A stretch of DNA of 64,000 bases, taken from contig CAKOIJ010000001.1 of assembly GCA_934086775.1 (NCBI GenBank), positions 4,141 through 68,140 of the forward strand, in the 5' to 3' direction. The notes under the pieces are model-generated. The model made no database searches. It was not told the DNA's origin and saw nothing but the letters and a program-made list of their open reading frames with translations. Positions within the stretch are counted from its first letter, which is position 1. Each line of letters starts with the position of its first letter. This DNA comes from an uncultured Bacilli bacterium (GTDB taxonomy: Bacteria; Bacillota_I; Bacilli_A; RF39; UBA660). A program made the translations under genes and the position numbers. Below, piece after piece: positions 1 through 64,000 of this stretch.

Positions 1-948
1 TGCATCTTCATCAAACTGTTTAACTCTCTGTGATTTACCATCTCCACTAGCCCCGTGCAAGAATACTGGAATATCACTAAGCAAAGCACCTTTAATTATT
101 TCTTCTTCACTTACTTTATCAAAGTTAAAGTTATATGGATTTATTTTTTTAAGTTTCTTAATGATTTTTTCATTTGGAATACTAAATGATATCTTTTGAT
201 TTAAAAAATCATTAGTAATATCATTTTTAAAAGTATTATTTAAATATTTATATAGAGTTGTATTTTCAAAATTACCATCATACTTTATTTTCTTCTTATC
301 TAATTCCATACCAAATAATATCTTTTCACTTACAGCACTATAGTCGCCACAAAGAAGCCAACTAATAGGTTCTACTTTAATCCAAACAACTGTACCATCA
401 CTATAATTATTGCCATCACTCAAAGTAAGATAAGAATTAATCGCATATTTAAATGATTGCTGATCAATGGTAAATCTAATATATTTATATCCCTTGTACT
501 CATATTCTTCAAAAGTTCTTTTACCATAGTGGTAAACTTTTCCTGTCTTTTTTAAATTATCATAATTAAATTCTTCTTCTAACTTTTTTTGATTATCTGC
601 GGCGTTTTGAGGATAATAACCATACTCCAACTCATGATTATTATTCTTATTCATAAATAAGTTTGCTTCTTCGCCATTTGTAAATAATTTATCATTAACT
701 ATAACTGGTTTTATTCCACCACTGTCAGAGGGTGATGAACGAAATGTTCCATATCCAGTTACTGTGAAACCTTCGCCATCAAAACCAGTTTTAGTCCAAA
801 AACTTCCTTTTTCAGGTCCTGCACCAGTAAATGTGCTCGTTCTATCCCAGTTACAACCACCAGTCAAAATGGCAAAATCAGTTAAAACACGTCCATTCTT
901 TTTTATTTCATTTGTACATGAAACTTGGTCTAATAATGTTATATACAT
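1..948 (-). CDS. Hypothetical protein, C-terminus beyond window. ATG at 946-948 follows SD aaggaaa. At least 316 aa, with a P-loop-like motif FLHGASGDGKS near the window edge
   Basis: Manual reverse translation of 1..948 gives an uninterrupted ORF MYITLLDQVSCTNEIKK...VFLHGASGDGKSQRVKQFDEDA that runs off the window. It is absent from the ORF track because it has no in-window stop. Confidence 0.45.
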   Translation of the reverse strand, partial: MYITLLDQVSCTNEIKKNGRVLTDFAILTGGCNWDRTSTFTGAGPEKGSFWTKTGFDGEGFTVTGYGTFRSSPSDSGGIKPVIVNDKLFTNGEEANLFMNKNNNHELEYGYYPQNAADNQKKLEEEFNYDNLKKTGKVYHYGKRTFEEYEYKGYKYIRFTIDQQSFKYAINSYLTLSDGNNYSDGTVVWIKVEPISWLLCGDYSAVSEKILFGMELDKKKIKYDGNFENTTLYKYLNNTFKNDITNDFLNQKISFSIPNEKIIKKLKKINPYNFNFDKVSEEEIIKGALLSDIPVFLHGASGDGKSQRVKQFDEDA

Positions 949-974
949 AATTATTTCCTTTCTATTTTTTTAAT

Positions 975-1556
975 ACCTTTACATTTTGATCATTTTTTGC
1001 AAAAGTTTGTCCTCTTAATATGTCTTTAGAAAATTCTTCATCCATAAACTTTTTGATAAATGTATTTTTAAAATCTTCATCATATATTTTTTACCTTTAT
1101 AATAATAAACAATATGATTAGGATTTATACTTATTTCAGCTGTCAAAGTATCATTTATTGGTAGTTCTTCGCTTTTTAAAATATTAGCTATATAGGCAGC
1201 TTCTAATTCTTGTTGTAATAATCCAGGCGCAGCATCCTGTGGATATTCTAAATAAAAAGTTACATGGGCATCAATTCATCTTTAGTAAAATTACTAATAC
1301 TAGCTCCTTCTAAAATTGGTCTAACGCCTATCCATTCTTCAGTAGCATAAGTCACAGTAGCCTCATCCCAATTTGGTGTACAATAAACAACTCCACCAGA
1401 TGAATGAGAGTCTTTAGTCCAATATTCACCATGAAATTCGCCATCATCTGAACATATTGCTTCATTTATTAAAGTGTAATCTGTTACTTTAGCATAATAT
1501 TTTGCTGCTATTCGCAATTTAGTCATTTCTTCATAACTTGGTATTGTAACATGCAT
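975..1556 (-). pseudogene. Frameshifted hypothetical gene. The 98-aa ORF continues in another frame (HVTFYLEYPQDAAPG...) and shifts again at an A-run near 1085
   Basis: Three consecutive ORF fragments in different frames read as one protein (…KDELMPM / HVTFYLEYPQ…YYYKGKKY / DDEDFKNTFIKKFMDEEF…VLKK*). Confidence 0.4.
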
Positions 1557-1659
1557 AAAACATCCCCCTTAAATTAGTTCTTTATTTTATACTATTTTCA
1601 CTAAAAAGTCAACTATCCCGTACATAATTTTATCCAAAAATAAAGAACCTTTAAGGCTC

Positions 1660-2244
1660 TTAAATAACTAATCTAACTAAATAAGCATTTACAAATACTT
1701 CAAGTAAAGTTCCTACTAAAGATATAACAATTCCTATTAAAAATAATAAGAGTACTTTTTTAACAAATATCTTTAAATTAATACTTTCTTCATTGTAAGT
1801 GGCTTTCATTAATTTATAACTAATATTAAGCATTATAGATGAATAAATAATTATGCTAATAGAAATAAATATAACATGAGGAAACAAACTAACTAGCATA
1901 AGTAAAATGCCTTTAGTTTTAAATGTAAGTATTATACTAGACATTAAAAATCCTATTTGGAGACCTTTGTAATAGTTAACGAATATAATTAAAGGACTAA
2001 ATAAATAAAATATTCCACTTATAGTAATAATTATGAAGTAAATAATATTATACTTAAAACTTGTTAAAAAAGAATTTATACTTACTTTACTATTAAAACA
2101 ATTAATATAAGAATTTATTTCATCTTTAATAATCATTTTATCTAAAGATGAAGTTATTAAAAGAAAAACTACTCCAGATAGTATTCCAAGTACTAGTAAA
2201 ATGCTTGCTATTTTAATTATTTTATCATTTATTAATTTTTTCAT
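1660..2244 (-). CDS. Polytopic membrane protein with SpoIIM-like architecture (about 194 aa, 5 predicted TM, soluble loop after TM1)
   Basis: Size and topology resemble stage II sporulation protein M; sporulation gene neighbourhood. Confidence 0.35.
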   Translation of the reverse strand: MKKLINDKIIKIASILLVLGILSGVVFLLITSSLDKMIIKDEINSYINCFNSKVSINSFLTSFKYNIIYFIIITISGIFYLFSPLIIFVNYYKGLQIGFLMSSIILTFKTKGILLMLVSLFPHVIFISISIIIYSSIMLNISYKLMKATYNEESINLKIFVKKVLLLFLIGIVISLVGTLLEVFVNAYLVRLVI

Positions 2245-2310
2245 ACTAAATTATATTAGGCCTCTTTAAATTTTATTCAAAATATTATATAATTTTATTG
2301 GTGAAGTAAA

Positions 2311-2421
2311 AATGAAAAAAAAGACTAAGCAAAAAATACTTAGAGTATTAGTTTGGATAGTCACTATAATTATTCTTTTATTCTTTATAGGTGGAGGAAT
2401 AATTACTATCTTAAGTAGATA
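2311..2421 (+). CDS. Small membrane protein (36 aa, MKKKTKQKILRVLVWIVTIIILLFFIGGGIITILSR), not in ORF track
   Basis: ATG preceded by ggtgaagtaaaa. Single TM. Followed by palindrome GTAGATAATTATCTAC plus T-run (2411..2437), a bidirectional terminator. Confidence 0.3.
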
Positions 2422-2427
2422 AATTAT

Positions 2428-2814
2428 CTACTTTTTTTCATATTTTAAAGTAAATTCATCTTCATTAACTAGTGTGAATCCACCATTTAATAAACTAACA
2501 TTTATTTTATAATATGATCTTTCAATAGTATTGTTTACACTTTTTATTTTAAGGGCAATATCATTGTTAATTTTAATAAGATGAACAGAATAAACTTGAT
2601 TATCTTTATTTGATACAACAATAGAAATTGTATCATCAGTTATGAATGATGTAACTCTCTTTTTTTCACCCATAAAAAGAATATCTATATTTAAAAAAAT
2701 ATCTTTTACTTCAAGAGTGCTTAAATCAAAATAAGACACTCCAATAAGTTCACCTATTATATTTAATTTATTAAGTATAAAACCGGGAAAATTATTTAGA
2801 TCAATATTAGACAT
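2428..2814 (-). CDS. Hypothetical protein (128 aa)
   Basis: Intact ORF, no recognisable motif. Confidence 0.4.
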   Translation of the reverse strand: MSNIDLNNFPGFILNKLNIIGELIGVSYFDLSTLEVKDIFLNIDILFMGEKKRVTSFITDDTISIVVSNKDNQVYSVHLIKINNDIALKIKSVNNTIERSYYKINVSLLNGGFTLVNEDEFTLKYEKK

Positions 2815-2825
2815 ACTATACCTCC

Positions 2826-3020
2826 TTATTTTTTTAACTTTAAAGCAAATTCTTTAGTATCATCATTAGTAGTTATTGCTAACTCAACTGGTACTTCTTT
2901 ATTACTAATAACCTCTATACGAACTTTTCCATCATCATATAGAGTTGTTTTTACAGTATAATCATTATCATACACTGTATAATAGTCTCTTTTTATATAT
3001 AAAGCGTTACTCATATACAT
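2826..3020 (-). CDS. Hypothetical small protein (64 aa)
   Basis: Intact ORF co-oriented with neighbour. Confidence 0.3.
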   Translation of the reverse strand: MYMSNALYIKRDYYTVYDNDYTVKTTLYDDGKVRIEVISNKEVPVELAITTNDDTKEFALKLKK

Positions 3021-3088
3021 TCCTCCCTTTATGAGTATTTATTATAAACTAACCAAAATAAAAAAGCAAGTTCTTGCTTATTTTATTC

Positions 3089-3802
3089 TTATTTTTTAGT
3101 ATTTCCGCCCATTCTTCTATCTCTTTTATTATAAATTTCTATTGCTTTATCAAATTCTTTTTCTTTGAAATCAGGAAAATATGTATCTGGGAAATACATT
3201 TCTGCATAGGCAAGACTGTAAAGCATAAAGTTAGACACTCTTATCTCACCACTTGTTCTTATAAGTAAATCCATGTAAGGTAAACTATTATATAAGTTAT
3301 CTCTAAATAGTTCCTCATTTATATCATCTATTTTTATATTTCCGTTTAATACTTCATTAACTATTTTCTTAGTAGTATCAACTATCTCAGCTTGTCCTCC
3401 ATAGTTAAGACAAATATTAAGTATTCCGCCATCATTTTTACTAGTTTTACTTTCTAACTCTATCATAGCACTATAAACTTTATCACTTAGTGGTTCTTTC
3501 CTTCCAGAAAAAACTACTTTTATATTGTTTTGATTAAATTCTTTTATACTAGACTTAAACCCTTTTAAAAATAAGTTCATTAAATAATCTACTTCTTCAC
3601 TACTTCTTTTAAAGTTTTCAGTAGAAAAAGCAAAGACACTTAAAACTTTAACACCTTGTTTAAAAGCATGTTTGGAAAGTATTTTTAATGTATTAAAGCC
3701 CTCCTTATGTCCAAGGCTTGTTTTAAGTCCTCTTTCTTTAGCCCATCTTCTATTACCATCTAGTATAATACCAACATGTGTAGGAATATTTAAATTATCC
3801 AT
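3089..3802 (-). CDS. uppS: Isoprenyl transferase / undecaprenyl diphosphate synthase
   Basis: GIILDGNRRWA and LSVFAFSTENFKR motifs, length 237 aa. Confidence 0.9.
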   Translation of the reverse strand: MDNLNIPTHVGIILDGNRRWAKERGLKTSLGHKEGFNTLKILSKHAFKQGVKVLSVFAFSTENFKRSSEEVDYLMNLFLKGFKSSIKEFNQNNIKVVFSGRKEPLSDKVYSAMIELESKTSKNDGGILNICLNYGGQAEIVDTTKKIVNEVLNGNIKIDDINEELFRDNLYNSLPYMDLLIRTSGEIRVSNFMLYSLAYAEMYFPDTYFPDFKEKEFDKAIEIYNKRDRRMGGNTKK

Positions 3803-3803
3803 A

Positions 3804-5930
3804 TTAATTCTCCTTTATTAAAGTAAGTGATACTTTATTTTTATCTTTTTCAATTTTGTCTACATAAACTTTAACTATATCTCCAACATTTACTATTTCA
3901 AGTGGGTCACTTACAAATTTTTTACTCATTTTAGATATGTGTAAAAGTGCATCATCATGGAGTCCTATATCAATAAAAGCGCCAAAGGAAGCAACATTTC
4001 TAACAGTACCTTCTAGTTCTTCTCCTACTTTTAAGTCGTTAATAGTAAGAATATTACTTTTAAGAAGTGGCATTTCAAGTTCATCTCTAGGATCCATTCC
4101 TGGCTCTTTTAACTCTTTAATAATGCTCTCAAGTAAGTATATGTTTATATTAAGTTCCTTATTTAATTTATTTATATCAAGAGTATTAAGCACTTCTTTA
4201 AATTCATTAGTTTGTATATCTTTTAAATCTAAATTTAAATGTTTTATTACTTTTAAAGCTTCATTATAACTTTCTGGATGCACTCCAGTATTATCAAGAG
4301 GATTTACTCCTATAACCCTTAAAAAGCCCACTGACTGTTCATATATTTTAGGGGTAATACCTTTAATACTTTTAAGCTCTTCTCTCTTAGTAAACTTATT
4401 ATTTACTTTATAAGCCATAATACTTTCTACTGCTTTTTTAGTCATTCCACTTATTCTTTTTAAAATACTAGAAGACGCTGTATTAATGTTTACTCCAACT
4501 TTATTTACAACATTTTCTACTGTATAATCAAGTGCTTCTCCTAAATTCTTTTGGTTAACATCATATTGATACTCTCCTACTCCAATACTTTTAGGATCTA
4601 TTTTAACAAGTTCACTTAATGGATCTTGTACTCTTCTTCCAATTGAAACTGCACTTCTTTTTTCAACAGTTAAATCAGGGAATTCTTCTATTGCTAAATT
4701 ACTGGCACTATAGACACTTGCGCCTGCTTCACTAGTAATAATATATTTGACATCTAAACCTTTTATTGCTTCAGCAACAAAGCTTTCGCTTTCTCTAGAA
4801 GCAGTACCATTACCTATAGCAATTAAATTAATATCATGCTTTAAAATCATTTCTCTTAGTGCTTTTGTACTGCCTATTTTGTCATTCTTAGGTTCATGAG
4901 GATATATTACTCCTATCTCTAAAAGATTACCGTTTTCATCAAGAGCAGCAAGTTTACATCCAGTTCTAAATGCCGGATCAAAACCTAGTACTCTAGTACC
5001 TTTGATAGGCCTAGTAAGAAGTAAATTATATAAATTTTTACTAAAAGTACCAATAGCTTTTTCTTCACTTTTAAATGTTATTTCACTTCTGACTTCTCTT
5101 TCAATACTTGGAATAATTAATCTTTTTAAACTATCTTTTATAGATGTTTTAACAACATCTATGACAAAAGAACTATCGTTTTTAATTACTTTATTTTCTA
5201 AAAATGAAATAATATCTTCTATATTATAATCTAAATTAACAGAAATAACTCCTTCTTTTTCAGCACGATTTATTGCCAAACATCTATAGTGTTTTAAATA
5301 TTTAAATTGTTCTTTAAAATTATAATACATCTCATATGTTTTATTTTCATCTATAGCATTTTTCTTTATTTTAGTTTCAATAAAAGCCTTATTATAGATA
5401 TAATTTCTTATCCATTTTCTATAGTATGCATTATCGCTTATCCATTCACTTATAATATATCCAGCATTAGTTAAAGCTTTTTCTTTATCCATATTATATG
5501 GTTTAACAAGTAAATCTAAATCACCAGTAGTAGGAAAAGACATAATCTTTTTAGCAAGAGGTTCGAGTCCCATTTTTATTGCTTCTGTTCCTTTAGTTTT
5601 TTTCTTTTCTTTATAAGGTAAATATAAGTCTTCTACTTCAACTAATTTAGTTTTACTCATTATCTCATTTTTTAACTCTTGAGTAAGCATTCCTTTTTCA
5701 TCTATTAGCTTTATAACAGATAACTTTCTTTCTAAAAGGTTCATATTTCTTTTATATTCATCACTTATTAATTTAATTTCTTCTTCGTTTAAATTATCTG
5801 TTACTTCCTTTCTATATCTTGCAATAAAAGGGATAGTAGCTCCTTCTTCAAGTAATTTTAATGCACTGCTGATTCTTTTTTCACTTATATTAATTTCTTT
5901 ACTTAAATTTTTAATTAATTCTTCATTCAT
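3804..5930 (-). CDS. tex: Transcription accessory protein Tex (YqgF/RuvC-like, HhH and C-terminal S1 domains)
   Basis: 708 aa. C-terminal S1 (GTVRNVASFGAFIDIG), central YqgF-like region. Confidence 0.9.
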   Translation of the reverse strand: MNEELIKNLSKEINISEKRISSALKLLEEGATIPFIARYRKEVTDNLNEEEIKLISDEYKRNMNLLERKLSVIKLIDEKGMLTQELKNEIMSKTKLVEVEDLYLPYKEKKKTKGTEAIKMGLEPLAKKIMSFPTTGDLDLLVKPYNMDKEKALTNAGYIISEWISDNAYYRKWIRNYIYNKAFIETKIKKNAIDENKTYEMYYNFKEQFKYLKHYRCLAINRAEKEGVISVNLDYNIEDIISFLENKVIKNDSSFVIDVVKTSIKDSLKRLIIPSIEREVRSEITFKSEEKAIGTFSKNLYNLLLTRPIKGTRVLGFDPAFRTGCKLAALDENGNLLEIGVIYPHEPKNDKIGSTKALREMILKHDINLIAIGNGTASRESESFVAEAIKGLDVKYIITSEAGASVYSASNLAIEEFPDLTVEKRSAVSIGRRVQDPLSELVKIDPKSIGVGEYQYDVNQKNLGEALDYTVENVVNKVGVNINTASSSILKRISGMTKKAVESIMAYKVNNKFTKREELKSIKGITPKIYEQSVGFLRVIGVNPLDNTGVHPESYNEALKVIKHLNLDLKDIQTNEFKEVLNTLDINKLNKELNINIYLLESIIKELKEPGMDPRDELEMPLLKSNILTINDLKVGEELEGTVRNVASFGAFIDIGLHDDALLHISKMSKKFVSDPLEIVNVGDIVKVYVDKIEKDKNKVSLTLIKEN

Positions 5931-6188
5931 AAATAAAACTCCTTCTTATTCATTATATAATAAATAAAGAATAACTACAAATTAAATAGTAATTTAAATG
6001 TAAAGAAAAAACAAGGTTTAAATATCTTGTTTCTATCTTAATTTTCTTTTTAATTTTAATTCATTATCATTAATAAATATATAATCATGATAATTATCAA
6101 GTAGATTACTATTTGAATCTATTCGATCATGTGAATGCCCTTTAGGAGAATCAGAGGCAACGTATACATCTCTTGTTCCATCTCCTCT

Positions 6189-6869
6189 TTATTTATTTAA
6201 TATATTTTCATCTTCACTATACGAATCGATATATTTTATATTATCTCTTATTGCTCCATTTATATCTTTTATATTTTTTTTAAAAAGTGCAATAGAATTA
6301 TAACCTTTATCAAAGTATAAAGTCATAAATATATCTTCGTTAGGTGTTTCATCTAGGAGTTCAAATTTTAGTCCTTCATTATAATATACTAATAAATAGT
6401 TAGCACTAGACTTTAGAAAAATTTTCCCAATTTTATCAAATTCTTCATTATATTTTAGAGTCCAATCATCATTTTTAATTACTTCATTTTTCTTATTAAT
6501 ATTGCGTTCATATCTTAAAGTAAGTTTATTATCTTCAATTTTACATTTATAATCCGGTCCAAAATTTGGAAGTGGATCACCTTCTATAAAAAATAATTCA
6601 ATATCTGTATAACCAAGTGATGGGTTAGTAGCATCTTCTAGTAATTTATACTCTTCTTCATTAATCTCTCTAATATCTAAAACAATATAATCGTTCTTAC
6701 TATACTTTAATATTGGTAATTTTATTGTAATAACATTGTTGGTTTTTGAATTCTCTATATCTAAATAAGCATTCATAAGCATCTTCCTTTCATCTTCATA
6801 CGCACAGCCGTTCATATTATTCTTTATGTTTCCTTCTACTTTTCTAAAATATAAATCTTCACTACTCAT
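6189..6869 (-). CDS. Hypothetical cytoplasmic protein (226 aa)
   Basis: Intact ORF, no signal peptide, no recognisable domain. Confidence 0.45.
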   Translation of the reverse strand: MSSEDLYFRKVEGNIKNNMNGCAYEDERKMLMNAYLDIENSKTNNVITIKLPILKYSKNDYIVLDIREINEEEYKLLEDATNPSLGYTDIELFFIEGDPLPNFGPDYKCKIEDNKLTLRYERNINKKNEVIKNDDWTLKYNEEFDKIGKIFLKSSANYLLVYYNEGLKFELLDETPNEDIFMTLYFDKGYNSIALFKKNIKDINGAIRDNIKYIDSYSEDENILNK

Positions 6870-6928
6870 TAGTAAACTCCTCTCCTAATAATTTATTTAT
6901 AATACTTTAGTCATTATTAAATAAATTA

Positions 6929-7219
6929 TTATTTTTCAATATAATCAATCACCTCATTAGTTTCATCATTTATTATTTCTATTCTGTAATATTCTTTTTT
7001 ATATAATTTTTTATAGAATTCAAATGCAAGTTCTAGTTCTTTTTTTGTAGTCATATTTTTTTCATCAAGTTTATAAAACTCATTCCAGTCCATTAAGCCA
7101 TCAAAATCATTATATAAACAAGTAGGCGTTTTGCCTTTGTCACCACATAAATCAAATGTGCCGTCTCTAAAATAAACTTTAAATCTATAATGCATATGTA
7201 TTTTCCTTTCTATTTTCAC
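6929..7219 (-). CDS. Hypothetical protein (96 aa)
   Basis: Intact ORF. Confidence 0.4.
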   Translation of the reverse strand: MKIERKIHMHYRFKVYFRDGTFDLCGDKGKTPTCLYNDFDGLMDWNEFYKLDEKNMTTKKELELAFEFYKKLYKKEYYRIEIINDETNEVIDYIEK

Positions 7220-7228
7220 TTTTCAATA

Positions 7229-7465
7229 TTATATTGGCACATTTCTAAATAAAAAACTTCTTTCACTGAGCCAAAGTTTTACCAATTTTAAAGGGTTATT
7301 AAAACATCTTGGTTCAATAAAAAAAGTATTTAAAGAAATATCTTTTAATTTTAACAAGTCATTTGAAACATTAATAGTGGATTTATTTTTATAAAATTCT
7401 TTCATTTTCAAATCTCCAATTTTTTCTTTGATATTTATATTACTACATAAATAGATAGTTGTCAA
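7229..7465 (-). CDS. Hypothetical small protein (78 aa), doubtful
   Basis: Short ORF only. Confidence 0.2.
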   Translation of the reverse strand: MTTIYLCSNINIKEKIGDLKMKEFYKNKSTINVSNDLLKLKDISLNTFFIEPRCFNNPLKLVKLWLSERSFLFRNVPI

Positions 7466-7580
7466 TTATAACCAGAAAGTTAAGTGTTAGTATATTTTTT
7501 TGCCGTAAATGAAATATTTTTGTATATTTGCTAATTATTTTTTTATTATAGAAGATATTAATAATAACATCAGTTATTTT

Positions 7581-9221
7581 TTATAATTCAGCATTTTTTT
7601 CTTTATAATAGTCATAATTACCATGGTACAAAATCATTCTGCCGTTTTTGAACTCATATATCTTATTTGCAAATTTATTTATAAAAAACCTGTCGTGCGA
7701 AACAAAAATAAACGTCCCTTCATATGACTCAATACTATCTTCTAGAATTTCTTTAGTTTCCATATCGATATGATTTGTAGGCTCATCAAATATAATACAA
7801 TTCATTGATTTTTGTAAGAGTATTGATAGCATAAATCTTATTTTTTCTCCTTCAGATAAGCGACCTATTTTTTTGTTAACATTCTCTTGATAAAAATGAT
7901 ATCTACTAAGAATTCTTCTGGAAGTTTCATAATCTTTTCCTGCTTCCAATTGAAAATAATCTATAACTTTTAAGTCTGGATTTTTAAATTCTATGAACTG
8001 AGGCAAATAACCAACTCTCGTACTAGGTCCAGTTATTATTTCTCCAGTATATTGTAATTGTTGATTACCTAGAATTGTATTAATAAACGTTGATTTACCA
8101 CTTCCATTTGAGCCTATAAGTGCTACTCTATCTTTATAAACTATACTTGCGTTAACATCATCTAATATCTTTTCGCCGTCAGGTTTATAAACAGTTAAAT
8201 CTTTTACTTCGAAAACCGTTTTACTAATCTTTTCTTCTTCTTTAAAATCAATATTTAACTTCTTTTGTATTCTAGGTTTTTTTACTCCAAAATCTTTTAT
8301 TTTTTGTATTTTTGTTCTTAATTGTTTTGCGCGATCAAACATAACTGAACTTTTTGTTTCATTGGCTTTTTGCAAAAAATATCTTGCTTCTTCTTCTAAC
8401 TTTTTTATTTGCTGTTGCTGTAATTTATAATCGCTCATCTGACGAGAAAATTCCTTTTCTTTAGTTTCTAAAAAAGCAGAATAATTCATGTTATAGAGTT
8501 TTGGTACTTCATCTGCTAAATCCAATATTTTTGTAGACATTTTATCTAAAAAATATCTATCATGAGAAACAACAACTATAGCTCCATTGTATTTTTTTAA
8601 ATAACTTTCTAACCATTCAGTTCTTTCTATATCCAAATGATTTGTTGGCTCATCTAGCAAAAATATATCAGATTTTATTAATAAACACTTTGCTAACTGT
8701 ATTAGTGTTTTTTCTCCACCACTCAAGGTCATAAATTTTTGCTTTAACATTTCTTCATCAATATGTAATCCGTAACAAATTTCCTTTATTCGCGAATCAA
8801 TTTCATAACCACCTAGTCTACCATATTCATCAATTAATTCACAATATCTTTTTAAGTTTTTTTCATAACTAGAATTTTCTGTATCATTTATTAATAGTTC
8901 GTATTTTTTTATTAGTAATTCAGTCTTATTTATCAAAGCAAATGCGTCTTTCATATATTCGTAACATGTTTTATTGCTTTGTTCATCTTGTACTTGTTTT
9001 AAATAAGCTACTTTCATGCCTTTTTTTATACTTACACTTCCTTTGTCATATTTTTCTACTCCGGCAAGTATTTTTATAAGAGTAGATTTCCCACAACCAT
9101 TAGGGCCAACTATTGAAAGAACTTCCCCTTCATTTAAATTAAAAGATACATTAATTAAAATATTTCCATAACCAAAATTTTTATTAACCTTATTAACATT
9201 TAATAGTTCCATAATACTCAC
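7581..9221 (-). CDS. ABC-F family ATPase (two tandem ABC domains, no TMD)
   Basis: Two Walker A motifs (GPNGCGKST, GSNGSGKST) and two LSGGE signatures in 546 aa. Confidence 0.85.
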   Translation of the reverse strand: MSIMELLNVNKVNKNFGYGNILINVSFNLNEGEVLSIVGPNGCGKSTLIKILAGVEKYDKGSVSIKKGMKVAYLKQVQDEQSNKTCYEYMKDAFALINKTELLIKKYELLINDTENSSYEKNLKRYCELIDEYGRLGGYEIDSRIKEICYGLHIDEEMLKQKFMTLSGGEKTLIQLAKCLLIKSDIFLLDEPTNHLDIERTEWLESYLKKYNGAIVVVSHDRYFLDKMSTKILDLADEVPKLYNMNYSAFLETKEKEFSRQMSDYKLQQQQIKKLEEEARYFLQKANETKSSVMFDRAKQLRTKIQKIKDFGVKKPRIQKKLNIDFKEEEKISKTVFEVKDLTVYKPDGEKILDDVNASIVYKDRVALIGSNGSGKSTFINTILGNQQLQYTGEIITGPSTRVGYLPQFIEFKNPDLKVIDYFQLEAGKDYETSRRILSRYHFYQENVNKKIGRLSEGEKIRFMLSILLQKSMNCIIFDEPTNHIDMETKEILEDSIESYEGTFIFVSHDRFFINKFANKIYEFKNGRMILYHGNYDYYKEKNAEL

Positions 9222-9339
9222 AATCCTTTTGTAAATAACAATTTTTATAGTTTTTTAATGTACTAACTTTATGATTAAAAAGTGTACTTATTATAGCACA
9301 CTTTACTTCGTTATGCAAATTTAACAAAGAAAAAAGGAG

Positions 9340-10308
9340 TTATCTTTCTCCTTCTTCTAGCATAGTTCTAATAAATACTGCATATCCCTTTGTAACATCA
9401 TCTATTACTACATGTGTAACTGCACCTATTATTTTACCACCTTGCATAACTGGACTGCCACTCATGCCTTGTACTATACCACCAGTCTTTTCAAGTAAGG
9501 ATTTATCATTTACTTTAAATGATATTGATTTATTAGTATCAATTGAATTTTCATTTACACTAGTAATTTCAATTTCATATTCTTCTATAGTATTTCCTTC
9601 AGTTATAGTCCTTATAACAGCTTTACCAAGCTTAATATCTTCCCATTTAGCAACACTAGTAAGTTCTCTATCTATACTTTTATTATATATACCAAATATG
9701 CCCACACTAGTATTTTTAGTAACTGTACCTAGTTTAGTTTTATAATCTATACTAGCATTTTTAGATCCAACTCTACCATTAATGCTTCTATCTATACCAC
9801 TAACAAATGATTCGTATATTTCTCCTTTTCTAACTTCTACTTTATTATTACTTTCACTAATCATTATTTCATGGCCAAGAGAACCATAAATATTAGTATC
9901 AGGATCAATATAAGTTAAAGTTCCTATACCCGTAACCTTTTCCTTGATATAAAGCCCAGTTTTATATACATTACCATCTTTAACTAAAGATAAAGTAATA
10001 TTTTTAAGTTTATTATTTCTTTTAATTAAAGCGTTAACTTTACCATTTTTGATATTTTTATCAATAATACTAGTCATTTCTTTAATTGAAGAAACACTAG
10101 TGCCTTCTATTTCTAATATGGTGTCCCCTACTTTTAGAGTATCACTAGCTATATATTTATTATTCACCTTATAAAATCCAACAACCACTACCCCTTTAGA
10201 ATAAGCTTCTATTCCAATTGTTTCTCCACCCACTATAATATTTTCAGAGTAAGCAAGCAAATTAACTGGAATAAGAATTATCAATAATAAAAATAATTTC
10301 TTTTTCAT
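9340..10308 (-). CDS. spoIVB: SpoIVB peptidase (S55) with PDZ domain
   Basis: Signal/TM, PDZ region, GTLTYIDPDT…GHEI and GMSGSPV catalytic-serine motif. Confidence 0.8.
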   Translation of the reverse strand: MKKKLFLLLIILIPVNLLAYSENIIVGGETIGIEAYSKGVVVVGFYKVNNKYIASDTLKVGDTILEIEGTSVSSIKEMTSIIDKNIKNGKVNALIKRNNKLKNITLSLVKDGNVYKTGLYIKEKVTGIGTLTYIDPDTNIYGSLGHEIMISESNNKVEVRKGEIYESFVSGIDRSINGRVGSKNASIDYKTKLGTVTKNTSVGIFGIYNKSIDRELTSVAKWEDIKLGKAVIRTITEGNTIEEYEIEITSVNENSIDTNKSISFKVNDKSLLEKTGGIVQGMSGSPVMQGGKIIGAVTHVVIDDVTKGYAVFIRTMLEEGER

Positions 10309-10382
10309 ATACTTCGCCTCTAGTGATAGTATTTGCTAAATATAAATTAAAAAACTACCAATAATTTACTTGGTAGTTTTTA

Positions 10383-10598
10383 CTATTCAGTTTTAAAATC
10401 TTTTAAACTTCCATCTTCTGAAAGAATTTTATTTACTGTTTCAGTAGCATTATTTAGCTTTTCATTACAAAACTTTACTAAGTTCATAGCTTCCATGTAT
10501 TTTTTTACCATATCATCAAGTGCCACTTCTCCTTTTTCAAGTTCTCTAATAATATTTTCGAGTTTTAAAAGTGCTTCTTCAAATGTAATATTTTCCAT
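10383..10598 (-). CDS. xseB: Exodeoxyribonuclease VII small subunit
   Basis: 71 aa, FEEALxxLExIVxxLE pattern, adjacent to xseA. Confidence 0.85.
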   Translation of the reverse strand: MENITFEEALLKLENIIRELEKGEVALDDMVKKYMEAMNLVKFCNEKLNNATETVNKILSEDGSLKDFKTE

Positions 10599-10600
10599 AT

Positions 10601-11860
10601 TTATCCTCCAATTACTTTACTTTCTATTTTACCATTTTTTAATTTAGTTGTAATAATGTCTCCCTCATTCAAAGATGAGACATCACTTATTATTTTACCG
10701 TCTTTTAAAGTTAAGCTATATCCCTTACTTAATATATTCTCGGGATTTAATAATTCTAATTTATTACTTAAGTTTTCCATTGTACTTTTATACTTATCTA
10801 ACTTATATATAATGTTAGGAGTTATATTCTTACTTAAATTGTCAAGTTTTAATTTGCTTTTTTCTACAGTGTATCCCATCATAGTACCAATTTTTTCCAT
10901 TAAAGTATCTAATTTTTGTTCTTCTTTTTCATACATACTTAGTGGATTATTTAAAATATAACTCTTCTTAAGTTTCTTTAGTTCATTATTATAAGAAGAT
11001 ATTTTATTAGTTATAACACTTAGTATTCTAGATTTATAATCGCTTAGATATTTAAGAATTTCTAGTTTAGATGGTACTACTAACTCTGCTGCACCTGTAG
11101 GTGTAGGCGCTCGTAAATCTGCAACAAAATCACAAATAGTATAGTCTATTTCGTGTCCAACAGCGCTTACAACAGGTTTATTCATTTCAAATACTTTTCT
11201 AGCTACTATCTCTTCGTTAAAAGCCCATAAATCTTCGATAGATCCGCCACCCCTACCGAGTATAATAACATCTACATCAGATTTATCTGCTTTATCAAGC
11301 ATTCTTACTATATTTTCTTTAGCACCACTACCTTGTACTAAAGTAGGAAATAAAATTATTTCTGTAAGAGGGAATCTTCTATTAATAGTACTTATAATAT
11401 CTTTAACTGCAGCACCTGTACTAGCTGTTATAACACCAACTTTCTTTGGTATTCTAGGTAATTTCTTTTTATATTTTTCATCAAAAAGTCCTTCTTTTGC
11501 TAGTCTTTTCTTTAACTCTTCAAAAAGAATATAAAGGTTACCTACTCCATCTTGTTTCATTGAAGAAACTGTTATTTGATAACTTCCTCCACTAACAAAT
11601 GTACTAACTTTACCTTTAACTTCCACATTCATTCCATCTTCAGGTACAAAGTCAAGGTTCATGTTTTTATAATTAAACATAACAGCATTTATTTTTGAAT
11701 TTTCATCTTTTAGAGAAAAATATAGGTGTCCTCTTGTATGAAACTTTAAATTACTAATTTCTCCCTTTACATAAACATAATTTAAAAAGGGATCATTATC
11801 CATAATACTCTTAATATAAGTATTTACATCAGTTACACTTAAAAATATATCATTATTCAT
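10601..11860 (-). CDS. xseA: Exodeoxyribonuclease VII large subunit
   Basis: 419 aa, OB-fold N-terminus, GRGGGSxEDLWxFN motif. Confidence 0.9.
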   Translation of the reverse strand: MNNDIFLSVTDVNTYIKSIMDNDPFLNYVYVKGEISNLKFHTRGHLYFSLKDENSKINAVMFNYKNMNLDFVPEDGMNVEVKGKVSTFVSGGSYQITVSSMKQDGVGNLYILFEELKKRLAKEGLFDEKYKKKLPRIPKKVGVITASTGAAVKDIISTINRRFPLTEIILFPTLVQGSGAKENIVRMLDKADKSDVDVIILGRGGGSIEDLWAFNEEIVARKVFEMNKPVVSAVGHEIDYTICDFVADLRAPTPTGAAELVVPSKLEILKYLSDYKSRILSVITNKISSYNNELKKLKKSYILNNPLSMYEKEEQKLDTLMEKIGTMMGYTVEKSKLKLDNLSKNITPNIIYKLDKYKSTMENLSNKLELLNPENILSKGYSLTLKDGKIISDVSSLNEGDIITTKLKNGKIESKVIGG

Positions 11861-12263
11861 TTAAGTCCTCATTATTAAGAATTCCATCTAAAACAGCATT
11901 TAACATTTTAGTTACTTTCTCATCACTATATTTTTTAGATAATTCGATTCCTTCATTAATACTAACTATATGAGGTGTCTTAGTATAAATAAGTTCATAT
12001 GCACTCATTCTAAAAATAGCCCTGTCAATAAAGCCTAATCTTTTAATTTCCCAGTTAGTAATATATTTATTTATAACATTATCTAAAGCATCTTTATTAT
12101 CAAGTACTCCATAAACAATATCTCTTACAAATTTATTGTTTTCTTTATCATTTTCATTTATTACATTTTCCACATTATAATCTATCTTATCACTTTCATA
12201 AACATTTATTTGATAAAGAATAGTCATAATTCTATTTCTTAATTCGCTTCTTGTCGTTTTCAT
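11853..12263 (-). CDS. nusB: Transcription antitermination factor NusB
   Basis: 136 aa. RxxARxxALQxLY-like N-terminus, conserved context with xseA. Confidence 0.85.
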   Translation of the reverse strand: MKTTRSELRNRIMTILYQINVYESDKIDYNVENVINENDKENNKFVRDIVYGVLDNKDALDNVINKYITNWEIKRLGFIDRAIFRMSAYELIYTKTPHIVSINEGIELSKKYSDEKVTKMLNAVLDGILNNEDLNE

Positions 12264-12315
12264 ACCTTCTCCTTCTTAAACATTATACCATAAATAAAAC
12301 TAGTTTTAAACTAGT

Positions 12316-13401
12316 TTATAATTTATTTAATTCTTCTAAAACACCTTCAAAAGTTTTAGCCTTTATTAATTTAATTTTATAATTGTATTTTTCTTTTAAC
12401 TCTTCAGCTTCTTTATAGTTTTCTTCTGGTACTATAAATATATCGGCTTTGTTTTTAACAGCTCCCTTTAATTTATATTTTACTCCTGCAATTTCTCCAA
12501 CAGTACCATCTTCATTTATGGTACCTGTTCCTGCAATCTTTAACCCTTTAGTCGCATCTTCTTTAGTTAGTCTATTATATATCTCAAGTGTACTCATAAG
12601 TCCTCCACTAGAGCCAGACTCACTTCCTTTGTAATTAAATTTAACTTTAACATCAGATTTTATATCAAAGCTCTCTATTAAATAAAGTCCAAGTACTTTC
12701 TCTCCATCATTTTCTATAATAGTAGCTTCTGCCTTCTTTTCTTTATTATCCCTTAGTACATTAATACTTAATGTACTATTAACTTCATTTTCGTTAATAA
12801 CACTTTTTAAATCATCGAATGAGTTAATTCTTTTTCCGTTAATACTTTTAATAGTATCTCCTACTAATAAATCAGTAATAGAGCCCTCCAGTGGATGATA
12901 AACTACTACTTTTCTGTTAATAATTTCATATGGAATACCAGCTTTATCAAATGCTACTTTAACAGCCTTATTTTCAGAACTTTCTAAATCTATTTTACCT
13001 CGTTTTAAAATATCTTTTTTACTTTCTTCATCTATTCTTTCATCATCTATACTAATTAAATCCCAAGATGGAATAACATAACTTAAAAGTATAATAGGAA
13101 TAGTACCAGGTTTAGCTTTAACATATGTTAAGTTAAATGATCCATCTACATCATTACCATTCTCTACTATTATTCTCTTATTTAGATTAGTAAGTCCTCC
13201 TGGCATATATACTTCATAATCTAGTTTGACAGTTACAAGCAAAAATAAAAACAAATAAACTAAAAGAAACTTATAATTATTCTTTATAAATTTTAAAGGC
13301 TTTTCATATATTTTATTAGATAATATTTTTTTCATATTAATATTATAACACATAGAAAGGAATTTAATGACTAATTTTATAAAAAATTTATTATTTTTCA
13401 C
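12316..13401 (-). CDS. YlbL-like PDZ domain protein with Lon-type S16 C-terminal domain (start codon uncertain: GTG at 13401 or ATG at 13335)
   Basis: N-terminal TM, PDZ, C-terminal SGGLMSTLEIYN…GTGTINEDGTVGEIAG Lon_C-like motif. Confidence 0.6.
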   Translation of the reverse strand: MKNNKFFIKLVIKFLSMCYNINMKKILSNKIYEKPLKFIKNNYKFLLVYLFLFLLVTVKLDYEVYMPGGLTNLNKRIIVENGNDVDGSFNLTYVKAKPGTIPIILLSYVIPSWDLISIDDERIDEESKKDILKRGKIDLESSENKAVKVAFDKAGIPYEIINRKVVVYHPLEGSITDLLVGDTIKSINGKRINSFDDLKSVINENEVNSTLSINVLRDNKEKKAEATIIENDGEKVLGLYLIESFDIKSDVKVKFNYKGSESGSSGGLMSTLEIYNRLTKEDATKGLKIAGTGTINEDGTVGEIAGVKYKLKGAVKNKADIFIVPEENYKEAEELKEKYNYKIKLIKAKTFEGVLEELNKL

Positions 13402-14251
13402 ATTTTATACATTAATAGTATTTATATTTATAAATAATTCGGATACTATAGTATCTTCAGTTAACTTTTCAATTAATCTTTTCTTAAATACTGTGTTTCC
13501 ATCATTATTTCCTTTTTTTATGCTTGTAGATATACTTAATAACTATAATTATTTTGGATACTTTAGAAGTATAATAAAATTTAAGTATAGCGATCTTTTT
13601 ATAGTTTCTATAATAAGTGGTTTACCTAGTAATTCAAAATACTTAAGTACCTTAATAAATGAAAACTTAATATCTAAAAAAGATGCTAGTATATTACTTG
13701 GAATTACTTTCTTTCCTAACCCTATGTTTGTAATAGGTATAGTGTCTTCTTTTTTAGGAAGTAAAATAATTGGTATAAAACTTTTAGCATCACTTTATTT
13801 ATCTTCATTTATAGTATTTATTTTAAATTATAAAAAATTAGATAATATTACTTATAATAATAAAAATTTGAAAAAAGACTTTTCTACTTTATTAAAAACT
13901 TCTATATTAAAAAATATATCATTATTATTAGTTATATATGGGACTATATTAATATTTACTATATTAGTAAATCTATTAACTGAATACATAAGTATTAATA
14001 AAATATTCTTAAGTATTATAAATTTATTTTTAGAAATGACTAGTGGTTTAAAACTAACTAGTACTTTAAGTAACCCTACTTTAAAGATAATTCTTTCAGC
14101 TTTTGGTTTGTCCTTTACAGGACTTTCAGTTATAATGCAAGCTTTTACCATACTGCCTAGTTCATCTATAGATATTAAAATATTTATAAAAAATAAATTT
14201 CTAATGATTATGTTAAATATTATAATCATTTATATAATAATAAATATCTAG
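13367..14251 (+). CDS. YlbJ-like sporulation integral membrane protein (nucleoside-recognition/Gate-like)
   Basis: Polytopic membrane protein divergent from the ylbL-like gene as in Bacillus ylbJ-ylbL; RBS aaaggaa. Confidence 0.45.
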   Translation: MTNFIKNLLFFTFYTLIVFIFINNSDTIVSSVNFSINLFLNTVFPSLFPFFMLVDILNNYNYFGYFRSIIKFKYSDLFIVSIISGLPSNSKYLSTLINENLISKKDASILLGITFFPNPMFVIGIVSSFLGSKIIGIKLLASLYLSSFIVFILNYKKLDNITYNNKNLKKDFSTLLKTSILKNISLLLVIYGTILIFTILVNLLTEYISINKIFLSIINLFLEMTSGLKLTSTLSNPTLKIILSAFGLSFTGLSVIMQAFTILPSSSIDIKIFIKNKFLMIMLNIIIIYIIINI

Positions 14252-14685
14252 GATTTCCTAGATATAAATATAATATTATTTTCAGAGTTAGTATAGTCTT
14301 CTAATAATATTTCATAAACAGTATATTTAGGAGTAAGATTCAGACTATAATTACTATTTACTTCTTTTTTTAAAAGTATTAATTTATTCGTTGTGTCAGA
14401 ATAAGTAAGAGTTCCATTTATTAAAGTAATATTTCTTTCTCCAGTAGCAAGCACTATATTACAAACTCCATTAGAACAGTTTGCATTTTTTATTCCTCCA
14501 TTATTATGGATATCTTTATTAATAGTTTCAGATATAACATTTTTATTTAAAATTAAGTTAGACACTGAATCAATACCAATATCTTCTTCATTTATTTGCT
14601 TTAAAAAATTAAGCAAAAATATCATAACAACTGATAACAATGCAACACTTATAGTTAATTCAACTAAAGTAAAACCTTTTTTCAT
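14248..14685 (-). CDS. Prepilin-type N-terminal cleavage/methylation domain protein (pseudopilin)
   Basis: N-terminus MKKGFTLVELTISVALL matches the class III signal K-G|FTLxE. Confidence 0.7.
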   Translation of the reverse strand: MKKGFTLVELTISVALLSVVMIFLLNFLKQINEEDIGIDSVSNLILNKNVISETINKDIHNNGGIKNANCSNGVCNIVLATGERNITLINGTLTYSDTTNKLILLKKEVNSNYSLNLTPKYTVYEILLEDYTNSENNIIFISRKS

Positions 14686-14693
14686 ACACTCAC

Positions 14694-15143
14694 CTATATT
14701 TCTAAAGATGCATAATAATTTTTATTATTATACTTATAATTTGCTATTATATATCTATTATTACCATCTAAAGTTTTCATATATTCTTTCATAGTATTAG
14801 GGACATTTAAATTATCAAGAATTATTACACCTATAGCACTATGGTTTATTAGAATTCTTTCTACATTTAATTCATCAATTAAAAGGGAACAGTCATTGCC
14901 CATATAACTTATGCAATTGTTCTTGGTTATTAAAGTATAACCTTCTGTTTTAATAATACTATCTTTTTTTATATCATTTCTAATAATATCCGTTTTATAG
15001 ATGTCACTAATATTATCATATATTTTTCTAGTATCTATATCTGAAGATATTTTAATTGTAATAGAATACATACTAACTAAAGAGGCAGAAAGAATAGCAA
15101 CAACAACAATTGTTTCTAAAAATATAAAACCTTTTTTATTCAT
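14694..15143 (-). CDS. Prepilin-type N-terminal cleavage/methylation domain protein (pseudopilin)
   Basis: N-terminus MNKKGFIFLETIVVVAIL (G-F-x-x-x-E). Confidence 0.65.
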   Translation of the reverse strand: MNKKGFIFLETIVVVAILSASLVSMYSITIKISSDIDTRKIYDNISDIYKTDIIRNDIKKDSIIKTEGYTLITKNNCISYMGNDCSLLIDELNVERILINHSAIGVIILDNLNVPNTMKEYMKTLDGNNRYIIANYKYNNKNYYASLEI

Positions 15144-15306
15144 TAAAATACTCCTTATTTAATTCATCTTTAATATTTTTTGATAAACCATTTATTAAAT
15201 TATTTCTAGCAGTATATTTACTTAAAATAGAAGCAAGAACTAATATGAATACTATTAGAAATGAATAAACAGTAGCCATAGAAATAAAACCTTTTTTACT
15301 ATTCAT
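15136..15306 (-). CDS. Small pilin-like protein (56 aa, MNSKKGFISMATVYSFLIVFILV…), not in ORF track
   Basis: SD aaggggag 7 nt upstream. KKGF motif plus hydrophobic helix (no +5 Glu, like ComGE/ComGG-type minor pilins). Stop overlaps start of next gene. Confidence 0.45.
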   Translation of the reverse strand: MNSKKGFISMATVYSFLIVFILVLASILSKYTARNNLINGLSKNIKDELNKEYFNE

Positions 15307-15331
15307 AATTTTCTCCCCTTATCCTAATAAA

Positions 15332-15360
15332 ATTATATAACAAAGGTCTGCTGTTGTCAA
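15332..15360 (-). promoter_or_regulatory. Consensus sigma-A promoter TTGACA-17-TATAAT for the pseudopilin operon
   Basis: Minus strand reads ttgacaacagcagacctttgttatataat about 25 nt upstream of the SD of the first pilin-like ORF. Confidence 0.55.
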
Positions 15361-15430
15361 ATAAACAAATTAACCTAAATTAAGATTAATTATACTTCTT
15401 TTTAAGATTCAAAATACGCTAGACATAAAT

Positions 15431-15465
15431 AAAAAACACCTCAGTTTACTGAAGTGTTTTTTATG
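15431..15465 (-). terminator. Intrinsic terminator hairpin (ACACCTCAG…CTGAAGTGT flanked by A/T runs)
   Basis: Stem-loop with flanking homopolymers between the 279-aa gene and the pilin operon promoter. Confidence 0.5.
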
Positions 15466-15674
15466 TACTTAAGATATATTTTTTCATATAATAAAGTATG
15501 AATAAGTTTAATGAGTTTAAAAATTTATATAAACAAAATAGAAAACTTTTTAATATAGTTATATTAGTAGTTAATTTTTTATTATTTATATGGCAATCAA
15601 TTGTAAGTTTAATAGTACCTTCAAGACTTAATATATTTATATTATTAATACTAGTAATTTTATTATTATATCAG

Positions 15675-16514
15675 TTAGTTAAAGACATTTGATTTAATAA
15701 AATTACTAGTTTTGTATGTATAAAATAAACTTGATTTTATTTCTTTAACTTTATCATATTCATTTAATTCTTCGTTTATACTAGTGGGCATACTAATTAA
15801 TATATTAAAAAGTATTATTTCTTCTTCATTTAATTTATTATTTTCGTTATATACTTTAAGTAAATACTCCATATCTACATTATTATACTCATTTCTATAA
15901 AGTTTATATATATCAAGGATTGGTGTATCAACCAAAAAATTATCCCAACCTGTTAAGATATTCTTTTTACCCCTAAAAAAGTTATCTTTCTTTAAGTTAT
16001 TATGTACTACACATACTCTTTCTTTAGTTTTATCTTTAACTAGTTTATACCACTTATTTAATTCTTTTTCTATGTAATATAAATTAGATATAATAATAGA
16101 ATAATTTCTTGCAAATAAATAGTTACTTGGAGACATATATTCTTCATTATCTATAAGTTCTATCTTTTTAGAATATATGTCTTTTAAATAATCAATATTA
16201 TCCATTAACTTATTATAAATTTCTTTAAACTTACTTTTACTAACATTCTTATAATAACTAGTTTTGTAATGTAGAAGACTAACCATATTAATCATACTTT
16301 CATCTATATTATCGTTAAGATTATTTTCTTTTTCAAGATATTCATATTCTAAAAAGTTATTTCTATCGTTCGTTATATTAGGAAAATATTCATAGCCTCT
16401 TGAACTTAAATATTCAAAAAGATCTTTTAAATCTTTTTTCTTTTCTTTAATTACAATTTTTTTACCATTGTTTTCAATTATTTTAACTTTGCCTTTAATA
16501 GTAAATCTATTCAT
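15675..16514 (-). CDS. Hypothetical protein with kinase-like (CotS/YtaA-family-like) features
   Basis: 279 aa. HNNLKKDN and WDNFLVD resemble the degenerate Brenner/DFG motifs of CotS-type spore coat proteins. Translationally coupled to the LysM gene. Confidence 0.3.
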   Translation of the reverse strand: MNRFTIKGKVKIIENNGKKIVIKEKKKDLKDLFEYLSSRGYEYFPNITNDRNNFLEYEYLEKENNLNDNIDESMINMVSLLHYKTSYYKNVSKSKFKEIYNKLMDNIDYLKDIYSKKIELIDNEEYMSPSNYLFARNYSIIISNLYYIEKELNKWYKLVKDKTKERVCVVHNNLKKDNFFRGKKNILTGWDNFLVDTPILDIYKLYRNEYNNVDMEYLLKVYNENNKLNEEEIILFNILISMPTSINEELNEYDKVKEIKSSLFYTYKTSNFIKSNVFN

Positions 16515-17142
16515 TTTCTATATATGGAATTACTATTTTAGAATTAGTTGTTATCTCTGAAAGATTATTATATTCCTTAATATTTTCAACACTTACATTA
16601 TATTTAAGAGCAATACTTTCAATAGTATCTTCTTCTCTCATAATATAAATTTTATATTTAGAATAACCATTATTTTTAATAGAGTTAAAAATATTATCCA
16701 TATTACTCTCTGTAACTGTTGTTTCTTCATTCTTAAGAGTGGTAATAGGCTCTTCTATAATTTCTTCTTCTAAATTATTTTCTTCAATAAAGTCTTCTAT
16801 TGAAGAAACTTCTTCCTCTTTTTTAACTTCTTCATAACACATATTTAATAACATTTTAAGATGTAGAACATCTTTTTCAAGTTCATAACTAAAATCATCT
16901 ATAGTAACACTTATAGTATCCTTATCAATTAAACTAGATAAAGCAATTGTAAAAGGAATTGTATATAGAAAAGTTTCAACACCTACACTAGATTTAGTTA
17001 TTTTATACTCTCCTGATACATCAAAATAACCCTCGATAGTATCTTCATTAATCTTATAATCGTGTGTTAAAGAAATATCGGTTATTTCTGATGCATATGT
17101 TTTTAAAATACAATCTTTTTTAAATTCAATTTTTTGATTCAC
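16507..17142 (-). CDS. LysM domain protein, SpoVID/SipL/SafA-like sporulation protein (GTG start)
   Basis: C-terminal LysM (DTIESIALKYNVSVENIKEYNNL). Acidic middle region. N-terminal domain resembles DUF3794-type. Confidence 0.45.
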   Translation of the reverse strand: MNQKIEFKKDCILKTYASEITDISLTHDYKINEDTIEGYFDVSGEYKITKSSVGVETFLYTIPFTIALSSLIDKDTISVTIDDFSYELEKDVLHLKMLLNMCYEEVKKEEEVSSIEDFIEENNLEEEIIEEPITTLKNEETTVTESNMDNIFNSIKNNGYSKYKIYIMREEDTIESIALKYNVSVENIKEYNNLSEITTNSKIVIPYIENE

Positions 17143-17194
17143 AAATAAAACACTCCTTTCATGTTAATTATATTAAGAAGTGTTTTATTTATGA

Positions 17195-19510
17195 TTAATT
17201 TAAAAATAATTTATTATATATTTCTATATAATTATTTACATATATAAAATTTAACTTAGATTTAATATGAACATCTAACTCTTCAATTTCATTTTTATTA
17301 TCATATGATAGATATATTTCTTTAATACCATTTTTAATAGCGGTTAAACATTTTTCTCTTAATCCTCCAACTGGTAAAACATCACCCAAAAGGGTTATTT
17401 CTCCACTTGAAGAAAATGTACTTTTAACTGGCTTATTTTTTAAAAAACTAAGAATAGCAGTGGTAATAACAGTACCGGCAGAAGGCCCTTCTTTAGGAAC
17501 TCCACCTTCTCTAAAATTTATATGAAGAGTTTTATCAAATGTACTTTTATCAAGTCCAAATTTATCCATGTTTGATTTAATATAACCGATGGAAACTCCA
17601 ATACTTTCTTTTAATGAATTACCTAAATGTCCACTTGTAATAAAGTCTTCTTTCCCACTATAACTAGTTACTTCTATTTCAAGTATTTCACCACCATATG
17701 GTGTATAGGCAAGTCCTTTCACATATCCGGGTTTAATATTATTATTAAATGTTTTAGAGTAATATTTATAACTACCTAAATATCTCTTAATATTATTTTC
17801 ATTAATTATAATTGCTTTCTTTACATTGTATAATTTATTATATGTGATAACTTTTCTAATAATTTTATTAATATTTCTATCAAGTTCTCTAACTCCGCTT
17901 TCTCTAGTATAATTTTCTATTATTTTTAAAATAGCCTCATCTGTAAAAGAAATATCATATCCAGGACATTTACTAAGTGCATTATCTATTAAATAATTCT
18001 TAGCTATTAATAATTTTTCATGATTCAAATAAGAATTAAGTTCTATTATTTCAAGTCTATCTTGAAGTACTCTTGGTATTTCATTTTTATCATTAGCAGT
18101 AAGTATCCATGTAACAGTACTTAAATCTATTCTTTCGTCTATAAAATTATCTACAAAATTTTTATTTTGTTTTACATCTAATAAATCAAGAAGTACACTA
18201 GAAGGATCTCCTTTATAATCTTTACTCATTTTATCTACTTCGTCAAGAAGTATAACAGGGTTCATACTTTCACATCTTATTAAAGCATTCATTATTTTAC
18301 CAGGACTACTACCTATATATGCTTTTCTATGTCCAAGTAGTTCTGAAGGGTCGCTCATACCAGCTAAACTTATCTTATTAAATTTTTTATTTAAAGAAGA
18401 AGCAATGCTTTCGGCAAGCGTTGTTTTACCTACTCCTGGGGGTCCAATTAAACATATAATTGGACTTTCTTTCTCACTAACAGCAATATATTCTAGGACT
18501 CTTTCTTTTGGCTTAGTTAAACCATAATGAGTCTTATCAAGAGCTTTTTTAACACTATTTAAATCATTATTTTCTTTGGTATATTTATTAAAAGGTATAC
18601 TTATTAATGTATCAATATAACTTTTAATAACACTTGCCTCAGGATTATTATCAAGACATAATTCATACCTAGAAATTTCTAGTTTCAACCTATTGATAAT
18701 ATTACTTGGTAAATTATTGTCACTTATTAACTTATTGATATAGTCTATATAATCTCTTTTACTATCTTTTTCTCCCAACTCTTCTTTTATAATCTTCATC
18801 TTTTCTTTTAAAATCATAGACTTTTGCATTTCATCTAAGTCTTGTTTTATTTCATTTTCTATTTTATTTTCAAGTTCAATAATAGCAATTTCTATATTAA
18901 TTTCATTTATTAATTTCTTACATCTGCTTACTCTGCTAGAATCTAGCATTAACTTTAATTTTTTATCAGCAGATATAGGCATAAAATTAGTAGTTATATC
19001 GGTTAAAACTTCTAAATCAGTTATATCTTTAATCTTATTTAAAATAGAATTTGAAGCATAAGGATTTATTTTTATGTATTTTTTTATTACTTCTATTAGT
19101 TTTCTAGTTAAAGCAACTTCTAAAGTCTCATTATATGTTGATACTGGGAAATTAATAATTTCACTTACTAAAATATTATTATCATTCTTATAATAACTAT
19201 ATTTTAATACTTTAACTCTTTTAATTCCGCTTAAAACTATTCTAGTATTACCACTTGGTAAATCTATCTTACTTTTAATAGAGGCTTCTACACCTAGATT
19301 AGGTAGATCACTTGTATCGGGTTTTTCTTCTAAATGATTAATTGGAGTAACTACTAGAATTTTACTATTATATTTAGTCTTAGAAAGTTCAATTATTTTT
19401 TTACTCAAACTGTTATTTAAATCAATTCTTGCTTCTCCAAAAGGGAGTAATACAAGATTTTTTAGTAAAATTACAGGTAAATTACTTTTAATCATGTTTA
19501 TCCCTCCCAT
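17195..19510 (-). CDS. lon: ATP-dependent Lon protease
   Basis: 771 aa. N-terminal LON domain, Walker A GPPGVGKTT, C-terminal S16 domain with KEGPSAGTVI. Confidence 0.9.
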   Translation of the reverse strand: MGGINMIKSNLPVILLKNLVLLPFGEARIDLNNSLSKKIIELSKTKYNSKILVVTPINHLEEKPDTSDLPNLGVEASIKSKIDLPSGNTRIVLSGIKRVKVLKYSYYKNDNNILVSEIINFPVSTYNETLEVALTRKLIEVIKKYIKINPYASNSILNKIKDITDLEVLTDITTNFMPISADKKLKLMLDSSRVSRCKKLINEINIEIAIIELENKIENEIKQDLDEMQKSMILKEKMKIIKEELGEKDSKRDYIDYINKLISDNNLPSNIINRLKLEISRYELCLDNNPEASVIKSYIDTLISIPFNKYTKENNDLNSVKKALDKTHYGLTKPKERVLEYIAVSEKESPIICLIGPPGVGKTTLAESIASSLNKKFNKISLAGMSDPSELLGHRKAYIGSSPGKIMNALIRCESMNPVILLDEVDKMSKDYKGDPSSVLLDLLDVKQNKNFVDNFIDERIDLSTVTWILTANDKNEIPRVLQDRLEIIELNSYLNHEKLLIAKNYLIDNALSKCPGYDISFTDEAILKIIENYTRESGVRELDRNINKIIRKVITYNKLYNVKKAIIINENNIKRYLGSYKYYSKTFNNNIKPGYVKGLAYTPYGGEILEIEVTSYSGKEDFITSGHLGNSLKESIGVSIGYIKSNMDKFGLDKSTFDKTLHINFREGGVPKEGPSAGTVITTAILSFLKNKPVKSTFSSSGEITLLGDVLPVGGLREKCLTAIKNGIKEIYLSYDNKNEIEELDVHIKSKLNFIYVNNYIEIYNKLFLN

Positions 19511-19598
19511 TTGATTAATTATTATAATGTTTTTTTTTCTTCTTGTCTAGTATTTTTAAACTAAAAAAGAATATTATTTTTTTATAACTTAATATTCT

Positions 19599-20537
19599 TT
19601 ATAAATTAATAAAATATGTTTCTAATCCTTTAAATCTATCTATCTCTCCTGTTTTAATTTCATAGTCTAATATACTCAGATTCTTTAACATTTTAACGAG
19701 TTCATTTAAACTTATATTTCTAGAATAATTAATAGAAATCCCCACTCTATAAGGATGTTCTTTTAAATAAGATGCAATCTTTTCTTTATTGTAACCTTCT
19801 TCTAATAATATTTTTGTACATAGTATTAACCTTATATTACTTTCTAGTAAAGATATAATTACTTGAGGTTCTTCTTTATTTTCTATAAGCTCCTTGTAAA
19901 GATTAAAAATACTAGCTTTATCTTTATTTATAACAGCATTTACTAGTTTAAAAATATTACCTTCCTCTTCGTATTTAGTTATAACTTTTTTAACATCATC
20001 TAAGTTAATATTATCACTATTAATTTTATATATTAATAACTTATTTAATTCACTATCTAATACCATGGTATTAGAATTAATTCTTAATGATATTTCTCTT
20101 AGCGCATCATAATCTATTTTTTTATTATTACTTTCAAAAAAATTTTTAGTATAAGAAATAATATCTTTTTCATCTATTAAAGAAAAACTTTTAACCGTAC
20201 TTACTTCTTTTAATTCTTTAACTATTTTCTTCCTTTCATCAAGTTTATCACTATTTACTTTTAAAACTAAATAAGTATTATTATTTGGATTATGTATATA
20301 GTTAGTAAATATCTCGCTTTCTAAAGATCCTTTTCCAGTTAAAAATATACTATTATTTACTACTACCATCTTTTTATCATTAAATAACCCGTTATAAGAA
20401 CATTCTGTTATTATATCAACTATAGGAGTACTATCATAGTCATATACAATTTTATCAGTTATATTATTTTCTTTTATAATATTTTCAATATACTTATCTA
20501 TTAAAATATCATTTTTACCATATAAAACATAAATCAT
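19599..20537 (-). CDS. holA: DNA polymerase III delta subunit
   Basis: 312 aa, typical N-terminus (IYVLYG…), clamp-loader delta family length. Confidence 0.7.
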   Translation of the reverse strand: MIYVLYGKNDILIDKYIENIIKENNITDKIVYDYDSTPIVDIITECSYNGLFNDKKMVVVNNSIFLTGKGSLESEIFTNYIHNPNNNTYLVLKVNSDKLDERKKIVKELKEVSTVKSFSLIDEKDIISYTKNFFESNNKKIDYDALREISLRINSNTMVLDSELNKLLIYKINSDNINLDDVKKVITKYEEEGNIFKLVNAVINKDKASIFNLYKELIENKEEPQVIISLLESNIRLILCTKILLEEGYNKEKIASYLKEHPYRVGISINYSRNISLNELVKMLKNLSILDYEIKTGEIDRFKGLETYFINL

Positions 20538-20539
20538 AT

Positions 20540-21331
20540 TTATTTACTTTCCTTTATAACTATGTAACTAACACTTTCATCTAAAAGAAAATCTCTTTCA
20601 TTTACTTCTAACTTACCATTTATATAAATAGTGCTTGCATTTATTCCTAGAATGGAAAGAATTTCTTTTAAATTAGAATATTTTTTAACTTTAATAACTT
20701 TAACTTCATTAGTAATAATACTTATATATATATAGTCTCTTGCTAATCTGTTCTTTAGTTTGTTATATATATCTAAAATATCATATAAATTATAATATTC
20801 GGAATATTTCTTATTAAATACTAAATTAATATTAGGATAAGCATTTATATAATTAAATAAAGTTCCAAAAGAAATAATATCTTTTTTATTTAAATTAATA
20901 TATGCTTTTATATTATAAGTTTCAGTTAGTAAATTAATAGTTTCTAATATTGCTTTAATATTATCTTTAAGAATATAAGAATCTTTAATATCATAGTTTA
21001 AATTATTATTAATATTTATATAAAAATCTTTATTTAAAGATACAACTTCATTTATAAATGATTTATCTAGTTTATAAATACTCTCATTTTGAATTAAGTT
21101 CCTATGTTCATCTTTAAAGTTATTTTCTATTACAATAGTGTTTAATATTCCTTTGGTACTATTAATTTTGGTAGTACCTTTAACAATACCTGATATTGGA
21201 CTATAATCTACTAGTTTATCTCCTTTTAAAACAACTTCACTTTTTATATTAATATCATTAATATTATCAAAAGGTAAATAAATATAGTCTTCAGTCAGAT
21301 AACTTTCTACTTCATTAATCATTATTTTCAC
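20540..21331 (-). CDS. Hypothetical protein (263 aa)
   Basis: Intact ORF between uvrC and holA. Not ComEC-like. Confidence 0.4.
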   Translation of the reverse strand: MKIMINEVESYLTEDYIYLPFDNINDINIKSEVVLKGDKLVDYSPISGIVKGTTKINSTKGILNTIVIENNFKDEHRNLIQNESIYKLDKSFINEVVSLNKDFYININNNLNYDIKDSYILKDNIKAILETINLLTETYNIKAYINLNKKDIISFGTLFNYINAYPNINLVFNKKYSEYYNLYDILDIYNKLKNRLARDYIYISIITNEVKVIKVKKYSNLKEILSILGINASTIYINGKLEVNERDFLLDESVSYIVIKESK

Positions 21332-23084
21332 TCCCCATTTTTAAAAAGTCTAATAACTCCTTTGCAACACTTTGAGGAAGTATTTCACTAAGTTCTTCAA
21401 TACTTGTTTCACGTATCCTTTTAATACTTCCATATTTTTTTAATAGTTCTTTTCTTCTAGTTGGTCCTATTCCGTTTACTTTATTAAGTACACTTTCAAT
21501 AGAACCTTTACTTCTAATTTGCCTATGATAGTTAATAGTAAATCTGTGTACTTCATCACTTATTCTAGTTAAAAGATAAAACATATTACTTTTCTTATCA
21601 ATATTATACTCTTTTAATGTATCCCCATCAACTAGTTTACTTAAAGTATGTTTATCATCTTTCATTAAACCGCATACCTTAATATTTAAGTTTAGACTAT
21701 TTAATACTTCTTTACAAGCGTTTATTTGATTAACTCCTCCATCTACTAATATTAGGTCAGGTTTTCTAGTTTTATTCATAAGTACGCTTTGATATCTTCT
21801 ATATATAACTTCTTTCATAGATCCAACATCATCGTTCTTATCAGTTGATATTTTAAATTTTCTATAGTCATTCTTACTAGGTTTACCATCTATAAATGTA
21901 ACCATTCCACTAACAGTAAAAGATCCAAATAAATTGGAGTTATCAAATGCCTCGATTATATTTAAATAGGGCATATTTAAAATGTCTCCTAAACTTTGAA
22001 GAGCATTTATAGTTCTGTCTTCATCTTTGTAAATAAGTTCTAAATTATTTTTAAAATTTATTTCAGCATTAGTTCTTGCTAAATCAAATAAATGTTTCTT
22101 TTTACCTTTAAAAGTATTTACTACTTTAGTTTCAAGTAGTGTACTTAATAAATCTGTATCAACTATATCAGGTACTATTAATTCTTTAGGTAAGATATTC
22201 TTTTTAGAATAAAAATTAACTATATAATATTCTAAGGTTTCTTTTACCTCATCTATAAGAGGAAATATATTCTTCTTATCTCCTAAAAGTTTACCATTTC
22301 TAATAAAAAATACTACTATACTAATATATCCGTTTCCTATATAATAATTGAAAATGTCTCTATTAACTCCATCATTAAGTTCTACTTTTTGTTTTTCAAA
22401 AACAACATTAATATAATCAAGTTCTTTCTTTAAATCAAGCGCAACTTCATAATTTAAATTATCAGAATTTATTTTAATTTTTTCTTTAATTTTATTTATT
22501 AAAACTTCATCATGTCCATTTAATATAGAAAGTATTTCATTATTAAGACTAGATACATCTAAATTCTTATACTCACAGTATCCAAGACATTCTCCTATAT
22601 GGTAATATAAACAAACCTTCTTAGGCATTTTATCACATTTTTTTAGTGGATAAAGTCTATTAATTAAATTAACAAGTTTTCTAGCTGCACTACTATTAGG
22701 GTAAGGCCCAAATAAAAGTTTATTTTTCTTATTAATATTTATTTCTCTCTTAACGGTTAAAGTAGGATATTTATCACACTTATATTCTATGTAAGGATAA
22801 CTTTTATCATCTTTAAGAAGAATATTATAGTGAGGATCATGTTTCTTAATTAAATTCATTTCGAGAATAAAAGCTTCAAGTTCACTTGAAGTAACTATAT
22901 AATCAAAGTCATATATTTCACTAACTAATAACTTAGTCTTGCCAGTGTGCTCTCTATTAAAATAACTATTAAGTCTATTCTTGAGTACTTTTGCTTTACC
23001 TACATATATAATAGTACCTTCTTTATTTTTCATTAAATAGCATCCTGGTAATTTTGGTACTAAAAGAAGTTTATCTTTTATCAT
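21315..23084 (-). CDS. uvrC: Excinuclease ABC subunit C
   Basis: N-terminal GIY-YIG (PGCYLMKNKEGTIIYVGKAKVLKNR), C-terminal HhH, 589 aa. Confidence 0.9.
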   Translation of the reverse strand: MIKDKLLLVPKLPGCYLMKNKEGTIIYVGKAKVLKNRLNSYFNREHTGKTKLLVSEIYDFDYIVTSSELEAFILEMNLIKKHDPHYNILLKDDKSYPYIEYKCDKYPTLTVKREININKKNKLLFGPYPNSSAARKLVNLINRLYPLKKCDKMPKKVCLYYHIGECLGYCEYKNLDVSSLNNEILSILNGHDEVLINKIKEKIKINSDNLNYEVALDLKKELDYINVVFEKQKVELNDGVNRDIFNYYIGNGYISIVVFFIRNGKLLGDKKNIFPLIDEVKETLEYYIVNFYSKKNILPKELIVPDIVDTDLLSTLLETKVVNTFKGKKKHLFDLARTNAEINFKNNLELIYKDEDRTINALQSLGDILNMPYLNIIEAFDNSNLFGSFTVSGMVTFIDGKPSKNDYRKFKISTDKNDDVGSMKEVIYRRYQSVLMNKTRKPDLILVDGGVNQINACKEVLNSLNLNIKVCGLMKDDKHTLSKLVDGDTLKEYNIDKKSNMFYLLTRISDEVHRFTINYHRQIRSKGSIESVLNKVNGIGPTRRKELLKKYGSIKRIRETSIEELSEILPQSVAKELLDFLKMGSENND

Positions 23085-23105
23085 AATGTTCTCCTTTCAA
23101 TATTA

Positions 23106-23693
23106 TTAATTACATTTTTTAATAAGTTTTTTGTCTTTAGTATTACTAATTATTTTTTTAATATCTTTTAAATTTAATTTATTAACATTACATATGTCTA
23201 TTATAGGTAAATAAATATCATTATTATAAGTATTAATTTTTTTTATTAATTTTATTCTTTTAGAAAGAACTTTTAAAGAATTAATACTTATATCATTGGT
23301 AAAGCAATCAATATTAGATAAATATAAATTATATTTTAAATAATTATTATAAGCATCTTCAGATTTATAAAAATTATAAAAATAATATAAAAAGCCAACT
23401 AAATTAGTAGATAATAAAACTGGAATGTTACTATTTGATAATATATATAAATAAGGGCTTGAAAATGATAAACCAAAACATATTAAACCTGCCTTTAATA
23501 AATTATTACTTTTACTATCCCTTACAATATATTCTCTGTTAAATAATTTAATATTATTATTAATGCTTTCTATAACTTCATAATATAAATCATTTGATAA
23601 TTCTTTCATTTCAAAAGAATTATTACTATATTTTATCATAATAATAGGTTTATCATTCATAAATTTTATTTCATAATCAATTATATATTTCAT
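23106..23693 (-). CDS. Hypothetical membrane protein (195 aa)
   Basis: Intact ORF with hydrophobic central segment. Confidence 0.4.
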   Translation of the reverse strand: MKYIIDYEIKFMNDKPIIMIKYSNNSFEMKELSNDLYYEVIESINNNIKLFNREYIVRDSKSNNLLKAGLICFGLSFSSPYLYILSNSNIPVLLSTNLVGFLYYFYNFYKSEDAYNNYLKYNLYLSNIDCFTNDISINSLKVLSKRIKLIKKINTYNNDIYLPIIDICNVNKLNLKDIKKIISNTKDKKLIKKCN

Positions 23694-23741
23694 AAAAACT
23701 CCTAGGTATATTGTATCAAAAATAAAAGAAAAAAAGAAGAG

Positions 23742-24083
23742 TTAATTTTCTTCATTAATCTTCTCTATTATTTTTTCAATTCTACTTCCATATTCAATAG
23801 ATTCATCATATATAAAATGTAACTCTGGAATATGTCTTATATTAAGTCTTCCTGCTAATTCAGTCCTAAAATATCCACTAGCATTTTTCATGTCTTTAAT
23901 AACCTTATCACGTTTATCATCATCTAAAGTAGTAAAATAAACTTTAGCACTTGATAAATCATTGGTAACGGTTGCGTAAGTAATTGTTACTTTTTGTAAA
24001 TCTTCATCTTTAACTTCAGTTAAAAGAATATTACTTAATTCTTTAATTAAATCTGAAGCTACTCTTTCACCTTTCAATTTCAT
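23742..24083 (-). CDS. rbfA: Ribosome-binding factor A
   Basis: 113 aa, RxxRVxxxIxxELSxIL-type N-terminus, directly after infB. Confidence 0.85.
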   Translation of the reverse strand: MKLKGERVASDLIKELSNILLTEVKDEDLQKVTITYATVTNDLSSAKVYFTTLDDDKRDKVIKDMKNASGYFRTELAGRLNIRHIPELHFIYDESIEYGSRIEKIIEKINEEN

Positions 24084-26182
24084 TATTTCTTAACCACCTT
24101 TAATTCAAAAGTTTCAACTATATCTCCTACTTTAATATCAGAATAATTATCTAGTGTTAAGCCACAGTCAAAGCCTGATTTAACTTCCTTAGCTCCATCT
24201 TTTTCTCTTTGAAGTGTTGCTATTTTAGTAGTAGTTATTACTACTCCATCTCTGATTAATCTAGCTCCACTTCCAACTTTTATTATACCACTTGTAACAT
24301 GTACTCCTGCAATGTTACCAACTTTAGAGAATTTAAATATCTGTCTAATTTCAGCTTCACCAGTAACTACTTCTTCAAATTCGGGATCTAACATACCTTT
24401 CATAGCAGCTTCTATTTCTTCAACTACTTTATATATAATATTGTATAATCTTATGTCTACATTATAATTTTTAGCTGCTTCTTTAGTTTTACTAGAAGGT
24501 ACTACATTAAATCCTATTATAATAGCATTAGATGCACTTGCAAGTACTATATCACTTTCAGTAATAGTACCAACTCCACTTCTAATAACTGAAACTTTTA
24601 CACCTTCAACATCTATCTTTTCTAAAGCGTTTTTAACTGCCTCTTCTGAACCTTTAGAATCAGTTTTAAGAACTATATTTATTTCTTTATGTCCTTCTTT
24701 AACTCTTTCAAAAAGTTCATCTAAACTTACTGCTTTTTTAACAAATTTTCTTTCTTTTTCAAGAACTTCTCTCTTCTCAGCAACACTTCTTGCAATTTTT
24801 TCACTTTCAAATGCCATGAATTTATCACCCGCTACTGGAACTTTATTAAGTCCTGTTATTTCTACTGGTGTACTAGGAGATGCACTTGTTAAATCATTTC
24901 CGTTACTATTCTTAAGTGTTCTTACTTTACCAAAAGCACTTCCACATACGATAGGATCTCCAAGTCTTAGGGTACCATTATTAATAAGTAATGTAGTAGT
25001 AACACCTTTATTCTTATCAAGTGAACTTTCTATTACAGTACCAACTGCATATCTATTTGGATTTGCTTTTAATTCTTCCATTTCAGAAAGTGCAATTATA
25101 TTTTCAAGAAGTAAACTTACATTTTCTCCAGTATGAGCAGATAATTTAACAAATATAGTGTCTCCTCCCCATTCTTCAGGAGTCAAACCATATTCACTCA
25201 TTTCACTCATAATCTTATCAATATTACCAATTCCTTTATCTATCTTATTAATAGCAACTATTATAGGAACACCGGCACTTTTAGCATGATCTATTGCTTC
25301 CTTAGTTTGAGGCATAACACCATCATCAGCTGCTACAATAATAACAACTATATCAGTTATTTTAGCACCTCTTGCACGCATTTCAGTAAATGCAGCGTGT
25401 CCAGGAGTATCAATAAAAGTAATTAAATTACCATTTATTTCTACTTGATATGCACCTATTGCTTGTGTAATACCGCCAGCTTCACCACTTACAACATGGC
25501 TTTTTCTAATATAGTCAAGTAAACTAGTTTTACCATGATCTACATGCCCCATTATAGTAACTACTGGAGGTCTACTAGTTAAATCTTCTTCTTTATCGAT
25601 AATTTCATATTCTTCGAAATTGCTAATATCTACCGTTTTATCCTTTTTAAGTTCTTTATTAAATTCTAAACTAACTAGTTCTGCATCTTCAAATGAAATA
25701 CTAGAATTTATATTAATCATTAAACCTAAATCAAATAATTTTTTAACTAAATCAGTATCTTTAACATTTAAACTACTAGCAAGTTCTTTAACAGTCATAC
25801 CTTCCTTATAAATAGCAATATTATCAGATACTTCACTGTTACTTTGAAGTTTTGTTTTATTCTTGTATATATTCTTCTTTTCCTTTTTAAAATTTTCATT
25901 TTCTTTAGTAGTATCTTTTTTCTTTAATTTTACTTTCTTTTGTTTTCCTTCATCAATACTACTTCCAAGTAAATTTTCAGCTCGGTCTTCAAAATCAAAT
26001 TTACTTTCTAGTTCTTCACTTAGATAACTTTCTTCACTACTTAAATTATTATCTAGTAAGATAATATCATCATCACTTAAAAAATCATCTTTATTACTTA
26101 CATTGATTCCAAGTTCTTTACATTTATCAAGTACATTATTTATATTAACTTTTACATCAATAGCATATTCTTCTACTGTCAT
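24083..26182 (-). CDS. infB: Translation initiation factor IF-2
   Basis: 699 aa. G-domain [29 protein letters not shown]. Confidence 0.95.
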
Positions 26183-26196
26183 AAAACCACTCCTTT

Positions 26197-26454
26197 CTAT
26201 AATCTTGATTTTAATTCTTCATATATTTCCTCAGGAACATCTACCATTAAATGTCTATCAAGTATTCTAGATTTTTCTGCTTTCAAAATAACATCTAAAT
26301 CCTTCTTTACATATGCTCCTCTTCCATTTGCCTTATTGGTGTCATCTACAATAACACTACCTTCTGGAGTTCTTACTACTCTAAATAAATCTTTCTTTTC
26401 TAATTTTTCCTTAGTTATAACACATGTTCTTAAAGGTACTTTCTTTACTTTCAT
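26197..26454 (-). CDS. ylxR: YlxR/RnpM (DUF448) RNA-binding protein
   Basis: 85 aa PLRTCVITKEK motif between nusA and infB. Confidence 0.8.
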   Translation of the reverse strand: MKVKKVPLRTCVITKEKLEKKDLFRVVRTPEGSVIVDDTNKANGRGAYVKKDLDVILKAEKSRILDRHLMVDVPEEIYEELKSRL

Positions 26455-26462
26455 AAAAACAC

Positions 26463-27521
26463 CTACTTATTAATCTCTTCATTAATTTCATTTAAAGTTT
26501 TAATTTTAATAGTATATCTAGTTAGTTTACTAGCAAGTTTAATATTAATACCCTTTTTACCAATTGCTAAACTTAAATTATCTTCATCTACTATAGCAAG
26601 AGCTCCTTTATTTAATTCATCAGTTATAGTAACATTTACATCTTTAGCAGGACTAAGAGCATTAGCTATAAATTCTTCTGGAACATTACTATAAAGTACT
26701 AAATCTATTTTTTCACCGTTTAATGCTTTAATTATATTAGCAATACGAGATCCTTTTTCACCTATACAACTACCAATAGCATCTACATTAGGGTTAGTAC
26801 TTTCTACTGCTACTTTACTTCTTATACCTGCTTCTCTAGCAACACCATGCATTACTAGAGTTCCATCAGAAAATTCAGGTATTTCACTTTCAAAAAGTCT
26901 TTTGACAAATCCATAATGTTTTCTACTTAATCTAATAGATGGACCTTTTGGTGTTTCTTCTATTTTAGTAATATAAACTTTTACACTATCTCCCATTTTA
27001 AGAGTTTCTCCTGGAATAAGTTCACTTTTTGGTAAAAGTCCTCTTGCTTTACCTAAATCAACATAATAATTTCTAGTATCTTCCATAGCTAAAAATCCAA
27101 TCATTAGTTCATCTTGTTTATCTTTGAATTCTTCCATTACTTGATTTCTTTCAGCTTCTCTTATCTTTTGAAGTACTACTTGTTTAGCAACACCAACTGC
27201 AACACGTCCAAAGTCTTTAGGAGTAACTTCAGTTTCATAAAAATCTCCAATCTTAGCATCTGGATGTTCTTCCTGTGCTTCTTCTAAAGTTAACTCTGCA
27301 TCAGGGTTTTCTAACTCTTCAACAACAGTCATTCTCTTAAAGATTTTAATCATACCATTATCTGTGTTTATTTCACATCTAACATCTGCATCTTCTCCAA
27401 AGTTTTTCTTATAGGCTGCTGCAAAAGCATTACTCATTGCTTCTTTAATTAAATCTTCACTTAAACCTTTCTCTTTAACTAAATAATCAAAAGCTGTTTT
27501 AAATTCCTTACTATTCATCAT
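26463..27521 (-). CDS. nusA: Transcription termination/antitermination factor NusA
   Basis: 352 aa. S1 and tandem KH domains (GSRI…, GKKGINIK). Confidence 0.9.
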   Translation of the reverse strand: MMNSKEFKTAFDYLVKEKGLSEDLIKEAMSNAFAAAYKKNFGEDADVRCEINTDNGMIKIFKRMTVVEELENPDAELTLEEAQEEHPDAKIGDFYETEVTPKDFGRVAVGVAKQVVLQKIREAERNQVMEEFKDKQDELMIGFLAMEDTRNYYVDLGKARGLLPKSELIPGETLKMGDSVKVYITKIEETPKGPSIRLSRKHYGFVKRLFESEIPEFSDGTLVMHGVAREAGIRSKVAVESTNPNVDAIGSCIGEKGSRIANIIKALNGEKIDLVLYSNVPEEFIANALSPAKDVNVTITDELNKGALAIVDEDNLSLAIGKKGINIKLASKLTRYTIKIKTLNEINEEINK

Positions 27522-27756
27522 ATTCTCCTTTACTACAAATATCTAATACATAATCATCTAGTCCTAAATCTAATTCATCAATAATTGGACTAATTATTTT
27601 AGATGCTTTTTCACATAAATCAGTATCAACTAATTCACCATCTAATCTTATGAAAAGAGTATCAATATTATCTTCCTTTTCTAAAGATATATCATATACT
27701 TTTACATCAATTTCTTCAAGTGGCTCCTTAATAGCATCAATAATTTTTTCTTTCAT
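27511..27756 (-). CDS. rimP: Ribosome maturation factor RimP (short, 81 aa)
   Basis: First gene of nusA operon. N-terminal RimP-like domain only. Confidence 0.6.
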   Translation of the reverse strand: MKEKIIDAIKEPLEEIDVKVYDISLEKEDNIDTLFIRLDGELVDTDLCEKASKIISPIIDELDLGLDDYVLDICSKGEYDE

Positions 27757-27782
27757 TTTTTACCTCCTATATTCAAATTAAA

Positions 27783-27802
27783 GAGTGGCCTTTTATGCCA
27801 CT
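27783..27802 (-). promoter_or_regulatory. GC-rich leader hairpin (GAGTGGC-N7-GCCACTC) in the rimP-nusA 5' UTR, candidate NusA-autoregulatory terminator
   Basis: Lies between the predicted promoter and the rimP SD AGGAGG. Followed by a U-rich stretch on the minus strand. Confidence 0.4.
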
Positions 27803-27818
27803 CCTTCAAGTAACTATA

Positions 27819-27847
27819 ATTATACAACAATTATTACTTATATGCAA
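27819..27847 (-). promoter_or_regulatory. Sigma-A promoter TTGCAT-17-TATAAT for rimP-nusA-ylxR-infB-rbfA
   Basis: Minus strand ttgcatataagtaataattgttgtataat directly upstream of the leader hairpin. Confidence 0.5.
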
Positions 27848-27874
27848 GTTTTTTATTTGGTACTTTATATTGTA

Positions 27875-29380
27875 CTAATTATAAACTATCTCGTAAGGGC
27901 TTTCTGAACTTCCATTTCCTGAAGAATATGGAACTTCTGCCTTAATTGATATAACAGGGCGGACACCATAAGCAGTGGTCACATTGCCGTCGTCTAATCT
28001 ACCCGGATTGCGCGAACCGTAAACACCAAATGAGCCAGCATTAGCACCATTCCAGTAGGTAGGAGACAAAAGCCACCACCATGTACTTCCTGTTATACTT
28101 GAACCAGTACTATTTAAATAATACCATACTGATGGATTGTTAGTCCATGCTAAACCTCCTGCATAACTAACTTCATCTGCTGTCATGAGTCCTATTGGAT
28201 GTGTTAGTTTTGCTTTTGCATTACTTCCTGAAAATGCATCTTCTGGTGTAGTACAATCGTATGTTGGTGTTTTTTTACTTGCTAGTCTACCATATGCCAT
28301 GTAGTTAAATCTTTCACTTCCTGCTGCACTATATGTTCCATTTGCTACATTTCTATCATTACAGTATATCGCTTCTGTACTTAAGTATTTTGTATAACTT
28401 GTTAAGTTATTACTATACCATTTATCTATTACTCCTTTTACTACACTGCTATTTGTATTTTTACGATTATTTTCTAAAGACCCACTTATTCCATACATAT
28501 AACCTACATACATTGAATCATTAGATGTACTATTGAATTTACTTGTACCTATATATCCACTTGTTGTATCAGGACTTGTTCCTGAATACAAAAGTCTAAT
28601 ACTTCCATCATGATTTGTTCTTATTATTCTCCAGTAAAATCCTGCAAATTTTACCCAGTTATTAGTAGGATTCCCTGCAAAGTAATATACATCTTTTGTT
28701 GGTCCTCCTGTTATACTTTCAGTACTCTTAAATAATGTACCAGTTGTATCACTTGTAAATATTGAACTAAATGATGTTCTTGTTCCTCTTGTTTGATTAT
28801 CATTTAGTATTTGCCATCCCAAAGTACCTTCTTCATATTCTCCATGTATATTCTCTGTTCCTTTTTCTATATACAATGAACCACTTAATACTTTACCCAT
28901 ATCTTCACTTTGATCTACTACTAAAGTATCTATATATTTAAATTCTATACTATATGAGTGAGTTTTACCTTTTGCTATTTCTACACTATGGGCTAAAACT
29001 GTATCAGTAGTTGAACTTCTTTTAGGTACATCTTTAAACTCACTCATATTGTATCCACCATCAGTACTAGTTATTTTGTATACTAAATATCCTTTTGTAA
29101 TAAAAGTATTTACTAAATCTTTTATTACTATATTGTATTTATATGTACCATCACTTTCATTCTTTACTGTGAATGTACTTATACCACTTGACCAACCTGG
29201 TACTATTTCTGAACCTGCTATTGTACCTGTACCACTGTTAAATACTATCCTAAGATTAGCACTGTCAACTGAAACTTCTTTTTCTTTTCCAAGTATTTCC
29301 ATTGAAAACCATGCTAAACTAACTGATAATACTATTACTAACAAACTCCCTAATATAATTAATAATTCTTTCTTTTTCAT
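27875..29380 (-). CDS. Secreted TasA/camelysin (M73)-like protein with SipW-cognate-type signal motif (…SLAWFS…), paralogue 1, 501 aa
   Basis: N-terminus MKKKELLIILGSLLVIVLSVSLAWFS. N-terminal domain pattern (VFNSGTGTIAGSEIVPGWS…FTVKNESDGT) resembles TasA/CalY. Paralogous to 33794..35320 including the C-terminus …VRPVISIK…SPYEIVYN. Confidence 0.55.
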   Translation of the reverse strand: MKKKELLIILGSLLVIVLSVSLAWFSMEILGKEKEVSVDSANLRIVFNSGTGTIAGSEIVPGWSSGISTFTVKNESDGTYKYNIVIKDLVNTFITKGYLVYKITSTDGGYNMSEFKDVPKRSSTTDTVLAHSVEIAKGKTHSYSIEFKYIDTLVVDQSEDMGKVLSGSLYIEKGTENIHGEYEEGTLGWQILNDNQTRGTRTSFSSIFTSDTTGTLFKSTESITGGPTKDVYYFAGNPTNNWVKFAGFYWRIIRTNHDGSIRLLYSGTSPDTTSGYIGTSKFNSTSNDSMYVGYMYGISGSLENNRKNTNSSVVKGVIDKWYSNNLTSYTKYLSTEAIYCNDRNVANGTYSAAGSERFNYMAYGRLASKKTPTYDCTTPEDAFSGSNAKAKLTHPIGLMTADEVSYAGGLAWTNNPSVWYYLNSTGSSITGSTWWWLLSPTYWNGANAGSFGVYGSRNPGRLDDGNVTTAYGVRPVISIKAEVPYSSGNGSSESPYEIVYN

Positions 29381-29413
29381 ATAGACTTCCTTTCTTTTTT
29401 AGACACTAAAAAA

Positions 29414-29436
29414 AGATAGATTTAAAAAATCTATCT
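29414..29436 (-). terminator. Leader terminator/attenuator hairpin AGAUAGAUUU-UUUAA-AAAUCUAUCU followed by U7, immediately upstream of the RBS of paralogue 1
   Basis: Perfect 10-bp inverted repeat plus U-run on the minus-strand RNA. Covaries with the copy-2 hairpin. Confidence 0.55.
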
Positions 29437-29467
29437 CATTAAAGCACATGAAAAACCAGAAGGTTTA

Positions 29468-29533
29468 CTAGTTATTAATAATAACCCCCCCCCCTAGTAC
29501 TTTATTTTGTACATATAGGCTGTTGTTTTTCAT
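29468..29533 (-). CDS. Leader peptide uORF (21 aa, MKNNSLYVQNKVLGGGVIINN) containing the poly-G tract
   Basis: SD AAAGGAGA 5 nt upstream of the ATG. Conserved in copy 2 (MKNSNLFVQNKVLGGG…). Confidence 0.45.
   Translation of the reverse strand: MKNNSLYVQNKVLGGGVIINN
29485..29494 (-). repeat. Homopolymeric tract C10 (G10 on the coding strand) inside the leader uORF
   Basis: Seen directly. The only long G/C homopolymers noticed in this roughly 25% GC window are at the equivalent position of both paralogues. Confidence 0.9.
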
Positions 29534-29571
29534 GTTTTTCTCCTTTGTTATTTGTAGCTTCCTACAATAAA

Positions 29572-29628
29572 ATAATACCACAAAAAGTATTAGTTTACAA
29601 GTATTATTTTCTTGTACTTTTTGTGGTA
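29572..29628 (-). promoter_or_regulatory. Sigma-A-like promoter (TTGTAA-17-TATTAT, 29572..29600) embedded in a 14-bp-arm palindrome TACCACAAAAAGTA-N24-TACTTTTTGTGGTA (29576..29628), a candidate operator
   Basis: Seen on the minus strand. Identical arrangement upstream of paralogue 2. Confidence 0.45.
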
Positions 29629-29632
29629 CTAA

Positions 29633-30214
29633 TTATTTCTTCATTATTAATTTAATATTATTTTCTTTAGAAGAATCATTATTTAGTAATTCTTCTTTTC
29701 TAATTTCAAACATTCTTATACTTTTTTCTTTAAGATCATTTATTTCATAAATTATTTCATTTTCTTTAGATATTCTTTTAGTTTTTTCTAGCTCTAATTC
29801 TTTTAAAGTTTTTTCTTTTTCTAACTTAATGTTATTTAAATACTTGCTAAGTTCTTTAACTTTAGAGTCATATTTATGAGCATAAACAAGAGTTAATATA
29901 AATACAAATACATTTACTCCTGATAAAAGAATTGTACCAACTATATTAATAAAACCACCTAAATTTAATGGGATAATTCCAAGTGATAAAACCGAAATAA
30001 TAAGTAAAAGTTTATTAAAACCTTTAATATCTTTTCTTAAATTTAATAGTTTTATATTATTATTTCTTATTTCTTTATCAAGAAGTTCTATTTTATTTTC
30101 AAGTAAAGGCTCATTTTCATTAAAATTCTCTACTATTTTAACATTTCCATACTCATTAACAATTGCAGTTTTATCTTTAGTGACATGCATGTATTCTTTA
30201 TTCATATAACCCAC
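29633..30214 (-). CDS. Hypothetical membrane protein with coiled-coil segments (193 aa)
   Basis: Central TM helices flanked by K/E-rich heptad-like regions. Confidence 0.45.
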   Translation of the reverse strand: MGYMNKEYMHVTKDKTAIVNEYGNVKIVENFNENEPLLENKIELLDKEIRNNNIKLLNLRKDIKGFNKLLLIISVLSLGIIPLNLGGFINIVGTILLSGVNVFVFILTLVYAHKYDSKVKELSKYLNNIKLEKEKTLKELELEKTKRISKENEIIYEINDLKEKSIRMFEIRKEELLNNDSSKENNIKLIMKK

Positions 30215-31183
30215 CTATTTATTTATGCTTTTTTTAAATGCTTCATACATTTTATTTAAAGTACTATCTTTAATTTCAAAATTAGCTTCATCTCTCATAA
30301 TTATAAGAGTTTTTTGATAATAATTAGTATCCTCAGTTTTCTTTTTTTGTACAACTTTACTTACTAATCTATCTTTAATATTAGACATTTCTTCTTTATT
30401 TAAAGTTTCTGTTCTATAAATAACATGATAACCATATGTAGTTTGAACAGGAGTAGTACTATATTTACCATCTTTTAAAGCTCTAGCGGCTTTAGTAAAA
30501 CTTTCTTCATAAGAAGAATCAAATTCTACATTAAAACTTTCAGTAGTGATATCATTCTTATATTTAGTTTTAATCTTTTCCCAACTAGTACCTTTATCAA
30601 GTTCTTTAATAATCTTTTCTATTTTTGCTTTAGCTTGATCAGTAGTCATATTTTCACCTGTTTTAACTAGAATATGCTCTACTTTAAATGGTGCAAAATA
30701 ATTATCTTTATAATAAGATTCTACTTCTTTATCAGTTACATTTTTAATTAAATATTCTTCTACATATTTATTTCTCTTATAATCAAGTTCTAAATATTTA
30801 AGAAAATTTTCTTCTGTATCAAAATTATATTGTTTTAAAAATTCTTCTTTAGATAATTGATAATATGTTTCATAATTTTTATAATAATTTTCAGCAGTTT
30901 CTTTAATAGACTTATTGTCTTCTTCTGTTAAATTATATTTTTCATCTAATATAACTCTGTCAGTGAGTTCAATTAAGCCTTCTACTCCATACTTATTTCT
31001 TAAATTTTCATACATATTATCTGCAGTAATATTTGTTTTACCAACGGATGCTGCCACTTCTTCACCATTTTCTAGTTTAGCAATTCTTTTAGGCCATACT
31101 ACAAGTACAACTATGATTGTTAAAAGAATACCAACTAATAACCCTTTTAATTCTTTACTTCTTTTCTTTAAAATTTCTTTCAT
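30215..31183 (-). CDS. prsA: PrsA-like foldase / PpiC-type peptidyl-prolyl isomerase
   Basis: N-terminal membrane anchor, SurA_N-like region, parvulin motif …TTYGYHVIY…. Confidence 0.7.
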   Translation of the reverse strand: MKEILKKRSKELKGLLVGILLTIIVVLVVWPKRIAKLENGEEVAASVGKTNITADNMYENLRNKYGVEGLIELTDRVILDEKYNLTEEDNKSIKETAENYYKNYETYYQLSKEEFLKQYNFDTEENFLKYLELDYKRNKYVEEYLIKNVTDKEVESYYKDNYFAPFKVEHILVKTGENMTTDQAKAKIEKIIKELDKGTSWEKIKTKYKNDITTESFNVEFDSSYEESFTKAARALKDGKYSTTPVQTTYGYHVIYRTETLNKEEMSNIKDRLVSKVVQKKKTEDTNYYQKTLIIMRDEANFEIKDSTLNKMYEAFKKSINK

Positions 31184-31247
31184 TTATATTCCTCCTAAAC
31201 TCATTGTACTATATTTTTTATTATTTTACAAATTTTTCAGAAGATTT

Positions 31248-31847
31248 TCATCTATTTAACACTTTACTAACTGGATTAAATGATTTTCTATGGTATTTAC
31301 TTGCCCCATATTTTTCTAATGCTTCAATATGTTTTTTAGTTCCATACCCTTTATTATTCTTTAAATCATACATAGGATATTCTTCATCCATTTTAATTAG
31401 TAAATGATCTCTTGTAACTTTAGCTATAATACTAGCTGCTGCTATAGTTTCACTTAAAGCATCTCCTTTTATAATAGAAGTAGTAGGAATATCTATGTCA
31501 AGTTTCATTGCATCTATTAAAATATGCTCTGGTGCTACATCTAAATTACTGATGGCTTCTTTCATAGCAATTTTAGTTGCTTCGTAAATATTTACTTCAT
31601 CTATAACTTTCTCGCTTACTATTCCAAGGCCTATACTAAGTGCATTATCTTTTATAATAGTATATAGCTCTTCTCTTTTCTTTTCAGTTAATTTCTTACT
31701 ATCTTTTATATCCTTATGAAAGAAATTAACTGGTAAAATAACTGCACATGCCACTACTGGTCCTATTAAAGGACCTCTTCCCACTTCGTCAACACCTGCA
31801 ATTAATGTTTTCCCTTCTTTATATAGTTCATTTTCATATTCAAGCAT
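31248..31847 (-). CDS. rnhB: Ribonuclease HII (start taken at MLEYENELYK…)
   Basis: IAGVDEVGRGPLIGPVVACAVIL motif. Upstream extension in the track overlaps dxs. Confidence 0.85.
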   Translation of the reverse strand: MLEYENELYKEGKTLIAGVDEVGRGPLIGPVVACAVILPVNFFHKDIKDSKKLTEKKREELYTIIKDNALSIGLGIVSEKVIDEVNIYEATKIAMKEAISNLDVAPEHILIDAMKLDIDIPTTSIIKGDALSETIAAASIIAKVTRDHLLIKMDEEYPMYDLKNNKGYGTKKHIEALEKYGASKYHRKSFNPVSKVLNR

Positions 31848-33690
31848 TCTTTCCAACTTCTTTCTTAATTCTATTATATAACGAATCTTTATCAAGTGAA
31901 AGTTCTTTTAATAATTCTTCCCTATTACCTTGCATTACAAACTTATTCTCTATACCCATAATAATTATTTCTTTATTTGTCAAAGTTTTTAAATAACTTC
32001 CTAAAGAACCTACTTTCATACTTTCTTCATATACTATAATTTTTTTGTTCTTTTCAAGCACTTTATTAAAATAATCATAATCAATTGGTTTTAAAAATCT
32101 AGCATTAACTAGTTCTACATTAATATTTTCTCCTCTTAGTTTATTTACTACTTCTAGACTTTCATTAACAAAATCTCCATATGTTATAATTGTTAAATCC
32201 TTTCCACTTGTTATCTGTTCCCATGAACCTATCTCAATTTCTTTAGGTTTATCTTTTAAATATTTAACTTTCTTTTTAGAATATCTAATAAAAAAAGGAC
32301 TATTACTTTTAATAGCGGTTTTAAGTAAATTAGTTAATTCTATACTATCCTTAGGAGAAGTAATAATTAAATTAGGAAGTGGAAGTGAAAATGTTAGATC
32401 AAATACTCCCTGATGTGTCTCTCCATCTTCTCCTACTATACCACATCTATCTACCCCTATAATAACATGAGAATTCATCCTTGATATGTCGTGAACTATC
32501 ATGTCATATCCTCTTTGCATAAAGCTAGAATATATACTTACAAAAGGAATAATCTTATTTAAACTTAAACTGTTGGCTAGAATTAAAGCGTGTTCTTCTG
32601 CAATACCAGTATCAATAAACTGATTAGGAAATTTTTCTTTATATTTTGTTAATTTTGAACCAACTTCCATTGCTGGTGTAATAACCATTAATTCTTTTCT
32701 ATTTAATCTAACTAATGAATCACACATTATTTCACTATAACTTACTAAATCACTTTTACCTAGAAATTCTCCTGTTTTTTTATTAAATGCAGGTACTCCA
32801 TGCCAAAGTCCTTTCTTATCATTCTCAGTAAATTTATAGCCTTTTCCTTTTTCTGTTATAACATGAATTAAAACGGGTCCTTTTGCTTCTTTAGCCATTT
32901 TTAAATAACTTTCTAGTTCACAAAAGTCATGACCATTAATAGGGCCATAATAATCTATTCCAAACTCTTCAAAAAGATATCCTTCTTTTATATATAGTTT
33001 CTTAATACTTTCTTTTATTAAATGCATAAACTTAACTAAATATTTTCCTATAAAAGGAACTTTTATTAAAAACCTTTTAGTTCCATTCTTAGCTAAATCA
33101 TATCTTTTATTACTTCTTAATTTATCTAAATAATTATGGAGAGCGCCTACATTCTCACTAATACTCATATTATTATCGTTCAAGATAATGATCATTTTAG
33201 ATTTGACTTCTCCAATATGATTTAATGCTTCATAGGAAAGTCCATTAGAAATAGAAGCATCTCCTATAACTGCTACTACATTATAATCTTCTTTATACTT
33301 ATCTCTTGCAATTGCAAAACCAAGTGCACTACTTAAACTAGTTGAAGAATGTCCTGCTTCATAACAGTCATAAACGCTTTCACTTCTCTTTTGAAAGCCA
33401 CTTAAACCATTTATTTTTCTTAAATTATCAAAATCTTTACTCCTACCAGTTAAAATCTTATGAGTATATGCTTGATGTCCTACATCAAATATAACTTTAT
33501 CCTTAGGTAAATTAAAAACTCTATCTATCATTATAGTTAACTCGACTACTCCTAGATTACTAGATAAATGGCCACCATTTTTAGATACTTTGTCTATAAT
33601 AAATTCTCTTATATCCTTAGCGAGGACTTCTAATTCTTTGTAACTCATCTTCTTTAAAAATTTGGGATCTTTTATATCATATAAATTCAT
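31840..33690 (-). CDS. dxs: 1-deoxy-D-xylulose-5-phosphate synthase
   Basis: 616 aa. TPP-binding GDGxxxxG-like (GDASISNGLSYEALN), transketolase-like domains. Confidence 0.9.
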   Translation of the reverse strand: MNLYDIKDPKFLKKMSYKELEVLAKDIREFIIDKVSKNGGHLSSNLGVVELTIMIDRVFNLPKDKVIFDVGHQAYTHKILTGRSKDFDNLRKINGLSGFQKRSESVYDCYEAGHSSTSLSSALGFAIARDKYKEDYNVVAVIGDASISNGLSYEALNHIGEVKSKMIIILNDNNMSISENVGALHNYLDKLRSNKRYDLAKNGTKRFLIKVPFIGKYLVKFMHLIKESIKKLYIKEGYLFEEFGIDYYGPINGHDFCELESYLKMAKEAKGPVLIHVITEKGKGYKFTENDKKGLWHGVPAFNKKTGEFLGKSDLVSYSEIMCDSLVRLNRKELMVITPAMEVGSKLTKYKEKFPNQFIDTGIAEEHALILANSLSLNKIIPFVSIYSSFMQRGYDMIVHDISRMNSHVIIGVDRCGIVGEDGETHQGVFDLTFSLPLPNLIITSPKDSIELTNLLKTAIKSNSPFFIRYSKKKVKYLKDKPKEIEIGSWEQITSGKDLTIITYGDFVNESLEVVNKLRGENINVELVNARFLKPIDYDYFNKVLEKNKKIIVYEESMKVGSLGSYLKTLTNKEIIIMGIENKFVMQGNREELLKELSLDKDSLYNRIKKEVGKNA

Positions 33691-33774
33691 TACTACACTC
33701 CAGTTATTAAATTATAGTTTATTTTTTTAATTTTATCAATATAAAAGACATTTAACCTTTACATAGATAAATAA

Positions 33775-33795
33775 AAGTGCAATTTCTTGCACTTT
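33775..33795 (-). terminator. Intrinsic terminator AAGTGCAA-TTTC-TTGCACTT for paralogue 2 (overlaps its stop codon)
   Basis: Hairpin followed by a U-rich run on the minus strand. Confidence 0.55.
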
Positions 33796-35320
33796 AATTA
33801 TAAACTATTTCGTATGGGTTTTCTGAACTTCCATCTCCCAAAGAATATAGGGCATCTATCTTAATACTGATAACTGGTCGAACAGCATTTTGAGTCCTAG
33901 AAGTATTATATACTAAAGCACCATTATATTCTTCTTTAGCTGGATAATAATTAATACGAGCAAGTGCCGCATAATAATGATGCTCAGAATCACTAAAAAA
34001 ATATCCGCCTGGGGAAATAGTCCACCATACTGTTTTTTTCGAAACAAACTCGCTTTTACTGTTCAAATTAAACCATAAGTATGAGTTCAATAAACTTGTT
34101 CCAGCTTTACCACCTGCATAAGCTATCTCATCAGCTGTCATTAGTCCTATTGGATATGTTAATTTTGCTTCACTATTACTTCCTGAAAATGCATCACTAC
34201 TATCTTCACAATTATATGTTGGATTTCCTGCTCTTAATCTTGTATATACATAGCAGTTAAAAGAACTACTGGCATTATAACTTGGTGCTTTTCTATCATT
34301 ACAATAGACTGCTTCTGTACTTATGTATTTTGTATAACTTGTTAAATTATTACTATACCAGTTATCTATATATGTTTTTATAGTACTATTATTTTCATTT
34401 GTTCTATTGCTTTCAAGACTTCCACTTGTTCCATACATGTATCCCACATACATTGGGTCATCATATGTACTATTGAATGCGCTTTTTCCTATATAACCCT
34501 GAGTTGTATCAGGACTTGTTCCTACATAAAGCATTCTAATACTTCCGTCTGCATTTGTTCTTATTATTCTCCAGTAGTATCCTCCAAATTTAACCCAGTT
34601 GTTAGTAGCATTTCCTGCAAAGTAATACACTATTTCAGGTGTACTTCCTGCTATACTTTCAGTACTTGTATAAAGCGTTCCTGTATTAGTAGAATTAAAT
34701 GTATTTGAAAAGTCACTTCTTACTCCTCTTACTGGATTATCTTCTAGTAATTTATACCCAAGTGTTCCTTCTTTATAATCTCCGTGTAATTTTATTTCAT
34801 TATTATCTATATATAGTGTTCCGGATAGCTCTTTTCCCATATCTATATTTTGATTTTCAGTTTCACTATTTAAATATCTAAACTCTACATTATATGTATG
34901 AGTTTTATTCTTTTCTATATTTATATTATATCCTAGTGTCATATCTGTACTTATACTGCTTTTAGGTACATCTTTGAAGTCACTCATATTGTATCCACCA
35001 TCAGTACTAGTTATTTTATATTGTAAGTATCCTGTTGTTACAAAAGTATTTATTAAATCTTTTATAACTATGTTATATTTATAAGTACCATTACTTTGAT
35101 TTTTAACTGTAAAAGTATTTACTCCGCTACTCCAACCTGGTTCTATTTCTGAACCTGCTATTGTACCACTTCCACTAGCAAAAACTATTTTTAACTCTGC
35201 ACTAGATGTAGATACATTAGAGTTTTTACTATTAATAGTTGTACTAAAATATGCTATTGATACTGATAGTACTACTACTAATAAACTTCCTAATATAATT
35301 AATAATTCTCTCTTTTTCAT
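33794..35320 (-). CDS. Secreted TasA/camelysin (M73)-like protein with SipW-cognate-type signal motif (…SIAYFST…), paralogue 2, 508 aa
   Basis: N-terminus MKKRELLIILGSLLVVVLSVSIAYFS. Collinear similarity to 27875..29380 over the full length. Confidence 0.55.
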   Translation of the reverse strand: MKKRELLIILGSLLVVVLSVSIAYFSTTINSKNSNVSTSSAELKIVFASGSGTIAGSEIEPGWSSGVNTFTVKNQSNGTYKYNIVIKDLINTFVTTGYLQYKITSTDGGYNMSDFKDVPKSSISTDMTLGYNINIEKNKTHTYNVEFRYLNSETENQNIDMGKELSGTLYIDNNEIKLHGDYKEGTLGYKLLEDNPVRGVRSDFSNTFNSTNTGTLYTSTESIAGSTPEIVYYFAGNATNNWVKFGGYYWRIIRTNADGSIRMLYVGTSPDTTQGYIGKSAFNSTYDDPMYVGYMYGTSGSLESNRTNENNSTIKTYIDNWYSNNLTSYTKYISTEAVYCNDRKAPSYNASSSFNCYVYTRLRAGNPTYNCEDSSDAFSGSNSEAKLTYPIGLMTADEIAYAGGKAGTSLLNSYLWFNLNSKSEFVSKKTVWWTISPGGYFFSDSEHHYYAALARINYYPAKEEYNGALVYNTSRTQNAVRPVISIKIDALYSLGDGSSENPYEIVYN

Positions 35321-35343
35321 AATGACTTCCTTTCTAACACGAA

Positions 35344-35372
35344 AAATAGATAGACTAAAAGTCTATCTATTT
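35344..35372 (-). terminator. Leader terminator/attenuator hairpin AAAUAGAUAGAC-UUUUA-GUCUAUCUAUUU followed by U5, upstream of the RBS of paralogue 2
   Basis: 12-bp inverted repeat. Stem-top sequence differs from copy 1 but pairing is preserved. Confidence 0.55.
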
Positions 35373-35461
35373 AATACACATGAAAAACTAGAGTTATTAG
35401 TTGTTAGTAATAACCCCCCCCCCAAGTACTTTATTTTGTACAAATAGGTTGCTGTTTTTCA
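35363..35461 (-). CDS. Leader peptide uORF (32 aa, MKNSNLFVQNKVLGGGLLLTTNNSSFSCVLNR). Its stop lies inside the terminator 5' arm
   Basis: SD AAGGAGA upstream. G9 tract puts the frame one position off relative to copy 1. Confidence 0.45.
35414..35422 (-). repeat. Homopolymeric tract C9 (G9 on the coding strand) inside the leader uORF
   Basis: Seen directly. Confidence 0.9.
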
Positions 35462-35540
35462 TGTTCTTTGTCTCCTTTGTTTTTTTGAAATATATGTACC
35501 ACATTATGTACACTACATTTCTTATATTTTCTTACAATAA

Positions 35541-35597
35541 AATAATACCACAAAAAGTATTAGTTTACAAGTATTATTTTCTTATACTTTTTGTGGT
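35541..35597 (-). promoter_or_regulatory. Sigma-A-like promoter (TTGTAA-17-TATTAT, 35541..35569) embedded in palindrome TACCACAAAAAGTA…TACTTTTTGTGGTA (35545..35597)
   Basis: Sequence identical to the copy-1 promoter/palindrome. Confidence 0.45.
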
Positions 35598-35868
35598 ACT
35601 AATGCGTAGCAATTTTTAAAATTGGTTTTAATAATAAAACTACTTATGATATAGTTCATAAGTTTTTCAAATGGGGGTCAATTAAAAATAAACACCAAAT
35701 CAACTTGATCTGGTGTTTATCAGCACAATACGGACTGAGTGAATACCTAACGAGCAAAAGCTAGGTAATACTCATTTTATTTGTCCTTTAATATTATATG
35801 AAGCATTTCTTCATGTATACATGATATCATTTGTATCAAATAATATCAAGTACTTTATATTGTGCTTA

Positions 35869-36312
35869 TTATTTTAGGATTTTATCTAATTCTTTTAACT
35901 GTGCTTTCATAATTAAATCTACTTTATTTTTATTATCTATTTTTTTAATTAATTCATCATATTTATCTATTTTATTACTAAATTCTTTGTCTTTAATTTT
36001 AATTTTCTTTTTAAAGTTATTACTTTGAACACCATATAAATTAATTAATTTGTCATATACTTCATCACTCTTAGTAATACCTATAAATACTTTAAAAAGT
36101 TCTTCTTCCTCTTTAACAATATAATTGTCATAATTTTTAGTTATTTTATTTACACTATCATAACTTTTATATGCACCGACTTGAAGTATATAGTAGTTTG
36201 GTATAGTCTCATTTTTACTTTTATATTTTTTAAATATTAAAAACGAAAATAAAGAAGTAATTAATATAATAATTAATAAATATTTTTTATTCATAGTAGT
36301 CACCTTTAACAT
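35869..36312 (-). CDS. SPOR-domain-like membrane-anchored protein (147 aa)
   Basis: N-terminal TM, then YYILQVGAYKSYDSVNKI…LFKVFIGI pattern typical of SPOR repeats. Confidence 0.45.
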   Translation of the reverse strand: MLKVTTMNKKYLLIIILITSLFSFLIFKKYKSKNETIPNYYILQVGAYKSYDSVNKITKNYDNYIVKEEEELFKVFIGITKSDEVYDKLINLYGVQSNNFKKKIKIKDKEFSNKIDKYDELIKKIDNKNKVDLIMKAQLKELDKILK

Positions 36313-36354
36313 GATTATAACCTATAAATAATAAAATATTTGTCAAAAAAAAAA

Positions 36355-36373
36355 CTGAAAAATTATTTTTCAG
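36355..36373 (-). terminator. Bidirectional intrinsic terminator A10-CTGAAAAATTATTTTTCAG-T7 after rpmF
   Basis: Perfect hairpin flanked by A and T runs. Confidence 0.6.
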
Positions 36374-36566
36374 TTTTTTTAATAACTTCTTTACCTTTGT
36401 AAAATCCACATTTTGTACAAGCACGATGTGGCATTAAAGCTTCACCACAATTAGGACATGTAACAACAGTTGGAGCTTCTTTCTTTAAATGAGTTCTTCT
36501 TGCTCTTTTAGCTGTTTTACTTGTTCTTCTTGCGGGTACTGCAAATAATTGTAAATCTAGTTTCAT
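36363..36566 (-). CDS. rpmF: 50S ribosomal protein L32
   Basis: [18 protein letters not shown]…CPNCGE…CTKCG motif (start position slightly uncertain). Confidence 0.85.
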
Positions 36567-37051
36567 CTTTTTCCCTCCATATCTAACATACTACTTAGTT
36601 CACTAAAAGGAGAACTACTAGTACTTTCGTTTTCATCTAAGAGGCTCCATCCATTTCCTTCTTTTAAAAACTTGGCATCCTCTTTAACCACACGAAGTGG
36701 AACTTCCAATATAATATTTTCCCATACTATTCCAAAAATATCAAGAGAATTTTGAAAAAATATCTGTTTTTCGCCAGGAATTACATTTTCACTTATATTT
36801 TTATCTATGAAAATATTAATAGGATAATTTACTTCTTCTAAACTCCTAGCGCATACAAGAACCATATTTCCTTGTATTGTAAGTTCTAAATGATAAATGT
36901 CATCACTTACTCTAGTGATAGAACCCTTAGCATTAACTTTTTCTAATCTTTTAATACTAGTACCGTTTAAATCGTCATTAGTAAACTTTATATTTTCATC
37001 AAAATCTATTTTTTCTTTTGATTCATTTTTTAAAGGAGTAATATCTATCAT
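36563..37051 (-). CDS. yceD: YceD/DUF177 family protein (precedes rpmF)
   Basis: 162 aa, conserved pairing with rpmF, acidic C-terminus. Confidence 0.7.
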
Positions 37052-37158
37052 ATCTTATCCTTCCCTTCTCGAATATTATATCACACTTATACTTATTTTT
37101 AAATGATTTATTTGATTTAAATATAAAATTTTAGTAAAATAATACGTGGTGAAGCAAA

Positions 37159-38286
37159 GTGAAAGAAATAATTGGTATAGTTACTGAATATAATCCATTC
37201 CATAATGGACACTTATATCAAATAAATAAAATAAGAGAACTTTTTCCAGATAGCATAATAATAATTGCTATGAGTGGAAACTACACTATGAGGGGTGAAA
37301 TAAGTGTGATAGATAAATGGAATAAAACTAGACTTGCTTTAGAAAATGGTGTAGACATAGTTTTGGAAATACCTTTTCTATTTAGTAATGAGTCAAGTGA
37401 TACATTTAGTTTTGGTGCACTAAAGGTGTTAAATGAATTTAAAATAAATACTTTGGTTTTTGGTAGTGAAACAAATGATATAGAAAAACTTAAAAAAGCA
37501 AGTAGTGTTCAAATAAATAATAAGGAATTTGATAGTTTAGTAAAGAAATATATGGATAAAGGATATAATTACCCTACTAGTTTAGGTAAAAGTATTTATG
37601 ACTTAACTAATGTAACAATAAAACATAGTAATGATATTTTAGCAGTGAGTTATATTAAAGAAATAATAAGGAATGGGTATAATATAGAACCATTTATAAT
37701 AAAAAGAACAAATCATTTTAAAAATAATGATCTATCTAGTAATATAATAAGTGCTTATGAAATAAGAAGTCTTTTAAAAGAAAAAAAGAATATAGATAAA
37801 TATGTACCAAGAAGTACTTTAAAGTACATAGAAAATATTGATTATAATAAGTTATTTTCTTTAATTAAATATAAAGTAATAAGTGAGAAAGACTTTCTTA
37901 GAAAATATCATTTAGTAAATGAAGGAATAGAAAATAGAATATATGAAGGGATTATAAAAACGAATAACTATGATGATTTAGTTAAATATATAACTAATAA
38001 GAGAGTTACTATTAATAAAGTTAATAGAATATTAATAAATATATTTACAGGTTTTACTAAAGAAATGAAATCAAATGATTTAAATTATATCAAAATACTT
38101 GGGATGACTAAAAAAGGTAAAGAATATTATTCTAGTATTAAAAAAGTGATAAATATTAAAGTAGTAAATAAGTTCGAAAAAGATATTATGGATAATGAAT
38201 TAAAAGTAACTTATTTATATAGTATTATTGCAAATAATGAGGAAATATTTAATAAAGAAATAAAAGAACATACTATTATAGTTTAG
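37159..38286 (+). CDS. tmcAL: tRNA(Met) cytidine acetate ligase TmcAL (YlbM/UPF0348 nucleotidyltransferase)
   Basis: N-terminus IGIVTEYNPFHNGHLYQI (HxGH nucleotidyltransferase), 375 aa. Confidence 0.75.
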   Translation: MKEIIGIVTEYNPFHNGHLYQINKIRELFPDSIIIIAMSGNYTMRGEISVIDKWNKTRLALENGVDIVLEIPFLFSNESSDTFSFGALKVLNEFKINTLVFGSETNDIEKLKKASSVQINNKEFDSLVKKYMDKGYNYPTSLGKSIYDLTNVTIKHSNDILAVSYIKEIIRNGYNIEPFIIKRTNHFKNNDLSSNIISAYEIRSLLKEKKNIDKYVPRSTLKYIENIDYNKLFSLIKYKVISEKDFLRKYHLVNEGIENRIYEGIIKTNNYDDLVKYITNKRVTINKVNRILINIFTGFTKEMKSNDLNYIKILGMTKKGKEYYSSIKKVINIKVVNKFEKDIMDNELKVTYLYSIIANNEEIFNKEIKEHTIIV

Positions 38287-39142
38287 TATGTTCTTTTACT
38301 TTTTTAGGTTTAAAATTTACTGTTACATATCTGATGCAAAGATCACTTTTCTTTAAGTTATTCTTTATTTTCTTTTCTATTTTATATACATCTTTAAGTA
38401 AAGCTTCTTCATTATATAATAAATCTATAGTAGCTTCGTAATAATATCCATATTTTAAGAGTGTAATTCTTCTTATTTTAACATTGTTTTCATTAACAAT
38501 ATCTTTTACTTTATTAATAATATTTTCATCAAGTTCTCTTTCTCCTAGTATACTTTTAATATTTTCTATAAAAATACTTACACCTATTTTAATAGTAAAT
38601 AAAGCTATTAAAATTGATCCTATCATATCTGCATATATAAATACTTTTCTTTTACCTATCAAAGATAATAAAACAAATATAAAGGCTACAAATGAGTTAT
38701 ACATATCTACTTTGCTTTCATAAGCATTAGTTAAAATAATATTACTTTTAAGTTCTTTTCCTTTTCTTAATAAATATTTAGAAAGTAAATATTTAAAAAC
38801 AATAGTAAGAATTAAAATAATTAGACCGAATATATTAGTAACTTTATTTTTAGAACCAAATGAAGATATAATTATGCCTATTCCTAATGAAATAATAAAT
38901 ATACTCATTGCTATACTAGTTAAATATTCTACTCTTCCATGACCATAAGGATGATTTAAATCGGGTTTTTTATTAGATAGTTTACTTCCAATAATACCAA
39001 TAAAATCAGTAGAAGTATCACTTAAAGAGTGAACAGCATCTGAAAGAAGAGTTTTAGAGTTACTTATTATTCCTCCTATAAATTTAAAAGAAGTTAAAAT
39101 TATATTAATAATTAAACTTCTAAATAATACCTTACTTTGCAT
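38276..39142 (-). CDS. Cation diffusion facilitator family transporter (start taken at MQSKV…)
   Basis: 6 TM, HSLSD…HPYGHGRVE motifs. Upstream extension in the track overlaps a hairpin. Confidence 0.8.
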   Translation of the reverse strand: MQSKVLFRSLIINIILTSFKFIGGIISNSKTLLSDAVHSLSDTSTDFIGIIGSKLSNKKPDLNHPYGHGRVEYLTSIAMSIFIISLGIGIIISSFGSKNKVTNIFGLIILILTIVFKYLLSKYLLRKGKELKSNIILTNAYESKVDMYNSFVAFIFVLLSLIGKRKVFIYADMIGSILIALFTIKIGVSIFIENIKSILGERELDENIINKVKDIVNENNVKIRRITLLKYGYYYEATIDLLYNEEALLKDVYKIEKKIKNNLKKSDLCIRYVTVNFKPKKVKEHTKL

Positions 39143-39161
39143 AATTCCACCCCTTACAAAC

Positions 39162-39201
39162 CATTCCGAATTTTTCCTCATCTGCAAGAAAATTCGGAAT
39201 G
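39162..39201 (-). terminator. 14-bp perfect inverted repeat CATTCCGAATTTTC…GAAAATTCGGAATG immediately after the polA stop (candidate polA terminator)
   Basis: Seen directly. Weak U tail. Confidence 0.4.
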
Positions 39202-39204
39202 AGA

Positions 39205-41802
39205 TTATTTAGCATCGTACCAGTTATCTCCTACTTCTATTTCTACTTTTAATGGTACTAATATTTTATATGTATTTTCCATAATTTGTTTAACTAAAGT
39301 TTTCATTTCTTCTAATTCACTAAATGGTACACTAAACACGAGTTCATCATGAACTTGTACTAACATCTTACTATTTAAATTCCTCTTAGTAATTTCTTTA
39401 TCTATTTCTATCATTGCTTTCTTTATAATATCAGCACCTGTTCCTTGAATACCAGTATTTAAGGCAATTCTTTCTCCACTTTTTCTAATAATATAATTAG
39501 TATTAGAAAGTTCTTCTATTACTCTTTTTCTTCCAAATAAAGTTTTAACATATCCTTTGTCTTTGGCATCCTTAATTATATAATCCATATATTCTTTTAC
39601 TTTAGGATACATTGCTAGATACTTACTAATTAATTCTTTTGCTTCACTTGCTTTAACACTTAAGTTTTCTGATAATCCATACCCACTTATACCATAAACA
39701 ATACCAAATATAACAGCTTTAGCATTTCTTCTTTGTTCCTTTGTAACCTCACTAATATCTACTCCATAAATATCACTTGCAACCTTGGTATGTATATCTT
39801 CATGACTTAAAAAAGCGTTAATTAGATTTTCATCTTTACTTATATGTGCGAGTAATCTGAGTTCTATTTGAGAATAATCACTACTTAAAAGAACATTATT
39901 TTCTTCAGGAAAGAAGGCTTTTCTAATTCTTTTGCCTTCCTCACTTCTAATAGGAATATTCTGTAAATTAGGTTCTACAGAGGAAAGTCTACCAGTTCTA
40001 GCAACAGCCTGTTTAAATATAGTATGAATTTTGCCATCTTCCATTACAAACTTTTTTAAACTTTCCATATAAGTATTTATTAATTTAGATAAATTTCTAT
40101 ATTCAAGTATTAACTCAATAATAGGATTTAAATCATAATATTTCATTAATGTATCATGATCAGTTTTATAGTTTTCGTCTGTTTTTTTCTTTTTATAAGG
40201 AAGTCCTAACTTCTCAAATAAAATATATCCAGTTTGTTTAGAACTTAATATATTAAATTCTTCCCCAGCAATATTATATATTTCACTAACTACTTCATTA
40301 ATTCTTTTTTCTAAATTCTCTTTAATTTTATCTAATTCATTAGTATTAACTCTAAAACCATTTAATTCCATTTTAGCAAGAACATATGAAAGTGGTACTT
40401 CTATATCATTAAATAAATCTAACATACTTTCATTTTTTAACTCATTTAAATATCTATCTTTAGTATTATGGATAAACTTTACTTTACTAACTAAATTATT
40501 AATATATATATTTTCATCTATAGTAACTGTTTCATCTTTCATATAAGTATCATAAAAGATAATATTATAATTATTAGCGTTTGCTAAATATGCAATGTCA
40601 TCTTTAACATTATTATTAAGTAAATATCCAGCAAGTAAAGTATCAAATTTAAGATTATTTAATCTAATACCATACCTATTTAAAAAGCATATGCTTTTTT
40701 TAATATCATATGTATTTACTGCATACGAAAAAATATCTTTATTTAAAATAACTGCATTCTCATCTAAATAATAATAATTTTCTCCATCATATATAATTAA
40801 ACCAATAAATTTAGCAAGATGATAATTTTCCTTAGAAAGTTCTAAATAAAAACTAAATTCTTTATTAATATTTAATTTATCACTTACTTTGATAACTTCA
40901 TGTTTTTCTTCAAATAAGTTAGGCTCTCTATGGTTATCTTCCATCTCAAGTTTCTTGATCATACTATAAAATTCAAGCTCTTTATATATGTTCTTTAATT
41001 CTTCTTTTTTACATCCAATATATTTAATATCTTCAAAAGTCACATTTAGAGGAACATCTTTATAAATTGTAGCAATTTCTTTACTAAAGAAAGCATCATC
41101 TTTTCCTTCAATTAATTTATCTTTTACTTTACCCTTGACCTTATCAATATTGTCATATAGATTATCAATAGTCTTAAATTCGTGAAGTAAATTAAGTGCA
41201 GTTTTCTCCCCAATTCCTTTAACACCTGGTATATTATCTGATGGATCTCCCATTAAAGCTTTTAAATCTATCATTCTAATTGGTTCAAGCCCATAAGTAT
41301 CAAAAAATACTTTCTCATCCATTAGAATATAGTCTTTTTGTTTTAATAGTTTGACATTTACATCACTACTTATTAATTGTAGTAAATCTTTGTCACTACT
41401 TATGATAGTAGCATCATATTCTTTATCGATATCAGCCATTTTAGCAAATGTACCAATTATATCATCGGCTTCATAATTATCACAATTAACCCATTTAACA
41501 CCCATAGCATCCAACACTTCATATGCTTTAGGAAATTGTAATAATAAATCTTTTGGTGTTTCAATTCTACCTGCTTTATAGTTTTCATACTTTTCATGTC
41601 TAAAATTTTTCCCTTTATCAAATGCAACAACTATATACTCTGGTTTTTCTTCATTAATTATTTTATTCATCATATTAGTAAAGCCAAATAAAGCATTAGT
41701 AGGAAAACCTTTAGTATTTCTCATTAAACTTCCAGAATAAGCAGTTGCATAATAACTTCTAAACAATAAGTTGTTTCCATCTATTAATATTGCACGTTTC
41801 AT
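39205..41802 (-). CDS. polA: DNA polymerase I
   Basis: 865 aa. 5'-3' exonuclease N-terminus, palm motifs (…RRxAKxxNFGxxYG-like AKAVIFGIVYGIS, QVHDELVF). Confidence 0.95.
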   Translation of the reverse strand: MKRAILIDGNNLLFRSYYATAYSGSLMRNTKGFPTNALFGFTNMMNKIINEEKPEYIVVAFDKGKNFRHEKYENYKAGRIETPKDLLLQFPKAYEVLDAMGVKWVNCDNYEADDIIGTFAKMADIDKEYDATIISSDKDLLQLISSDVNVKLLKQKDYILMDEKVFFDTYGLEPIRMIDLKALMGDPSDNIPGVKGIGEKTALNLLHEFKTIDNLYDNIDKVKGKVKDKLIEGKDDAFFSKEIATIYKDVPLNVTFEDIKYIGCKKEELKNIYKELEFYSMIKKLEMEDNHREPNLFEEKHEVIKVSDKLNINKEFSFYLELSKENYHLAKFIGLIIYDGENYYYLDENAVILNKDIFSYAVNTYDIKKSICFLNRYGIRLNNLKFDTLLAGYLLNNNVKDDIAYLANANNYNIIFYDTYMKDETVTIDENIYINNLVSKVKFIHNTKDRYLNELKNESMLDLFNDIEVPLSYVLAKMELNGFRVNTNELDKIKENLEKRINEVVSEIYNIAGEEFNILSSKQTGYILFEKLGLPYKKKKTDENYKTDHDTLMKYYDLNPIIELILEYRNLSKLINTYMESLKKFVMEDGKIHTIFKQAVARTGRLSSVEPNLQNIPIRSEEGKRIRKAFFPEENNVLLSSDYSQIELRLLAHISKDENLINAFLSHEDIHTKVASDIYGVDISEVTKEQRRNAKAVIFGIVYGISGYGLSENLSVKASEAKELISKYLAMYPKVKEYMDYIIKDAKDKGYVKTLFGRKRVIEELSNTNYIIRKSGERIALNTGIQGTGADIIKKAMIEIDKEITKRNLNSKMLVQVHDELVFSVPFSELEEMKTLVKQIMENTYKILVPLKVEIEVGDNWYDAK

Positions 41803-41822
41803 TTACACCACATCCTACTTTA

Positions 41823-41851
41823 ATTATACAAAAAAGTAGTTGCTTTAGCAA
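41823..41851 (-). promoter_or_regulatory. Sigma-A promoter TTGCTA-17-TATAAT for polA
   Basis: Minus strand ttgctaaagcaactacttttttgtataat about 20 nt upstream of the polA RBS. Confidence 0.45.
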
Positions 41852-42002
41852 CCACCTAATTGATCTCTAAATTATAATGCAAGTTAATATTAATTTTTAA
41901 TATTTGAGTATACCATCTTTATAAAATCTTTTTCTTAATATTCAAATTTTATGACTTCTACTGTTACTTTTTTCAAGGTTTTACTGTTATAATTCTTAAA
42001 AA

Positions 42003-42029
42003 AATAAGAACACTTTTAATGTTCTTATT
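42003..42029 (-). terminator. Intrinsic terminator AATAAGAACA-cttttaa-TGTTCTTATT for the 1217-aa gene
   Basis: 10-bp stem overlapping the stop codon, flanked by A/T runs. Confidence 0.55.
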
Positions 42030-45000
42030 TAGCAACAAATCTAAGTACTTTTTCATTAGAAGGCATATTTGATGAATAAATACTTGACATCATGCTTTTT
42101 TGAGAAAAAGCTACTTCTCTCTTTTTAATATCAATTTCTCCGTTAGTATGTTCTTCTATTATATAGTAAACTGCATTCTTACTCATTGATATACTAGGTA
42201 CTGTATATATTTGAGTTTCATTTACTTTATCAAATGTTTCAAAATGAGTATGTCCTTCAAATATATAATCATAATCTGTAATTAATTTTCCTGATAATAA
42301 AGGATCTATTTTAGAACTTATAAAACCTTTTGATATAGGATTATCTAGTCCATATTTATTTAAAAATCTATCTAGATCTTCATTGTATTTAGGACTATTT
42401 GTATAAAGAAATTGTTTAAACCTTTCTTCCTCACTTTGTTCTTGATAAGTCCATGTACTATGATCTCTATAGTCCCATCTAATATCGTTTAAAAAATGCA
42501 CTAAAGATATTTTCTTATTACCAACATTTAATTCTAAAGAACTCTTTAGTTCTTTTAAATATGGAATAAAATCTTTAATTTGCTCATAAGTCCAGTCTAA
42601 GTTTTCTTGTCTACACTTATCTAAATAGCTAAATGGCTCATATCCAAGAGTATAGTAGTATTCACTATTACCACTTACACTTTTAACTTCGTATTCATTT
42701 AATAATTGAAGTACTTCTTTTGAATTTGGTCCAACTGTTATGTTATCCCCTAAACTATAAATTTCATTAATACCATTTAATTTCATATCAACTAAAGAAG
42801 CAAGAGTTGGTTCTAAAAGTCCGTGAGGATCTGTAAGAATGCCGATTCTTCTACCAGTTAAATTTTTATCTTTTTTATTAATCATAATAGAAAGTTTTTT
42901 TCGTAACTCTCTTAATTCACTAGTTTTAATAGTGGTACTTTCAATAATTTCTTTCTTAAATATTTCTTTTGGTTTTTCAATACATTTACTAGCTTCCTGA
43001 GTTATCACAAAAGATAAATTATACTTTCTAGTTATATCTAGTTCTTCTTCAGTAGGTTCTTTTCCTCCAACTAATATTAAAGCTTTTGGTATTAACCCTT
43101 CTCTATAAAATAAGGCTTCTGCATTGTTATCTTTAACTGCACTTGTGTCCATAATTCCTTTTTGATTTCTATGTATTATACCATTATTCATGTATGCATT
43201 TTTATTTAAATAACCATTAGTACCCATATTATCTAAACTACTACAAACAAAACTTCCATCTAAAATAGTGTCGTAAGCAAAAATATTTTTGTTATGACTA
43301 TAATAATACTTTTGGCCCATATAGCTAACAGGACTCATAGAAATATAATTTTTACTTCCGGAACTATTACCATAAATTACTTCCTCAAGAGTTTCTCTAC
43401 TACTTAACACATGAGCATATAAACAATAATTACTCTTACTAAAATCATATGTAGTAACACCATACTTATTGGTTAATTCATTATTTATTAAAGATTTAGC
43501 ATCAGAAATTTTAGTTAAGTTGTTTTGCGAGTCTAACTCATATATTCTTCTAATTTTTTCATGGATAGAATTTGAATTATTAAAAATTTCTTTAATAATA
43601 TTGTTTTCACTACTTAGTAGTTCTTTTAAAATATATTTTAAAACTTCTTCATCGTTTGAGAAATTAATTCTTATAGTAAGTAAACTAATAACTTCTTCTA
43701 TTAAATCAATTAGTTCTTTATTATTACTATTCTTAATCTCTAATAATTTTAATTCATCGGTATTGCCAATAGTTCTAAGAACTTCCATAAAGTTATCGTT
43801 GTCTACCATTAACTCTTTTAAAACAAAAGTAAGTTCTAAAATATTATTAGATTTATCTAGAACATTTCTATAGTAATCAAAAGCACTTATCTTTGCTTTT
43901 CTAAGTGAATTTAAACTAGTAACATCTCCATAATATCTTAATTTATTATTTATTAATAAATTAATACTATATCTATCTTCTAAAGTAAAACTGTCTATTT
44001 CTTTAAAAAGACTTTTATACTTAGTAAAATGATTAATACTTTCTATAAATATTCTAACTTTATCAGCATCATTATATTCACTATAATAATTAGTTTTAAT
44101 ATAGTTATAAGTTTTAATAAAATCTTCTTTTTCATAATCAATAATATTTATTAATTTACTAAACCATTTAGTTTCTTTTTCAGATCCAAGTCCATACTGA
44201 TAGATTAAATTAATATCAAAAATATCATTTAAATATACTTTAAATTTTTCATAATTATTTAATACCAAATTTGTATCATTATTTAATATTAAATTATAAA
44301 CAATCTCTTCATCTACTTCTTCCACATATAATAAATCTATAGCATATTTTACCATAAATGAAGTTCTTTTGTTAACTTTTACTTTTTCTACTACTTCAAG
44401 TAAATTTTCCTTACTAAGATTTTTAATCTTAGTATCAAATATATCTTTGTTTAAATCAATTACCTTTTTAGCATTCCTTTTAGATAGTTTATTAAAGGGA
44501 ATGTTTAAATTAGGGTTATAAGTAGTTAAATCTAAATTTTCTATAATACTTCTTAAATAATTTTCTTTAACTTCTAAAATAAGACCTATATAATTTTTAT
44601 CGTCATGAGCGTTAATAAAATTGATAGTCTTTTCATCTTGTAATTTGTTCCTAATAATTAATTTTACAAATTCAGGTTCTTTTTTATAATAGTAATAATT
44701 AGTTAGAAAATCAATTAAACTAGTATTTTTATAAATATTTATAATATCTTTTTCTCTAACTTTTAAAACAATTTTTCTATATTCATGAGTATAATAACTG
44801 TATTTAAAAATACTATCTATATCATCTAGAGATAAATCTTTAATACTATTTAAAAGAGTTTCATAATTATTATTTCTTATTAAATTAAATATATAATCAT
44901 CATTACTTTGATGTAAAACATAATTTATATCCTTTTTTTCTAATTCTTTAACTACTTCTTTAATAAAATCTAGAGCATATCTATTTAAATCATTTTTAAT

Positions 45001-45678
45001 AAATAAATCAATAGACTCATAGTTTTTAAGATAATCAATAATATTCTTTTTTGTTAAATATTTACTAATATCTTTTTCTTTAATATTTAAATACTTTAAA
45101 TGATCTAAATATAGTTCATAAGATGAGTTAATAATCCAAAGATCAAAGAGACTAGTTTTTCCGTAATATTTAATTGCTTTTATATAAAGATCACTATAAT
45201 TATCTTTAATATATTTACTGTATTCTTTATTGATTTCATTTTTATATATTCTATCAAAATAAAATTTAACTGTATCTAATCTTATAAATTTTTTAGTATA
45301 ATCATCAAATAAACTTTTAGGGCACAAATTTATAAGTTCATAATTTCTTGACATTGCTTTACTTGATAATTCTAATTTTACTTCATTACTAATATTATCT
45401 AAATTAACAAGTTTTTCATATATATTATCATTAATAAAGTGAAAATTCTTGACTAAAAAGAGTTTTACATTATTACCTAGGTTATTAGAAGAAATAATTT
45501 CTATAAACTTTTCATCAGTAAACCTTAAATATTGTTTTACATTTTCATATTTTTTTTCTTCTCTTTTAGATAATATTTTAATAATAATATCAGTTTCTCT
45601 ATTATCTAAAAGTAATTCAATCAATTCACTATTACCTTTTTTATTTAATTCTATATGTTTTTTTACACTTTCAAACAT
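42025..45678 (-). CDS. Large orphan protein (1217 aa). N-terminal roughly 850 aa is K/N/I/E/L-rich and helical-repeat-like; C-terminal roughly 300 aa is a calcineurin-like metallophosphoesterase domain
   Basis: MPP motifs in order: GILTDPHG (DxH), SLGDNITVG (GDxxxxG), VSGNSE (GNHE variant), ISLVHF, FEGHTHF (GHxH). No signal peptide. Own terminator. Confidence 0.6.
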   Translation of the reverse strand: MFESVKKHIELNKKGNSELIELLLDNRETDIIIKILSKREEKKYENVKQYLRFTDEKFIEIISSNNLGNNVKLFLVKNFHFINDNIYEKLVNLDNISNEVKLELSSKAMSRNYELINLCPKSLFDDYTKKFIRLDTVKFYFDRIYKNEINKEYSKYIKDNYSDLYIKAIKYYGKTSLFDLWIINSSYELYLDHLKYLNIKEKDISKYLTKKNIIDYLKNYESIDLFIKNDLNRYALDFIKEVVKELEKKDINYVLHQSNDDYIFNLIRNNNYETLLNSIKDLSLDDIDSIFKYSYYTHEYRKIVLKVREKDIINIYKNTSLIDFLTNYYYYKKEPEFVKLIIRNKLQDEKTINFINAHDDKNYIGLILEVKENYLRSIIENLDLTTYNPNLNIPFNKLSKRNAKKVIDLNKDIFDTKIKNLSKENLLEVVEKVKVNKRTSFMVKYAIDLLYVEEVDEEIVYNLILNNDTNLVLNNYEKFKVYLNDIFDINLIYQYGLGSEKETKWFSKLINIIDYEKEDFIKTYNYIKTNYYSEYNDADKVRIFIESINHFTKYKSLFKEIDSFTLEDRYSINLLINNKLRYYGDVTSLNSLRKAKISAFDYYRNVLDKSNNILELTFVLKELMVDNDNFMEVLRTIGNTDELKLLEIKNSNNKELIDLIEEVISLLTIRINFSNDEEVLKYILKELLSSENNIIKEIFNNSNSIHEKIRRIYELDSQNNLTKISDAKSLINNELTNKYGVTTYDFSKSNYCLYAHVLSSRETLEEVIYGNSSGSKNYISMSPVSYMGQKYYYSHNKNIFAYDTILDGSFVCSSLDNMGTNGYLNKNAYMNNGIIHRNQKGIMDTSAVKDNNAEALFYREGLIPKALILVGGKEPTEEELDITRKYNLSFVITQEASKCIEKPKEIFKKEIIESTTIKTSELRELRKKLSIMINKKDKNLTGRRIGILTDPHGLLEPTLASLVDMKLNGINEIYSLGDNITVGPNSKEVLQLLNEYEVKSVSGNSEYYYTLGYEPFSYLDKCRQENLDWTYEQIKDFIPYLKELKSSLELNVGNKKISLVHFLNDIRWDYRDHSTWTYQEQSEEERFKQFLYTNSPKYNEDLDRFLNKYGLDNPISKGFISSKIDPLLSGKLITDYDYIFEGHTHFETFDKVNETQIYTVPSISMSKNAVYYIIEEHTNGEIDIKKREVAFSQKSMMSSIYSSNMPSNEKVLRFVAK

Positions 45679-45744
45679 AATTAACCCCCATTAACTAATT
45701 ATAATTATACCATATAAAGTACATTTAATCAATAAAAAAGTGCA

Positions 45745-46914
45745 TTATTTAGCACCCATGTTTTTAATTTCTTCTCTGGTTTTTGTGACTTTATTTTCCA
45801 CTGCTACTCTCTCTACAATAAACATACATAGTATTAAATTAACTGTAAAAGAACCCCCATAACTTAAGAATGGGACAGGAACACCAGTAAGTGGTATAAC
45901 AGCAAGTATTCCTAAAAAGTTAACAATAATATGTAAGAACATATAAATACCTACTCCGTAACATATTATTGAATTTCTTAAATTTACACTTTGCTTAGCT
46001 ATTTTGAATATTCTATAAAGTATAAACATATAACCAAGTATAAAGAATATACTAAAAATTAAACCTAGTTCTTCTACCATTATTGGGAATATAAAATCTG
46101 TATGAGCTTCAGGTAAATATAAATACTTTTGACTCGAATTACCTAAGCCTTTTCCAAAAAGACCACCATTATTTATTGCAATAAATCCATTACAAACTTG
46201 GTAACCTGTATCTTCTGTATATCTTGTACATGGATTTTTATAGGTAAGTCGTCCCTTTTGCATTTCATTTAAAAGATCACTTCCAGTTATAATAAATATA
46301 ATTAGTAAAAAAGAAGCAACAATTCCTGCAATTTTTAAACCAGATGCTAATTTATTATTTCTAAATGGAACTGCTAAAAATATCAGAAAAGAAAGCCCAG
46401 CAATTATTAGGGCAGTTCCTAAGTCAGGTTGCATTGCAACTAATAAAAACACTATAATAGCGTAAACTAGTGGTATACATATCTCATATTTTAAGTCTTT
46501 TTTATCAATTATTTTACCATAATAAATAGCCATAAAAAGAATAATAATTGTCTTAGCAAATTCACTAGGTTGAATACTTGCAAAACCTAAATTTATCCAT
46601 GAACGAGCACTGTTGACAAGATTTCCACCTATTAAAAGAAATACAAGAAGTCCTAGTACTCCAGTAGCGCCTATAAATAAAAAATTACTATATCTTTTGA
46701 TAGGATATCTAAGTATGAAGAAAAAACCAATAAAATAACTAAAAAGTATAAATATAGTTTGTCTTTTGAAAAAGAAATACGGACTACTATCATACTTTAA
46801 AACAGCACTTACGCTTGAAGCTGAAAGTACCATAACTGCACCTATTACCGAATATAATATACACATTAAAAGTAAAGGTTTATCAATTTTACTAAAAATA
46901 CTAACTTTTTTCAT
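45745..46914 (-). CDS. FtsW/RodA/SpoVE family (SEDS) peptidoglycan polymerase (start at MKKVSIF…, SD agagga)
   Basis: 10 TM SEDS-like topology, 389 aa from the chosen start. Confidence 0.8.
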   Translation of the reverse strand: MKKVSIFSKIDKPLLLMCILYSVIGAVMVLSASSVSAVLKYDSSPYFFFKRQTIFILFSYFIGFFFILRYPIKRYSNFLFIGATGVLGLLVFLLIGGNLVNSARSWINLGFASIQPSEFAKTIIILFMAIYYGKIIDKKDLKYEICIPLVYAIIVFLLVAMQPDLGTALIIAGLSFLIFLAVPFRNNKLASGLKIAGIVASFLLIIFIITGSDLLNEMQKGRLTYKNPCTRYTEDTGYQVCNGFIAINNGGLFGKGLGNSSQKYLYLPEAHTDFIFPIMVEELGLIFSIFFILGYMFILYRIFKIAKQSVNLRNSIICYGVGIYMFLHIIVNFLGILAVIPLTGVPVPFLSYGGSFTVNLILCMFIVERVAVENKVTKTREEIKNMGAK

Positions 46915-47050
46915 ATATCCTCTAGAAATATAATACCATAAAAACAAATAAATTTAAATTCTTTTTTTAATTTTATTTAAAAAAGAACACAGTCGTGTCA
47001 ATTTTAATTATATTACATAAATTATTATAGATGAAAGAAGGAGGGTTTAT

Positions 47051-47224
47051 ATGTATTATTATGGTTATGGTTTAAATTATGGAAATAATTATAGTGGTTG
47101 CTGCCCTACATATGGAGGATATAACTATGGCAATAATTATGGATACGGTGCAGCTATTATATTAGTATTATTTATATTATTAGTAGTGGTTTTTGGAGCA
47201 GGCTTCTTAAACTACAATAATTAA
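47051..47224 (+). CDS. YjcZ-family-like small sporulation protein (57 aa, [53 protein letters not shown]…), not in ORF track
   Basis: SD aaggagg 6 nt upstream. Gly/Tyr-rich N-terminus plus ILVLFILL hydrophobic tail, as in the Bacillus YjcZ family. Followed by a terminator. Confidence 0.5.
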
Positions 47225-47250
47225 AAAAGGAAAATTAATTTCCTTTTTTT
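47225..47250 (+). terminator. Bidirectional terminator AAAAAGGAAA-ttaa-TTTCCTTTTTTT (also ends folA)
   Basis: Perfect hairpin with flanking A/T runs. Confidence 0.6.
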
Positions 47251-47711
47251 GTGTAACAAATTCTTTTATAAGAATAGTTTTCATCATTATACTTTCCCAT
47301 TAACAAAGTATTCCATTCATCTTTATTAAACTTTGGAAAGAAAGCATCAGCTTCTTTAGCACTGTCTATATGTGTTAAATACATAGTACTAGCATATTTT
47401 ATTAATTCTTTGTATATTTGTTCTCCTCCAATTACAAATACATTATCTTTAATATCACTATTTAAGAACTCTTCTATACTTCTAAATATTCTAACATTAT
47501 CTATATTACTCATAGAAGTACTTATAACTAAATGCTTTCTATTTGGTAGAAGTCCATTTAAACTATAAAAAGTGTTTTTACCCATTACAATATAATTATT
47601 AGAAGTAATTTCCTTAAAGAAGTTTAAATCTTCTTTAATTCTATATAATAACTTGTTATTTTTCCCAAGAGCATAATTATTATCTATACATGCGATTAAT
47701 ATTAAATTCAT
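47235..47711 (-). CDS. folA: Dihydrofolate reductase
   Basis: 158 aa, IACIDNNYALGKNNKLLYRIKEDLNFFK motif, coupled to thyA. Confidence 0.85.
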   Translation of the reverse strand: MNLILIACIDNNYALGKNNKLLYRIKEDLNFFKEITSNNYIVMGKNTFYSLNGLLPNRKHLVISTSMSNIDNVRIFRSIEEFLNSDIKDNVFVIGGEQIYKELIKYASTMYLTHIDSAKEADAFFPKFNKDEWNTLLMGKYNDENYSYKRICYTKKGN

Positions 47712-48794
47712 TTATTCACTTACAGGAATACTTAATCTTCCTAAATCTTTGTAATTAAGTACCTTAATATCCTTACATTCTTCATCATTATTAAATTTAT
47801 AAAAATCATTTACATCATTATTTAAATAAAGTTCTGGTTTAGGTGGATTTAATATATATTCTATTACATTCTTTTTAGTCATAACATCTCTAATAATAGA
47901 AGGTGTTATTCCTTTTTTAAGAAGACTTTTCTCTTCACTGCTTAAAGAATTATAAATTTTATTATATTCTAAAGTATATCTTGCAAGTTGTCCTTCTAAC
48001 CATTCAGAATTTTTATAACCTTCATAAATAGCAAGAGTTTTACCTCTTTCGATTTGTTCTTTAATTTGTTCAACTTGATTTACATATATATGAGCATCCT
48101 TTATACTCCAGCTTAATGAGCCAACTTTACAACCACTTACTCTTGCATACATATGCATTAAAGCTGCAAATTGAGTTACGTTAAATGGAAGCCCTAGTGG
48201 TACATCACAGCTCCTTTGATGAACATACATATTAAGTATACCATCAGTGATATCGACTTCATGACTCCATACACATGGTTTTAAAACTCCTTTATCTAAA
48301 TGATTATTGTACCATAAACTCATAACATTACTTCTATCTTCTTTATGATTTTTAATAATATCAAGCACCCTGTCTACTCCCTTATATTTATTTACTATAA
48401 AGCCATATGCTTCACCAATAGTACCTTTATACTCTTTCCCGAAGTATTTATGTATTTCTTGAACTGAAGTATTTCCGTCCTTATCCTTTACCTTTTGTTT
48501 AGCATTCCAGTATCCATCTTCATCGATTTTCCATTCATCCCAAATAGATACTTTTCTGTCTTGCAACCAATTAACATCATTACTTCCTACTTGATATATC
48601 CATAAAAGCTCAAGAAAAGCTTGTCTACTAAATAATTTTTTAGTAGTTAAAATTGGAAACTCGTCACTAATATCAAGAACAAAATTATAACTAGGAATTT
48701 TTATTGTATTATTAATTGTTCTATTTTCCACTTCTTTACCCTCTTCTAATATCTTTTTACAAAGTTTTAAGTATTCTACATCCCACTTTAACAC
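47712..48794 (-). CDS. thyA: Thymidylate synthase (ThyA) with internal/C-terminal insertions (360 aa)
   Basis: LTTKKLFSRQAFLELLWIYQ…, catalytic LKPC, QRSCDVPLGLPFN motifs. Confidence 0.85.
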   Translation of the reverse strand: MLKWDVEYLKLCKKILEEGKEVENRTINNTIKIPSYNFVLDISDEFPILTTKKLFSRQAFLELLWIYQVGSNDVNWLQDRKVSIWDEWKIDEDGYWNAKQKVKDKDGNTSVQEIHKYFGKEYKGTIGEAYGFIVNKYKGVDRVLDIIKNHKEDRSNVMSLWYNNHLDKGVLKPCVWSHEVDITDGILNMYVHQRSCDVPLGLPFNVTQFAALMHMYARVSGCKVGSLSWSIKDAHIYVNQVEQIKEQIERGKTLAIYEGYKNSEWLEGQLARYTLEYNKIYNSLSSEEKSLLKKGITPSIIRDVMTKKNVIEYILNPPKPELYLNNDVNDFYKFNNDEECKDIKVLNYKDLGRLSIPVSE

Positions 48795-48912
48795 TTTTAT
48801 TACCTCCTATTTAAGAATAGCACCTAATTTTAATAAAATCAATCTTAATTTGTAAATATTGATTTTTAGTGTTTTTTTTGGTACAATACATTATGAAAAA
48901 AAGAGGTGTATT

Positions 48913-49461
48913 ATGTTAAAAAATAATCAAATACTAGATGAAAAAGAAAAAATATTACATGAAATATCAAAGGAAGTAATTTTTCCACTAGAAGAGGAAG
49001 ATAAAAAACTTATTAAAGAAGCGTATGAATATTTAAGAAATAGTCAAGATGAAAAACTAGCTGAAAAGTATAATTTAAGACCAGGAATGGGACTAGCTTT
49101 TGTACAACTTGGAAAATTAAAAAGAATATTTATTATTTCATACAAAGAAGAAGATGATTCGTTTACTGAGTACACTGTAATAAATCCAAAGATAATTAGT
49201 TACTCAAATGAACTAGTTTATGTAGAAGAAGGCGAAGGATGTTTAAGCGTTAACAGAGAAGTAGAAGGAATAGTACCTAGACACGCTAGAATAACAGTGG
49301 GATATTATGATGAAGAAGGCAATTATAAAGAAGAAAGAGTAAGAGAAGAAATGGCAGTTGCATTTCAGCATGAAATGGATCATTTAGATGGAATTATGTT
49401 TACAGACAGAATTGATAAGAAAAATCCATTTAGAAATAAAGATAAAATGAGGAGTATTTAA
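48913..49461 (+). CDS. def: Peptide deformylase (start at MLKNNQ…, SD aagaggtg)
   Basis: Three PDF motifs: GMGLAFVQ, EGCLSV, QHEMDHLDG. Confidence 0.8.
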   Translation: MLKNNQILDEKEKILHEISKEVIFPLEEEDKKLIKEAYEYLRNSQDEKLAEKYNLRPGMGLAFVQLGKLKRIFIISYKEEDDSFTEYTVINPKIISYSNELVYVEEGEGCLSVNREVEGIVPRHARITVGYYDEEGNYKEERVREEMAVAFQHEMDHLDGIMFTDRIDKKNPFRNKDKMRSI

Positions 49462-49524
49462 TTCTTCTCTTTTCTTTTTAATAAAAATAATATATAATAT
49501 TTATAGAATAAAGGGTGATATATT

Positions 49525-49968
49525 ATGAATAACAAATTTAGAATAATATTTTGGAGTTTTATATTAGTACTAGTACTAGCATCTGCTATATTTGGAGTAA
49601 GTTATAATAAAATTATTTATGAGAATAAAAAAAGTATGTTAGAAGAAATAGTAACCACTTTTAATAATAGCGAAACTGTTTCTAAATATAAAGAATACAA
49701 TATTAATATGAAAGGTACTTTAGAAAACAAAACTATAGTAATTAAAGTAACTGGTACAAGTGATTATACTTATAATTTTAAATTTAAAAACACATATTTA
49801 GAACTAACTACTAACAAAGAAGACATATATAAAGAGAGCATAGCAAAAGAAATATTAAACTCTATTTATGTGTATAATGAAAACGATAGTAAGCCAGATT
49901 TAAATAATAAAGAAGTTACTATAACTAATACCAAAAATAATGTTACTTATAAAATATCATTAAAATAA
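49525..49968 (+). CDS. Hypothetical membrane-anchored/secreted protein (147 aa)
   Basis: N-terminal signal-anchor, intact ORF. Confidence 0.45.
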   Translation: MNNKFRIIFWSFILVLVLASAIFGVSYNKIIYENKKSMLEEIVTTFNNSETVSKYKEYNINMKGTLENKTIVIKVTGTSDYTYNFKFKNTYLELTTNKEDIYKESIAKEILNSIYVYNENDSKPDLNNKEVTITNTKNNVTYKISLK

Positions 49969-49986
49969 AAAATAACACACTAGGTG

Positions 49987-50592
49987 TTATTTTAATTTTA
50001 ATGTGCTTGTTTCATTTTCTTCTTGAATTCTTTTAATTGCTCTTTTAAGTTCATAATCGTACATAAAAAGTGTTCTTGAAGTAGTCTTATGTTCACTTAG
50101 TAATTTTTTTCTTTTATCAGGCACTAAATTTAAGGCATTATCTACATCAGTCTTCTTAATTTTGTAATTATTTTTTTCAGCAATAGCATTTAATAATTGA
50201 ATAGATAAACCATTTCTTTTCATTTCATATGATAAATAATTACTGTGTTTAAAAATAATTTCTTTTAATAAACCACATTTTGCAAATACTCCAAGTTTCA
50301 TTTTAAAATCGTCAAGCTCTGCTAAATAAATTCTACCATTTCTGGATAAGAATAAATCTATTTCTTCATCTTCGTAACCAAATACCTTTAAAAGTTTAAT
50401 AACATATCCTAAAGTGCTATAAACTTCACCAGTATTTACAGATGAGTTAGCAAAATAAAATCTAGTAATTCTATTTATTGCTATTCTATCAAGTCCAAAC
50501 TCCTCTTTAATTTTAACACATTCATTAGTGATTTCTTCTGCCCTTTCCCTTGTAATAGTGTTTCTTGCCCATGTACCATTATTTTGCATCAT
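49987..50592 (-). CDS. Hypothetical protein (201 aa)
   Basis: Intact ORF, no recognisable motif. Confidence 0.45.
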   Translation of the reverse strand: MMQNNGTWARNTITRERAEEITNECVKIKEEFGLDRIAINRITRFYFANSSVNTGEVYSTLGYVIKLLKVFGYEDEEIDLFLSRNGRIYLAELDDFKMKLGVFAKCGLLKEIIFKHSNYLSYEMKRNGLSIQLLNAIAEKNNYKIKKTDVDNALNLVPDKRKKLLSEHKTTSRTLFMYDYELKRAIKRIQEENETSTLKLK

Positions 50593-50685
50593 ATCAATTA
50601 CCCCCTTAAGTAATTAAAATTATACCATATTAAATACAAAATGTCAACAGCTTGTATTTAAATAAATACATTTTAATTTATAAAA

Positions 50686-50710
50686 TAAAAAGTCCTATTT
50701 TTAGGACTTA
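50686..50710 (-). terminator. Intrinsic terminator AGTCCTA-TTTTT-AGGACT after ssrA
   Basis: Hairpin plus U-run 10 nt downstream of the tmRNA CCA end. Confidence 0.55.
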
Positions 50711-50720
50711 TAATCATTAT

Positions 50721-51073
50721 TGGTGGAGCTGACGAAGAGCGACTTCGTGTCCAAAGTATCAACCATACAGACGTGTACAAGTTTAGTTGGTTTATTATTT
50801 CAAAAAATATTATGGAGAGCCAACGTTCCTATATTTTTCTAAGTTTAGTAATAGTTCATTATATAACCTAAACAATTATATAGTATAGTTCACTTTTATA
50901 AGTCCAGACATTACCCTCGTGAACAAAGAATAAGCTGAACCACTTGTTTTTCCTTAATTAGGCAAAAGCAGGTGCGTAATTAAAATCGTTTCCGATTATT
51001 TTTTGTTGCGTTTATAGTACGCCTACTACTTGCATCCATACGTACAACTACTCTGTCGAATCAAAACAGCCCC
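50721..51073 (-). ncRNA. ssrA: Transfer-messenger RNA (tmRNA, SsrA)
   Basis: 5' GGGGCUGUUUUGAUUCGACAG… pairs with 3' …CAGCUCC-ACCA. T-arm ACGAA/GUCGCUC/UUCGU. Internal tag ORF ending …GAUUUUAAUUACGCACCUGCUUUUGCC UAA UUAA (…DFNYAPAFA*). Located in an ORF-free region of locally higher GC. Confidence 0.8.
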
Positions 51074-51142
51074 ATAGTACGTTTATAATTTTAGCAAAAA
51101 GTTCTAATTATGTCAATAATTTTGAACCAAATTTTGTACTAT

Positions 51143-52348
51143 TTATCTATTAATTTTAATAGAATTAACTACTTGTTTATAGTTCTCTTCAAATAAATCT
51201 TTTTCACTATTATCATATATTAACTCAGTTAAATATACTTTATTCTTATCTAAAAGTAAATAAGTATAAGTTTCTTTATCAGTACTTTCTTTATAATTCC
51301 CCATTATCAAATAACCATTGATGCCATCTATTTTGCATTCTTCTACATAGTTTACATTAACCATTTCTTTAAGAAATTCTATATATTTTTCTTTAAAATC
51401 TTTTTTTAAATTATCACTTGATAAATCTAGAGTGAATTCTTCTAATATAACTGCTTCAAGTCCAGTTAAATATCTTTTAGAATAACCATCAAAATACCCT
51501 AGTTCATTATCGCTATTTTTCTTATCAAGTTCAAAATAGTCTGGTAAAGATAAAGAAATATTATTATATTTATAGGTTTTATAATTTACTTCATCACTTG
51601 AAAATAATAAGATAAGTATAAATGCTACAAAAATTACTAATAAAGTAATTAATCCATTTCTAACATTATTTTTAATATGTGTTTTTTTAGCATTACTTTC
51701 TTTTCTTTCTTCATTATTTATACTTTCTATATCAAAATAACTTTTATTACCTTTAGTTAAAACTATTCCTTTATTAATCATTTCTTTTAAAAACATATAG
51801 TTATTATTAACTTTAAAACTATAAAGTACCACTGTGTTTGGAATAGCATTTTTCTTATCAAAAGCATTATGCTCAGCATATATTTTTTCTAATTTCTTTA
51901 ATTTTTCTTCATATGAAATTTCATCATTGTCACTTACATTATAAGCTTCTTTATTTATATTAGAAATTACCCCACTTATTCCTAGGAACGTAAATATGAC
52001 TGATATAATATAATCACCTAGAATTGCTTTTAGAAAGCCACCATTTTGATAAAGATCAAATATATAACTTAAATTATGTCCTTCTCTTAAAACAAGCCAT
52101 GAAGGTATAACTATAAAAGTTAGAAGTGTTACAACTAGAAATGAAATAATACCTATTATAACAGAAGTCTTTTTAGTTACTTTTGCTTTTGCTTTTTTAT
52201 AAAATAAATATGCTCCAAAAGCTATTAAACTTGCTAGTAAACTTAAAATATATCCAGCATAAATATAAATTAAAACCCAAGGAAGCCCAAATATGAGTCC
52301 TCCAATAAATGCTGCAATTACTCCTTTTAAATAATTATTCTTTTCCAT
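51143..52348 (-). CDS. Hypothetical polytopic membrane protein (401 aa)
   Basis: Intact ORF, 5-6 TM, coupled to upstream genes in the trmD operon. Confidence 0.5.
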   Translation of the reverse strand: MEKNNYLKGVIAAFIGGLIFGLPWVLIYIYAGYILSLLASLIAFGAYLFYKKAKAKVTKKTSVIIGIISFLVVTLLTFIVIPSWLVLREGHNLSYIFDLYQNGGFLKAILGDYIISVIFTFLGISGVISNINKEAYNVSDNDEISYEEKLKKLEKIYAEHNAFDKKNAIPNTVVLYSFKVNNNYMFLKEMINKGIVLTKGNKSYFDIESINNEERKESNAKKTHIKNNVRNGLITLLVIFVAFILILLFSSDEVNYKTYKYNNISLSLPDYFELDKKNSDNELGYFDGYSKRYLTGLEAVILEEFTLDLSSDNLKKDFKEKYIEFLKEMVNVNYVEECKIDGINGYLIMGNYKESTDKETYTYLLLDKNKVYLTELIYDNSEKDLFEENYKQVVNSIKINR

Positions 52349-52349
52349 A

Positions 52350-52784
52350 CTATCTACCTTTACCTTTTACTTCTTCTTCACTATAACAATTATAAAGATT
52401 ATCTAGCATCTTGGAAAAATATTCTCTTTCATGATATTTATTTTTAAATTCATTTTCGGTAATGACTATCTTAGCTAGGAACTCTTTATACTCTTTATCT
52501 TTTAAAAACTCTTTATATTTATTAAATATACAAGCTTTTAATTTTTCAATTTCTCCTAAACAAGCTTTAATACCTGTTTCAGAGTCATCTTCACTAGTTA
52601 AAAAATTATATATCTTTTTATAACAAGTTTTCAATTTTTTATTAATTATTTTTAGAGCATACTCATTTTTAATTTCTTCGCTAACTAAAGTGACTTTACC
52701 TTTTTTTGACTTAACTAATAATCCATTAGTGGTTGTCATTCTTTTAAATTTTCCTTTATCTTTATTTTTCTTTAACTTGTACAT
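52350..52784 (-). CDS. Hypothetical protein (144 aa)
   Basis: Intact ORF immediately downstream of trmD. Confidence 0.45.
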   Translation of the reverse strand: MYKLKKNKDKGKFKRMTTTNGLLVKSKKGKVTLVSEEIKNEYALKIINKKLKTCYKKIYNFLTSEDDSETGIKACLGEIEKLKACIFNKYKEFLKDKEYKEFLAKIVITENEFKNKYHEREYFSKMLDNLYNCYSEEEVKGKGR

Positions 52785-52792
52785 AAACCCAC

Positions 52793-53455
52793 CTACTTCA
52801 TTAAATCGGGTCTTTTTTCTTTTGTAACCCTTACTCTTTCATTATATCTATATTCTTCTATTTTCTTGTGATCACCACTTAATAACACCTCGGGAACAGG
52901 AATTCCTCTATAAATACTTGGTTTAGTATATACTGGGTAATCTAATAAATTATCAGTAAAACTTTCACTTTTTAAGCTATCCTCATTAATAACACCTGGT
53001 ACGAGTCTTATAACAGAATCAACTACAACCATTGCAGCAATTTCTCCCCCGGTTAAAACATAGTCACCAATACTTATCTCTTCATCTACTAAAGTTTTAA
53101 TTCTTTCATCAAAGCCTTCGTAATGCCCACATAAAATTATCAAGTGTTTGTATTTACTTAAATCATAAGCTTTCCCTTCATTATAAACTTTTCCACTAGG
53201 AGTTAGCATTATAGTTAAAGAGTCATTATCCTTAACACTTTCTATAGCCCTAAAAACTGGATCACACATAAGAACCATTCCTGATCCCCCACCATAAGGA
53301 GTATCATCAACTTGACTATTATTTAAGGTACTAAAGTCTCTTATATTAATAAGATTAATTTCTACTTTTTCATCTTTAATAGCTCGCGCGATTATGCTTT
53401 CTTCTATAATAGGTTTAAACATATCTGGGAAAAGGGTTAATATATCTATTTTCAT
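52793..53455 (-). CDS. trmD: tRNA (guanine37-N1)-methyltransferase
   Basis: 220 aa, MKIDILTLFP…, SPOUT knot motifs. Confidence 0.9.
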   Translation of the reverse strand: MKIDILTLFPDMFKPIIEESIIARAIKDEKVEINLINIRDFSTLNNSQVDDTPYGGGSGMVLMCDPVFRAIESVKDNDSLTIMLTPSGKVYNEGKAYDLSKYKHLIILCGHYEGFDERIKTLVDEEISIGDYVLTGGEIAAMVVVDSVIRLVPGVINEDSLKSESFTDNLLDYPVYTKPSIYRGIPVPEVLLSGDHKKIEEYRYNERVRVTKEKRPDLMK

Positions 53456-53925
53456 AATAAACCATCAACTCCTTTAAATATTATCTTTTTATTCTTTACA
53501 TCTACTTCTTCAATAAACCCTTTATTAAATGGAATATATTTACCATTTATATAAAATAACTTATACCCATTGTTTATTATAATATCATTTATTTTCCCAA
53601 TGAATTCATTATTGTAATATCCATCAAGTCCTATATAATCGCTAAATAATAAATCGTCTTTTCCAAGATTAAGTTCTTTCTTATCCATATAAACTTTCTT
53701 ACCTTTGAATTTTAATACATCATTTATATAATCATACTCTTTAAAAGTAACCATATCAAATATCTTATGATGTCTATAAGAATTAATAGTTACTTTTTCG
53801 TTATCTATATAAAAATGTTTATCTTTAACAAAAGCCTTGTCTTTATATTCAAAATTACTTATTATCTTAACTTCACCCTTTAAAGCATGAGTATTAACAA
53901 GTTTACCTATATATACATATTCCAT
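53452..53925 (-). CDS. rimM: 16S rRNA processing protein RimM
   Basis: 157 aa, IGKLVNTHALKGEVKI motif, overlaps trmD. Confidence 0.85.
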   Translation of the reverse strand: MEYVYIGKLVNTHALKGEVKIISNFEYKDKAFVKDKHFYIDNEKVTINSYRHHKIFDMVTFKEYDYINDVLKFKGKKVYMDKKELNLGKDDLLFSDYIGLDGYYNNEFIGKINDIIINNGYKLFYINGKYIPFNKGFIEEVDVKNKKIIFKGVDGLL

Positions 53926-53929
53926 AATA

Positions 53930-54649
53930 TCACCTAAACTTATACATTATTATACCACCAGTTACAGCAACATTCAAACTCTCACACTTGTTATTCATAG
54001 GAATATTTATACTATCATCGCAGATTTCTTTTATATAATCACTTATTCCTTTACCTTCACTTCCAAGTACCAGAGCATAACTATTAATGTTAGCTTCATC
54101 TAAATTAATATTACCAAACATATCTGCATAATAAATTTTTATACCTTTACTTTTAATTAAATTAATTGCATCTTTTAAATCAAGAGTAACTATATTCATA
54201 TTAAATATAGTTCCTTCAGTACTTCTAATTAATTTATCATTAAAAACGCTTACACTCCTGGGACTTAAAACTACAGTAGAAACATTAAATGCAAGAGCAC
54301 TTCTAATAATAGTACCAACATTACCTGGATCTCCTACATTATCAAGTAAAACTATTTTTTCTCCTTTAATTTCTTTACCAAAGTTAAGTTTAACGACTCC
54401 CATTATACTTGGAGTACTCTTAAGTAAACTAATCTTTTCCAGGCATCTTTTACTAACTAAAGTAGTTTTTACATTGTATTTAGTATTTTCTTCACTTGTA
54501 ATTACTTCTAATAAATTGCCACTTTTATAGGCTTCTTCTACTAAATGTTCTCCTTCAACTATAAATTTATTTTCTTCTTTAATGAATTTACTATCTCTTA
54601 GTTTCTTAAAATAAACTATTTTTTCATTATTTACACTCTCTATCATCAT
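53930..54649 (-). CDS. TrmH/SpoU family RNA 2'-O-methyltransferase
   Basis: 239 aa. SPOUT motifs (LLDNVGDPGNVGTIIRSA, LVLGSEGKGIS). Confidence 0.75.
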   Translation of the reverse strand: MMIESVNNEKIVYFKKLRDSKFIKEENKFIVEGEHLVEEAYKSGNLLEVITSEENTKYNVKTTLVSKRCLEKISLLKSTPSIMGVVKLNFGKEIKGEKIVLLDNVGDPGNVGTIIRSALAFNVSTVVLSPRSVSVFNDKLIRSTEGTIFNMNIVTLDLKDAINLIKSKGIKIYYADMFGNINLDEANINSYALVLGSEGKGISDYIKEICDDSINIPMNNKCESLNVAVTGGIIMYKFR

Positions 54650-55287
54650 TACTCCTCATTTAAATGTTTTTTATTTTTTAGATAATCTGGTTTGTAGTAT
54701 TTAACTAATTTCCAAAATTCCTTACTATGATCAAAATGCACAAAATGTACAAGTTCGTGAACAATAACATAATCAATATCATCTATATCATGCTTAATAA
54801 GTTCTTTATTCAAAGTAATAAGTCCCTTACTCTTATTACAATAACCCCATTTCCTAACCATTTTTCTAATATTCACAACAGGATAATTAATAGGTAAATT
54901 AATTCTATCAAAAACTATTCTAACTCTATTAGTAAGTACTTCTTTACTCATCTTATCTAAAAACATATCAAGGTCACTCTCTTTACTAACATAAGCGTAA
55001 TCCAAATCAAGCACACAGTGTTTAACAAGATTAGTAATAACTACATTATACTCTTTACCTAAATAATAAAACTTACTAGCCTTATCTCTTTTCTTACACT
55101 CTTTTCTATACATCTTAGTAACAAAATCAATATTATTATTAATTAAATTACTCACATACTTATCACTAACAAAATAATTAGTTGTAACATATATACATAA
55201 ATCACTCTTAACTCTAATATAAGTATTCTTATTACTTTTTCTAATTATTTTAACTTCTACATCTGTCCCATCAATTACCACTTTCAT
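54649..55287 (-). CDS. YgjP-like (DUF45/SprT-like) zinc metallopeptidase
   Basis: HELVHFVHFDHS (HExxHxxxxxH) near the C-terminus, 212 aa. Confidence 0.65.
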   Translation of the reverse strand: MKVVIDGTDVEVKIIRKSNKNTYIRVKSDLCIYVTTNYFVSDKYVSNLINNNIDFVTKMYRKECKKRDKASKFYYLGKEYNVVITNLVKHCVLDLDYAYVSKESDLDMFLDKMSKEVLTNRVRIVFDRINLPINYPVVNIRKMVRKWGYCNKSKGLITLNKELIKHDIDDIDYVIVHELVHFVHFDHSKEFWKLVKYYKPDYLKNKKHLNEE

Positions 55288-55368
55288 AATAAAAGTATAT
55301 CATACATCTAAAAGAAAATAAACAAATTAAGAAAAAAACTATCACGCTTCAAACGCATAATAGCCTAT

Positions 55369-56298
55369 TTACTTAATAATCAATCCATATTTTTTCATCA
55401 TTTTTAAATGATTCTTAAATTTTGAATTAGATAGTAGATATTTTTGAACATAGATATTATTTTTCCAATTAGGAAAATTCTCATTAACATATTTAACACA
55501 TTTAAAAATGTACTCTTCCTCATAATTTTCAACACTCATAATTCTATTAACAGTACCAAATAAAATATGACTAACAACAGCAAATTCAATTCTATCAGCA
55601 AACATTTCAAATTTACCATTAAGCTTTGCAAATTCACAAATAGAATCGAAAGCTTTAAGTGTATCAAGTTGATTTAGTCTATTACTTCTTAAAGAACTAT
55701 CTGAATGAATAACATAAGTGTATAACGGTTCATTTACAAAAGAAACATTTTCATTAAATATTAATAATTTAAAAATAAATTCTAAATCTTCAGCAATTTT
55801 CAAGTTTGAAAATTTAATACCAGACATATTAATAATATCTTTGTTAAATAATCTTAAATCAACTGATGGACTCTGTAATAAAAGTAATTCTTCGCTAGTT
55901 CTAAAAGTTTCAGTTCTAATACCATTAATCTCCTTAAAACCTCTTAACATACAAGAAAAAGAATCATTTGGAGATATCGAGTTATAAAGTAACTCAAGAC
56001 ACCTCTCTTCAATATAATCATCACTATCAAGAAAATAAACATATTTAGCCTTAGCAATATCTAACCCTTTATTTCTTGTATATCCAACTCCCATATTATT
56101 TTCATTTTCATAACAAAGTATTCTCATATCTATCTTTTTATATTTTTCAATAATATCCTTAACTTTATCAGTCGAACAATCATTTATAACTATAATTTCG
56201 ATATTCTTATAAGTTTGATTAATAACAGACAAAATACATCTTTCAAAATATTTTTCATTATTATAAACTGGAATTATCACACTAATTAATTCTTTCAT
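55369..56298 (-). CDS. Family 2 glycosyltransferase
   Basis: N-terminus VIIPVYNNEKYFERCILSVINQTYKNIEIIVINDCSTD, DxD (LDSDD). Confidence 0.8.
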   Translation of the reverse strand: MKELISVIIPVYNNEKYFERCILSVINQTYKNIEIIVINDCSTDKVKDIIEKYKKIDMRILCYENENNMGVGYTRNKGLDIAKAKYVYFLDSDDYIEERCLELLYNSISPNDSFSCMLRGFKEINGIRTETFRTSEELLLLQSPSVDLRLFNKDIINMSGIKFSNLKIAEDLEFIFKLLIFNENVSFVNEPLYTYVIHSDSSLRSNRLNQLDTLKAFDSICEFAKLNGKFEMFADRIEFAVVSHILFGTVNRIMSVENYEEEYIFKCVKYVNENFPNWKNNIYVQKYLLSNSKFKNHLKMMKKYGLIIK

Positions 56299-56324
56299 TA
56301 ACTACAACTCCTTTTTAAAAAACA

Positions 56325-56741
56325 TTACTTTATAAGCTCCAAAGCCCTATTATCACTTACTAAAGAAATCATATCCTCGTGACTAAACATACTTCTTCCC
56401 ATATATTTTTGCTTTCCGATTTCATAATCCAAATGGTCAACCATCTTACGGTAAGAATTAAAATCTTTAAAATTACTTCCTATTTTATCCAAAAGTTCCT
56501 TTAAATCATTAAAATTATAGAAACCTCTAATATTAGAATTACAAATTCCAGCTTTATCAAAATGATAATAACCAATATGTAAAACTATATATATAACTGA
56601 AATATACTTAAAATCATTATGTAAACTTTGAGTATAAAAATATTTTCCTTTAGTAACATTATAAAAAGTATAAAATTCAAAATAGTTACGTTTCTTATCC
56701 TCAGCATACTCTTTACTTACCAAAACTATAACATCTTCCAC
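56325..56741 (-). CDS. Hypothetical protein (138 aa)
   Basis: Intact ORF. Confidence 0.4.
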   Translation of the reverse strand: MEDVIVLVSKEYAEDKKRNYFEFYTFYNVTKGKYFYTQSLHNDFKYISVIYIVLHIGYYHFDKAGICNSNIRGFYNFNDLKELLDKIGSNFKDFNSYRKMVDHLDYEIGKQKYMGRSMFSHEDMISLVSDNRALELIK

Positions 56742-56814
56742 TACAAAAACCTCCTAATAAAAAAAGTATATCATAAATAAGCAAAAGAAAAAAGCACCTA
56801 AGTGCTAAATCTAA

Positions 56815-57126
56815 CTAATTATTAACTACAGCAGTTTCTTCTGCTTCTTCTTTTTGTTCTAAAGGTACTACACCAAGAGTATAGCCGATAGGCTCTAAAA
56901 GTCTTATAAGTGTATTTATTTGAGGACTATTTAAATTATTTTCAATTTTAGCAACTGTTTCTCTAATAATACCGGCACGCTCTCCAACTACTCTTTGACT
57001 TAAATGTTGACTTTTTCTAGCAACAACAACTTGACGTATTACTTCTCTTTCAAGCTCGTTTAGTTTTTCATCCCTTTTTATTTCTTCTTCAGTTTTAACG
57101 ATATTTTCTTTCTTTGGTCTTCCCAT
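56815..57126 (-). CDS. XRE-family helix-turn-helix transcriptional regulator (start at MGRPKK…, SD gaagga)
   Basis: HTH region LSQRVVGERAGIIRETVAKIEN. Confidence 0.6.
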   Translation of the reverse strand: MGRPKKENIVKTEEEIKRDEKLNELEREVIRQVVVARKSQHLSQRVVGERAGIIRETVAKIENNLNSPQINTLIRLLEPIGYTLGVVPLEQKEEAEETAVVNN

Positions 57127-57323
57127 TTTTCCTTCACCGATTACTATTGTACCAAAAAAATGTACAATGTCAACCTTTTTTATTAAATTTTTATACTTTA
57201 TTTTATACAAACGACCACATAAAGAGGAATTGACTTAATATTATTAACATAGCCAAAGTTCTTAGTAGATAACATAAAGATGTTATAAATACATTTTAAA
57301 TAATTTTATATGTTTTTGAAGTT

Positions 57324-57746
57324 TTATTTATCTTCGTGAATGTCACTTTTAGGTTTTTCTAAACCCTCTATTTTTATACCTTTCTTTTCAGCATAATCCC
57401 AAAGTGCAGCACGAATTGCTTCTTCTGCGAGTAAACTGCAGTGAACTTTAACTGGAGGTAAACCATCTAACGCTTCCATTACTGATTTATTAGTAATTTT
57501 TAAAGCTTCATTTACACTTTTGCCTTTAATTAATTCAGTAGCCATAGAACTAGTAGCTATAGCAGCACCACAACCAAAAGTTTTAAACTTAACATCTTTA
57601 ATAATTCCATTATCATCTATGTCAAGATATATTCTCATAATATCCCCACATCTTGCATTACCAACTGTTCCAACACCATTTGCATTTTCTATTTCACCAA
57701 CGTTTCTTGGATTAGTAAAATGATCCATTACTTTCTCTGAATACAT
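57324..57746 (-). CDS. nifU: Fe-S cluster scaffold NifU/IscU (start at MYSEKVMDHF…)
   Basis: GxxGxxxCGD (GNARCGD), FGCGAAIA, conserved Cys triad. Confidence 0.85.
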   Translation of the reverse strand: MYSEKVMDHFTNPRNVGEIENANGVGTVGNARCGDIMRIYLDIDDNGIIKDVKFKTFGCGAAIATSSMATELIKGKSVNEALKITNKSVMEALDGLPPVKVHCSLLAEEAIRAALWDYAEKKGIKIEGLEKPKSDIHEDK

Positions 57747-57747
57747 A

Positions 57748-58923
57748 TTAGTTTTCTCCTTTCTTAATAAAATCTTCATATAAAGGACTCATATTTCTTA
57801 AATTATCTATAATTTCCTTTAAAGTATCAACTACGTAGTCAATTTCTTCCATAGTATTATCATGATTCATTGTAAGTCTTAAAGAACCATGCGCTATTTC
57901 ATGTGGAAGACCTATTGCCAAAAGAACATGACTAGGATCTAAACTACCACTAGTGCAAGCACTTCCACTTGAAGCACATATACCTTTAGCATCTAATTTT
58001 AAAAGCATTCCTTCTCCTTCAATAAATTGAAAACTAAAGTTTGCATTTCCTGGTAATCTTTTAATTCTAGAACCATTAAGTCTTGAATAAGGTATCTCAT
58101 TAAGTACTCTGTCAATTAAATGTTCTCTCAAAGATAGAACATATAGATTATTTTTTTCCATTTCACTAAATTTTAATTCTGCTGCTTTGGCAAAACCAAT
58201 TATACTAGGAGCATTAGTTGTACCAGCACGCTTTCCTCTTTCTTGCATTCCTCCATTAATTAAAGGTAAAATAGAAACATCTTTCCTAACATATAGAAAC
58301 CCAATTCCTTTAGGTCCTTCTATTTTATGCGCGCTTGTACTAAGTAAATCTATATTCATTAGGTTAACATCGATATTAATATTACCGTAAGCTTGAACAG
58401 CATCTGTGTGAAATATTATATTATGTTTCTTACAAATTTCACCTATTTCTTTTAAAGGCATAACTGAACCTATCTCGTTATTAGCGGCCATTATACTTAC
58501 CATAATAGTATCCTCTCTAATGGAACTTTCTAATTCGCTTAAATTAATAATACCATCTTTGTCTACATTTAAATAAGTGACTTCAAATCCAAGTTTTTCT
58601 AAATAATGACAACTTTCTAAAATCGCATGATGTTCTATTTTAGTAGTAATAATATGCTTGCCTTTATTCATTCTTCCAATCATTATTTTCTTAATAGCCC
58701 AGTTGTCTGATTCACTTCCTCCACTAGTAAAATAAATCTCATCTTTGCTAGCATTTATTGTTTTTGCAAGCAATTCTCTTGCGTCTTCTACTTTTTTACT
58801 AACTTCTCTTGATGCTCTATATATACTACTAGGATTAGTATAATATTCTGTAAAATATGGGAGCATCTCTTCAAGTACTTCCTTTCTAACCTTAGTAGTT
58901 GCAGCATTATCTAAATATATCAT
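57748..58923 (-). CDS. nifS: Cysteine desulfurase NifS/IscS
   Basis: 391 aa, PLP Lys motif SAHKIEGPKG, SGSACTSG active-site Cys loop. Confidence 0.9.
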   Translation of the reverse strand: MIYLDNAATTKVRKEVLEEMLPYFTEYYTNPSSIYRASREVSKKVEDARELLAKTINASKDEIYFTSGGSESDNWAIKKIMIGRMNKGKHIITTKIEHHAILESCHYLEKLGFEVTYLNVDKDGIINLSELESSIREDTIMVSIMAANNEIGSVMPLKEIGEICKKHNIIFHTDAVQAYGNINIDVNLMNIDLLSTSAHKIEGPKGIGFLYVRKDVSILPLINGGMQERGKRAGTTNAPSIIGFAKAAELKFSEMEKNNLYVLSLREHLIDRVLNEIPYSRLNGSRIKRLPGNANFSFQFIEGEGMLLKLDAKGICASSGSACTSGSLDPSHVLLAIGLPHEIAHGSLRLTMNHDNTMEEIDYVVDTLKEIIDNLRNMSPLYEDFIKKGEN

Positions 58924-59213
58924 ATTTCTTCCTTCCCTTCTTTAATATGCTCAAGACCATATTTAAGTATAACTCTAATATGATCATCACTAATACTATA
59001 TAAAACACTTTGTCCAAATTTTTCACATTTAACGAGGTTTAAATCCTTTAAATATTTAAGTTGATGACTAATTAAAGAATGAGATTTATTTAAAGATAAA
59101 GCTATCCCACTTACACATTTACCACCTGAAAGTAAACTATTTAATATCATTAACCTAGTAGGATCACCAAACACTTTATAAAATTCACTTAATTTATCAT
59201 AATCTTTTTGCAT
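58920..59213 (-). CDS. ArsR/SmtB-family transcriptional regulator
   Basis: 97 aa wHTH. FGDPTRLMILNSL…HQLKYLKDLNLV. Confidence 0.7.
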   Translation of the reverse strand: MQKDYDKLSEFYKVFGDPTRLMILNSLLSGGKCVSGIALSLNKSHSLISHQLKYLKDLNLVKCEKFGQSVLYSISDDHIRVILKYGLEHIKEGKEEI

Positions 59214-59316
59214 ATTTTCTCCTTATATGAATGTTTATTCATATAAGCAAATTATAAAACCATAGAAAAAACTTGTCAATACTTTTTGACAAGTTTTAAA
59301 ATAAATTAATACAAAT

Positions 59317-59787
59317 TTAGCCACATATACATTCTACATAAGTATCATTTAAACATCTTACACAACATAAGCAGTTAATGTTCATTGTGAATATAGAGTC
59401 TGTACCAACGTAAGGATAAGGACTACTGTCTTCAGTGTTTTCAGCAAGTACCCTAAATGTACAACAACATCCATCTACTTTTTCAACTCTAAATACATTA
59501 GAGCATCCTTCAGCATCAGTACTATTACAGTTAGTGTTTGTTCTAGTTGTTGGCATACTAAGTGGAGCACCTGCACCTGAACACATATAAAGCATTATAG
59601 GTCTAGTATTACATACAATACAGTTACTTCCCCCACCTAATGCTGGTCTATCACAAGAGTTTAAACAGTTATCCGGACAAGCATTTGATTGAAGCACATT
59701 AATTACTTGTAATATTTCTTGGATGCAGTTGTTTTCACAAGAATCATTATTTTGCCCACACTTACAACATCCAGTATTATTATTCAT
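59317..59787 (-). CDS. Cysteine-rich CotY/CotZ/ExsY-family spore coat/exosporium protein (start at MNNNTGCC…, SD ggggtg)
   Basis: 156 aa with about 25 Cys. SNVFRVEKVDGCCCTF and INCLCCVRCLN parallel the FRVERV…/CxCxxCLN blocks of Bacillus CotZ. Confidence 0.55.
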   Translation of the reverse strand: MNNNTGCCKCGQNNDSCENNCIQEILQVINVLQSNACPDNCLNSCDRPALGGGSNCIVCNTRPIMLYMCSGAGAPLSMPTTRTNTNCNSTDAEGCSNVFRVEKVDGCCCTFRVLAENTEDSSPYPYVGTDSIFTMNINCLCCVRCLNDTYVECICG

Positions 59788-59930
59788 ATAATTCACCCCT
59801 TCTTCATATTCACTAATAATTTATGTAAACAAATTATTTTTGTGAGTGAATTTAACTATTTTAAGTAAGTAAAATGTTTTTATTTATTTTTTTTAATAAT
59901 TATAGTATAATTTAATTAGGAGAGATTTAT

Positions 59931-60245
59931 ATGTATGGTTATGAATATTTAATAATATTAATTATTTTAATTCTAATATCTATTATAGTAATTAGAATTA
60001 ATAAGAAAGACTTTGCTGTTAAAATAAATAAATTAGTTCAATATCTAGGTGGAAAAGAAAATATCATAAGTGTTGAAAAAAATATGAGCAGGTTAAATGT
60101 CAAAGTCAAAGATACAAGTTTAGTGAATAAAGATGCAATAGAAAAGATGGGTGCTAAAGGAATAGTAGAAATTGAAAATGAACTTAAAATTATTCTAGGC
60201 CCCAATAGTGGTCAAATAAAAAAATATATAAAAGACTTAAAGTAG
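59931..60245 (+). CDS. Membrane-anchored PTS EIIB(Glc)-like domain protein lacking the catalytic Cys (104 aa)
   Basis: YLGGKENIISVEKNMSRLNVKVKD follows the EIIB pattern GGKENI…HCxTRLRxxxKD, with C to M and R to N substitutions. N-terminal TM. SD aggagag. Confidence 0.5.
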   Translation: MYGYEYLIILIILILISIIVIRINKKDFAVKINKLVQYLGGKENIISVEKNMSRLNVKVKDTSLVNKDAIEKMGAKGIVEIENELKIILGPNSGQIKKYIKDLK

Positions 60246-60262
60246 AAAATTCTACTTTTTTT
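60243..60262 (+). terminator. Intrinsic terminator GTAGAAAATTCTAC followed by T7GT8
   Basis: Perfect palindrome plus T-run directly after the stop of the EIIB-like gene. Confidence 0.5.
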
Positions 60263-60269
60263 GTTTTTT

Positions 60270-60296
60270 TTCGACAAAATTCGACAAATTTCGACA
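60270..60296 (+). promoter_or_regulatory. Three tandem direct repeats TTCGACA at 10-bp spacing (reverse complement TGTCGAA, the Spo0A-box consensus), overlapping the -35 region of the histidine kinase promoter
   Basis: Seen directly (TTCGACAAAA TTCGACAAAT TTCGACATAT), followed by TATGAT -10-like and SD GGTGA. Confidence 0.5.
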
Positions 60297-60330
60297 TATA
60301 TGTATGATATCCTTATTATGGTGATTTTTC

Positions 60331-61587
60331 ATGGATGTAATAGAAAACTTAATTATAAGTACAATCCTAACAACATTTCCTATACTTTTATATGAATACT
60401 TTACACTTTATAGGGAAAATATAAAAAAAGAAAAAAGTGATATTTTACTTAATGTATGTCTATTTGTATCATTATTTTTAACAATGAACTATAAAGAAAA
60501 TATTAAAGTAGAATATCACTTAATAACATTAATGTTACCTCTTATGATATCTTATTTAAATAATAAAGATAAAGAAGCCTTAGTAATAAGTATAATAGTT
60601 TCAGAATACTTAATTAATAAACTTGGCTTTAATTTATTATTTACAATAGTACTTTTTGGAGCATTATATATAGCATATAAATTTTATAGTACTACTAATA
60701 AAAAAACTAGTTACTTTATAAATATTTCTATACTACTAATTGTTTTTACATACCTATTATTATTTATACTTAATCCTTCTCTTAATAGTCTAGCTCTTTT
60801 CTTCTTTGCATCTATTAGTTATATTATTATAATAAAAATAGTAGATTATGGAATAAAAGAAGCTAAAAGTGTTATAAATATGCATATGACACTAAAAGAC
60901 TTTGAAAAAGAAAAAAATATTAAATTAAATTTATTTAAAATAACTCATGAGATTAAAAACCCTTTAGCAGTAATTAAAGGTTATCTTGATATGTTTGATT
61001 CTAAAAATGAAGAAAAAAGTAAGAGATATATTAAAATAATAAAAGGAGAAGTAAACAGAACTCTTAATTTACTTCATGACTTTATGGAATTTACAAAAAT
61101 TAAAGTAAATAGAAACGAATTTTTTATAGGTGAATTAATAGATGATGTAAAGGATGCTCTTATACCTATTTTTAATGCATTAGAAGTCAATTATTACTTT
61201 GAAACTGAAGATAATGCTCTTGTTAACTTAGATTATAATAGAATGAAGCAAGTTATTATTAATGTAATAAAAAATGCAGTTGAAGCTTGTCCCCCATATA
61301 AAGGTCAAGTTTCAACTACAGTATTTGTGGATAAAGATTTTTTATATATATTTGTTAGAGATAATGGAAGTGGTATGACTAAAGACACACTCAATAATAT
61401 AATGGAACCTTTTTATACAACTAAAGAAAAAGGTACAGGATTAGGAGTAAGTTTAAGTAAAGAAATTATTGAAGCACATAAAGGGAATCTTCTTTATGAT
61501 AGTAAAATTGGCAAAGGTACTGTTTGTAAAATTGTTTTACCTTTAAAAATAACTAATAGTAATAAGGACCATAATATAGTGGCCTAG
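60331..61587 (+). CDS. Orphan membrane sensor histidine kinase (multi-TM N-terminus, HisKA and HATPase_c)
   Basis: H-box ITHEIKNPLAVIKGY, N/G boxes …NAVEA…, DNGSGMT, GTGLGVSLSKEIIEAHKG. No response regulator adjacent. Confidence 0.85.
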   Translation: MDVIENLIISTILTTFPILLYEYFTLYRENIKKEKSDILLNVCLFVSLFLTMNYKENIKVEYHLITLMLPLMISYLNNKDKEALVISIIVSEYLINKLGFNLLFTIVLFGALYIAYKFYSTTNKKTSYFINISILLIVFTYLLLFILNPSLNSLALFFFASISYIIIIKIVDYGIKEAKSVINMHMTLKDFEKEKNIKLNLFKITHEIKNPLAVIKGYLDMFDSKNEEKSKRYIKIIKGEVNRTLNLLHDFMEFTKIKVNRNEFFIGELIDDVKDALIPIFNALEVNYYFETEDNALVNLDYNRMKQVIINVIKNAVEACPPYKGQVSTTVFVDKDFLYIFVRDNGSGMTKDTLNNIMEPFYTTKEKGTGLGVSLSKEIIEAHKGNLLYDSKIGKGTVCKIVLPLKITNSNKDHNIVA

Positions 61588-61729
61588 GAGGATAATAATT
61601 AGGTTTAGGTCCTACTGCTGCTACTGCAACTCCTCCTGTTAAAGCACCAAGTAAAAATGGTGCTGCAAATGGAACAAACCTATTATCCTTTTTATAAGAA
61701 TATCCTCTTCCATATAATTTATTATACAT
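61553..61729 (-). CDS. Small Tyr/Gly/Pro-rich protein (58 aa, MYNKLYGRGYSYKKDNRFVPFAAPFLLGALTGGVAVAAVGPKPNYYPPRPLYYGPYYY), not in ORF track
   Basis: SD GAGGTG 5 nt upstream of ATG. Central hydrophobic segment with Y-rich ends (spore-coat-like composition). Overlaps the 3' end of the kinase gene convergently. Confidence 0.35.
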   Translation of the reverse strand: MYNKLYGRGYSYKKDNRFVPFAAPFLLGALTGGVAVAAVGPKPNYYPPRPLYYGPYYY

Positions 61730-61733
61730 AAAA

Positions 61734-61761
61734 ACACCTCTTATTATAATATATGAGGTGT
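61734..61761 (-). terminator. Intrinsic terminator AACACCTC-N14-GAGGTGTT after the 283-aa gene. Its 3' arm is the SD of the small ORF
   Basis: 8-bp stem plus U-run on the minus strand. Confidence 0.45.
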
Positions 61762-61762
61762 T

Positions 61763-62614
61763 TTAATTTTGTTCCGTGCTTTTTAACCTAATAAAATTAA
61801 TACTTGGTCTATTATTAAATCTTAAACTAGTTTTTTTATTACCTAACCCATTTGAAATAAATACTTCTTTATTATTTATATTATAATAATCCTTATAATA
61901 TTTGAAACTACCATCAAACTTATAAAATGGACCATAAAAAGGAATGTTTATCTCCCCGCCTAGAGTATTACCTGCTAAAAATATATCAAAATCATATTCA
62001 TTTAATTTATATAAAAGATCACTTTCATGAGTAAAATATATTTTATAATATTCTTCACAATCACTAATTTTATCAAAATTATAAAGTGATTTATTATATG
62101 AATTAAATCCCATTAAACAAATAGGAATAGTATTATCTTTAAATATTAAATCGTAATTATTATCAAGTAAGGTAAAATCACTTTCAAGTAATGAATTTTT
62201 AACTTCTTCACTATCGTTATCCCCAAGTGTAAAATATTTGCCGAGTGAAGCGTCTATATTTTTAAGTTCACTAACTATTTCGTTTTTATTATCTAAATAC
62301 TTTTTATTACTAATTAAATTCCCGCCAAAGATAACTATATCTACATTAAGTTCATTAATATTCTTTATTGCCAATTTTAAAGTATCTAAATCAGTAATAG
62401 AACCTAAAAGTAAATCACTAAAGTAAATAATTTTAGAGCCACTTAAACTTTTAGGAATTTTATCACTTTTAACTAAATATTCTTTAACATTGACCCCCGA
62501 TGTACCAATATACTTTGCATACATAAATAAACTTATTATGACTAAAACTATAATTATTAATATATTAATAATTGTAGTTTTAAAACTTCTTTTAGACTTT
62601 TTTTCTTCTTCCAT
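61763..62614 (-). CDS. Membrane-anchored metallophosphoesterase-family protein (YkuE/YpbG-like) with degenerate metal-binding motifs
   Basis: N-terminal TM. MPP-like blocks IYFSDLLLG, IVIFGGNLI, LGDND, YFTHES, FLAGNTLGGEI, several lacking the canonical His/Asp. Confidence 0.5.
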   Translation of the reverse strand: MEEEKKSKRSFKTTIINILIIIVLVIISLFMYAKYIGTSGVNVKEYLVKSDKIPKSLSGSKIIYFSDLLLGSITDLDTLKLAIKNINELNVDIVIFGGNLISNKKYLDNKNEIVSELKNIDASLGKYFTLGDNDSEEVKNSLLESDFTLLDNNYDLIFKDNTIPICLMGFNSYNKSLYNFDKISDCEEYYKIYFTHESDLLYKLNEYDFDIFLAGNTLGGEINIPFYGPFYKFDGSFKYYKDYYNINNKEVFISNGLGNKKTSLRFNNRPSINFIRLKSTEQN

Positions 62615-62621
62615 TGTTCAC

Positions 62622-63299
62622 CTACTGTGCTAGCATTATTAATGCATAAACAAGAGTGTTATGCATCATATGAGCTACTATACTAGAAAAAATATTATCA
62701 CTTTTATTATATACTAATCCAAAAGTATAACCTAAGGCACCATATGGAATTATATACAATAATTCAAGAAAATTTCCCTCGCCTAATCCGGCTATAGTAT
62801 GGGCAAAACCAAATGCTAAAGCACTTATTATTGGGAAAATTTTATTTTTTCCTGTTATCTTTCTAAGGCCAAACCTAAAAATCATTTCTTCAACAAATGG
62901 GGCAACTACAGATATTGATAAAAATCCTATAATTGGATATATTTTAAGAGATTCTCTTACTAAATTTTCATTAGTACTTCCAGCATTTTTTAGAATAAAA
63001 ATATTTATTATTAAATTACTTAATATCATTATTCCAAAACCCATACCCCAATATTTTAAACTGTCAGAAAAATTACTGAACTTTTTAAAATAATCTTTTA
63101 AGCTCTTAAGTAAAATATCTTTATACATTAAAAAATAAATGATAATTACAAAGAAATTGCCTATATAAATAGAGGTAGTTTCAGGTAATTTAAATATTTT
63201 ATAAAACATCATTCCTATTACTTGTGGAACTATGATATAAATAAATATAAGTATTAGAAAATCTGAAATATTTTTAATTTTATTTTTAAATCTTTCCAT
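62622..63299 (-). CDS. CPBP-family (CAAX protease/Abi) intramembrane metalloprotease
   Basis: EExxxR (FVEEMIFRFGL), FxxxH (FGFAH) and HMMHN motifs in a 6-TM protein. Confidence 0.8.
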   Translation of the reverse strand: MERFKNKIKNISDFLILIFIYIIVPQVIGMMFYKIFKLPETTSIYIGNFFVIIIYFLMYKDILLKSLKDYFKKFSNFSDSLKYWGMGFGIMILSNLIINIFILKNAGSTNENLVRESLKIYPIIGFLSISVVAPFVEEMIFRFGLRKITGKNKIFPIISALAFGFAHTIAGLGEGNFLELLYIIPYGALGYTFGLVYNKSDNIFSSIVAHMMHNTLVYALIMLAQ

Positions 63300-63364
63300 T
63301 TATGCTCACCTAATTCTATTTTACTATAAATAATAAAAAAAGAAAACTCCTATTATAAGAAGTT

Positions 63365-64000
63365 TTACATTTTTTCTACTTTAATTATTACTTTTTTGCC
63401 TTTAGTAACTACAATGTTATCTATTTTTACTATAAAGTTAGGATCATCCACTTTTTCATTATTAACTTTTATACCACCTTGCTCAACTAATCTTCTAGCT
63501 TCGCTTTTAGATGGGGCTAATTTAGTAGTAACTAATAAATCAAGAATATTCATTTCATCAAAATCTACCTTTTCGGTAGGCATATCATTATGAATTTTAC
63601 CACTAAAAATTTCTTCACTTGTAACTTTAGCTTTTTCAGCATCTTCTATTCCATGTAAATCCTTTACTACTTCAAATGCAAGAACTTTTTGGGCAATTCT
63701 CTTTTCAGGTGTTTTAACTTGTTCTTCCATGATATTTTCTATTTCTTCTTTAGTTAGGAAAGTAAATACTTTTAAATACTCTTCTACTTTAGAATCATCA
63801 CTATTTAAAAGGTATTGGTAAATTTGATATGGACTTGTTTTTTCCTTATCTAGCCATAATGCATTACCTTCACTCTTACCAAACTTATTACCTTGTTTAT
63901 CTAATATAAGTGGCATTGTAAAACCATAAGCCTCTTTATTTTCTATCTTTCTTATTAGTTCAATACCAGTAGTTATATTACCCCATTGGTCACTTCCTGC
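63365..64000 (-). CDS. tyrS: Tyrosyl-tRNA synthetase, C-terminal part (N-terminus beyond window end)
   Basis: GSDQWGNITTGIELIRK…, KMSKS-type KFGKSEGNALWLD, C-terminal S4 domain. ORF continues to position 64000. Confidence 0.9.
   Translation of the reverse strand, partial: AGSDQWGNITTGIELIRKIENKEAYGFTMPLILDKQGNKFGKSEGNALWLDKEKTSPYQIYQYLLNSDDSKVEEYLKVFTFLTKEEIENIMEEQVKTPEKRIAQKVLAFEVVKDLHGIEDAEKAKVTSEEIFSGKIHNDMPTEKVDFDEMNILDLLVTTKLAPSKSEARRLVEQGGIKVNNEKVDDPNFIVKIDNIVVTKGKKVIIKVEKM

Follow-up and report, generated by a model that had tools for sequence, protein, structure and literature searches.

Introduction

Transcription attenuation by leader peptides is typified by the pyrBI and trp operons of E. 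coli, and variable surface protein families (Vlp, Vsa and Vsp) are known from Mycoplasma. Homopolymeric poly-G tracts cause phase variation at contingency loci, for example in Campylobacter jejuni (PMC11955535). The C-type-lectin proteins diversified by DGRs include Mtd of a Bordetella phage and TvpA of Treponema. A DGR architecture with a MutS-like accessory gene has been described as the MSL-type (PMC5758913), and DUF6273 has been described as a C-lectin-like DGR target, in the ‘tentaclins’ (PMC10743442). TasA, CalY and BsaA (PF12389; TIGR04090) are SipW-dependent proteins of matrix fibres.

The locus described here lies in a 64 kb window (the whole stretch of DNA analysed) and shares features with each of these systems. 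It probably encodes surface proteins with a SipW signal, one of which (gene 1) carries a DGR tip, behind leaders that would act as slippage-driven, uORF-dependent attenuators.

The gene pair and its setting

The two proteins align collinearly from end to end with 60% identity and 73% positives (E = 0, pairwise alignment), which confirms the earlier note in describing two collinear paralogues of 501 and 508 residues. It also placed them correctly on either side of a prsA-rnhB-dxs block; the ORF list gives a 193-aa ORF, prsA, rnhB and dxs between the genes, and the core genes around both paralogues are rimP-nusA-infB, prsA-rnhB-dxs and rpmF. No third copy is found in the 64 kb window by tblastn. 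The conserved leader of about 250 bp that had been proposed is likewise present, extending over 250–280 bp before each gene. Its conservation exceeds that of the coding sequence: direct repeats between copies 1 and 2 have identities of 94% (82 nt), 89% (75 nt) and 72% (82 nt) in the leader and 77–84% in the coding blocks. The leader of copy 2 has an insertion of ~30 nt relative to copy 1. A terminator had been counted as part of the duplicated unit, which is not the case, as it is clear after gene 2 and no comparable one is found 3' of gene 1.

The two genes are members of a secreted surface-protein family that is very large and lineage-specific, with more than 7800 matches. In species-representative genomes 160 stretches were confirmed by tblastn, and 77 loci were kept. 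The hosts are uncultured, low-GC, small-genome gut bacteria of the Bacilli/‘Tenericutes’ type, and the related MAGs UMGS1658 and CAKOIS contain at least 13 family loci each, often at contig ends. The idea of two alternative fibre subunits therefore understated the size of the family from which this pair is drawn. Some family genes are co-transcribed with, or divergent from, an HTH regulator.

Table 1. Features of the two genes and their leaders (window coordinates).
Feature	Position	Strand	Description
Duplicated unit, copy 1	about 27876-29633
Duplicated unit, copy 2	about 33795-35603
Gene 1	27875..29380	-	501 aa; signal peptide, small β-sandwich N domain, one DUF6273-like C module; ORF list
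Signal peptide/N-terminal hydrophobic helix, gene 1	29312..29380	-	MKKKELLIILGSLLVIVLSVSLA followed by WFS; putative SipW-type cleavage site
N domain, gene 1	28856..29302	-	aa ~27-175; β sandwich, about nine strands (AF2)
C module, gene 1	27878..28825	-	aa 186-501; repeatable ~310-aa unit, last ~70 aa match DUF6273
DGR variable region (VR)	27956..28075	-	C-terminal end of gene 1; encodes WLLSPTYWNGANAGSFGVYGSRNPGRLDDGNVTTAYGVRP
Leader cassette 1, whole	29381..29633	-	direct repeats D5-D8
Promoter-like site, leader 1	29572..29600	-	TTGTAA-17-TATTAT, TG extension; consensus scan; counterpart in leader 2
Inverted repeat, 14 bp, leader 1	29576..29628	.	TACCACAAAAAGTA..TACTTTTTGTGGTA, encloses -35 element
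uORF 1	29468..29533	-	MKNNSLYVQNKVLGGGVIINN, then stop; SD AAAGGAG at 29540-29546
G10 homopolymer, uORF 1	29485..29494	-	homopolymer scan
P1 3' strand, leader 1	29447..29456	-	GUUUUUCAUG; pairs with uORF start region 29525-29534 (CAUGAAAAAC); MFE folds
Terminator-like hairpin + U7, leader 1	29407..29436	-	dG -9.7; U-run 29407-29413
Long-frame stop TAG, leader 1	29431-29433		in terminator 5' arm
Gene 2	33794..35320	-	508 aa; architecture as gene 1; ORF list
Terminator after gene 2	33774..33795	-	terminator scan
Leader cassette 2, whole	35321..35603	-	promoter 35542-35570; inverted repeat 35546-35598
P1 strands, leader 2	35453-35465 and 35377-35389	-
uORF 2	35397..35462	-	MKNSNLFVQNKVLGGGVITNN, then stop
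G10 homopolymer, uORF 2	35414..35423	-	homopolymer scan
Terminator-like hairpin (13 pairs) + U-run, leader 2	35342..35372	-	terminator scan; dG -14.0
Long-frame stop TAG, leader 2	35363-35365

Structure of the leader cassette

Each leader consists of a promoter, an SD with a 21-codon uORF containing G10, a helix (P1) in which the AUG of the uORF is masked by pairing with bases shortly beyond the uORF, an intrinsic terminator and then the gene, with the terminator directly preceding the SD of the gene itself. Apart from the two G10 tracts, the 64 kb window has no run of 8 G or more; 0.04 such runs would be expected. G10 runs within uORFs, each followed by a hairpin and a T-run, had gone unmentioned in the earlier note. 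The 14-bp inverted repeat is present in both window leaders and at six further loci, each time upstream of a poly-G leader, a tally of eight entries among which L078 is another assembly of the gene 2 locus of the window. Possible roles for the repeat are those of an operator or of a terminator lying upstream.

All 33 aligned leaders keep the ATG of the uORF unchanged, preceded by a visible SD that is canonical and correctly spaced. The P1 helix is likewise present in all 33 (mean z = -3.7); it occurs in two registers and shows compensatory changes. In leader 1 the duplex has a dG of -14.1, compared with -6.5 for shuffles. In the terminator helix 96.4% of cells are paired, compensatory pairs account for 5 of 10, and covariation is 0.434 against 0.138 for shuffles (0/500 shuffles). 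The folds also predict a helix P2 and a pyrimidine stretch that pairs with the G tract. The leader has no match in Rfam, and no antiterminator or alternative antiterminator pairing is found within it.

Length of the G tract and reading frame

At least 27 related loci, as well as nine metagenome contigs, have the poly-G cassette on the strand of the gene, with tracts of G7–G11 as read from short-read assemblies, in which homopolymers can be miscalled. One orthologous locus has G8, G8, G9, G10, G10 and G11 in six metagenome samples, and all three frames are present among these alleles. Downstream of the tract, 125 nt are free of differences; on the upstream side all six samples agree over the 60 nt printed, and five of the six agree over 240 nt. 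The two loci of the window have only G10, which is also found in L078 and L079, together representing one sample that is possibly the window's own source.

A change in tract length moves the uORF among three frames. Two of these meet stop codons 1–18 nt after the tract, and the third ends in the terminator. This pattern is observed in 27 of 28 leaders, with a null of 7–16% per leader and statistics that are not fully independent because leader subtypes share ancestry. Of the 27 assembled leaders, only about 6 have the long frame. P0015, which is the family member of highest prevalence, is without a poly-G leader.

The tract is similar to the C. jejuni poly-G loci in being G8–G11 in a low-GC genome, in the surface structures that would be controlled, and in a length that differs between populations with identical checked flanks and shifts the frame. 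It differs in its location in a separate uORF of 18–33 codons upstream of an intrinsic terminator. As the tract is outside both the regulated gene and its promoter, the frame would act by attenuation rather than by truncation of the product. No description of a poly-G tract in a uORF upstream of an intrinsic terminator was found in the literature searched.

The strong, conserved three-way fold, with its covarying P1 and terminator, could also mean that the leader acts primarily as a cis-regulatory structured RNA of riboswitch-like or protein-bound type, in which P1, P2 and a G-tract helix are coupled to the terminator as the expression platform, the uORF is not functionally translated and variation in G length is tolerated noise. 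The predicted folding energy barely differs from G8 to G11, pairing constrains the sequence around the uORF start, and the HTH regulator that accompanies some family genes would suit such an arrangement. This explanation is nevertheless considered rather unlikely, since the leader has no Rfam match, a canonical SD stands at the right spacing before an ATG conserved throughout the alignment, and in nearly every leader two frames are closed after the tract while the third is open up to the terminator. Furthermore, at 25% GC a run of 10 G is costly to maintain if its instability serves no purpose, and a single locus has alleles in all three frames.

The N-terminal domain

In the AF2 model of gene 1 the N-terminal helix covers residues 3–29, and the family consensus at the cleavage site is SYA followed by YF. 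The model of the N domain has a pLDDT of 81.7, with a core above 90. The N-domain family comprises 1207 representative clusters with the consensus ..G.SYAYF...PGWS..KTF.V.N.G, and the domain is always N-terminal with variable C-terminal partners. Stand-alone N-domain proteins of 170–185 aa also exist.

The earlier note read these features as a SipW-class signal followed by a TasA/M73 pattern, which is partly right. The window proteins themselves have no direct match to the M73, TasA or TIGR04088 models. Among relatives, Pfam Peptidase_M73 is matched at E<=1 by 14 of 23 and its curated cutoff is exceeded by 3 of the 10 scanned individually, with matches limited to profile positions 3–84 of 196; the NCBIfam models for BsaA (SipW-dependent) and TasA are matched by 4/23 and 3/23. 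Alignment to B. subtilis TasA with hhalign gives 79.7% probability over residues 4–80. Structure prediction yields a confident β sandwich; a Foldseek search with it returns generic β-sandwich matches only, with TasA absent from the top 50. In related genomes a gene for a peptidase of the SipW type (TIGR02228, 102 bits) is the immediate upstream neighbour of family genes.

The signal peptide and first ~60 mature residues are remotely TasA/camelysin-like, and the ~150-aa β-sandwich domain is probably a distant relative of the N-terminal region of TasA/camelysin. In common with TasA, CalY and BsaA, the signal peptide ends in S-x-A before (Y/W/F)F, a PG(D/W)...F.V.N.G motif lies in the first strands, and sipW is adjacent in related genomes. 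In contrast, only about 80 residues can be aligned, the domain has ~150 residues compared with ~230 in TasA, the fold search does not recover TasA, and a large lectin-like module is appended.

The C-terminal module and the variable region

The remainder of each protein, previously described as a ~330-aa extension without a known domain, is instead a repeatable module of ~310 aa that is DUF6273-like over its last ~70 residues. Homologues contain one or two copies per protein. The DUF6273 match in gene 1 (E=2e-4) covers profile positions 103–171 of 172 and is below the cutoff, and the full-length AF2 model has a pLDDT of only 54. It is proposed that the module may bind ligands, with a DUF6273-like C-terminal tip.

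The VR of gene 1 aligns with a template repeat (TR) on a related contig (L081:3941-4060) over 120 nt without gaps and with 15 mismatches. Each of the 15 affects a TR adenine (A>G 10, A>C 3, A>T 2); the 85 non-A positions of the TR are all identical in the VR. As 35 of the 120 TR bases are A, the probability of an adenine-only pattern by chance is about 1e-8. The TR encodes an Asn-rich peptide, and the VR has the GC-rich end GGTGTCCGCCCT. This contig also holds a target gene 90% identical to gene 1 and encodes MutS_I (42 bits), bAvd-like and RVT_1 RT (72 bits) proteins. The confinement of the mismatches to TR adenines shows the tip of gene 1 to be a VR, which would have been written by a DGR of the MutS-like, Avd and RT type outside the window. 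Neither an RT nor a TR is found in the 64 kb window, no close RT homologues are found in its sample, and the C-terminal region of gene 2 has no VR match to the known TR. As no cognate cassette stands beside the window gene, this target is either acted on from a distance (in trans) or has been orphaned.

The DGR C-type-lectin proteins (Mtd and TvpA; targets of the MSL-type DGRs, PMC5758913; the DUF6273 ‘tentaclins’, PMC10743442) similarly have a C-terminal 120-nt VR with adenine-only differences and a GC-rich end, an Asn-rich TR, a cassette of MutS-like, Avd and RT genes, and DUF6273 over the VR. They differ from the present family in that here the cassette is not beside the target gene, the lectin-like module is joined to a secreted N domain of TasA-like type and is often in tandem, and the family has many copies per genome.

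These results bear on the original interpretation of the locus as duplicated TasA/CalY-like fibre or matrix subunits, processed by SipW, with a C-terminal donor strand (…VRPVISIK…SPYEIVYN) and an ordinary conserved 5' UTR. The remote similarity of the first ~80 residues to TasA/Peptidase_M73 and the adjoining sipW genes are in its favour, and the stand-alone N-domain proteins could be plain fibre subunits. The interpretation is improbable, however, given the unmatched window proteins, the failure of Foldseek to retrieve TasA and the hypermutable tract in the leader. Moreover, the proposed donor strand is not free but forms the end of the DUF6273-like module and, in gene 1, of the DGR variable region; and as the module is repeated internally in most homologues, its C-terminus is often not that of the protein. 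In the TasA fibre structure 8aur the donated strand is reportedly the N-terminal one.

A proposed mechanism

In the favoured reading, that of a slippage-driven attenuator, each gene would be transcribed from its own promoter through the conserved leader, and replication slippage would alter the length of the G tract, as judged for the window from the orthologous leader. In the short frames the ribosome would stop early, P1 would close over the AUG, the terminator would fold and transcription would end (OFF). In the long frame the ribosome would pass the 3' strand of P1 and stop in the 5' arm or loop of the terminator, blocking the hairpin and allowing RNA polymerase to enter the gene (ON). The long frame is presumably the ON state; as G10 places both window copies in a short frame, both are predicted to be OFF. 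Ribosome-mediated antitermination requires transcription–translation coupling, which is weak in B. subtilis.

As in pyrBI and trp attenuation, an SD and short leader ORF are followed by an intrinsic terminator directly upstream of the gene, and the position of the ribosome relative to the terminator would decide read-through. The signal, however, would be a change in DNA length that is inherited, not the level of a metabolite or tRNA, and in place of an antiterminator a helix occludes the leader AUG. The classical layout, with a terminator downstream of a uORF that always contains three consecutive GGG codons (rare glycine codons in a low-GC organism), might also indicate a physiological, non-heritable attenuator in which pausing or frameshifting on GGG reports tRNA-Gly or translation status. 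This is slightly more improbable still than the fibre interpretation, since the regulated genes encode surface proteins rather than glycine or tRNA metabolism, no alternative antiterminator pairing is found, and one fixed frame would be expected, whereas alleles and paralogues use all three (G7–G11). A very improbable reading makes the pair leftover receptor-binding proteins of a prophage instead of cellular surface proteins: DUF6273 DGR targets are typical of gut phages, and the domain has been described in phage DGR targets (PMC10743442), but both genes sit among core genes and have N-terminal signal peptides, related assemblies have at least 13 chromosomal loci per genome, and no phage genes are present in the flanks that were read.

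Implications for surface variation

Like the Vlp, Vsa and Vsp proteins of Mycoplasma, the family belongs to small-genome, host-associated, Mollicutes-related bacteria and forms a large paralogous set of surface proteins, whose members would switch individually by simple-repeat or recombination mechanisms. It differs in that the proteins are not lipoproteins, that the switch would belong to a uORF/attenuator and not to the coding sequence or a promoter spacer, and that the binding tip is further diversified by a DGR. If the slippage-driven attenuator operates as proposed, the surface of these bacteria would vary at two levels, namely which family members are expressed and the sequence of the binding tip.

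The duplicated gene and its family

Gene 1 and gene 2 encode secreted proteins that are 60% identical when aligned from end to end. They lie in a region of the window (GC content ~25%) in which almost all genes are carried on the minus strand, and are separated by a 193-aa open reading frame, prsA, rnhB and dxs. A tblastn search of the window finds no third copy. The DNA upstream of each gene (leader 1 and leader 2) is conserved over ~250–280 bp, with three blocks of 94%, 89% and 72% identity compared with 77–84% for the coding sequence. As the leader DNA is more strongly conserved than the coding sequence and the paralogues are collinear end to end, the duplication of the gene together with its leader, claimed in an earlier note, is confirmed. 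The terminator that the note counted as part of the duplicated unit has to be taken out of it: gene 2 has a clear one (33774–33795) and gene 1 does not. A prophage origin of the two genes is rejected on their genomic context.

Two other elements were seen close to gene 1. The 193-aa open reading frame (29633–30214, minus strand) has a GTG start, lies between leader 1 and prsA, and is predicted to contain a coiled coil and a central hydrophobic stretch; a weak Rfam match to the S15 leader at its 5′ end (30137–30213, minus strand; 21.8 bits, gathering score 39.5, E = 0.14) is probably due to chance. Between gene 1 and rimP (27757–27874, minus strand) a promoter-like TTGCAT-17-TATAAT is followed by a hairpin, AGTGGC..GCCACT, with a T-rich tail; the rimP-nusA-infB operon may thus have an attenuator of its own.

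The window proteins have >7800 homologous matches, most of ~814 aa. In the usual ~814-aa architecture the N-terminal domain of the window proteins is followed by two tandem C-terminal units of ~310 aa, and in some homologues the two units stand behind a different N-terminus. In data restricted to one genome per species, relatives are encoded on 160 stretches of DNA, and single metagenome-assembled genomes (MAGs) carry at least 13 family loci, often at contig ends. Such genomes include the uncultured Tenericutes bacterium UMGS1658 and ‘uncultured Bacilli’ MAGs from the Hadza gut, and family members are also present in Clostridium sp. CAG:628 and UBA11492; the CAG-628-type MAGs are presumably placed in order RF39 by GTDB.

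The N-terminal domain

The earlier note read both proteins as TasA/camelysin-like fibre, spore-appendage or matrix subunits and named Peptidase_M73/TasA and TIGR04088 as the profiles to search. Neither window protein matches Peptidase_M73 (PF12389) in Pfam at E ≤ 1, and for neither is there a relevant match to TIGR04088, to NCBIfam as a whole or in a sequence search of the PDB. Among 23 relatives, 14 do match Peptidase_M73 at E ≤ 1, over positions 3–84 of the 196 in the profile only, and three of the ten relatives scanned individually pass its cutoff of 22.5 bits. The NCBIfam models for BsaA (SipW-dependent) and TasA are matched by four and three of the 23 relatives, respectively.

The signal-peptide motif reads SLA|WFS and SIA|YFS in the window proteins, the family consensus being SYA|YF. 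An exhaustive search with the N-terminal domain (residues 1–190) returns 1207 representative clusters of proteins of 170 to 920 aa, in which the domain is always N-terminal, with the consensus ..G.SYAYF...I.PGWS..KTF.V.N.G...DQS.DMGK.FSG. TasA chains 8aur and 5of1 appear in a profile search at E = 0.17. Alignment with hhalign to Bacillus subtilis TasA gives a probability of 79.7% over residues 4–80, the TasA sequence used being in agreement with the TasA fragment from the profile search. A confident AlphaFold2 model built from the 23-sequence alignment (pLDDT 81.7) consists of an N-terminal helix and a β-sandwich of about nine strands. Foldseek comparison of this model with the PDB gives weak generic sandwich matches, with TasA outside the top 50. 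The low pLDDT of residues 25–37, which follow the helix, would allow for a free N-terminal strand without being evidence for one.

As the note had stated, the window contains no SipW-like signal peptidase, both tblastn and a motif scan being empty. In two related stretches from other assemblies (L050 and L060) a SipW-type peptidase (TIGR02228, 102 bits against a cutoff of 51.85) is encoded directly upstream of family genes, and in a third (L034) one lies near a family gene. The order typA – queH-like gene – sipW – (151-aa membrane protein) – family gene is conserved in these three genomes, and recalls tapA-sipW-tasA. At the N-terminus of the 151-aa protein is a hydrophobic segment that ends in ..LTYIAWGK.

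The sequences thus suggest a signal peptide and first strands of the TasA class, and make processing by SipW plausible, but do not suffice to place the proteins in the TasA family itself. The earlier reading is thus supported in part: the signal class and the N-terminal similarity stand, while the fibre-subunit assignment is not supported.

The C-terminal module and the retroelement

The remainder of each protein was described in the note as an extension with no obvious known domain. Because tandem copies and other N-termini are seen among the homologues, this part is a repeatable module. Near the C-terminus it carries the sole relevant Pfam match of the window proteins, to DUF6273, which falls below threshold (21.5 bits against a cutoff of 23.5), all other matches being noise. 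The match covers only the variable region described below, and five of seven modules have a match to DUF6273. DUF6273 has been reported as a C-type-lectin-like target domain of diversity-generating retroelements (DGRs) in gut phages (PMC10743442). A profile of the module finds no match in the PDB, and a full-length AlphaFold2 model from a 9-sequence alignment reaches a pLDDT of only 54, too low for use on the C module. The proposal that the C-terminus supplies a donor strand for polymerization is rejected, since the stretch in question is the end of a DGR variable region and of the DUF6273-like module.

One relative, P0003, is 90% identical to gene 1 and is encoded on L081, a contig from another assembly. 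Directly downstream of its gene are genes for a protein with a MutS_I domain (132 aa, 42 bits), a bAvd-like protein (121 aa) and an RVT_1 reverse transcriptase (447 aa), together with a 120-nt repeat of the 3′ region of the P0003 gene. Wu et al. (PMC5758913) described a MutS-like (‘MSL’) architecture to which this cassette conforms. The reverse transcriptase has a weak C-terminal MutS_I match of its own, and the order MSL-bAvd-RT recurs in another contig, L104.

The template repeat, TGGCTTTTGTCTCCTAACTACTGGAATGGTACTAATGC... (L081:3941–4060), has the translation WLLSPNYWNGTNANSFDVNGSNNPGKLDNNNVTNTNGVRP. Adenines occupy 35 of its 120 positions. Aligned without gaps over the full 120 nt, the 3′ region of gene 1 (27956–28075) differs from it at 15 positions, all 15 of which are template adenines; the 85 positions that are not adenines in the template are identical throughout. 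Such an adenine-only pattern of mismatches is the signature of mutagenic retrohoming. Outside the variable region gene 1 and the L081 gene are 91.5% identical in a mosaic fashion, and when 27875–29380 is aligned with L081:156–1658, blocks of 100% identity (nt 361–720) alternate with blocks of 87–92%, a pattern that suggests recombination or gene conversion among paralogues or strains.

The C-terminal region of gene 2 does not match the L081 template, and no reverse transcriptase, accessory gene or template repeat is present in the 64-kb window. Related reverse transcriptases give >2300 matches, on contigs of up to 1.29 Mb; the closest homologues, examined to locate the window's own DGR, all come from samples other than that of the window. 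The contigs of two homologues, P0309 and P0378 (53% identity), measure 1.25 and 1.29 Mb, which suggests that organisms with this type of DGR are represented by near-complete, very small genomes. The DGR belongs to a known kind of system, of which it is a new representative.

The poly-G leader

Each leader contains a small upstream open reading frame (uORF) that includes a tract of ten G residues (Table). At ~25% GC, 0.04 runs of ≥8 G would be expected in 64 kb, and the window has no such run besides these two. The regulatory cassette is compact (~230 nt), and a search of Rfam over the whole region gives no match in the leaders. At the upstream end of the cassette lies a perfect 14-bp inverted repeat, TACCACAAAAAGTA / TACTTTTTGTGGTA (29576–29628 and 35546–35598), whose 25-nt loop holds the −35 hexamer and which also overlaps with the extended −10 element. 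The repeat is kept in six further loci and could be the terminator of the upstream gene, an insulator or an operator.

Table. Positions of the genes, of the elements of leader 1 and of related arrangements in other assemblies
Feature	Position	Strand	Remark
Gene 1	27875–29380	−	501 aa
Gene 2	33794–35320	−	508 aa
Inverted repeat (14 bp) enclosing TTGTAA-17-TGgTATTAT	29572–29628	−	leader 1
21-codon uORF, preceded by Shine-Dalgarno (SD) AAAGGAG	29468–29533	−	contains G10 at 29485–29494
TTATTAYTAA, stops in two frames	after uORF tract	−	leader 1
GUUUUUCAUG	29447–29456	−	leader 1
Hairpin and U-run, then the gene's own SD	29407–29436	−	leader 1
Complete MSL-type DGR cassette beside family gene	L081:1762–4060		ENA ERZ27287232 k141_271517; template repeat downstream of reverse transcriptase
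typA, queH-like, sipW and family gene arrangement	L060:1285–7137; L050:2463–7422; L034:9094–12274
Operon of HTH gene and family member	L057:4329–7161; L062; L064		family member with different, longer N-terminal region

At least 27 related loci and nine metagenome contigs have the cassette in front of family genes, with tracts of G7–G11 that are always on the gene strand; of 28 family genes whose 5′ ends are intact, about 12 are preceded by it. An operon encoding an 80-aa XRE-type HTH protein and a family member of ~824–830 aa is driven by the cassette as well. The most prevalent member, P0015 (13 contigs), has no poly-G leader; in L091–L096 a divergently transcribed HTH_3 gene takes its place. 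Two leaders are atypical: that of L071 (tract at 1835–1844) has G10 and lacks the usual uORF SD and terminator, a GC-rich hairpin following instead, and that of L053 (5896–5902) has only G7, then TCAG, with a long frame that extends beyond the terminator. Both may be decayed switches.

The ATG of the uORF is the same in all 33 distinct leaders of an alignment. In the terminator helix 96.4% of cells are paired, five of the ten pairs show compensatory changes and the inner ATAG/CTAT is nearly invariant; the covariation score of the helix is 0.434, compared with 0.138 for shuffles (exceeded in 0 of 500) and at most 0.155 for slid controls. All 33 leaders can also form a long-range helix of 10–15 bp (P1), in which the region of the uORF start pairs with a segment 13–30 nt after the tract. 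Its ΔG lies between −10 and −17 kcal/mol, shuffled sequences giving −5 to −7 (mean z = −3.7). The leaders have P1 in one of two registers, CAUGAAAAAC/GUUUUUCAUG and AAAACUAUGA/UCAUAGUUUU, with compensatory variants that include CUAUGG/CCAUAG and CAUAUG/CAUAUG. The leaders thus combine a helix able to occlude the uORF AUG with a covarying terminator between uORF and gene.

The reading frames past the tract are arranged in a common way. Of 28 leaders, 27 have two frames that end 1–18 nt beyond the tract and a third that stays open for 36–58 nt, ending inside the 5′ arm or the loop of the terminator; shuffling produces this pattern in 7–16% of trials per leader. The pattern is present in about seven of nine sequence subtypes, which are themselves related to each other. 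In the window the long frames end at TAG 29431–29433 and TAG 35363–35365, and in both leaders G10 selects a short frame, the long one corresponding to G9 or G12; about 6 of the 27 assembled leaders have a tract length that gives the long frame.

The arrangement resembles that of a leader-peptide attenuator: a translatable leader frame, with SD and invariant ATG, precedes a covarying terminator hairpin and U-run upstream of the gene. No antiterminator is found in minimum free energy folds or by inspection, the AUG-occluding P1 being present instead, and the one pairing partner seen for the 5′ arm of the terminator is a weak 6-bp AU-rich possibility in a single subtype.

Variation in tract length

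An orthologous locus of a related species, upstream of an RNase R gene, could be compared in six metagenome samples. It encodes the 746-aa proteins P0072, P0040 and P0059. The tract there is G8, G8, G9, G10, G10 and G11, and the uORF has, in the same order, 20, 20, 18, 33, 33 and 21 codons, the 33-aa form having been annotated by gene callers. The flanks show no differences in 125 nt downstream; upstream, all six samples agree over the 60 nt compared and five of the six over 240 nt. At this one orthologous locus, whose leader is of the same class, it is thus the length of the tract that varies, and this length sets the frame of the uORF. At the window's own loci no variation was seen, the contigs L078 and L079 representing the same loci in one sample and both having G10; L080 and L081, where the gene is 90% identical and the genomic context different, also have G10.

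A proposed switch and its meaning

In the mechanism that we propose, a ribosome in the long frame would read through the 3′ strand of P1 and halt in the terminator, so that the hairpin is blocked and the gene expressed (ON). In either of the short frames it would leave early, P1 would close over the AUG, the terminator would form and the gene would be OFF. The direction of the switch could be reversed, or the effect could be partly translational. Ribosome-dependent antitermination needs the coupling of transcription and translation, which is not universal in Firmicutes.

On the sequence evidence we consider it reasonably probable that both genes encode phase-variable surface lectins under a slippage-driven uORF attenuator, with gene 1 in addition diversified by a DGR. 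A fuller picture is offered more tentatively. Here the hypermutable poly-G tract would act as a heritable switch, of a kind not described before, that toggles the attenuator, with the AUG-occluding helix as a ‘lock’ reinforcing the OFF state; the many copies per genome might then give stochastic expression of a few TasA-anchored lectin adhesins whose tips are rewritten by the DGR. Variation in these uncultured gut bacteria with small genomes would then have two tiers, the choice of the gene that is expressed and the choice of the tip that it bears.

Classical attenuators sense metabolites, and in other known poly-G systems the tract is in the promoter. In the contingency loci of Campylobacter jejuni the tract is inside the regulated coding sequence (PMC11955535), whereas here it is in a uORF before a terminator. 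A description of the uORF–poly-G–terminator arrangement was not found in the searched literature on phase variation, leader peptides and RF39, the coverage of which is incomplete and no proof of novelty. As far as we can tell, this cassette is a new variant, as is the fusion of a TasA-like N-terminal domain to lectin modules that are DGR targets.

Two corrections to annotation follow: the ‘extension’ is a probably lectin-like module of the type that DGRs target, and the 33-aa open reading frames that some assemblies have upstream correspond to one frame of the proposed switch. If the mechanism holds, its logic, in which repeat slippage sets the uORF frame and the frame sets terminator read-through, would be a new wiring of simple-repeat phase variation to gene expression. 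The succession of SD, uORF, poly-G and terminator would then serve as a signature of phase-variable genes that escape standard searches, since these are aimed at tracts within coding sequences or promoters. The carrier bacteria are uncultured and prevalent in the gut. The gene pair points to a dominant family of surface proteins in these organisms, with two diversification mechanisms stacked upon each other.

Follow-up and report, generated by a model that had tools for sequence, protein, structure and literature searches.

The window analyzed here is a stretch of 64,000 nucleotides with a G+C content of ∼25%, and it carries two paralogous genes on the minus strand, referred to below as copy 1 and copy 2.

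27875..29380, minus strand: copy 1 main gene, 501 aa, with its main SD AAAGGAAG at 29393..29386 (from the ORF list, Pfam and a structure model)
33794..35320, minus strand: copy 2 main gene, 508 aa, with its main SD AAAGGAAG at 35333..35326 (from the ORF list)

The two proteins are 60% identical by tblastn and 62% identical in a MAFFT alignment, and both genes lie among housekeeping neighbors (rpmF, yceD, dxs, rnhB, a gene for a PrsA-like PPIase, rimP, and nusA). According to Pfam and the model, the copy 1 protein has a membrane helix at its N terminus and a beta-sandwich, and its C-terminal region matches DUF6273 weakly. The AlphaFold2 model of this protein was poor (mean pLDDT 63), and a Foldseek comparison of the model with the PDB gave no meaningful match (TM ≤0.16). 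In the model, the N-terminal beta-sandwich bears a weak resemblance to TasA-like bundling pili, which we take as a lead only. The exact copy 1 protein had no record among database proteins. Upstream of the two genes lie homologous leaders that are 84% identical column by column, and in both of them the order of elements on the minus strand, from 5′ to 3′, is a promoter in an inverted repeat, the SD and ATG of a small upstream ORF (uORF), GTACAAAATAAAGTAC, ten G residues, GUUUUUCAUGU, a hairpin, a U-run, the main SD, and the main ATG.

29572..29628, minus strand: copy 1 promoter in an inverted repeat, an arrangement also present at other loci (promoter scan and repeat search)
35542..35598, minus strand: copy 2 promoter in the same inverted repeat, with −35 TTGTAA at 35570..35565 and an extended −10 ending at 35542 (promoter scan and repeat search)
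29468..29546, minus strand: copy 1 uORF with its SD; SD AAAGGAG 29546..29540, ATG 29533..29531, stop TAG 29470..29468 (read from the sequence)
35397..35478, minus strand: copy 2 uORF with its SD; SD 35478..35472, ATG 35462..35460, stop TAA 35399..35397 (read from the sequence)
29497..29512, minus strand: copy 1 motif GTACAAAATAAAGTAC, directly 5′ of the G tract (codons VQNKV), invariant or nearly so across leader subtypes
29485..29494, minus strand: copy 1 G10 tract inside the uORF (C10 on the plus strand; homopolymer count)
35414..35423, minus strand: copy 2 G10 tract (homopolymer count)

In copy 1, the −35 element TTGTAA lies at 29600..29595 and the extended −10 element TGgTATTAT ends at 29572, with GTACCACAAAAAGTA and TACTTTTTGTGGTAC as the arms of the inverted repeat. 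Both leaders embed the promoter-like sequence TTGTAA-17-TGgTATTAT in an inverted repeat of 53 nt. An invertible promoter was considered and excluded: the repeat is a 53-nt hairpin with the −35 element in its loop, and all ∼160 leader copies have it in one orientation. A promoter scan of the minus strand found no sigma-70-like promoter between the tract and the main gene, which indicates that main-gene transcripts must cross the hairpin. A role of the poly-G tract as a promoter spacer was likewise rejected, because no sigma-70-like −35/−10 pair spans or follows the tract and nearby hexamers match at only 2–3 of 6 positions.

The uORF is preceded by a strong SD (AAAGGAG) located 6–9 nt before its ATG, and this SD and ATG are kept in all four leader subtypes despite differing surroundings. 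As sequenced, with ten G residues, the copy 1 uORF has 21 codons and encodes MKNNSLYVQNKVLGGGVIINN, and the copy 2 uORF encodes MKNSNLFVQNKVLGGGVITNN; both are in what we call below a short frame. The idea that the uORF peptide is a known small protein or a RiPP precursor was discarded, as the peptide has no Pfam or NCBIfam match and its C terminus is poorly conserved.

Between the uORF and the main SD, each leader can fold into a hairpin that is followed by a U-run.

29414..29436, minus strand: copy 1 terminator-like hairpin (folding, covariation and frame analysis)
29408..29413, minus strand: copy 1 run of six U residues after the stem (read from the sequence)
35342..35372, minus strand: copy 2 terminator-like hairpin (35372..35344) with its U-run (35346..35342), which overlaps the stem base (folding, covariation and terminator scan)

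The first-pass annotation of this DNA had placed intrinsic-terminator hairpins at 29414..29436 and 35344..35372, and perfect stems with U-runs were indeed found there, before the SD of both paralogues. The details it gave for copy 1 need correction. The 5′ arm AGAUAGAUUU (29436..29427) and the 3′ arm AAAUCUAUCU (29423..29414) form 10 perfect pairs around the loop UUU (29426..29424), with an additional G·U pair at 29437/29413, so that the loop has 3 nt; the 5-nt loop UUUAA described before does not fit into 23 nt. Similarly, six U residues follow the stem (29413..29408), and the U7 reported earlier included the last base of the stem. For copy 2, the arms and loop (AAAUAGAUAGAC / UUUUA / GUCUAUCUAUUU, 35372..35344) are as previously written, with RNAfold adding one U-A pair to give 13 pairs and a 3-nt loop, whereas the reported U5 overlaps the stem: just UU lies beyond the 12-pair stem, and five U residues are reached if the three basal A-U pairs are left open. 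The arms were also said to differ between the copies and yet to remain complementary, and this compensatory difference is real, as a U-A pair near the top of the stem is replaced by C-G and the G·U pair at the base by U-A.

The predicted folding energies were −12.0 kcal/mol for copy 1 (z = −4.77) and −14.0 kcal/mol for copy 2 (z = −5.23), and none of 200 dinucleotide shuffles folded as well as the window hairpins, which lie 14–20 nt upstream of the main SD in both leaders. A terminator scan flagged copy 2; copy 1 was missed solely by the rule of at least three G-C pairs. The stems are not G+C-rich, with two G-C pairs in copy 1 and three in copy 2, and other canonical terminators of neighboring genes are similar and likewise G+C-poor in this 25% GC genome. 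With Rfam 15, neither leader gave a match at the gathering score, which within the window was reached only by a tmRNA located elsewhere, and at permissive E-values the leaders gave only chance hairpin matches. We describe both window hairpins as terminator-like RNA structures at which transcription may end.

Homologous leaders were collected from two sources. The protein family of the main genes is large, with at least 7801 database proteins at E ≤1e-5 among 8000 candidates scored, all of them unnamed. A scan of species-representative genomes yielded 72 loci in uncultured gut MAGs, labeled Tenericutes UMGS1658, Clostridium sp. CAG:628, Bacillota UBA11492, Hadza “Bacilli,” and others, with up to ∼15 family copies in one genome; many contigs break inside copies. 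Where the upstream region was present, a tract of G8–G11 was often found ∼105–120 nt before the start codon. In metagenome contigs, a scan by DNA pattern gave at least 120 loci, mostly from assemblies labeled human gut. Taken together, the genome-scan and metagenome loci provided a set of more than 100 non-identical complete leaders, which we sorted into four subtypes under names coined here, A1 (the type found in the window), A2, B, and C. The hosts are uncultured gut bacteria labeled Bacilli, Tenericutes, Bacillota, and Clostridium sp. CAG:628, and they possibly belong to the RF39 lineage. No leader match was found in viral contigs, and a phage origin was ruled out for this reason.

The earlier proposal that an RNA structure is selected in these leaders held up when folding and covariation checks were run across the homologous leaders, more than 100 of which, from gut metagenomes and uncultured gut genomes, carry the hairpin with compensatory changes. 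RNAalifold recovered the hairpin from 47 type A and B leaders. When the structure was specified, 95.2% of the pair cells in these 47 leaders were standard pairs, compared with 30–53% when the partners were slid by 1–3 columns, and four of the nine hairpin pairs were changed on both sides. The covariation score was 0.207, versus 0.113 ± 0.007 in shuffles, and none of 500 shuffles reached 0.207. Type C leaders keep the same hairpin, and a run of T5–7 follows it in 104 of the 104 leaders measured. These data support selection for structure in the single-stranded RNA. The constant half-stems GAUAG and CUAUC are spaced 7–11 nt apart and are self-complementary throughout; this variable spacing fits a hairpin and argues against a dimeric protein operator, a possibility that was ruled out by the spacing together with the covarying inner bases. 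The stems are A/U-rich, with a median stability of approximately −6.8 kcal/mol across homologues, and most type B and C stems have a conserved A·C mismatch; weak stems of this kind suggest that termination may be inefficient.

The leaders contain a second helix, formed by strands that we call S1 and S2.

29525..29535, minus strand: copy 1 S1 strand ACAUGAAAAAC, containing the uORF AUG, paired with S2 (RNAalifold, pair counts and MFE)
29446..29456, minus strand: copy 1 S2 strand GUUUUUCAUGU, 9 nt upstream of the hairpin, paired with S1 (RNAalifold, pair counts and MFE)
35454..35464, minus strand: copy 2 S1 strand (folding, RNAalifold and pair counts)
35378..35388, minus strand: copy 2 S2 strand (folding, RNAalifold and pair counts)

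In types A and B, S2 lies 5–10 nt before the hairpin, and the nine core pairs of S1:S2 are unbroken in all 47 sequences; one pair switches from C-G to U-A in 13 of them, with U·G intermediates in 4. The helix stands beside the hairpin in the MFE structure of both full-length window leaders. S1:S2 is thus compatible with the hairpin and is not an antiterminator, and no helix competing for a hairpin arm was found in types A, B, or C by RNAalifold and single-sequence MFE folding. The leader had previously been described as having the classic attenuator layout. The order of uORF, hairpin, and SD is indeed conserved, but the element is not of the trp/his type, as it has no antiterminator and lacks a series of regulatory codons related to the genes that follow. 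Type C leaders have in place of S1:S2 a different enclosing helix (AAGUUA:UAACUU, around the tract), in which RNAalifold pairs the poly-G with UCUUCU; this replacement was counted against reading the leader as an attenuator.

The G10 tract inside the uORF had no mention in the first-pass annotation. The two tracts are the only runs of eight or more G residues in the window, where 0.04 would be expected by chance. Among 139 instances in the homologues, the tract was G7 in 3, G8 in 29, G9 in 55, G10 in 47, and G11 in 5, lengths taken from short-read assemblies, in which long homopolymers can be mis-called. In clusters with near-identical flanks (at most three differences in ∼160 nt), tract length differed in four of seven, and two of the three invariant clusters are probably one assembly deposited twice. 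At a locus adjacent to rnr, five samples with identical leader flanks had tracts of G9, G11, G8, G10, and G8, lengths given by the assembly consensus and not by individual reads. P0072, a protein of 746 aa, is encoded without differences in four of these samples; the fifth sample encodes P0040, a close relative. A gene caller annotated a 33-codon uORF in the G10 sample only. With G7–11, the tract has a length at which slippage can occur (about 7 or more). Length changes between otherwise identical alleles are the signature of a contingency locus, and the upkeep of G10 in a 25% GC genome across diverged lineages points to selection for the tract itself. We regard the G tract as the variable element of the leader and as its likely switch.

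The length of the tract sets the frame in which the uORF continues. All 102 complete leaders scored have exactly one long and two short frames past the tract. The short frames stop 4–23 nt past the tract, and the median distance from the end of their stop codon to the hairpin base downstream is 32 nt; in the window, these stops are 31 nt (copy 1) and 25 nt (copy 2) upstream of the hairpin. Of 104 leaders, 88 have the long-frame stop within the hairpin, 14 have it just downstream, and 2 have it 3–7 nt upstream. A G9 allele of the window copies would read to AGA-TAG in the 5′ arm (TAG at 29433..29431 and 35365..35363, respectively), and this relation of long-frame stop and hairpin is kept despite a 3-nt indel between the copies in this stretch. 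In shuffled sequences, an open third frame of ∼50 nt occurred at a frequency of 0.20–0.67; the feature is not significant per element, and we use it as a consistency argument only. The one-long-frame rule gains its weight from holding in every subtype despite the many indels between them, although the subtypes are not independent.

Of 112 elements, 49 currently read in the long frame and the other 63 in a short one, with both states occurring within single MAGs; the long-frame share of 44% differs only modestly from the 33% expected if the frame were irrelevant. Profile searches found two complete leaders without a tract of at least seven G residues among ∼160 copies. In L113, GGGGTATGG replaces the tract, the uORF is fixed in the long frame and stops 5 nt inside the 5′ arm of a hairpin that is still intact. 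In L174, ATGGGATG replaces the tract and the uORF is again fixed long, and the hairpin has decayed (−2.7 kcal/mol versus −7.1 to −10.4 kcal/mol in relatives). The downstream genes of L113 and L174 are intact, at 539 and 496 aa, respectively. Both locked alleles are thus in the long frame, an outcome with a chance probability of 0.11; taken with the hairpin loss in L174, which has also lost the switch, this points to the long frame as the ON state. On this reading, both window copies, which have G10 and a short frame, are predicted to be OFF, and a contraction by 1 nt to G9 would turn them ON.

The leader cassette occurs upstream of at least five differently built secreted proteins of 500–930 aa. 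Most of these share the C-terminal repeat domain with the weak DUF6273 match and differ in their N-terminal parts, and one has an ALK/LTK glycine-rich domain. The cassette also precedes an XRE-type HTH regulator of 79–81 aa that is followed by a secreted protein of 752–824 aa. These targets, secreted or surface proteins together with an XRE regulator at the head of a surface-protein operon, are of the kind that phase variation usually controls. Other paralogues carry plain promoters, and the most abundant relatives, P0015 (814 aa) and P0111 (813 aa), are without such a leader and have a divergent HTH gene and a plain promoter; judged from this same-locus comparison, the cassette is optional for genes of the family.

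The mechanism that we propose builds on the observed anatomy of the leader, the covariation of its hairpin, the tract polymorphism, and the frame geometry. With slightly better than even confidence, we read each hairpin as the terminator of a phase-variable leader-ORF attenuator, in which the G-run of the uORF probably decides whether ribosomes run into the terminator and so switches the surface-protein gene on or off. The transcript would start at the promoter 30–70 nt upstream, and its first feature would be a well-initiated small ORF with the poly-G tract. Slipped-strand mispairing in replication would alter the tract (7–11 G residues) and hence the frame of the uORF. In two of the three frames, the ribosome would stop early, and the hairpin and U-run would form behind RNA polymerase, leading to termination and an OFF state. 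In the third frame, the ribosome would cross S2 and stop in or just past the hairpin, covering the 5′ arm and giving read-through and an ON state; a ribosome released in the long frame would also be near the main SD. From general knowledge of ribosome footprints, both the 5′ arm and the loop would be covered when the long-frame stop occupies the A site of the ribosome. More speculatively, S1:S2 may act as a pausing or synchronizing hairpin that is melted by the long-frame ribosome, or it may close the uORF after the pioneer ribosome or in the OFF state. Ribosomal or transcriptional slippage on the G-run may make the switch leaky. Termination at the hairpin, ribosome-polymerase coupling, and the direction of the switch are parts of this scheme that we infer from the sequences. 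Transcription-translation coupling is not universal in Firmicutes-like bacteria, and this counts against the attenuator reading.

We weighed several other explanations against the attenuator. The switch may act on translation, with the uORF frame setting coupling, re-initiation, or RNA remodeling and with termination as a minor effect; here, long-frame ribosomes would open up the hairpin and S2, preventing the pairing that these could form with AUGAAAAAG at the main start, and would be released next to the main SD. Several observations would suit such a switch: the distance from the long-frame stop to the main AUG is 35–60 nt, and in many type C leaders this stop directly precedes the SD; if the 5′ arm is unavailable, the U-run and S2 are able to pair with the region of the main start; and many hairpins are weak. 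We nevertheless consider it unlikely, as the main SD is strong and unsequestered in the predicted structures, and the near-invariant U5–7 after the stem is a signature of intrinsic terminators that coupling does not need. Rho polarity, in which an early short-frame stop would expose naked RNA to Rho and the hairpin would be secondary, is improbable: the leader contains extremely little C, and the stretch from the short stops to the main SD is only ∼60 nt long, making a poor site for Rho loading, and the conserved hairpin and U-run would be left unexplained, even though uORF-dependent Rho attenuation and Rho-based phase variation have been documented in other systems (PMC12360218). We give equally little credence to a tract that acts through its length alone, irrespective of frame, either as a site for a trans-acting C/U-rich sRNA or a protein (compare RepG/tlpB) or by pairing in cis with CCUUCU/UCUUCU. 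G repeats in 5′ UTRs that are targeted by sRNAs are known (cited in PMC12721329), and poly-G:UCUUCU pairing was predicted by RNAalifold in type C, with a similar pairing in copy 1. Type B leaders, however, are without a C/U run past the tract, and the conservation of the SD and ATG, the pattern of two short frames and one long frame, and the locked long-frame alleles would find no explanation if the tract were only a binding site.

The two remaining alternatives appear least probable of all. The leader could be a physiological attenuator of the conventional kind, responding to stalled ribosomes (for instance, at the three GGG codons, which are rare for glycine), with tract differences that are neutral or assembly noise. 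Its order of uORF, terminator, and SD would be as expected, and GGG makes up only 7.4% of the glycine codons in the window. This reading is opposed by the lack of an alternative antiterminator structure in the folded types A, B, and C, by tract changes in non-multiples of three even between samples with identical flanks, by downstream genes that encode surface proteins rather than glycine metabolism, and by the upkeep of G10 at 25% GC across diverged lineages, which implies selection for the tract. Of the same very low probability is an independent small-protein gene with its own terminator, in which the tract would toggle the peptide and the main gene would be expressed otherwise. Two points speak for this explanation: compact genomes commonly place a stop codon within a terminator stem, and a gene caller annotated the 33-aa long-frame product in one sample. 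On the other side, there is little conservation of the C-terminal peptide (FSCALMR, FSCAIKWIE, SFHMSKYNG, and others), yet the pairing of the nucleotides is kept; the peptide has no match in Pfam or NCBIfam; and the short gap of only 14–30 nt from the hairpin to the main gene contains no predicted promoter.

Returning to the phase-variable attenuator, the input of the element would be a slipped-strand mutation and not a metabolite, which makes it a phase-variation switch. We see an even chance that it represents a portable “contingency attenuator,” a cassette of ∼170 nt in which poly-G in a leader ORF heritably and reversibly gates the reach of ribosomes to an intrinsic terminator. Such a cassette would provide ON/OFF control for any downstream gene, with coding sequence and promoter untouched, and several copies per genome would vary surface proteins and an XRE regulator combinatorially. 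If this is true, it adds a leader-ORF frame toggle of an attenuator to the known modes of phase variation (promoter-spacer repeats, in-gene frameshifts, DNA inversion, and methylation), and it offers a natural experiment on transcription-translation coupling, a matter of debate for the low-GC, Firmicutes-related lineage concerned. A large unannotated family of surface proteins in abundant uncultured human-gut bacteria would then be under stochastic ON/OFF control, which bears on immune evasion, phage resistance, and strain persistence, and the expression state would be readable from metagenomes via tract length. The compact, gene-independent cassette would also be a candidate synthetic stochastic switch.

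In a full-text literature search, for which subscription journals lay largely outside coverage, no repeat inside a leader ORF controlling a terminator was found. Given the lack of such a description and of an Rfam family, we class the element as a new combination of two known principles. It resembles the trp/his/leu leaders in having a short SD-preceded ORF and a hairpin with a U-run before the gene, and S1:S2 resembles the 1:2 pause hairpin; unlike them, it has no antiterminator, no cognate codons (the only tandem codons are the three GGG of the tract), and no biosynthetic operon. Variable repeats in 5′ leaders are also known from the G repeat of the Helicobacter pylori RepG-tlpB system and from the heptamer repeats of Haemophilus influenzae hmw1, which involve RNase III (PMC12721329). 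There, as here, the repeat is transcribed in the 5′ leader and expression is modulated after initiation, but those repeats are untranslated and act in a graded manner through an sRNA or RNase III, whereas the present one lies in a translated ORF with a predicted three-phase frame rule.

Phase variation through leader termination occurs in Clostridioides difficile cwpV, where the segment is invertible. The flgB switch and E. coli fim also combine phase variation via leader termination with DNA inversion (PMC12360218). Like these three systems, the cassette would be a heritable ON/OFF switch in the 5′ leader that sets termination before the gene for a surface structure. They differ from it in using segments flipped by a recombinase; here, there is no invertible segment or recombinase, and the repeat at the promoter is the 53-nt hairpin.

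The two known principles come closest in pyrimidine attenuators and in contingency loci. E. coli pyrBI and rph-pyrE have an upstream frame that extends into or through the attenuator hairpin, and a ribosome following closely prevents the hairpin from forming. The rph-1 frameshift of strain K-12 causes translation to stop early, upstream of the attenuator, and lowers pyrE expression. Polymerase pausing that depends on UTP serves as the signal in pyrBI and rph-pyrE, and rph-1 arose as a single mutation in the laboratory. The pyrE attenuator is mentioned in PMC3203608, which cites Jensen 1993 (its reference 42). In the leaders described here, the uORF likewise extends into or through the hairpin in one frame, and the short frames follow the logic of rph-1. 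In contrast to those operons, the frame is set by a hypermutable G7–11 tract, the decision would be heritable, stochastic, and reversible, and the cassette is reused before many unrelated surface-protein genes. The tract itself is reminiscent of poly-G phase variation by slipped-strand mispairing in Campylobacter jejuni (bioRxiv 10.1101/2022.11.09.515450). As in the contingency loci of C. jejuni, Neisseria, and Haemophilus, a tract of G8–11 varies in length between identical alleles, the targets are surface proteins and multigene families, and states are mixed. The known tracts lie in the coding region of the regulated gene, where they cause truncation, or in a promoter spacer; here, the tract lies in a separate leader ORF whose only apparent job would be to place a ribosome on or off the terminator, and the regulated protein is left untouched.

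Each of the two leaders in the window has a promoter that lies within an inverted repeat, and the uORF behind it carries a conserved motif just 5' of its G tract. The positions of these features are as follows.

29572-29628, minus strand: promoter within inverted repeat, copy 1
35542-35598, minus strand: promoter within inverted repeat, copy 2
29497-29512, minus strand: 16-nt motif GTACAAAATAAAGTAC just 5' of the tract, copy 1
35426-35441, minus strand: 16-nt motif GTACAAAATAAAGTAC just 5' of the tract, copy 2

The inverted repeat spans 53 nt and is near-perfect, with the arms GTACCACAAAAAGTA ... TACTTTTTGTGGTAC; in both window leaders its loop contains the -35 element TTGTAA, and its 3' arm is overlapped by the extended -10. 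The same design was found in other subtypes, where the terminator-like hairpin of the upstream gene holds TTGAAA in its loop and is followed by a T-run and TGATAnnAT. The repeat may double as terminator and promoter, or it may serve as an operator. The ORFs next upstream of the leaders, of 193 aa (29633-30214, minus strand) and 147 aa (35869-36312, minus strand), had no match in Pfam or NCBIfam. Elsewhere in the window, Rfam RF00023 matched a tmRNA gene (50721-51073, minus strand; 119 bits); ARAGORN reported no tRNA and no tmRNA over the window.

Across all subtypes, GTACAAAATAAAGTAC is the most conserved part of the leader, and its conservation exceeds what the peptide VQNKV, encoded 5' of the tract, needs. 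The GUAC:GUAC pairing is not preserved in every subtype. Read in frame, the tract (29485-29494 and 35414-35423) gives three successive GGG glycine codons; in the long ORFs of the window, GGG accounts for only 7.4% of glycine codons (3.95 per 1000 codons). Slowing of the ribosome on the G run is conceivable, as is ribosomal or transcriptional slippage there.

Most type B and C hairpins share a conserved A.C mismatch (GGAUAGA versus UCUACCC; columns 161/182 of the leader alignment A3; e.g. loci L010, L014 and L060), which about halves the stability of the stem. Most loci with the HTH gene downstream have a perfect UCUAUCC arm. The U-run of the hairpin is also able to pair, mostly through U-A pairs, with the A-run directly 5' of the main SD, as a helix found by RNAalifold.

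29408-29413 with 29395-29400 (A3 columns 187-192 with 202-207): U-run:A-run helix

The U-run, or S2, the strand just 5' of the hairpin, can also pair with AUGAAAAAG, where the main gene starts. Such pairing near the main gene start may reflect mere composition or a layer of translational control.

At many type C loci, the poly-G leader is followed first by a gene for an XRE-type HTH regulator (HTH_19/HTH_3) of 79-81 aa, and directly 3' of this gene lies one for a secreted protein of 752-824 aa.

L123, 5005-5286 and 2740-4998, minus strand: type C HTH locus
L075, 2648-2935 and 190-2664, minus strand: type C HTH locus
L131, 11914-12156, plus strand: type C HTH locus

If phase-variable, the regulator could spread the switch to a regulon. 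In one leader-controlled protein of 789 aa (L098, 54-2420, minus strand), the shared C-terminal domain is preceded by an ALK/LTK glycine-rich domain (PF12810, E 3e-31).

The family reaches about 15 copies per MAG (loci L001-L072; e.g. the USFF01 contigs of UMGS1658). Contig ends in these loci often fall within family genes or at the leader, and the family is a major source of assembly breaks in these MAGs. Among the relatives, P0015 and P0111 are the most abundant; they are present in many samples and do without the poly-G leader; in its place, their genes (813-814 aa) have a plain promoter and a divergent 88-aa HTH gene.

L195-L202, about 200 nt 5' of the gene (813-814 aa): region without poly-G leader

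At L074 (1762-3158), a paralogue with 90% identity is followed downstream by two ORFs, one with a MutS_I domain and one for a reverse transcriptase (RVT_1), which may represent a group II intron or a retron-like element.

Follow-up and report, generated by a model that had tools for sequence, protein, structure and literature searches.

A length-variable poly-G tract in a leader ORF as a putative ON/OFF switch of a surface-protein gene family in an uncultured RF39-like gut bacterium

Phase variation by homopolymer contingency loci is represented by the poly-G tracts of Campylobacter, by the tracts of Neisseria and Haemophilus and by the poly-A tracts of the vlp genes of Mycoplasma hyorhinis. 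Ribosome-mediated attenuation is represented by the pyrBI and trp leaders of Escherichia coli, by bmrCD and vmlR of Bacillus subtilis and by lmo0919 of Listeria. G tracts are also found in mRNA leaders, as the poly-G of uspA1 in Moraxella catarrhalis and the G repeat of tlpB in Helicobacter pylori, which is associated with the sRNA RepG. Finally, the phase variation of cwpV in Clostridioides difficile operates by terminator formation in the 5' leader of a surface-protein gene.

The closest described system, and the only one for which such a mechanism has so far been demonstrated by experiment, is represented by the loci pil1 and pil3 of Streptococcus gallolyticus, where GCAGA repeats are included in the gene of a leader peptide (Danne et al. 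2014, PMC3894217). The short leader has its stop 39 bp before a stem-loop terminator and is associated with low expression; with the out-of-frame repeat numbers, the leaders end within or after the hairpin and the expression is high (PMC3894217). The expression is then high because the ribosome prevents the formation of the hairpin (PMC3894217). [quoted passage not shown] A search of the literature recovered neither a homopolymer version of the pil1 mechanism nor a phase variation in RF39.

The window analysed here (the whole stretch of DNA, 64,000 nucleotides) contains two genes of one family, paralogue 1 and paralogue 2, each preceded by a leader ORF in which ten G follow one another. The window belongs to a chromosome; the genes around the two paralogues are those for IF-2, NusA, RimP, a PPIase, RNase HII, DXP synthase and YceD, and a tmRNA is found as well. 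The parts would be arranged as an insulating hairpin, a sigma-70-type promoter, a Shine-Dalgarno sequence with the leader ORF and its G10, about 30 nt of spacer, an intrinsic terminator, an RBS and the structural gene. The role of one-base changes of the tract as an ON/OFF switch for the surface-protein gene is supported by the comparison with related leaders presented below. The elements of leader 1 are the following, in the order of transcription.

29577 to 29627, minus strand: inverted repeat ACCACAAAAAGTA-N25-TACTTTTTGTGGT, terminator-like, overlapping the -35 of the leader 1 promoter (folding).
29572 to 29600, minus strand: promoter-like TTGTAA-17-TATTAT with a TG extension, leader 1 (consensus match only).
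29540 to 29546, minus strand: Shine-Dalgarno sequence AAAGGAG of leader ORF 1, 6 nt from the ATG (reading of sequence).
29468 to 29533, minus strand: leader ORF 1 in its present short frame, MKNNSLYVQNKVLGGGVIINN and stop, predicted OFF (reading of sequence).
29485 to 29494, minus strand: G10 homopolymer of leader 1, proposed slipped-strand switch (run count).
29431 to 29433, minus strand: TAG in the terminator 5' arm, end of the long (G9 or G12) leader ORF 1 (frame reading; natural G9 counterpart L107).
29408 to 29437, minus strand: intrinsic terminator-like hairpin of leader 1, with an 11-bp stem, a 3-nt loop and then U7 (fold and compensatory changes in subfamily A).
29386 to 29394, minus strand: RBS GAAAGGAAG of paralogue 1 (reading of sequence).
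27875 to 29380, minus strand: paralogue 1, 501 aa, regulated gene (ORF; N-terminal hydrophobic helix, beta-rich domain and DUF6273-like C-terminus).

Leader ORF 1 (29533-29468, minus strand) has 21 codons and reads ATG AAA AAC AAC AGC CTA TAT GTA CAA AAT AAA GTA CTA GGG GGG GGG GTT ATT ATT AAT AAC TAG. A previous, sequence-only reading of this DNA had described a 21-aa leader ORF with a well-spaced Shine-Dalgarno sequence and a G10 in its Gly codons, and both descriptions hold: AAAGGAG is located 6 nt before the ATG and the run comprises 10 nt, which appear on the plus strand as C10. The tract consists of three Gly codons and of the first base of the following codon. Upstream, the inverted repeat 29577-29627 forms 13 bp with -19.6 kcal/mol and a z of -5.4 (fold against shuffles), and it is included in an 82-nt block with 94% identity between the leader 1 and leader 2 loci. 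This hairpin probably insulates the leader 1 locus from upstream transcription. Downstream of the tract, the hairpin GAGATAGATTT-TTT-AAATCTATCTT followed by T7 has -9.7 kcal/mol and a z of -4.0; it is AT-rich, with 2 G-C pairs, and was missed by a simple terminator scan. The distance from the stop of the short frame to the hairpin had been estimated at about 40 nt, but it is really of about 30 nt in leader 1 and of 24 nt in leader 2. Neither leader has a match in Rfam 15 at the gathering score; with an E of 1 or below, nothing was obtained for leader 1 and only a chance match to mir-16 for leader 2.

Paralogue 2 is preceded by the same order of elements as paralogue 1.

35547 to 35597, minus strand: inverted repeat overlapping the leader 2 promoter (sequence comparison).
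35542 to 35570, minus strand: promoter-like TTGTAA-17-TATTAT with a TG extension, leader 2 (promoter scan).
35472 to 35478, minus strand: Shine-Dalgarno sequence AAAGGAG of leader ORF 2 (reading of sequence).
35397 to 35462, minus strand: leader ORF 2 in its short frame, MKNSNLFVQNKVLGGGVITNN and stop, predicted OFF (reading of sequence).
35414 to 35423, minus strand: G10 homopolymer of leader 2 (run count; G10 in L190 too).
35363 to 35365, minus strand: TAG in the terminator 5' arm, end of the long (G9 or G12) leader ORF 2 (natural G9 counterpart L113).
35342 to 35372, minus strand: intrinsic terminator hairpin of leader 2, 13 bp and then U5 (-14.0 kcal/mol, z -6.1).
33794 to 35320, minus strand: paralogue 2, 508 aa, 60% identical to paralogue 1, regulated gene (ORF and alignment).

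The second tract occupies the equivalent site, as the sequence-only reading had proposed, but its length is G10 (35414-35423) and not 9, so that the length difference cited in that reading is absent from the window. Such runs had also been judged improbable by chance at about 25% GC, and the counts agree. The 64-kb window has 25.2% GC and contains no G/C run of 6-9 and exactly two runs of 10, both in the leaders; with 6e-4 runs of 10 or more expected and two observed, the tract is genuine and chance is excluded as its origin. Both runs are above the length of about 8 nt from which a homopolymer can slip. Among the Gly codons in the long ORFs of the window, GGG is the least used (7.2%), and yet it occurs three times here, which argues for a selection on the nucleotide run itself. 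For both leaders, the promoter scan detected no promoter-like site between the terminator and the gene. A model where the tract would be a promoter spacer was rejected, since the gene strand shows no promoter-like site that extends across it.

The most likely mechanism, which we consider probable from the arrangement of these elements and from the analogy with pil1, is that the length of the tract gates the occlusion of the terminator by the ribosome. Slipped-strand mispairing at the G tract during replication would change the length by one base, in a heritable and reversible manner. In the long frame (G9 or G12 for the window leaders), the ribosome would translate 17-18 more codons past the Gly codons and reach a TAG inside the hairpin 5' arm; when close behind the RNA polymerase, it would cover this 5' arm, the hairpin would not form and the read-through would turn the gene ON. 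In the other two frames, G10 included, the ribosome would be released 24-30 nt before the hairpin, the terminator would form and the gene would be OFF or show a low leak. Both copies of the window (G10) are in the predicted OFF frame, and G9 or G12 is predicted to be ON. We infer termination at the hairpin, translation of the sORF and frequent switching within a clone, and by analogy with S. gallolyticus pil1 it is the occupancy by the ribosome that would cause the read-through. MFE and consensus folds revealed no upstream segment complementary to the terminator 5' arm, as a classical antiterminator would be; the design would be a simple ribosome occlusion. The RNA polymerase of B. subtilis is reported to outrun the ribosomes, so a tight coupling cannot be assumed; ribosome-mediated attenuators work in Firmicutes, pil1 included. 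A candidate pause hairpin beside the tract (GUAC-N8-GUAC) was rejected, as its -2.9 kcal/mol is no better than that of shuffled sequences.

Related leaders were collected in two sets: a first set of 67 related genome loci (323 kb), and a second set of 120 further loci with the leader pattern, obtained from a DNA-pattern scan of metagenome contigs. One hundred leaders were analysed and 98 were kept, two with mis-assigned terminators being left out. They are divided into three subfamilies, where A is the type of the window and B and C are the others. In the 323 kb of the 67 loci, all G runs of 8 or more (15/15) lie on the gene strand, about 105-120 nt before a gene of the family, and each is included in an sORF led by a Shine-Dalgarno sequence, behind which come a GATAG...CTATC hairpin and a T run; the same 323 kb contain no C run of 7 or more. 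The terminator stems display compensatory changes in the alignment of subfamily A. In the 100 leaders, the tract lengths are G7 (1 leader), G8 (23), G9 (49), G10 (26) and G11 (1), as read from short-read metagenome assemblies where G homopolymers are error-prone and the coverage is sometimes low (about 3.6x for L094).

The position of the leader stop is bimodal in the 98 leaders: 52 stops are located 24-42 nt upstream of the hairpin, 41 inside it and 5 beyond, two of the 41 being at the hairpin edge (3 nt before the first stem base in L090, and with the last stop base on it in L165). About 46% of the leaders have the long frame at the DNA level. In 98/98 leaders, exactly one of the frames n-1, n and n+1 is long and two are short. 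Each of the 65 unique spacers between tract and hairpin has exactly one open frame; after shuffling, this holds for 53% of them. The claim that the tract length sets whether the stop falls short of the terminator or within it is supported on comparative grounds by this constancy, and the precedent of pil1 and pil3 follows the same logic.

The length of the tract also varies at loci that are otherwise identical. The 300-nt flanks of L094 (G10, short) and L112 (G9, long) are identical, and the orthologous clusters, defined at 95% identity or more, span G7-G11 and both states. The pair L003 (G10, about 26x) and L119 (G9), with 95% or more identity, is of high coverage. Paralogues of a single genome can be in mixed states: in UMGS1658, L027 is long and L003, L004 and L028 are short; in a Hadza MAG, L006 and L011 are long and L058 and L059 are short. 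L107 has the immediate flanks of leader 1 but a G9, and its ORF of 33 aa ends at the TAG in the hairpin arm; it is the natural form of the G9 variant that had been predicted to read on to ATG AGA TAG inside the 5' arm. In the same manner, L113 has the immediate flanks of leader 2, a G9 and a long ORF that enters the hairpin arm. The length polymorphism, the combination of one long and two short frames and these G9 counterparts constitute the pattern expected of a slipped-strand switch read via a terminator. The slipped-strand contingency tract postulated in the leader ORF is consequently supported, on comparative grounds, by the range G7-G11 in relatives and by the identical flanks of L094 and L112. 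For the species of the window, a look-up by exact protein recovered one other sample (ERZ28614312), with G10 at both loci as in the window; with G10 alone in the two assemblies, the variation of length is shown only in relatives. Divergent members of the family (L008, L013, L017, L020, L022, L036, L038 and others) have a plain promoter and RBS without G tract, so that not every gene of the family carries the switch. Many contigs are interrupted at the leader; where conserved leaders occur in several copies and differ in their G runs, assemblies of short reads are broken at these genes.

An additional helix, P1, is predicted by folding in both leaders of the window.

29525 to 29535, minus strand: helix P1 5' strand ACAUGAAAAAC, which includes the leader 1 start codon (fold, consensus).
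29446 to 29456, minus strand: helix P1 3' strand GUUUUUCAUGU (fold, consensus).
35454 to 35464, minus strand: helix P1 5' strand, leader 2 (fold).
35378 to 35388, minus strand: helix P1 3' strand, leader 2 (fold).

The P1 3' strand is located between the stop of the short frame and the terminator, and it is translated in the long frame only. In subfamilies A and B, the pairing of P1 reaches 98-99%, and B has two pairs that are changed on both sides. The overlap with its 3' strand explains the conserved motif FSC of the long peptides. In subfamily C, which is devoid of P1, the leader Shine-Dalgarno sequence pairs with UCUUCU just past the tract, with no covariation. According to this folding model, P1 may act as a feedback that closes the leader to translation when the frame is OFF and leaves it accessible when the frame is ON. 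Such a feedback by sequestration of the start codon is a feature not described for the pil1 system.

The frame design would serve equally well a process occurring at the level of RNA, where slippage of the polymerase or frameshifting of the ribosome on G9-G10 would lead each cell to the same invariable mixture of short and long products and to a constant read-through. Long homopolymers are generally known as slippage sites, and G10 is fixed in both assemblies of the species. We consider this explanation unlikely, since the length of the DNA tract differs between identical or near-identical loci, since about 46% of the leaders have a DNA sequence that is in the long frame as it stands, for which slippage has no need, and since the analogue studied experimentally, pil1, switches at the DNA level. 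Slippage of RNA and switching of DNA could nevertheless coexist, the former adding leak.

The differences of length could also be attributed to errors of sequencing or assembly, the tract being then fixed and the leader constitutive with a partial terminator. Long G runs are prone to errors in Illumina reads, the coverage of some contigs is low, many contigs are broken at the leader and this species displays only G10. Contigs of high coverage differ too (L003 with G10 at about 26x and L119 with G9), and errors would not make the three-frame design, with one open frame in 98/98 leaders; moreover, a fixed tract leaves the triple use of the rarest codon without explanation in three diverged subfamilies. 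An artefact thus appears quite improbable, though single lengths read at low coverage call for caution.

It is very improbable that the sORF encodes a functional small peptide (signalling or bacteriocin-like, with its Gly-Gly-Gly) that has its own terminator, the gene being transcribed by ordinary read-through. The N-terminal motif LVQNKV-x-GGG is common to the three leader subfamilies, and the sORF has a good Shine-Dalgarno sequence and its own terminator, as such a peptide gene would. Against this, all three Gly are encoded by GGG, the rarest codon, in about 100 leaders, and the C-termini differ wholly with the frame and the subfamily (VIINN, IIF, VLSSN, LFK and others), half of the loci encoding a different and longer peptide. 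The FSC of this long peptide coincides with the P1 3' strand, no Pfam or NCBIfam family applies, and the sORF is invariably linked to a member of one gene family.

Finally, although homopolymers in promoters and 5' UTRs are generally known as the commonest non-coding contingency loci, it is hardly credible that the G tract serves to tune a promoter by its spacer length or to bind an sRNA or a protein (as in Neisseria, Treponema or H. pylori tlpB), since it lies inside a Shine-Dalgarno-led ORF, with the single good -10 element of the promoter scan about 80 nt (leader 1) or about 120 nt (leader 2) upstream of it, since no C-rich partner RNA was seen in the window (no other G/C run of 6 or more), and since the frame architecture relative to the hairpin is left without explanation.

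If the occlusion of the terminator is gated by the tract as proposed, the length of the tract modulo 3 would predict the ON/OFF state of each paralogue from metagenomes, and the expression of surface antigens in an abundant and almost unstudied lineage of the human gut would become readable in existing data.

Relatives of the regulated proteins number in the thousands in human-gut metagenomes. In genome collections, these relatives are found in uncultured MAGs of the 'Tenericutes', Bacilli and Clostridium sp. CAG:628 types, with many copies of the family per MAG and at least a dozen in UMGS1658. The single annotation match in the Pfam, NCBIfam and PDB profile searches is a weak DUF6273 at the C-terminus. 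The label 'TasA-like', which the sequence-only reading had given to these proteins, found no support: neither TasA nor camelysin (Peptidase_M73) was matched in Pfam (with an E of 0.01 or below, or of 1 or below), in NCBIfam or in the PDB profile search. An AlphaFold2 model built with 17 sequences was poor (pLDDT 47.5), too poor to decide the fold, and Foldseek on this model gave generic beta-sandwich and CBM matches with low TM-scores.

The C-terminal part of paralogue 1 includes a further element.

27956 to 28075, minus strand: DGR variable-region-like segment of paralogue 1 (comparison with the L002 TR).

The family protein of L002 is 90% identical to paralogue 1. In L002, the C-terminal 120 nt of the gene are repeated just after an RVT_1 gene, and 16/16 mismatches between VR and TR are located at TR adenines. 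The comparison of the segment 27956-28075 with this TR revealed 15 differences, all at TR adenines (15/15), all other positions being identical. Neither a reverse transcriptase nor a template repeat is present within the 64-kb window. From this pattern of differences, the gene of paralogue 1 is probably a DGR target. No record of the exact paralogue 1 sequence was recovered by the exact-protein look-up, as expected if the variable region varies. DUF6273 has been described as a C-type-lectin-like variable domain of DGRs (PMC10743442). Paralogue 1 resembles the DGR targets with a DUF6273 or C-type-lectin-like domain (PMC10743442) by its C-terminus with a weak DUF6273 and by its adenine-only differences to the TR; it is unlike them in that the resemblance concerns here the regulated protein and not the switch, and in that neither RT nor TR is included in the window. 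The DGR link suggests that these proteins are under a strong pressure from host immunity or phages. With somewhat less than even confidence, we propose that the RF39-like lineage, with its reduced genome, runs a layered surface variation, where many paralogues anchored in the membrane would each be switched independently by their own poly-G attenuator, in a combinatorial manner as in the Mycoplasma vlp system, some of them being hypermutated by DGR at C-type-lectin-like tips, and where the feedback by P1 would sharpen the ON/OFF states.

Like the classical homopolymer loci, the system proposed here would rely on slipped strands for a heritable and reversible ON/OFF variation of surface proteins, and as in vlp each family member has its own tract, which would permit a combinatorial expression. 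Unlike them, where the tract is in the structural gene or in the promoter spacer, the tract is here in a separate leader ORF followed by a terminator. As in pyrBI, trp, bmrCD, vmlR and lmo0919, the position of the ribosome on a leader ORF would decide whether the terminator forms; in those systems a physiological signal (charged tRNA, UTP, antibiotics) determines this position, in many cases by way of an antiterminator, whereas it would be set here by the reading frame. What is shared with uspA1 and tlpB is a G run of variable length that modulates expression from the 5' leader of a gene for a surface or sensory protein, but these tracts are outside a translated sORF preceding a terminator, and tlpB is controlled via sRNA pairing. 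With cwpV, the shared feature is a terminator that is formed or not in the 5' leader of a surface-protein gene of a Firmicute; the difference is that cwpV depends on a site-specific DNA inversion and not on slipped-strand mispairing combined with translation.

The likeness is greatest with pil1 and pil3 (PMC3894217), which have in common with the leaders described here a promoter, a Shine-Dalgarno-led leader ORF with a repeat, a spacer of about 30-40 nt, a terminator, an RBS and a gene for a surface structure. In both cases, the stop of the short leader is at a clear distance before the hairpin and that of the shifted leader is within or after it, and the number of repeats varies between isolates (here, between relatives). 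The differences are the G7-G11 homopolymer instead of 13-23 GCAGA pentamers, the presence of one long frame out of three, in contrast to pil1 with its two long out-of-frame states, the association with many paralogues of one multigene family in each genome instead of a pilus operon, the extra helix P1 over the leader start codon and the host, an uncultured RF39-like gut bacterium. As the repeat unit, the peptide and the host differ, the poly-G leaders are analogous and not homologous to pil1 and pil3 on the basis of their sequences. The switch is not categorically new, but belongs to the attenuation switches of the pil1 type, as a variant based on a homopolymer; what is new is the host from an uncultured gut lineage, the large multigene family, probably diversified by DGR, and the extra helix on the leader start codon. 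If the proposed switch is true, it would be the second known phase variation by a leader peptide and a terminator, the first with a homopolymer and the first outside streptococci, and the pil1 design would be a recurrent solution rather than a curiosity.

The proposed poly-G switch is restricted to a subset of the protein family. The upstream regions of the more divergent members contain neither G tract nor leader ORF, and an ordinary promoter and ribosome-binding site are found instead:
L008, L013, L017, L020, L022, L036, L038 and L054 (related loci): family genes lacking both elements upstream.
At one of these loci, a G7 run (L038:4935-4941) immediately precedes the start codon (ATG) of an unrelated ORF of 536 aa and lies 3' of a TTGACA...TACAAT promoter. 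This run seems to be the ribosome-binding site of the ORF and may represent a further length-variable site.

Among the leaders that carry the tract, those of subfamily C (L057 and about 58 others) are predicted to pair their SD, AGGAGG, with the sequence UCUUCU directly 3' of the tract, and their G run with a CUUCACCU stretch upstream. These two pairings stand in place of helix P1, the predicted pairing of the leader start region with a segment translated only in the long frame; no covariation was detected for them in the alignment of these leaders. In five leaders (L110, L123, L124, L170 and L178), the long frame has lost its stop in the terminator hairpin. It spans the entire terminator and the U run, reading ...KWIGEVYPFFVM before its stop, which falls about 20 nt short of the structural gene's start codon.

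In the window, the leaders of the two paralogues are preceded by a common upstream block:
29552-29633 and 35522-35603: 82-nt block with an inverted repeat and the promoter.
The two copies display 94% identity, above the value of only about 77-79% observed between the paralogue genes at the nucleotide level, and the -35 element sits in the loop region of a terminator-like hairpin. The block may constitute an insulator-promoter module, or its similarity may be maintained by gene conversion. Compared with leader 1, leader 2 contains a 41-nt insertion (35485-35525, minus strand) located between the -10 element and the SD, for which a separate hairpin, AAAUGUAGUGUACAUAAUGUGGUACAUAUAUUU, is predicted. 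Further upstream, a small transcript is possible:
35687-35849, minus strand: candidate small transcript between a 147-aa ORF and leader 2, with a promoter-like site and a terminator.
The promoter-like site TTGATA-17-TATCAT (35849-35821, minus strand) is followed about 100 nt further by a strong terminator of 16 pairs (35721-35687, minus strand). This candidate has no Rfam match and no counterpart at leader 1. Elsewhere, the Rfam search of the window detected a full-length tmRNA at 50721-51073 (minus strand, 119 bits), despite which ARAGORN reported neither tmRNA nor tRNA in the whole window.

Metagenome contigs very often start or stop no more than about 150 nt away from the G tract:
L001:1-30: contig end near the tract.
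L002:1-62: contig end near the tract.
Many of L070-L149 (e.g. L077, L081, L083, L088, L115, L138, L147): contig ends near the tract.
Short-read assemblies are evidently broken at the family genes by the conserved multi-copy leader and the variable homopolymer.

Neither an RT nor a template repeat was found within the window. In L002, the C-terminal 120 nt of the family gene recur downstream of a 447-aa RVT_1 gene (1461-1580 and 3941-4060), and all 16 mismatches of this repeat pair fall at adenines of the second copy. The paralogue 1 segment 27956-28075 (minus strand) differs from the L002 template at 15 positions, all 15 at template adenines. Judged from these substitution patterns, the paralogue 1 segment and the L002 family gene bear the signature of a DGR.

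Follow-up and report, generated by a model that had tools for sequence, protein, structure and literature searches.

The closest described relative of the switch considered here is found in Streptococcus gallolyticus, where the pil1 and pil3 pilus operons are controlled by phase variation of a leader peptide combined with transcription attenuation. This was demonstrated genetically, the proof resting on mutation of the ATG, the stop codons and the terminator (Danne et al. 2014, PMC3894217). In pil1 the variable element is the repeat GCAGA, present in 13-22 units (PMC3894217). Short leader peptides that stop at least 28 nt (28-39 nt) before the hairpin go along with low expression, and leader peptides that end in or after the hairpin go along with high expression; both the leader ATG and the terminator are needed for this effect (PMC3894217). 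A second type of transcribed repeat is known from Haemophilus influenzae hmw1A, in which expression of a surface adhesin is controlled by a heptamer SSR of the structured 5' leader, with an RNase III element involved (PMC12721329). The literature search returned no second described case of SSR-controlled leader-peptide attenuation beyond S. gallolyticus. In Moraxella catarrhalis uspA1 and Treponema pallidum tpr, a G tract 5' of a surface-protein gene alters the transcript level, and the tracts are located in or near the promoter or in an untranslated leader. We know of no leader peptide plus terminator mechanism described for either uspA1 or tpr.

The DNA analysed here, referred to below as the window, is a 64-kb stretch of 25% GC from an uncultured Bacilli bacterium, and contains two paralogous genes on the minus strand, copy 1 and copy 2. 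Each paralogue appears to be preceded by a phase-variable leader-peptide transcription attenuator, a reading to which we assign a probability of about 0.75. The whole leader of copy 2 lies on the minus strand and consists, in order, of a promoter, a uORF with Shine-Dalgarno (SD) motif and ATG, a G tract, a hairpin and a U run, after which the 508-aa gene begins. The features of both copies are as follows.

35542-35570, minus strand: leader promoter of copy 2, with the -35 element TTGTAA at 35570-35565, a 17-nt spacer, the extended -10 TGgTATTAT and the -10 hexamer at 35547-35542 (consensus scan)
35472-35475, minus strand: Shine-Dalgarno motif of the uORF, GGAG, 9 nt 5' of the ATG (read directly)
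35462-35460, minus strand: start codon ATG of the uORF
35397-35462, minus strand: uORF as encoded with G10, 21 codons, MKNSNLFVQNKVLGGGVITNN followed by the stop TAA-TAA
35414-35423, minus strand: homopolymeric G10 tract forming Gly codons of the uORF (C10 on the plus strand), predicted slipped-strand switch
35454-35464, minus strand: 5' strand of helix P1, ACAUGAAAAAC, including the uORF start codon; its partner in the MFE fold is 35388-35378
35378-35388, minus strand: 3' strand of helix P1, GUUUUUCAUGU, located 3' of the early stops and predicted to be translated in the long frame only
35426-35441, minus strand: hairpin P2, GUAC-AAAAUAAA-GUAC, directly 5' of the G tract
35344-35372, minus strand: intrinsic-terminator-like hairpin AAAUAGAUAGAC-UUUUA-GUCUAUCUAUUU, then UUUUCG (RNAfold, -13.6 kcal/mol)
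35365-35363, minus strand: TAG within the 5' arm of the hairpin, which would end the uORF at G9 or G12
33794-35320, minus strand: putatively controlled gene of copy 2, 508 aa, with an N-terminal signal or anchor helix, of an uncharacterised family
29381-29600, minus strand: cassette of copy 1, with the promoter at 29600-29572, the uORF at 29533-29468, G10 at 29494-29485 and the hairpin at 29436-29414
27875-29380, minus strand: gene of copy 1, 501 aa, its protein 60% identical to that of copy 2

In copy 2, an untranslated stretch of ~70 nt separates the promoter from the GGAG motif, and the interval from hairpin to gene is AGAAAGGAAG, followed by the ATG of the 508-aa ORF. The SSR is located within a short ORF that has its own ribosome-binding site and whose frame, if translated as predicted, stays open through G10; a predicted intrinsic terminator (hairpin and U run) lies between this leader ORF and the structural gene. 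A first-pass annotation of the same DNA had recognized this combination of uORF, G tract and terminator, and its elements are indeed present on the minus strand, but it had counted nine G residues where the tract (35414-35423) has ten. The difference changes the predicted state of the copy. At G10 the uORF stops 24 nt 5' of the hairpin, at G11 it would stop earlier still, and at G9 it would run to the TAG in the 5' arm. Because the span from the ATG at 35462 to the last base of the in-stem TAG at 35363 measures 100 nt, this TAG is out of frame with the uORF ATG at G10. The TAG is thus where the annotation had seen it (35365-35363) without being the stop of the uORF at this length, and the supposed 32-aa peptide ending at the UAG of the hairpin is replaced by one of 21 codons with an early stop. 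The leader had also been delimited as 35363-35461 (99 nt), which is one base short as a result of the tract miscount.

The uORF of copy 1, MKNNSLYVQNKVLGGGVIINN followed by a stop, likewise contains G10 and ends at the same distance (24 nt) before its hairpin, and the promoters of the two copies are identical. As assembled, both window copies at G10 are in the early-stop configuration, the predicted OFF state. The opposite states that had been ascribed to the two paralogues arose because the G run was miscounted.

The promoter region is also the site of a perfect 15-16-nt inverted repeat (GTACCACAAAAAGTA...TACTTTTTGTGGTAT; 35545-35599, minus strand, arms 35599-35584 and 35560-35545), which encloses the -35 element, overlaps the extended -10 and is followed by a U-rich run. 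The same palindrome is present in copy 1 (29575-29629, minus strand), where the upstream ORF ends immediately before it. In the related loci L023 and L081 the arms differ in sequence and yet stay complementary, and the repeat therefore looks like a terminator hairpin of the upstream gene that has become joined with the promoter; an operator is another possibility. The untranslated leader of copy 2 further carries a 41-nt insertion relative to copy 1 (AGAAATGTAGTGTACATAATGTGGTACATATATTTCAAAAA, about 35487-35527 of the window, minus strand), which is found as well in L032, L088, L093 (12119) and L097.

The two tracts are the only G or C runs of at least 7 in the window, and G10 was observed twice against 0.00 expected in 100 dinucleotide-preserving shuffles of the window, which is far beyond chance. 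The genes nearby (nusA, infB, dxs, rnhB, PPIase, yceD and rpmF) are housekeeping genes, and hence the two putatively switch-controlled genes are scattered among core genes and form no island. A tmRNA gene (50721-51073, minus strand; 119 bits) is the sole Rfam match within the window. The leader had no match in Rfam 15 at gathering thresholds, and a permissive Rfam search of 35300-35620 gave chance-level matches only (E of at least 0.4, well below gathering).

In the proposed mechanism, transcription would begin at the conserved sigma-70-type promoter, and a ribosome would load on the short uORF, which crosses the hypermutable G tract. If slipped-strand mispairing at replication added or removed one G, the frame of the uORF would be reset. 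In two of the frames the ribosome would meet stops 7-18 nt past the tract and be released, and with this early release the AU-rich hairpin and U run would form and transcription would terminate ahead of the gene (OFF). The remaining frame, reached by both window copies at G9 or G12, would keep the uORF open for ~16 more codons, up to the in-stem TAG, and a ribosome trailing the polymerase would cover the 5' arm, leaving the terminator unfolded and allowing the polymerase to read into the gene (ON). P1 would close the uORF start after the leader is made, and only the first polymerase-coupled ribosome would decide. Translation of the uORF, termination at the hairpin, the long frame as ON state and the role of P1 are parts of the model that we infer. 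It is speculation, in particular, that P1 restricts uORF translation to the first, co-transcriptional ribosome, and a simple attenuation model leaves the purpose of P1 unaccounted for. The model needs close coupling of ribosome and polymerase, which, to our knowledge, is not universal in Firmicutes.

The anatomy of the leader, its frame logic, the covariation of its helices and the polymorphism of its tract at related loci can all be read from homologous sequences. A scan of genome collections with both window proteins gave 78 loci, all from MAGs of uncultured gut 'Tenericutes'/Bacilli/Firmicutes (UMGS1658, UBA11492, Hadza MAGs, Nepal MAGs and rabbit MAGs), and a leader-pattern scan of metagenomes gave 18 further loci. 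The comparison set consists of 42 non-redundant complete homologous leaders, which share ancestry and do not count as independent cases. Their tracts are G7 (1 leader), G8 (16), G9 (8) or G10 (17), and G11 is carried by one truncated leader copy. Across about 0.44-0.5 Mb of related loci (25-30% GC), all G runs of at least 7 lie on the gene strand, usually ~100 nt 5' of a family gene, and on inspection they fall in homologous leaders or fragments of these. An nhmmer profile of the leader finds matches essentially only alongside a tract of G7 or longer. The leaders form two sequence families with a common architecture and different peptides: MKNNS..VQNKVLGGG in family 1, to which the window copies belong, and MKELILFE.STKLGTNFGGG in family 2.

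The frame logic is shared by nearly the whole set. An SD-like motif, an ATG that is invariant in the alignment and a frame open into the tract are present in 42 of 42 leaders. Stop positions were computed for each leader with its tract at n-1, n and n+1. Exactly one frame stops inside the terminator hairpin in 40 of the 42 (5' arm in 35, loop in 4, 3' arm in 1), and the remaining two frames stop at most 18 nt past the tract. The exceptions are L009, in which two frames end at the hairpin, and L029, in which a mutation has turned the TAG into TGG and the uORF reads on in the long frame to the gene start. From tract to hairpin, stop codons number 0 in the long frame against 93 and 86 in the other two, and from ATG to tract they number 0 in the relevant frame against 49 and 40. 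The complete design arises in ~5.6% of trials per sequence with composition-matched shuffles. In the terminator stem, the A-U-A-G core is invariant and the pairs on either side covary, an arrangement that is expected if the TAG must stay a stop codon. The design idea of the first-pass annotation, namely that the tract sets the frame, with one frame entering the 5' arm of the terminator and the others stopping early, is thus borne out across the 42 related leaders, and has an experimentally proven precedent (PMC3894217).

Of the 42 leaders as assembled, 33 have the early-stop and 9 the long configuration, and the downstream genes are intact in both. Within a genome most copies are early-stop and few are long: 1 of 8 in UMGS1658 and its source sample, and 2 of 10 tract-bearing leaders, plus two locked ones, in the MAG CAKOLN. 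Only two leaders are without a slippery tract, L068:2813-2999, in which it is interrupted (GGGTGGGG), and L021:2840-2999, which has no G run. Both have a uORF that is permanently in the long frame, with its end at or directly next to the terminator hairpin. They are apparently 'locked-on' versions, and their fixation in the long frame fits the reading in which long means expressed. Several copies can be long at once in related genomes, which fits independent switches rather than the mutually exclusive expression that had been envisaged for the two paralogues.

The helices P1, P2 and the terminator are supported in both families by RNAalifold and by explicit pair counts, with ~97% of cells paired in the three helices. 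None of 500 shuffles reaches the observed covariation score, which is also far above slid controls. P1 always takes in the uORF AUG, but its partner is family-specific: ACAUGAAAAAC pairs with GUUUUUCAUGU in family 1, and AAACUAUGAGAG with CUCUCAUAGUUU in family 2. Compensatory changes in P1 include AUGG/CCAU, AUGGG/CCCAU and a matching AU insertion on both strands of L015. In family 2, GUACCA-AACU-UGGUAC occupies the place of P2. The leader hairpins are AU-rich, with energies of -9 to -14 kcal/mol. In the predicted folds P1, P2 and the terminator are compatible helices, and the terminator arms have no alternative pairing; an antiterminator pairing of these arms with the P1 strands was considered, and inspection of family 1 gave nothing convincing.

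The leader peptide itself had been expected to be conserved through synonymous changes. However, 4 of the 7 differences between the two window uORFs are non-synonymous, and across the family-1 uORFs the variable sites are spread 9/9/8 over codon positions 1/2/3, with no bias to synonymous sites. The peptide sequence is therefore under no visible selection, and the conserved stretches of the leader 'peptide' are the RNA helices. Peptide conservation was accordingly set aside as evidence, its place being taken by the frame-specific absence of stop codons. The family-2 G tract has a predicted partner in the upstream UUCUCUUU within the uORF, with which it forms helix 2, mostly through G·U pairs (93% paired; columns 22-31 with 59-71 of alignment A4, e.g. 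L008:2837-2975). The family-1 tract has a weak partner on its other side, a CUCU/CCUUCU stretch located downstream.

A leader as highly structured as this one, with covariation, could in principle act as a switch of RNA structure without any translation. Tract length would then alter folding, processing or mRNA stability, as in the hmw1A 5'-UTR with RNase III, and the extensive predicted pairing of the family 2 tract with UUCUCUUU would be in keeping with such a role, as would the precedent for SSRs that act through 5'-UTR structure (PMC12721329). We regard this explanation as unlikely, since it leaves unexplained the invariant SD and ATG, the lack of stops in one frame both before and after the tract, the conservation of an in-frame TAG within the stem and the fixation of the tract-less copies in the long frame; moreover, a helix rich in G·U pairs should be little affected when a single base is gained or lost. 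The leaders do resemble hmw1A in having a complementary strand, rich in G or in pyrimidines, to which the repeat pairs. By contrast, control in hmw1A is graded and proceeds via RNA processing, without uORF or terminator logic, and the three-frame periodicity together with the in-stem stop codon points to translation here.

Polymorphism of tract length, which the first-pass annotation had suggested looking for in related genomes, was indeed seen at related loci. At a locus downstream of rpoC, the tract is G10 in L082 and G9 in 8 independent assemblies or samples, whose flanks are 99.8-100% identical to L082 over 400 nt on either side. L001 (G10) and L087 (G9) come from different samples and share at least 97% identity across 600 nt of upstream and 217 nt of downstream sequence; L086 (G9) and L092 (G10) have 600 nt upstream and the leader in common; and in family 2, L101 (G9) is 96% identical to L024 and L044 (G8). 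Of the hypothetical leader peptides that OFF loci would encode with one G less, 3 of 10 were found exactly among called genes. For the two window loci, exact protein look-up in public assemblies revealed no second, different allele among the matches listed: the copy 2 protein was found on one identical contig among these matches and the copy 1 protein nowhere. The hypothetical G9 leader peptides of both window copies were absent from the protein collection.

Slippage is known to occur at long homopolymers, and the frame logic described above would serve equally well if polymerase or ribosome slipped at G10 and a fixed fraction entered the long frame, with DNA length only tuning the level of expression. 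Length polymorphism at the DNA level was, however, seen directly at identical loci, and tract-less leaders exist, in the long frame. A slippage rheostat of this kind is rather improbable, and would modify the attenuation model more than compete with it.

Promoters are the target of many known homopolymer switches in intergenic DNA, as has been proposed for the poly-G tracts upstream of Treponema pallidum tpr genes or the poly-A of Mycoplasma vlp promoters, and the tract could accordingly be imagined to change promoter spacing, or otherwise to act at the DNA level, with an incidental uORF. The leader promoter is kept in many family-1 loci, but this conserved promoter is located ~120 nt 5' of the tract, and the tract therefore lies inside the transcript. 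Three cassettes (L084, L093 and L098) are without a promoter of their own and are located directly 3' of an upstream gene, and the design of uORF and hairpin is conserved, which makes control through the promoter very improbable. The remaining possibility, that the tract is a neutral hitch-hiker in a repeated leader and its length differences are sequencing or assembly noise, gains something from the poor handling of G runs in Illumina data and from the contigs that often break at the tract (L013, L006, L030 and L090), but is scarcely credible given the absence of G runs of at least 7 elsewhere in the related loci and their constant placement on the gene strand, the agreement of 8 independent assemblies on G9 at one locus and a frame design that is too regular. 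It is chiefly the three-frame pattern of stop codons that disfavours all these explanations and leaves attenuation by a phase-variable leader peptide as the preferred reading.

In this arrangement the leaders share several properties with pil1 and pil3. The SSR is located inside a leader ORF, 5' of a premature intrinsic terminator (here a predicted one); the early stops fall well short of the hairpin (28-39 nt there, 24 nt here); the repeat number places the stop either far from the hairpin or in or at it; and the genes controlled encode surface proteins (here probable secreted or surface proteins), most cells or copies being in the low state, which here is a state read from sequence. The switch nevertheless differs from the known one in other respects, and there is no evident sequence relationship between them. 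The repeat is a G homopolymer that changes in steps of ±1 nt, whereas that of pil1 consists of 13-22 GCAGA units. Here one frame in three is long and predicted to be ON, ending at a conserved TAG in the 5' arm of the stem; in pil1 both out-of-frame states are long. The leaders described here have an additional covarying helix that sequesters the uORF AUG, as well as a second hairpin. Finally, they form a portable, modular cassette that is present in up to about 10-12 copies per genome and also precedes a small HTH gene, and that is known from sequence alone.

The proposed mechanism also recalls attenuation of the E. coli trp and his operons, in which, as proposed here, folding of the terminator is decided by how far the leading ribosome has moved along a short ORF. 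Unlike trp and his, the leaders contain no runs of regulatory codons, the only repeated codons being the Gly codons of the tract, and no 2:3 antiterminator. The input would be a heritable change of DNA length rather than tRNA charging, and the ribosome would mask the terminator arm directly.

The 501- and 508-aa proteins encoded downstream have an N-terminal hydrophobic helix (signal or anchor) and a predicted beta-sandwich domain. A conserved C-terminal module of ~320 aa is common to all leader-controlled relatives, which have variable N-terminal modules and range from 490 to 910 aa, and the unnamed homologues of the controlled proteins number more than 7,800. In Pfam only DUF6273 was found, below threshold, and NCBIfam and PDB sequence searches with the controlled protein gave no match. 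The AlphaFold (AF2) model has a pLDDT of 60.7, and Foldseek returned weak generic beta-sandwich/CBM matches with a TM to query below 0.2. On this evidence the controlled proteins can be described only as probable secreted or surface proteins. They had been taken for fibre subunits; a Gram-positive pilin or fibre subunit was considered and rejected, as there is no pilin or TasA-type domain, no LPXTG sorting signal and no informative fold match. The proteins end in ...SPYEIVYN, with neither LPXTG nor a C-terminal hydrophobic tail.

Uncultured gut Bacilli/'Tenericutes' carry up to about 10-12 copies of the cassette per genome. Contigs often break or are masked at or near the G tract and the repeated leader (L013:1-8, L006:2637-2644 and the ends of L030 and L090), and the copy numbers per genome are therefore underestimated. 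The cassette is not confined to the family of secreted proteins: at L046:1053-1500, L047:1058-1500 and L056:1146-1600 it stands before an 80-aa helix-turn-helix (XRE-like) gene, which hints at regulators that may themselves be phase-variable. Other loci are rearranged. At L095:1270-1469 (minus strand), a complete leader is joined to the last ~10 codons (…SPYEIVYN and stop) of a family gene, a fusion that suggests a remnant of deletion or recombination. L086 and L092 have their leader in common and diverge 3' of the terminator, the L086 contig stopping 55 codons into the gene, and this divergence suggests cassette shuffling. Close members of the gene family at L099:960-1215 and L100:940-1215, which are 68% identical to copy 2, are located downstream of pfkB/smr and have an ordinary promoter and no leader cassette; switch control is therefore optional within the gene family.

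On balance, the leaders seem to represent an undescribed modular cassette, in which a promoter, a start-codon-sequestering helix, a poly-G uORF and a terminator with an in-stem stop would together provide independent on/off switches across the genome (at least 8-12 copies) for a very large unnamed secreted family and for some small HTH regulators. Such a cassette would be a commensal counterpart of Neisseria opa and Mycoplasma vlp, and it would constitute only the second known case of SSR leader-peptide attenuation and the first with a homopolymer and with a helix through which no ribosome after the first, co-transcriptional one could take part in the decision.

Experimental proof of SSR leader-peptide attenuation exists for a single species, and the same logic would be present here as a conserved, portable cassette, whose many uncultured host genomes come from the human gut on several continents and from rabbit. 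Tract length modulo 3 would provide a sequence-only readout of the predicted on/off state of each gene in metagenomes. The switch is compact and engineerable, and the start-codon helix and the in-stem stop give testable predictions on the coupling of ribosome and polymerase. The presence of the cassette ahead of dozens of paralogous, putatively secreted proteins would imply extensive stochastic surface variation in an abundant lineage of uncultivated commensals.
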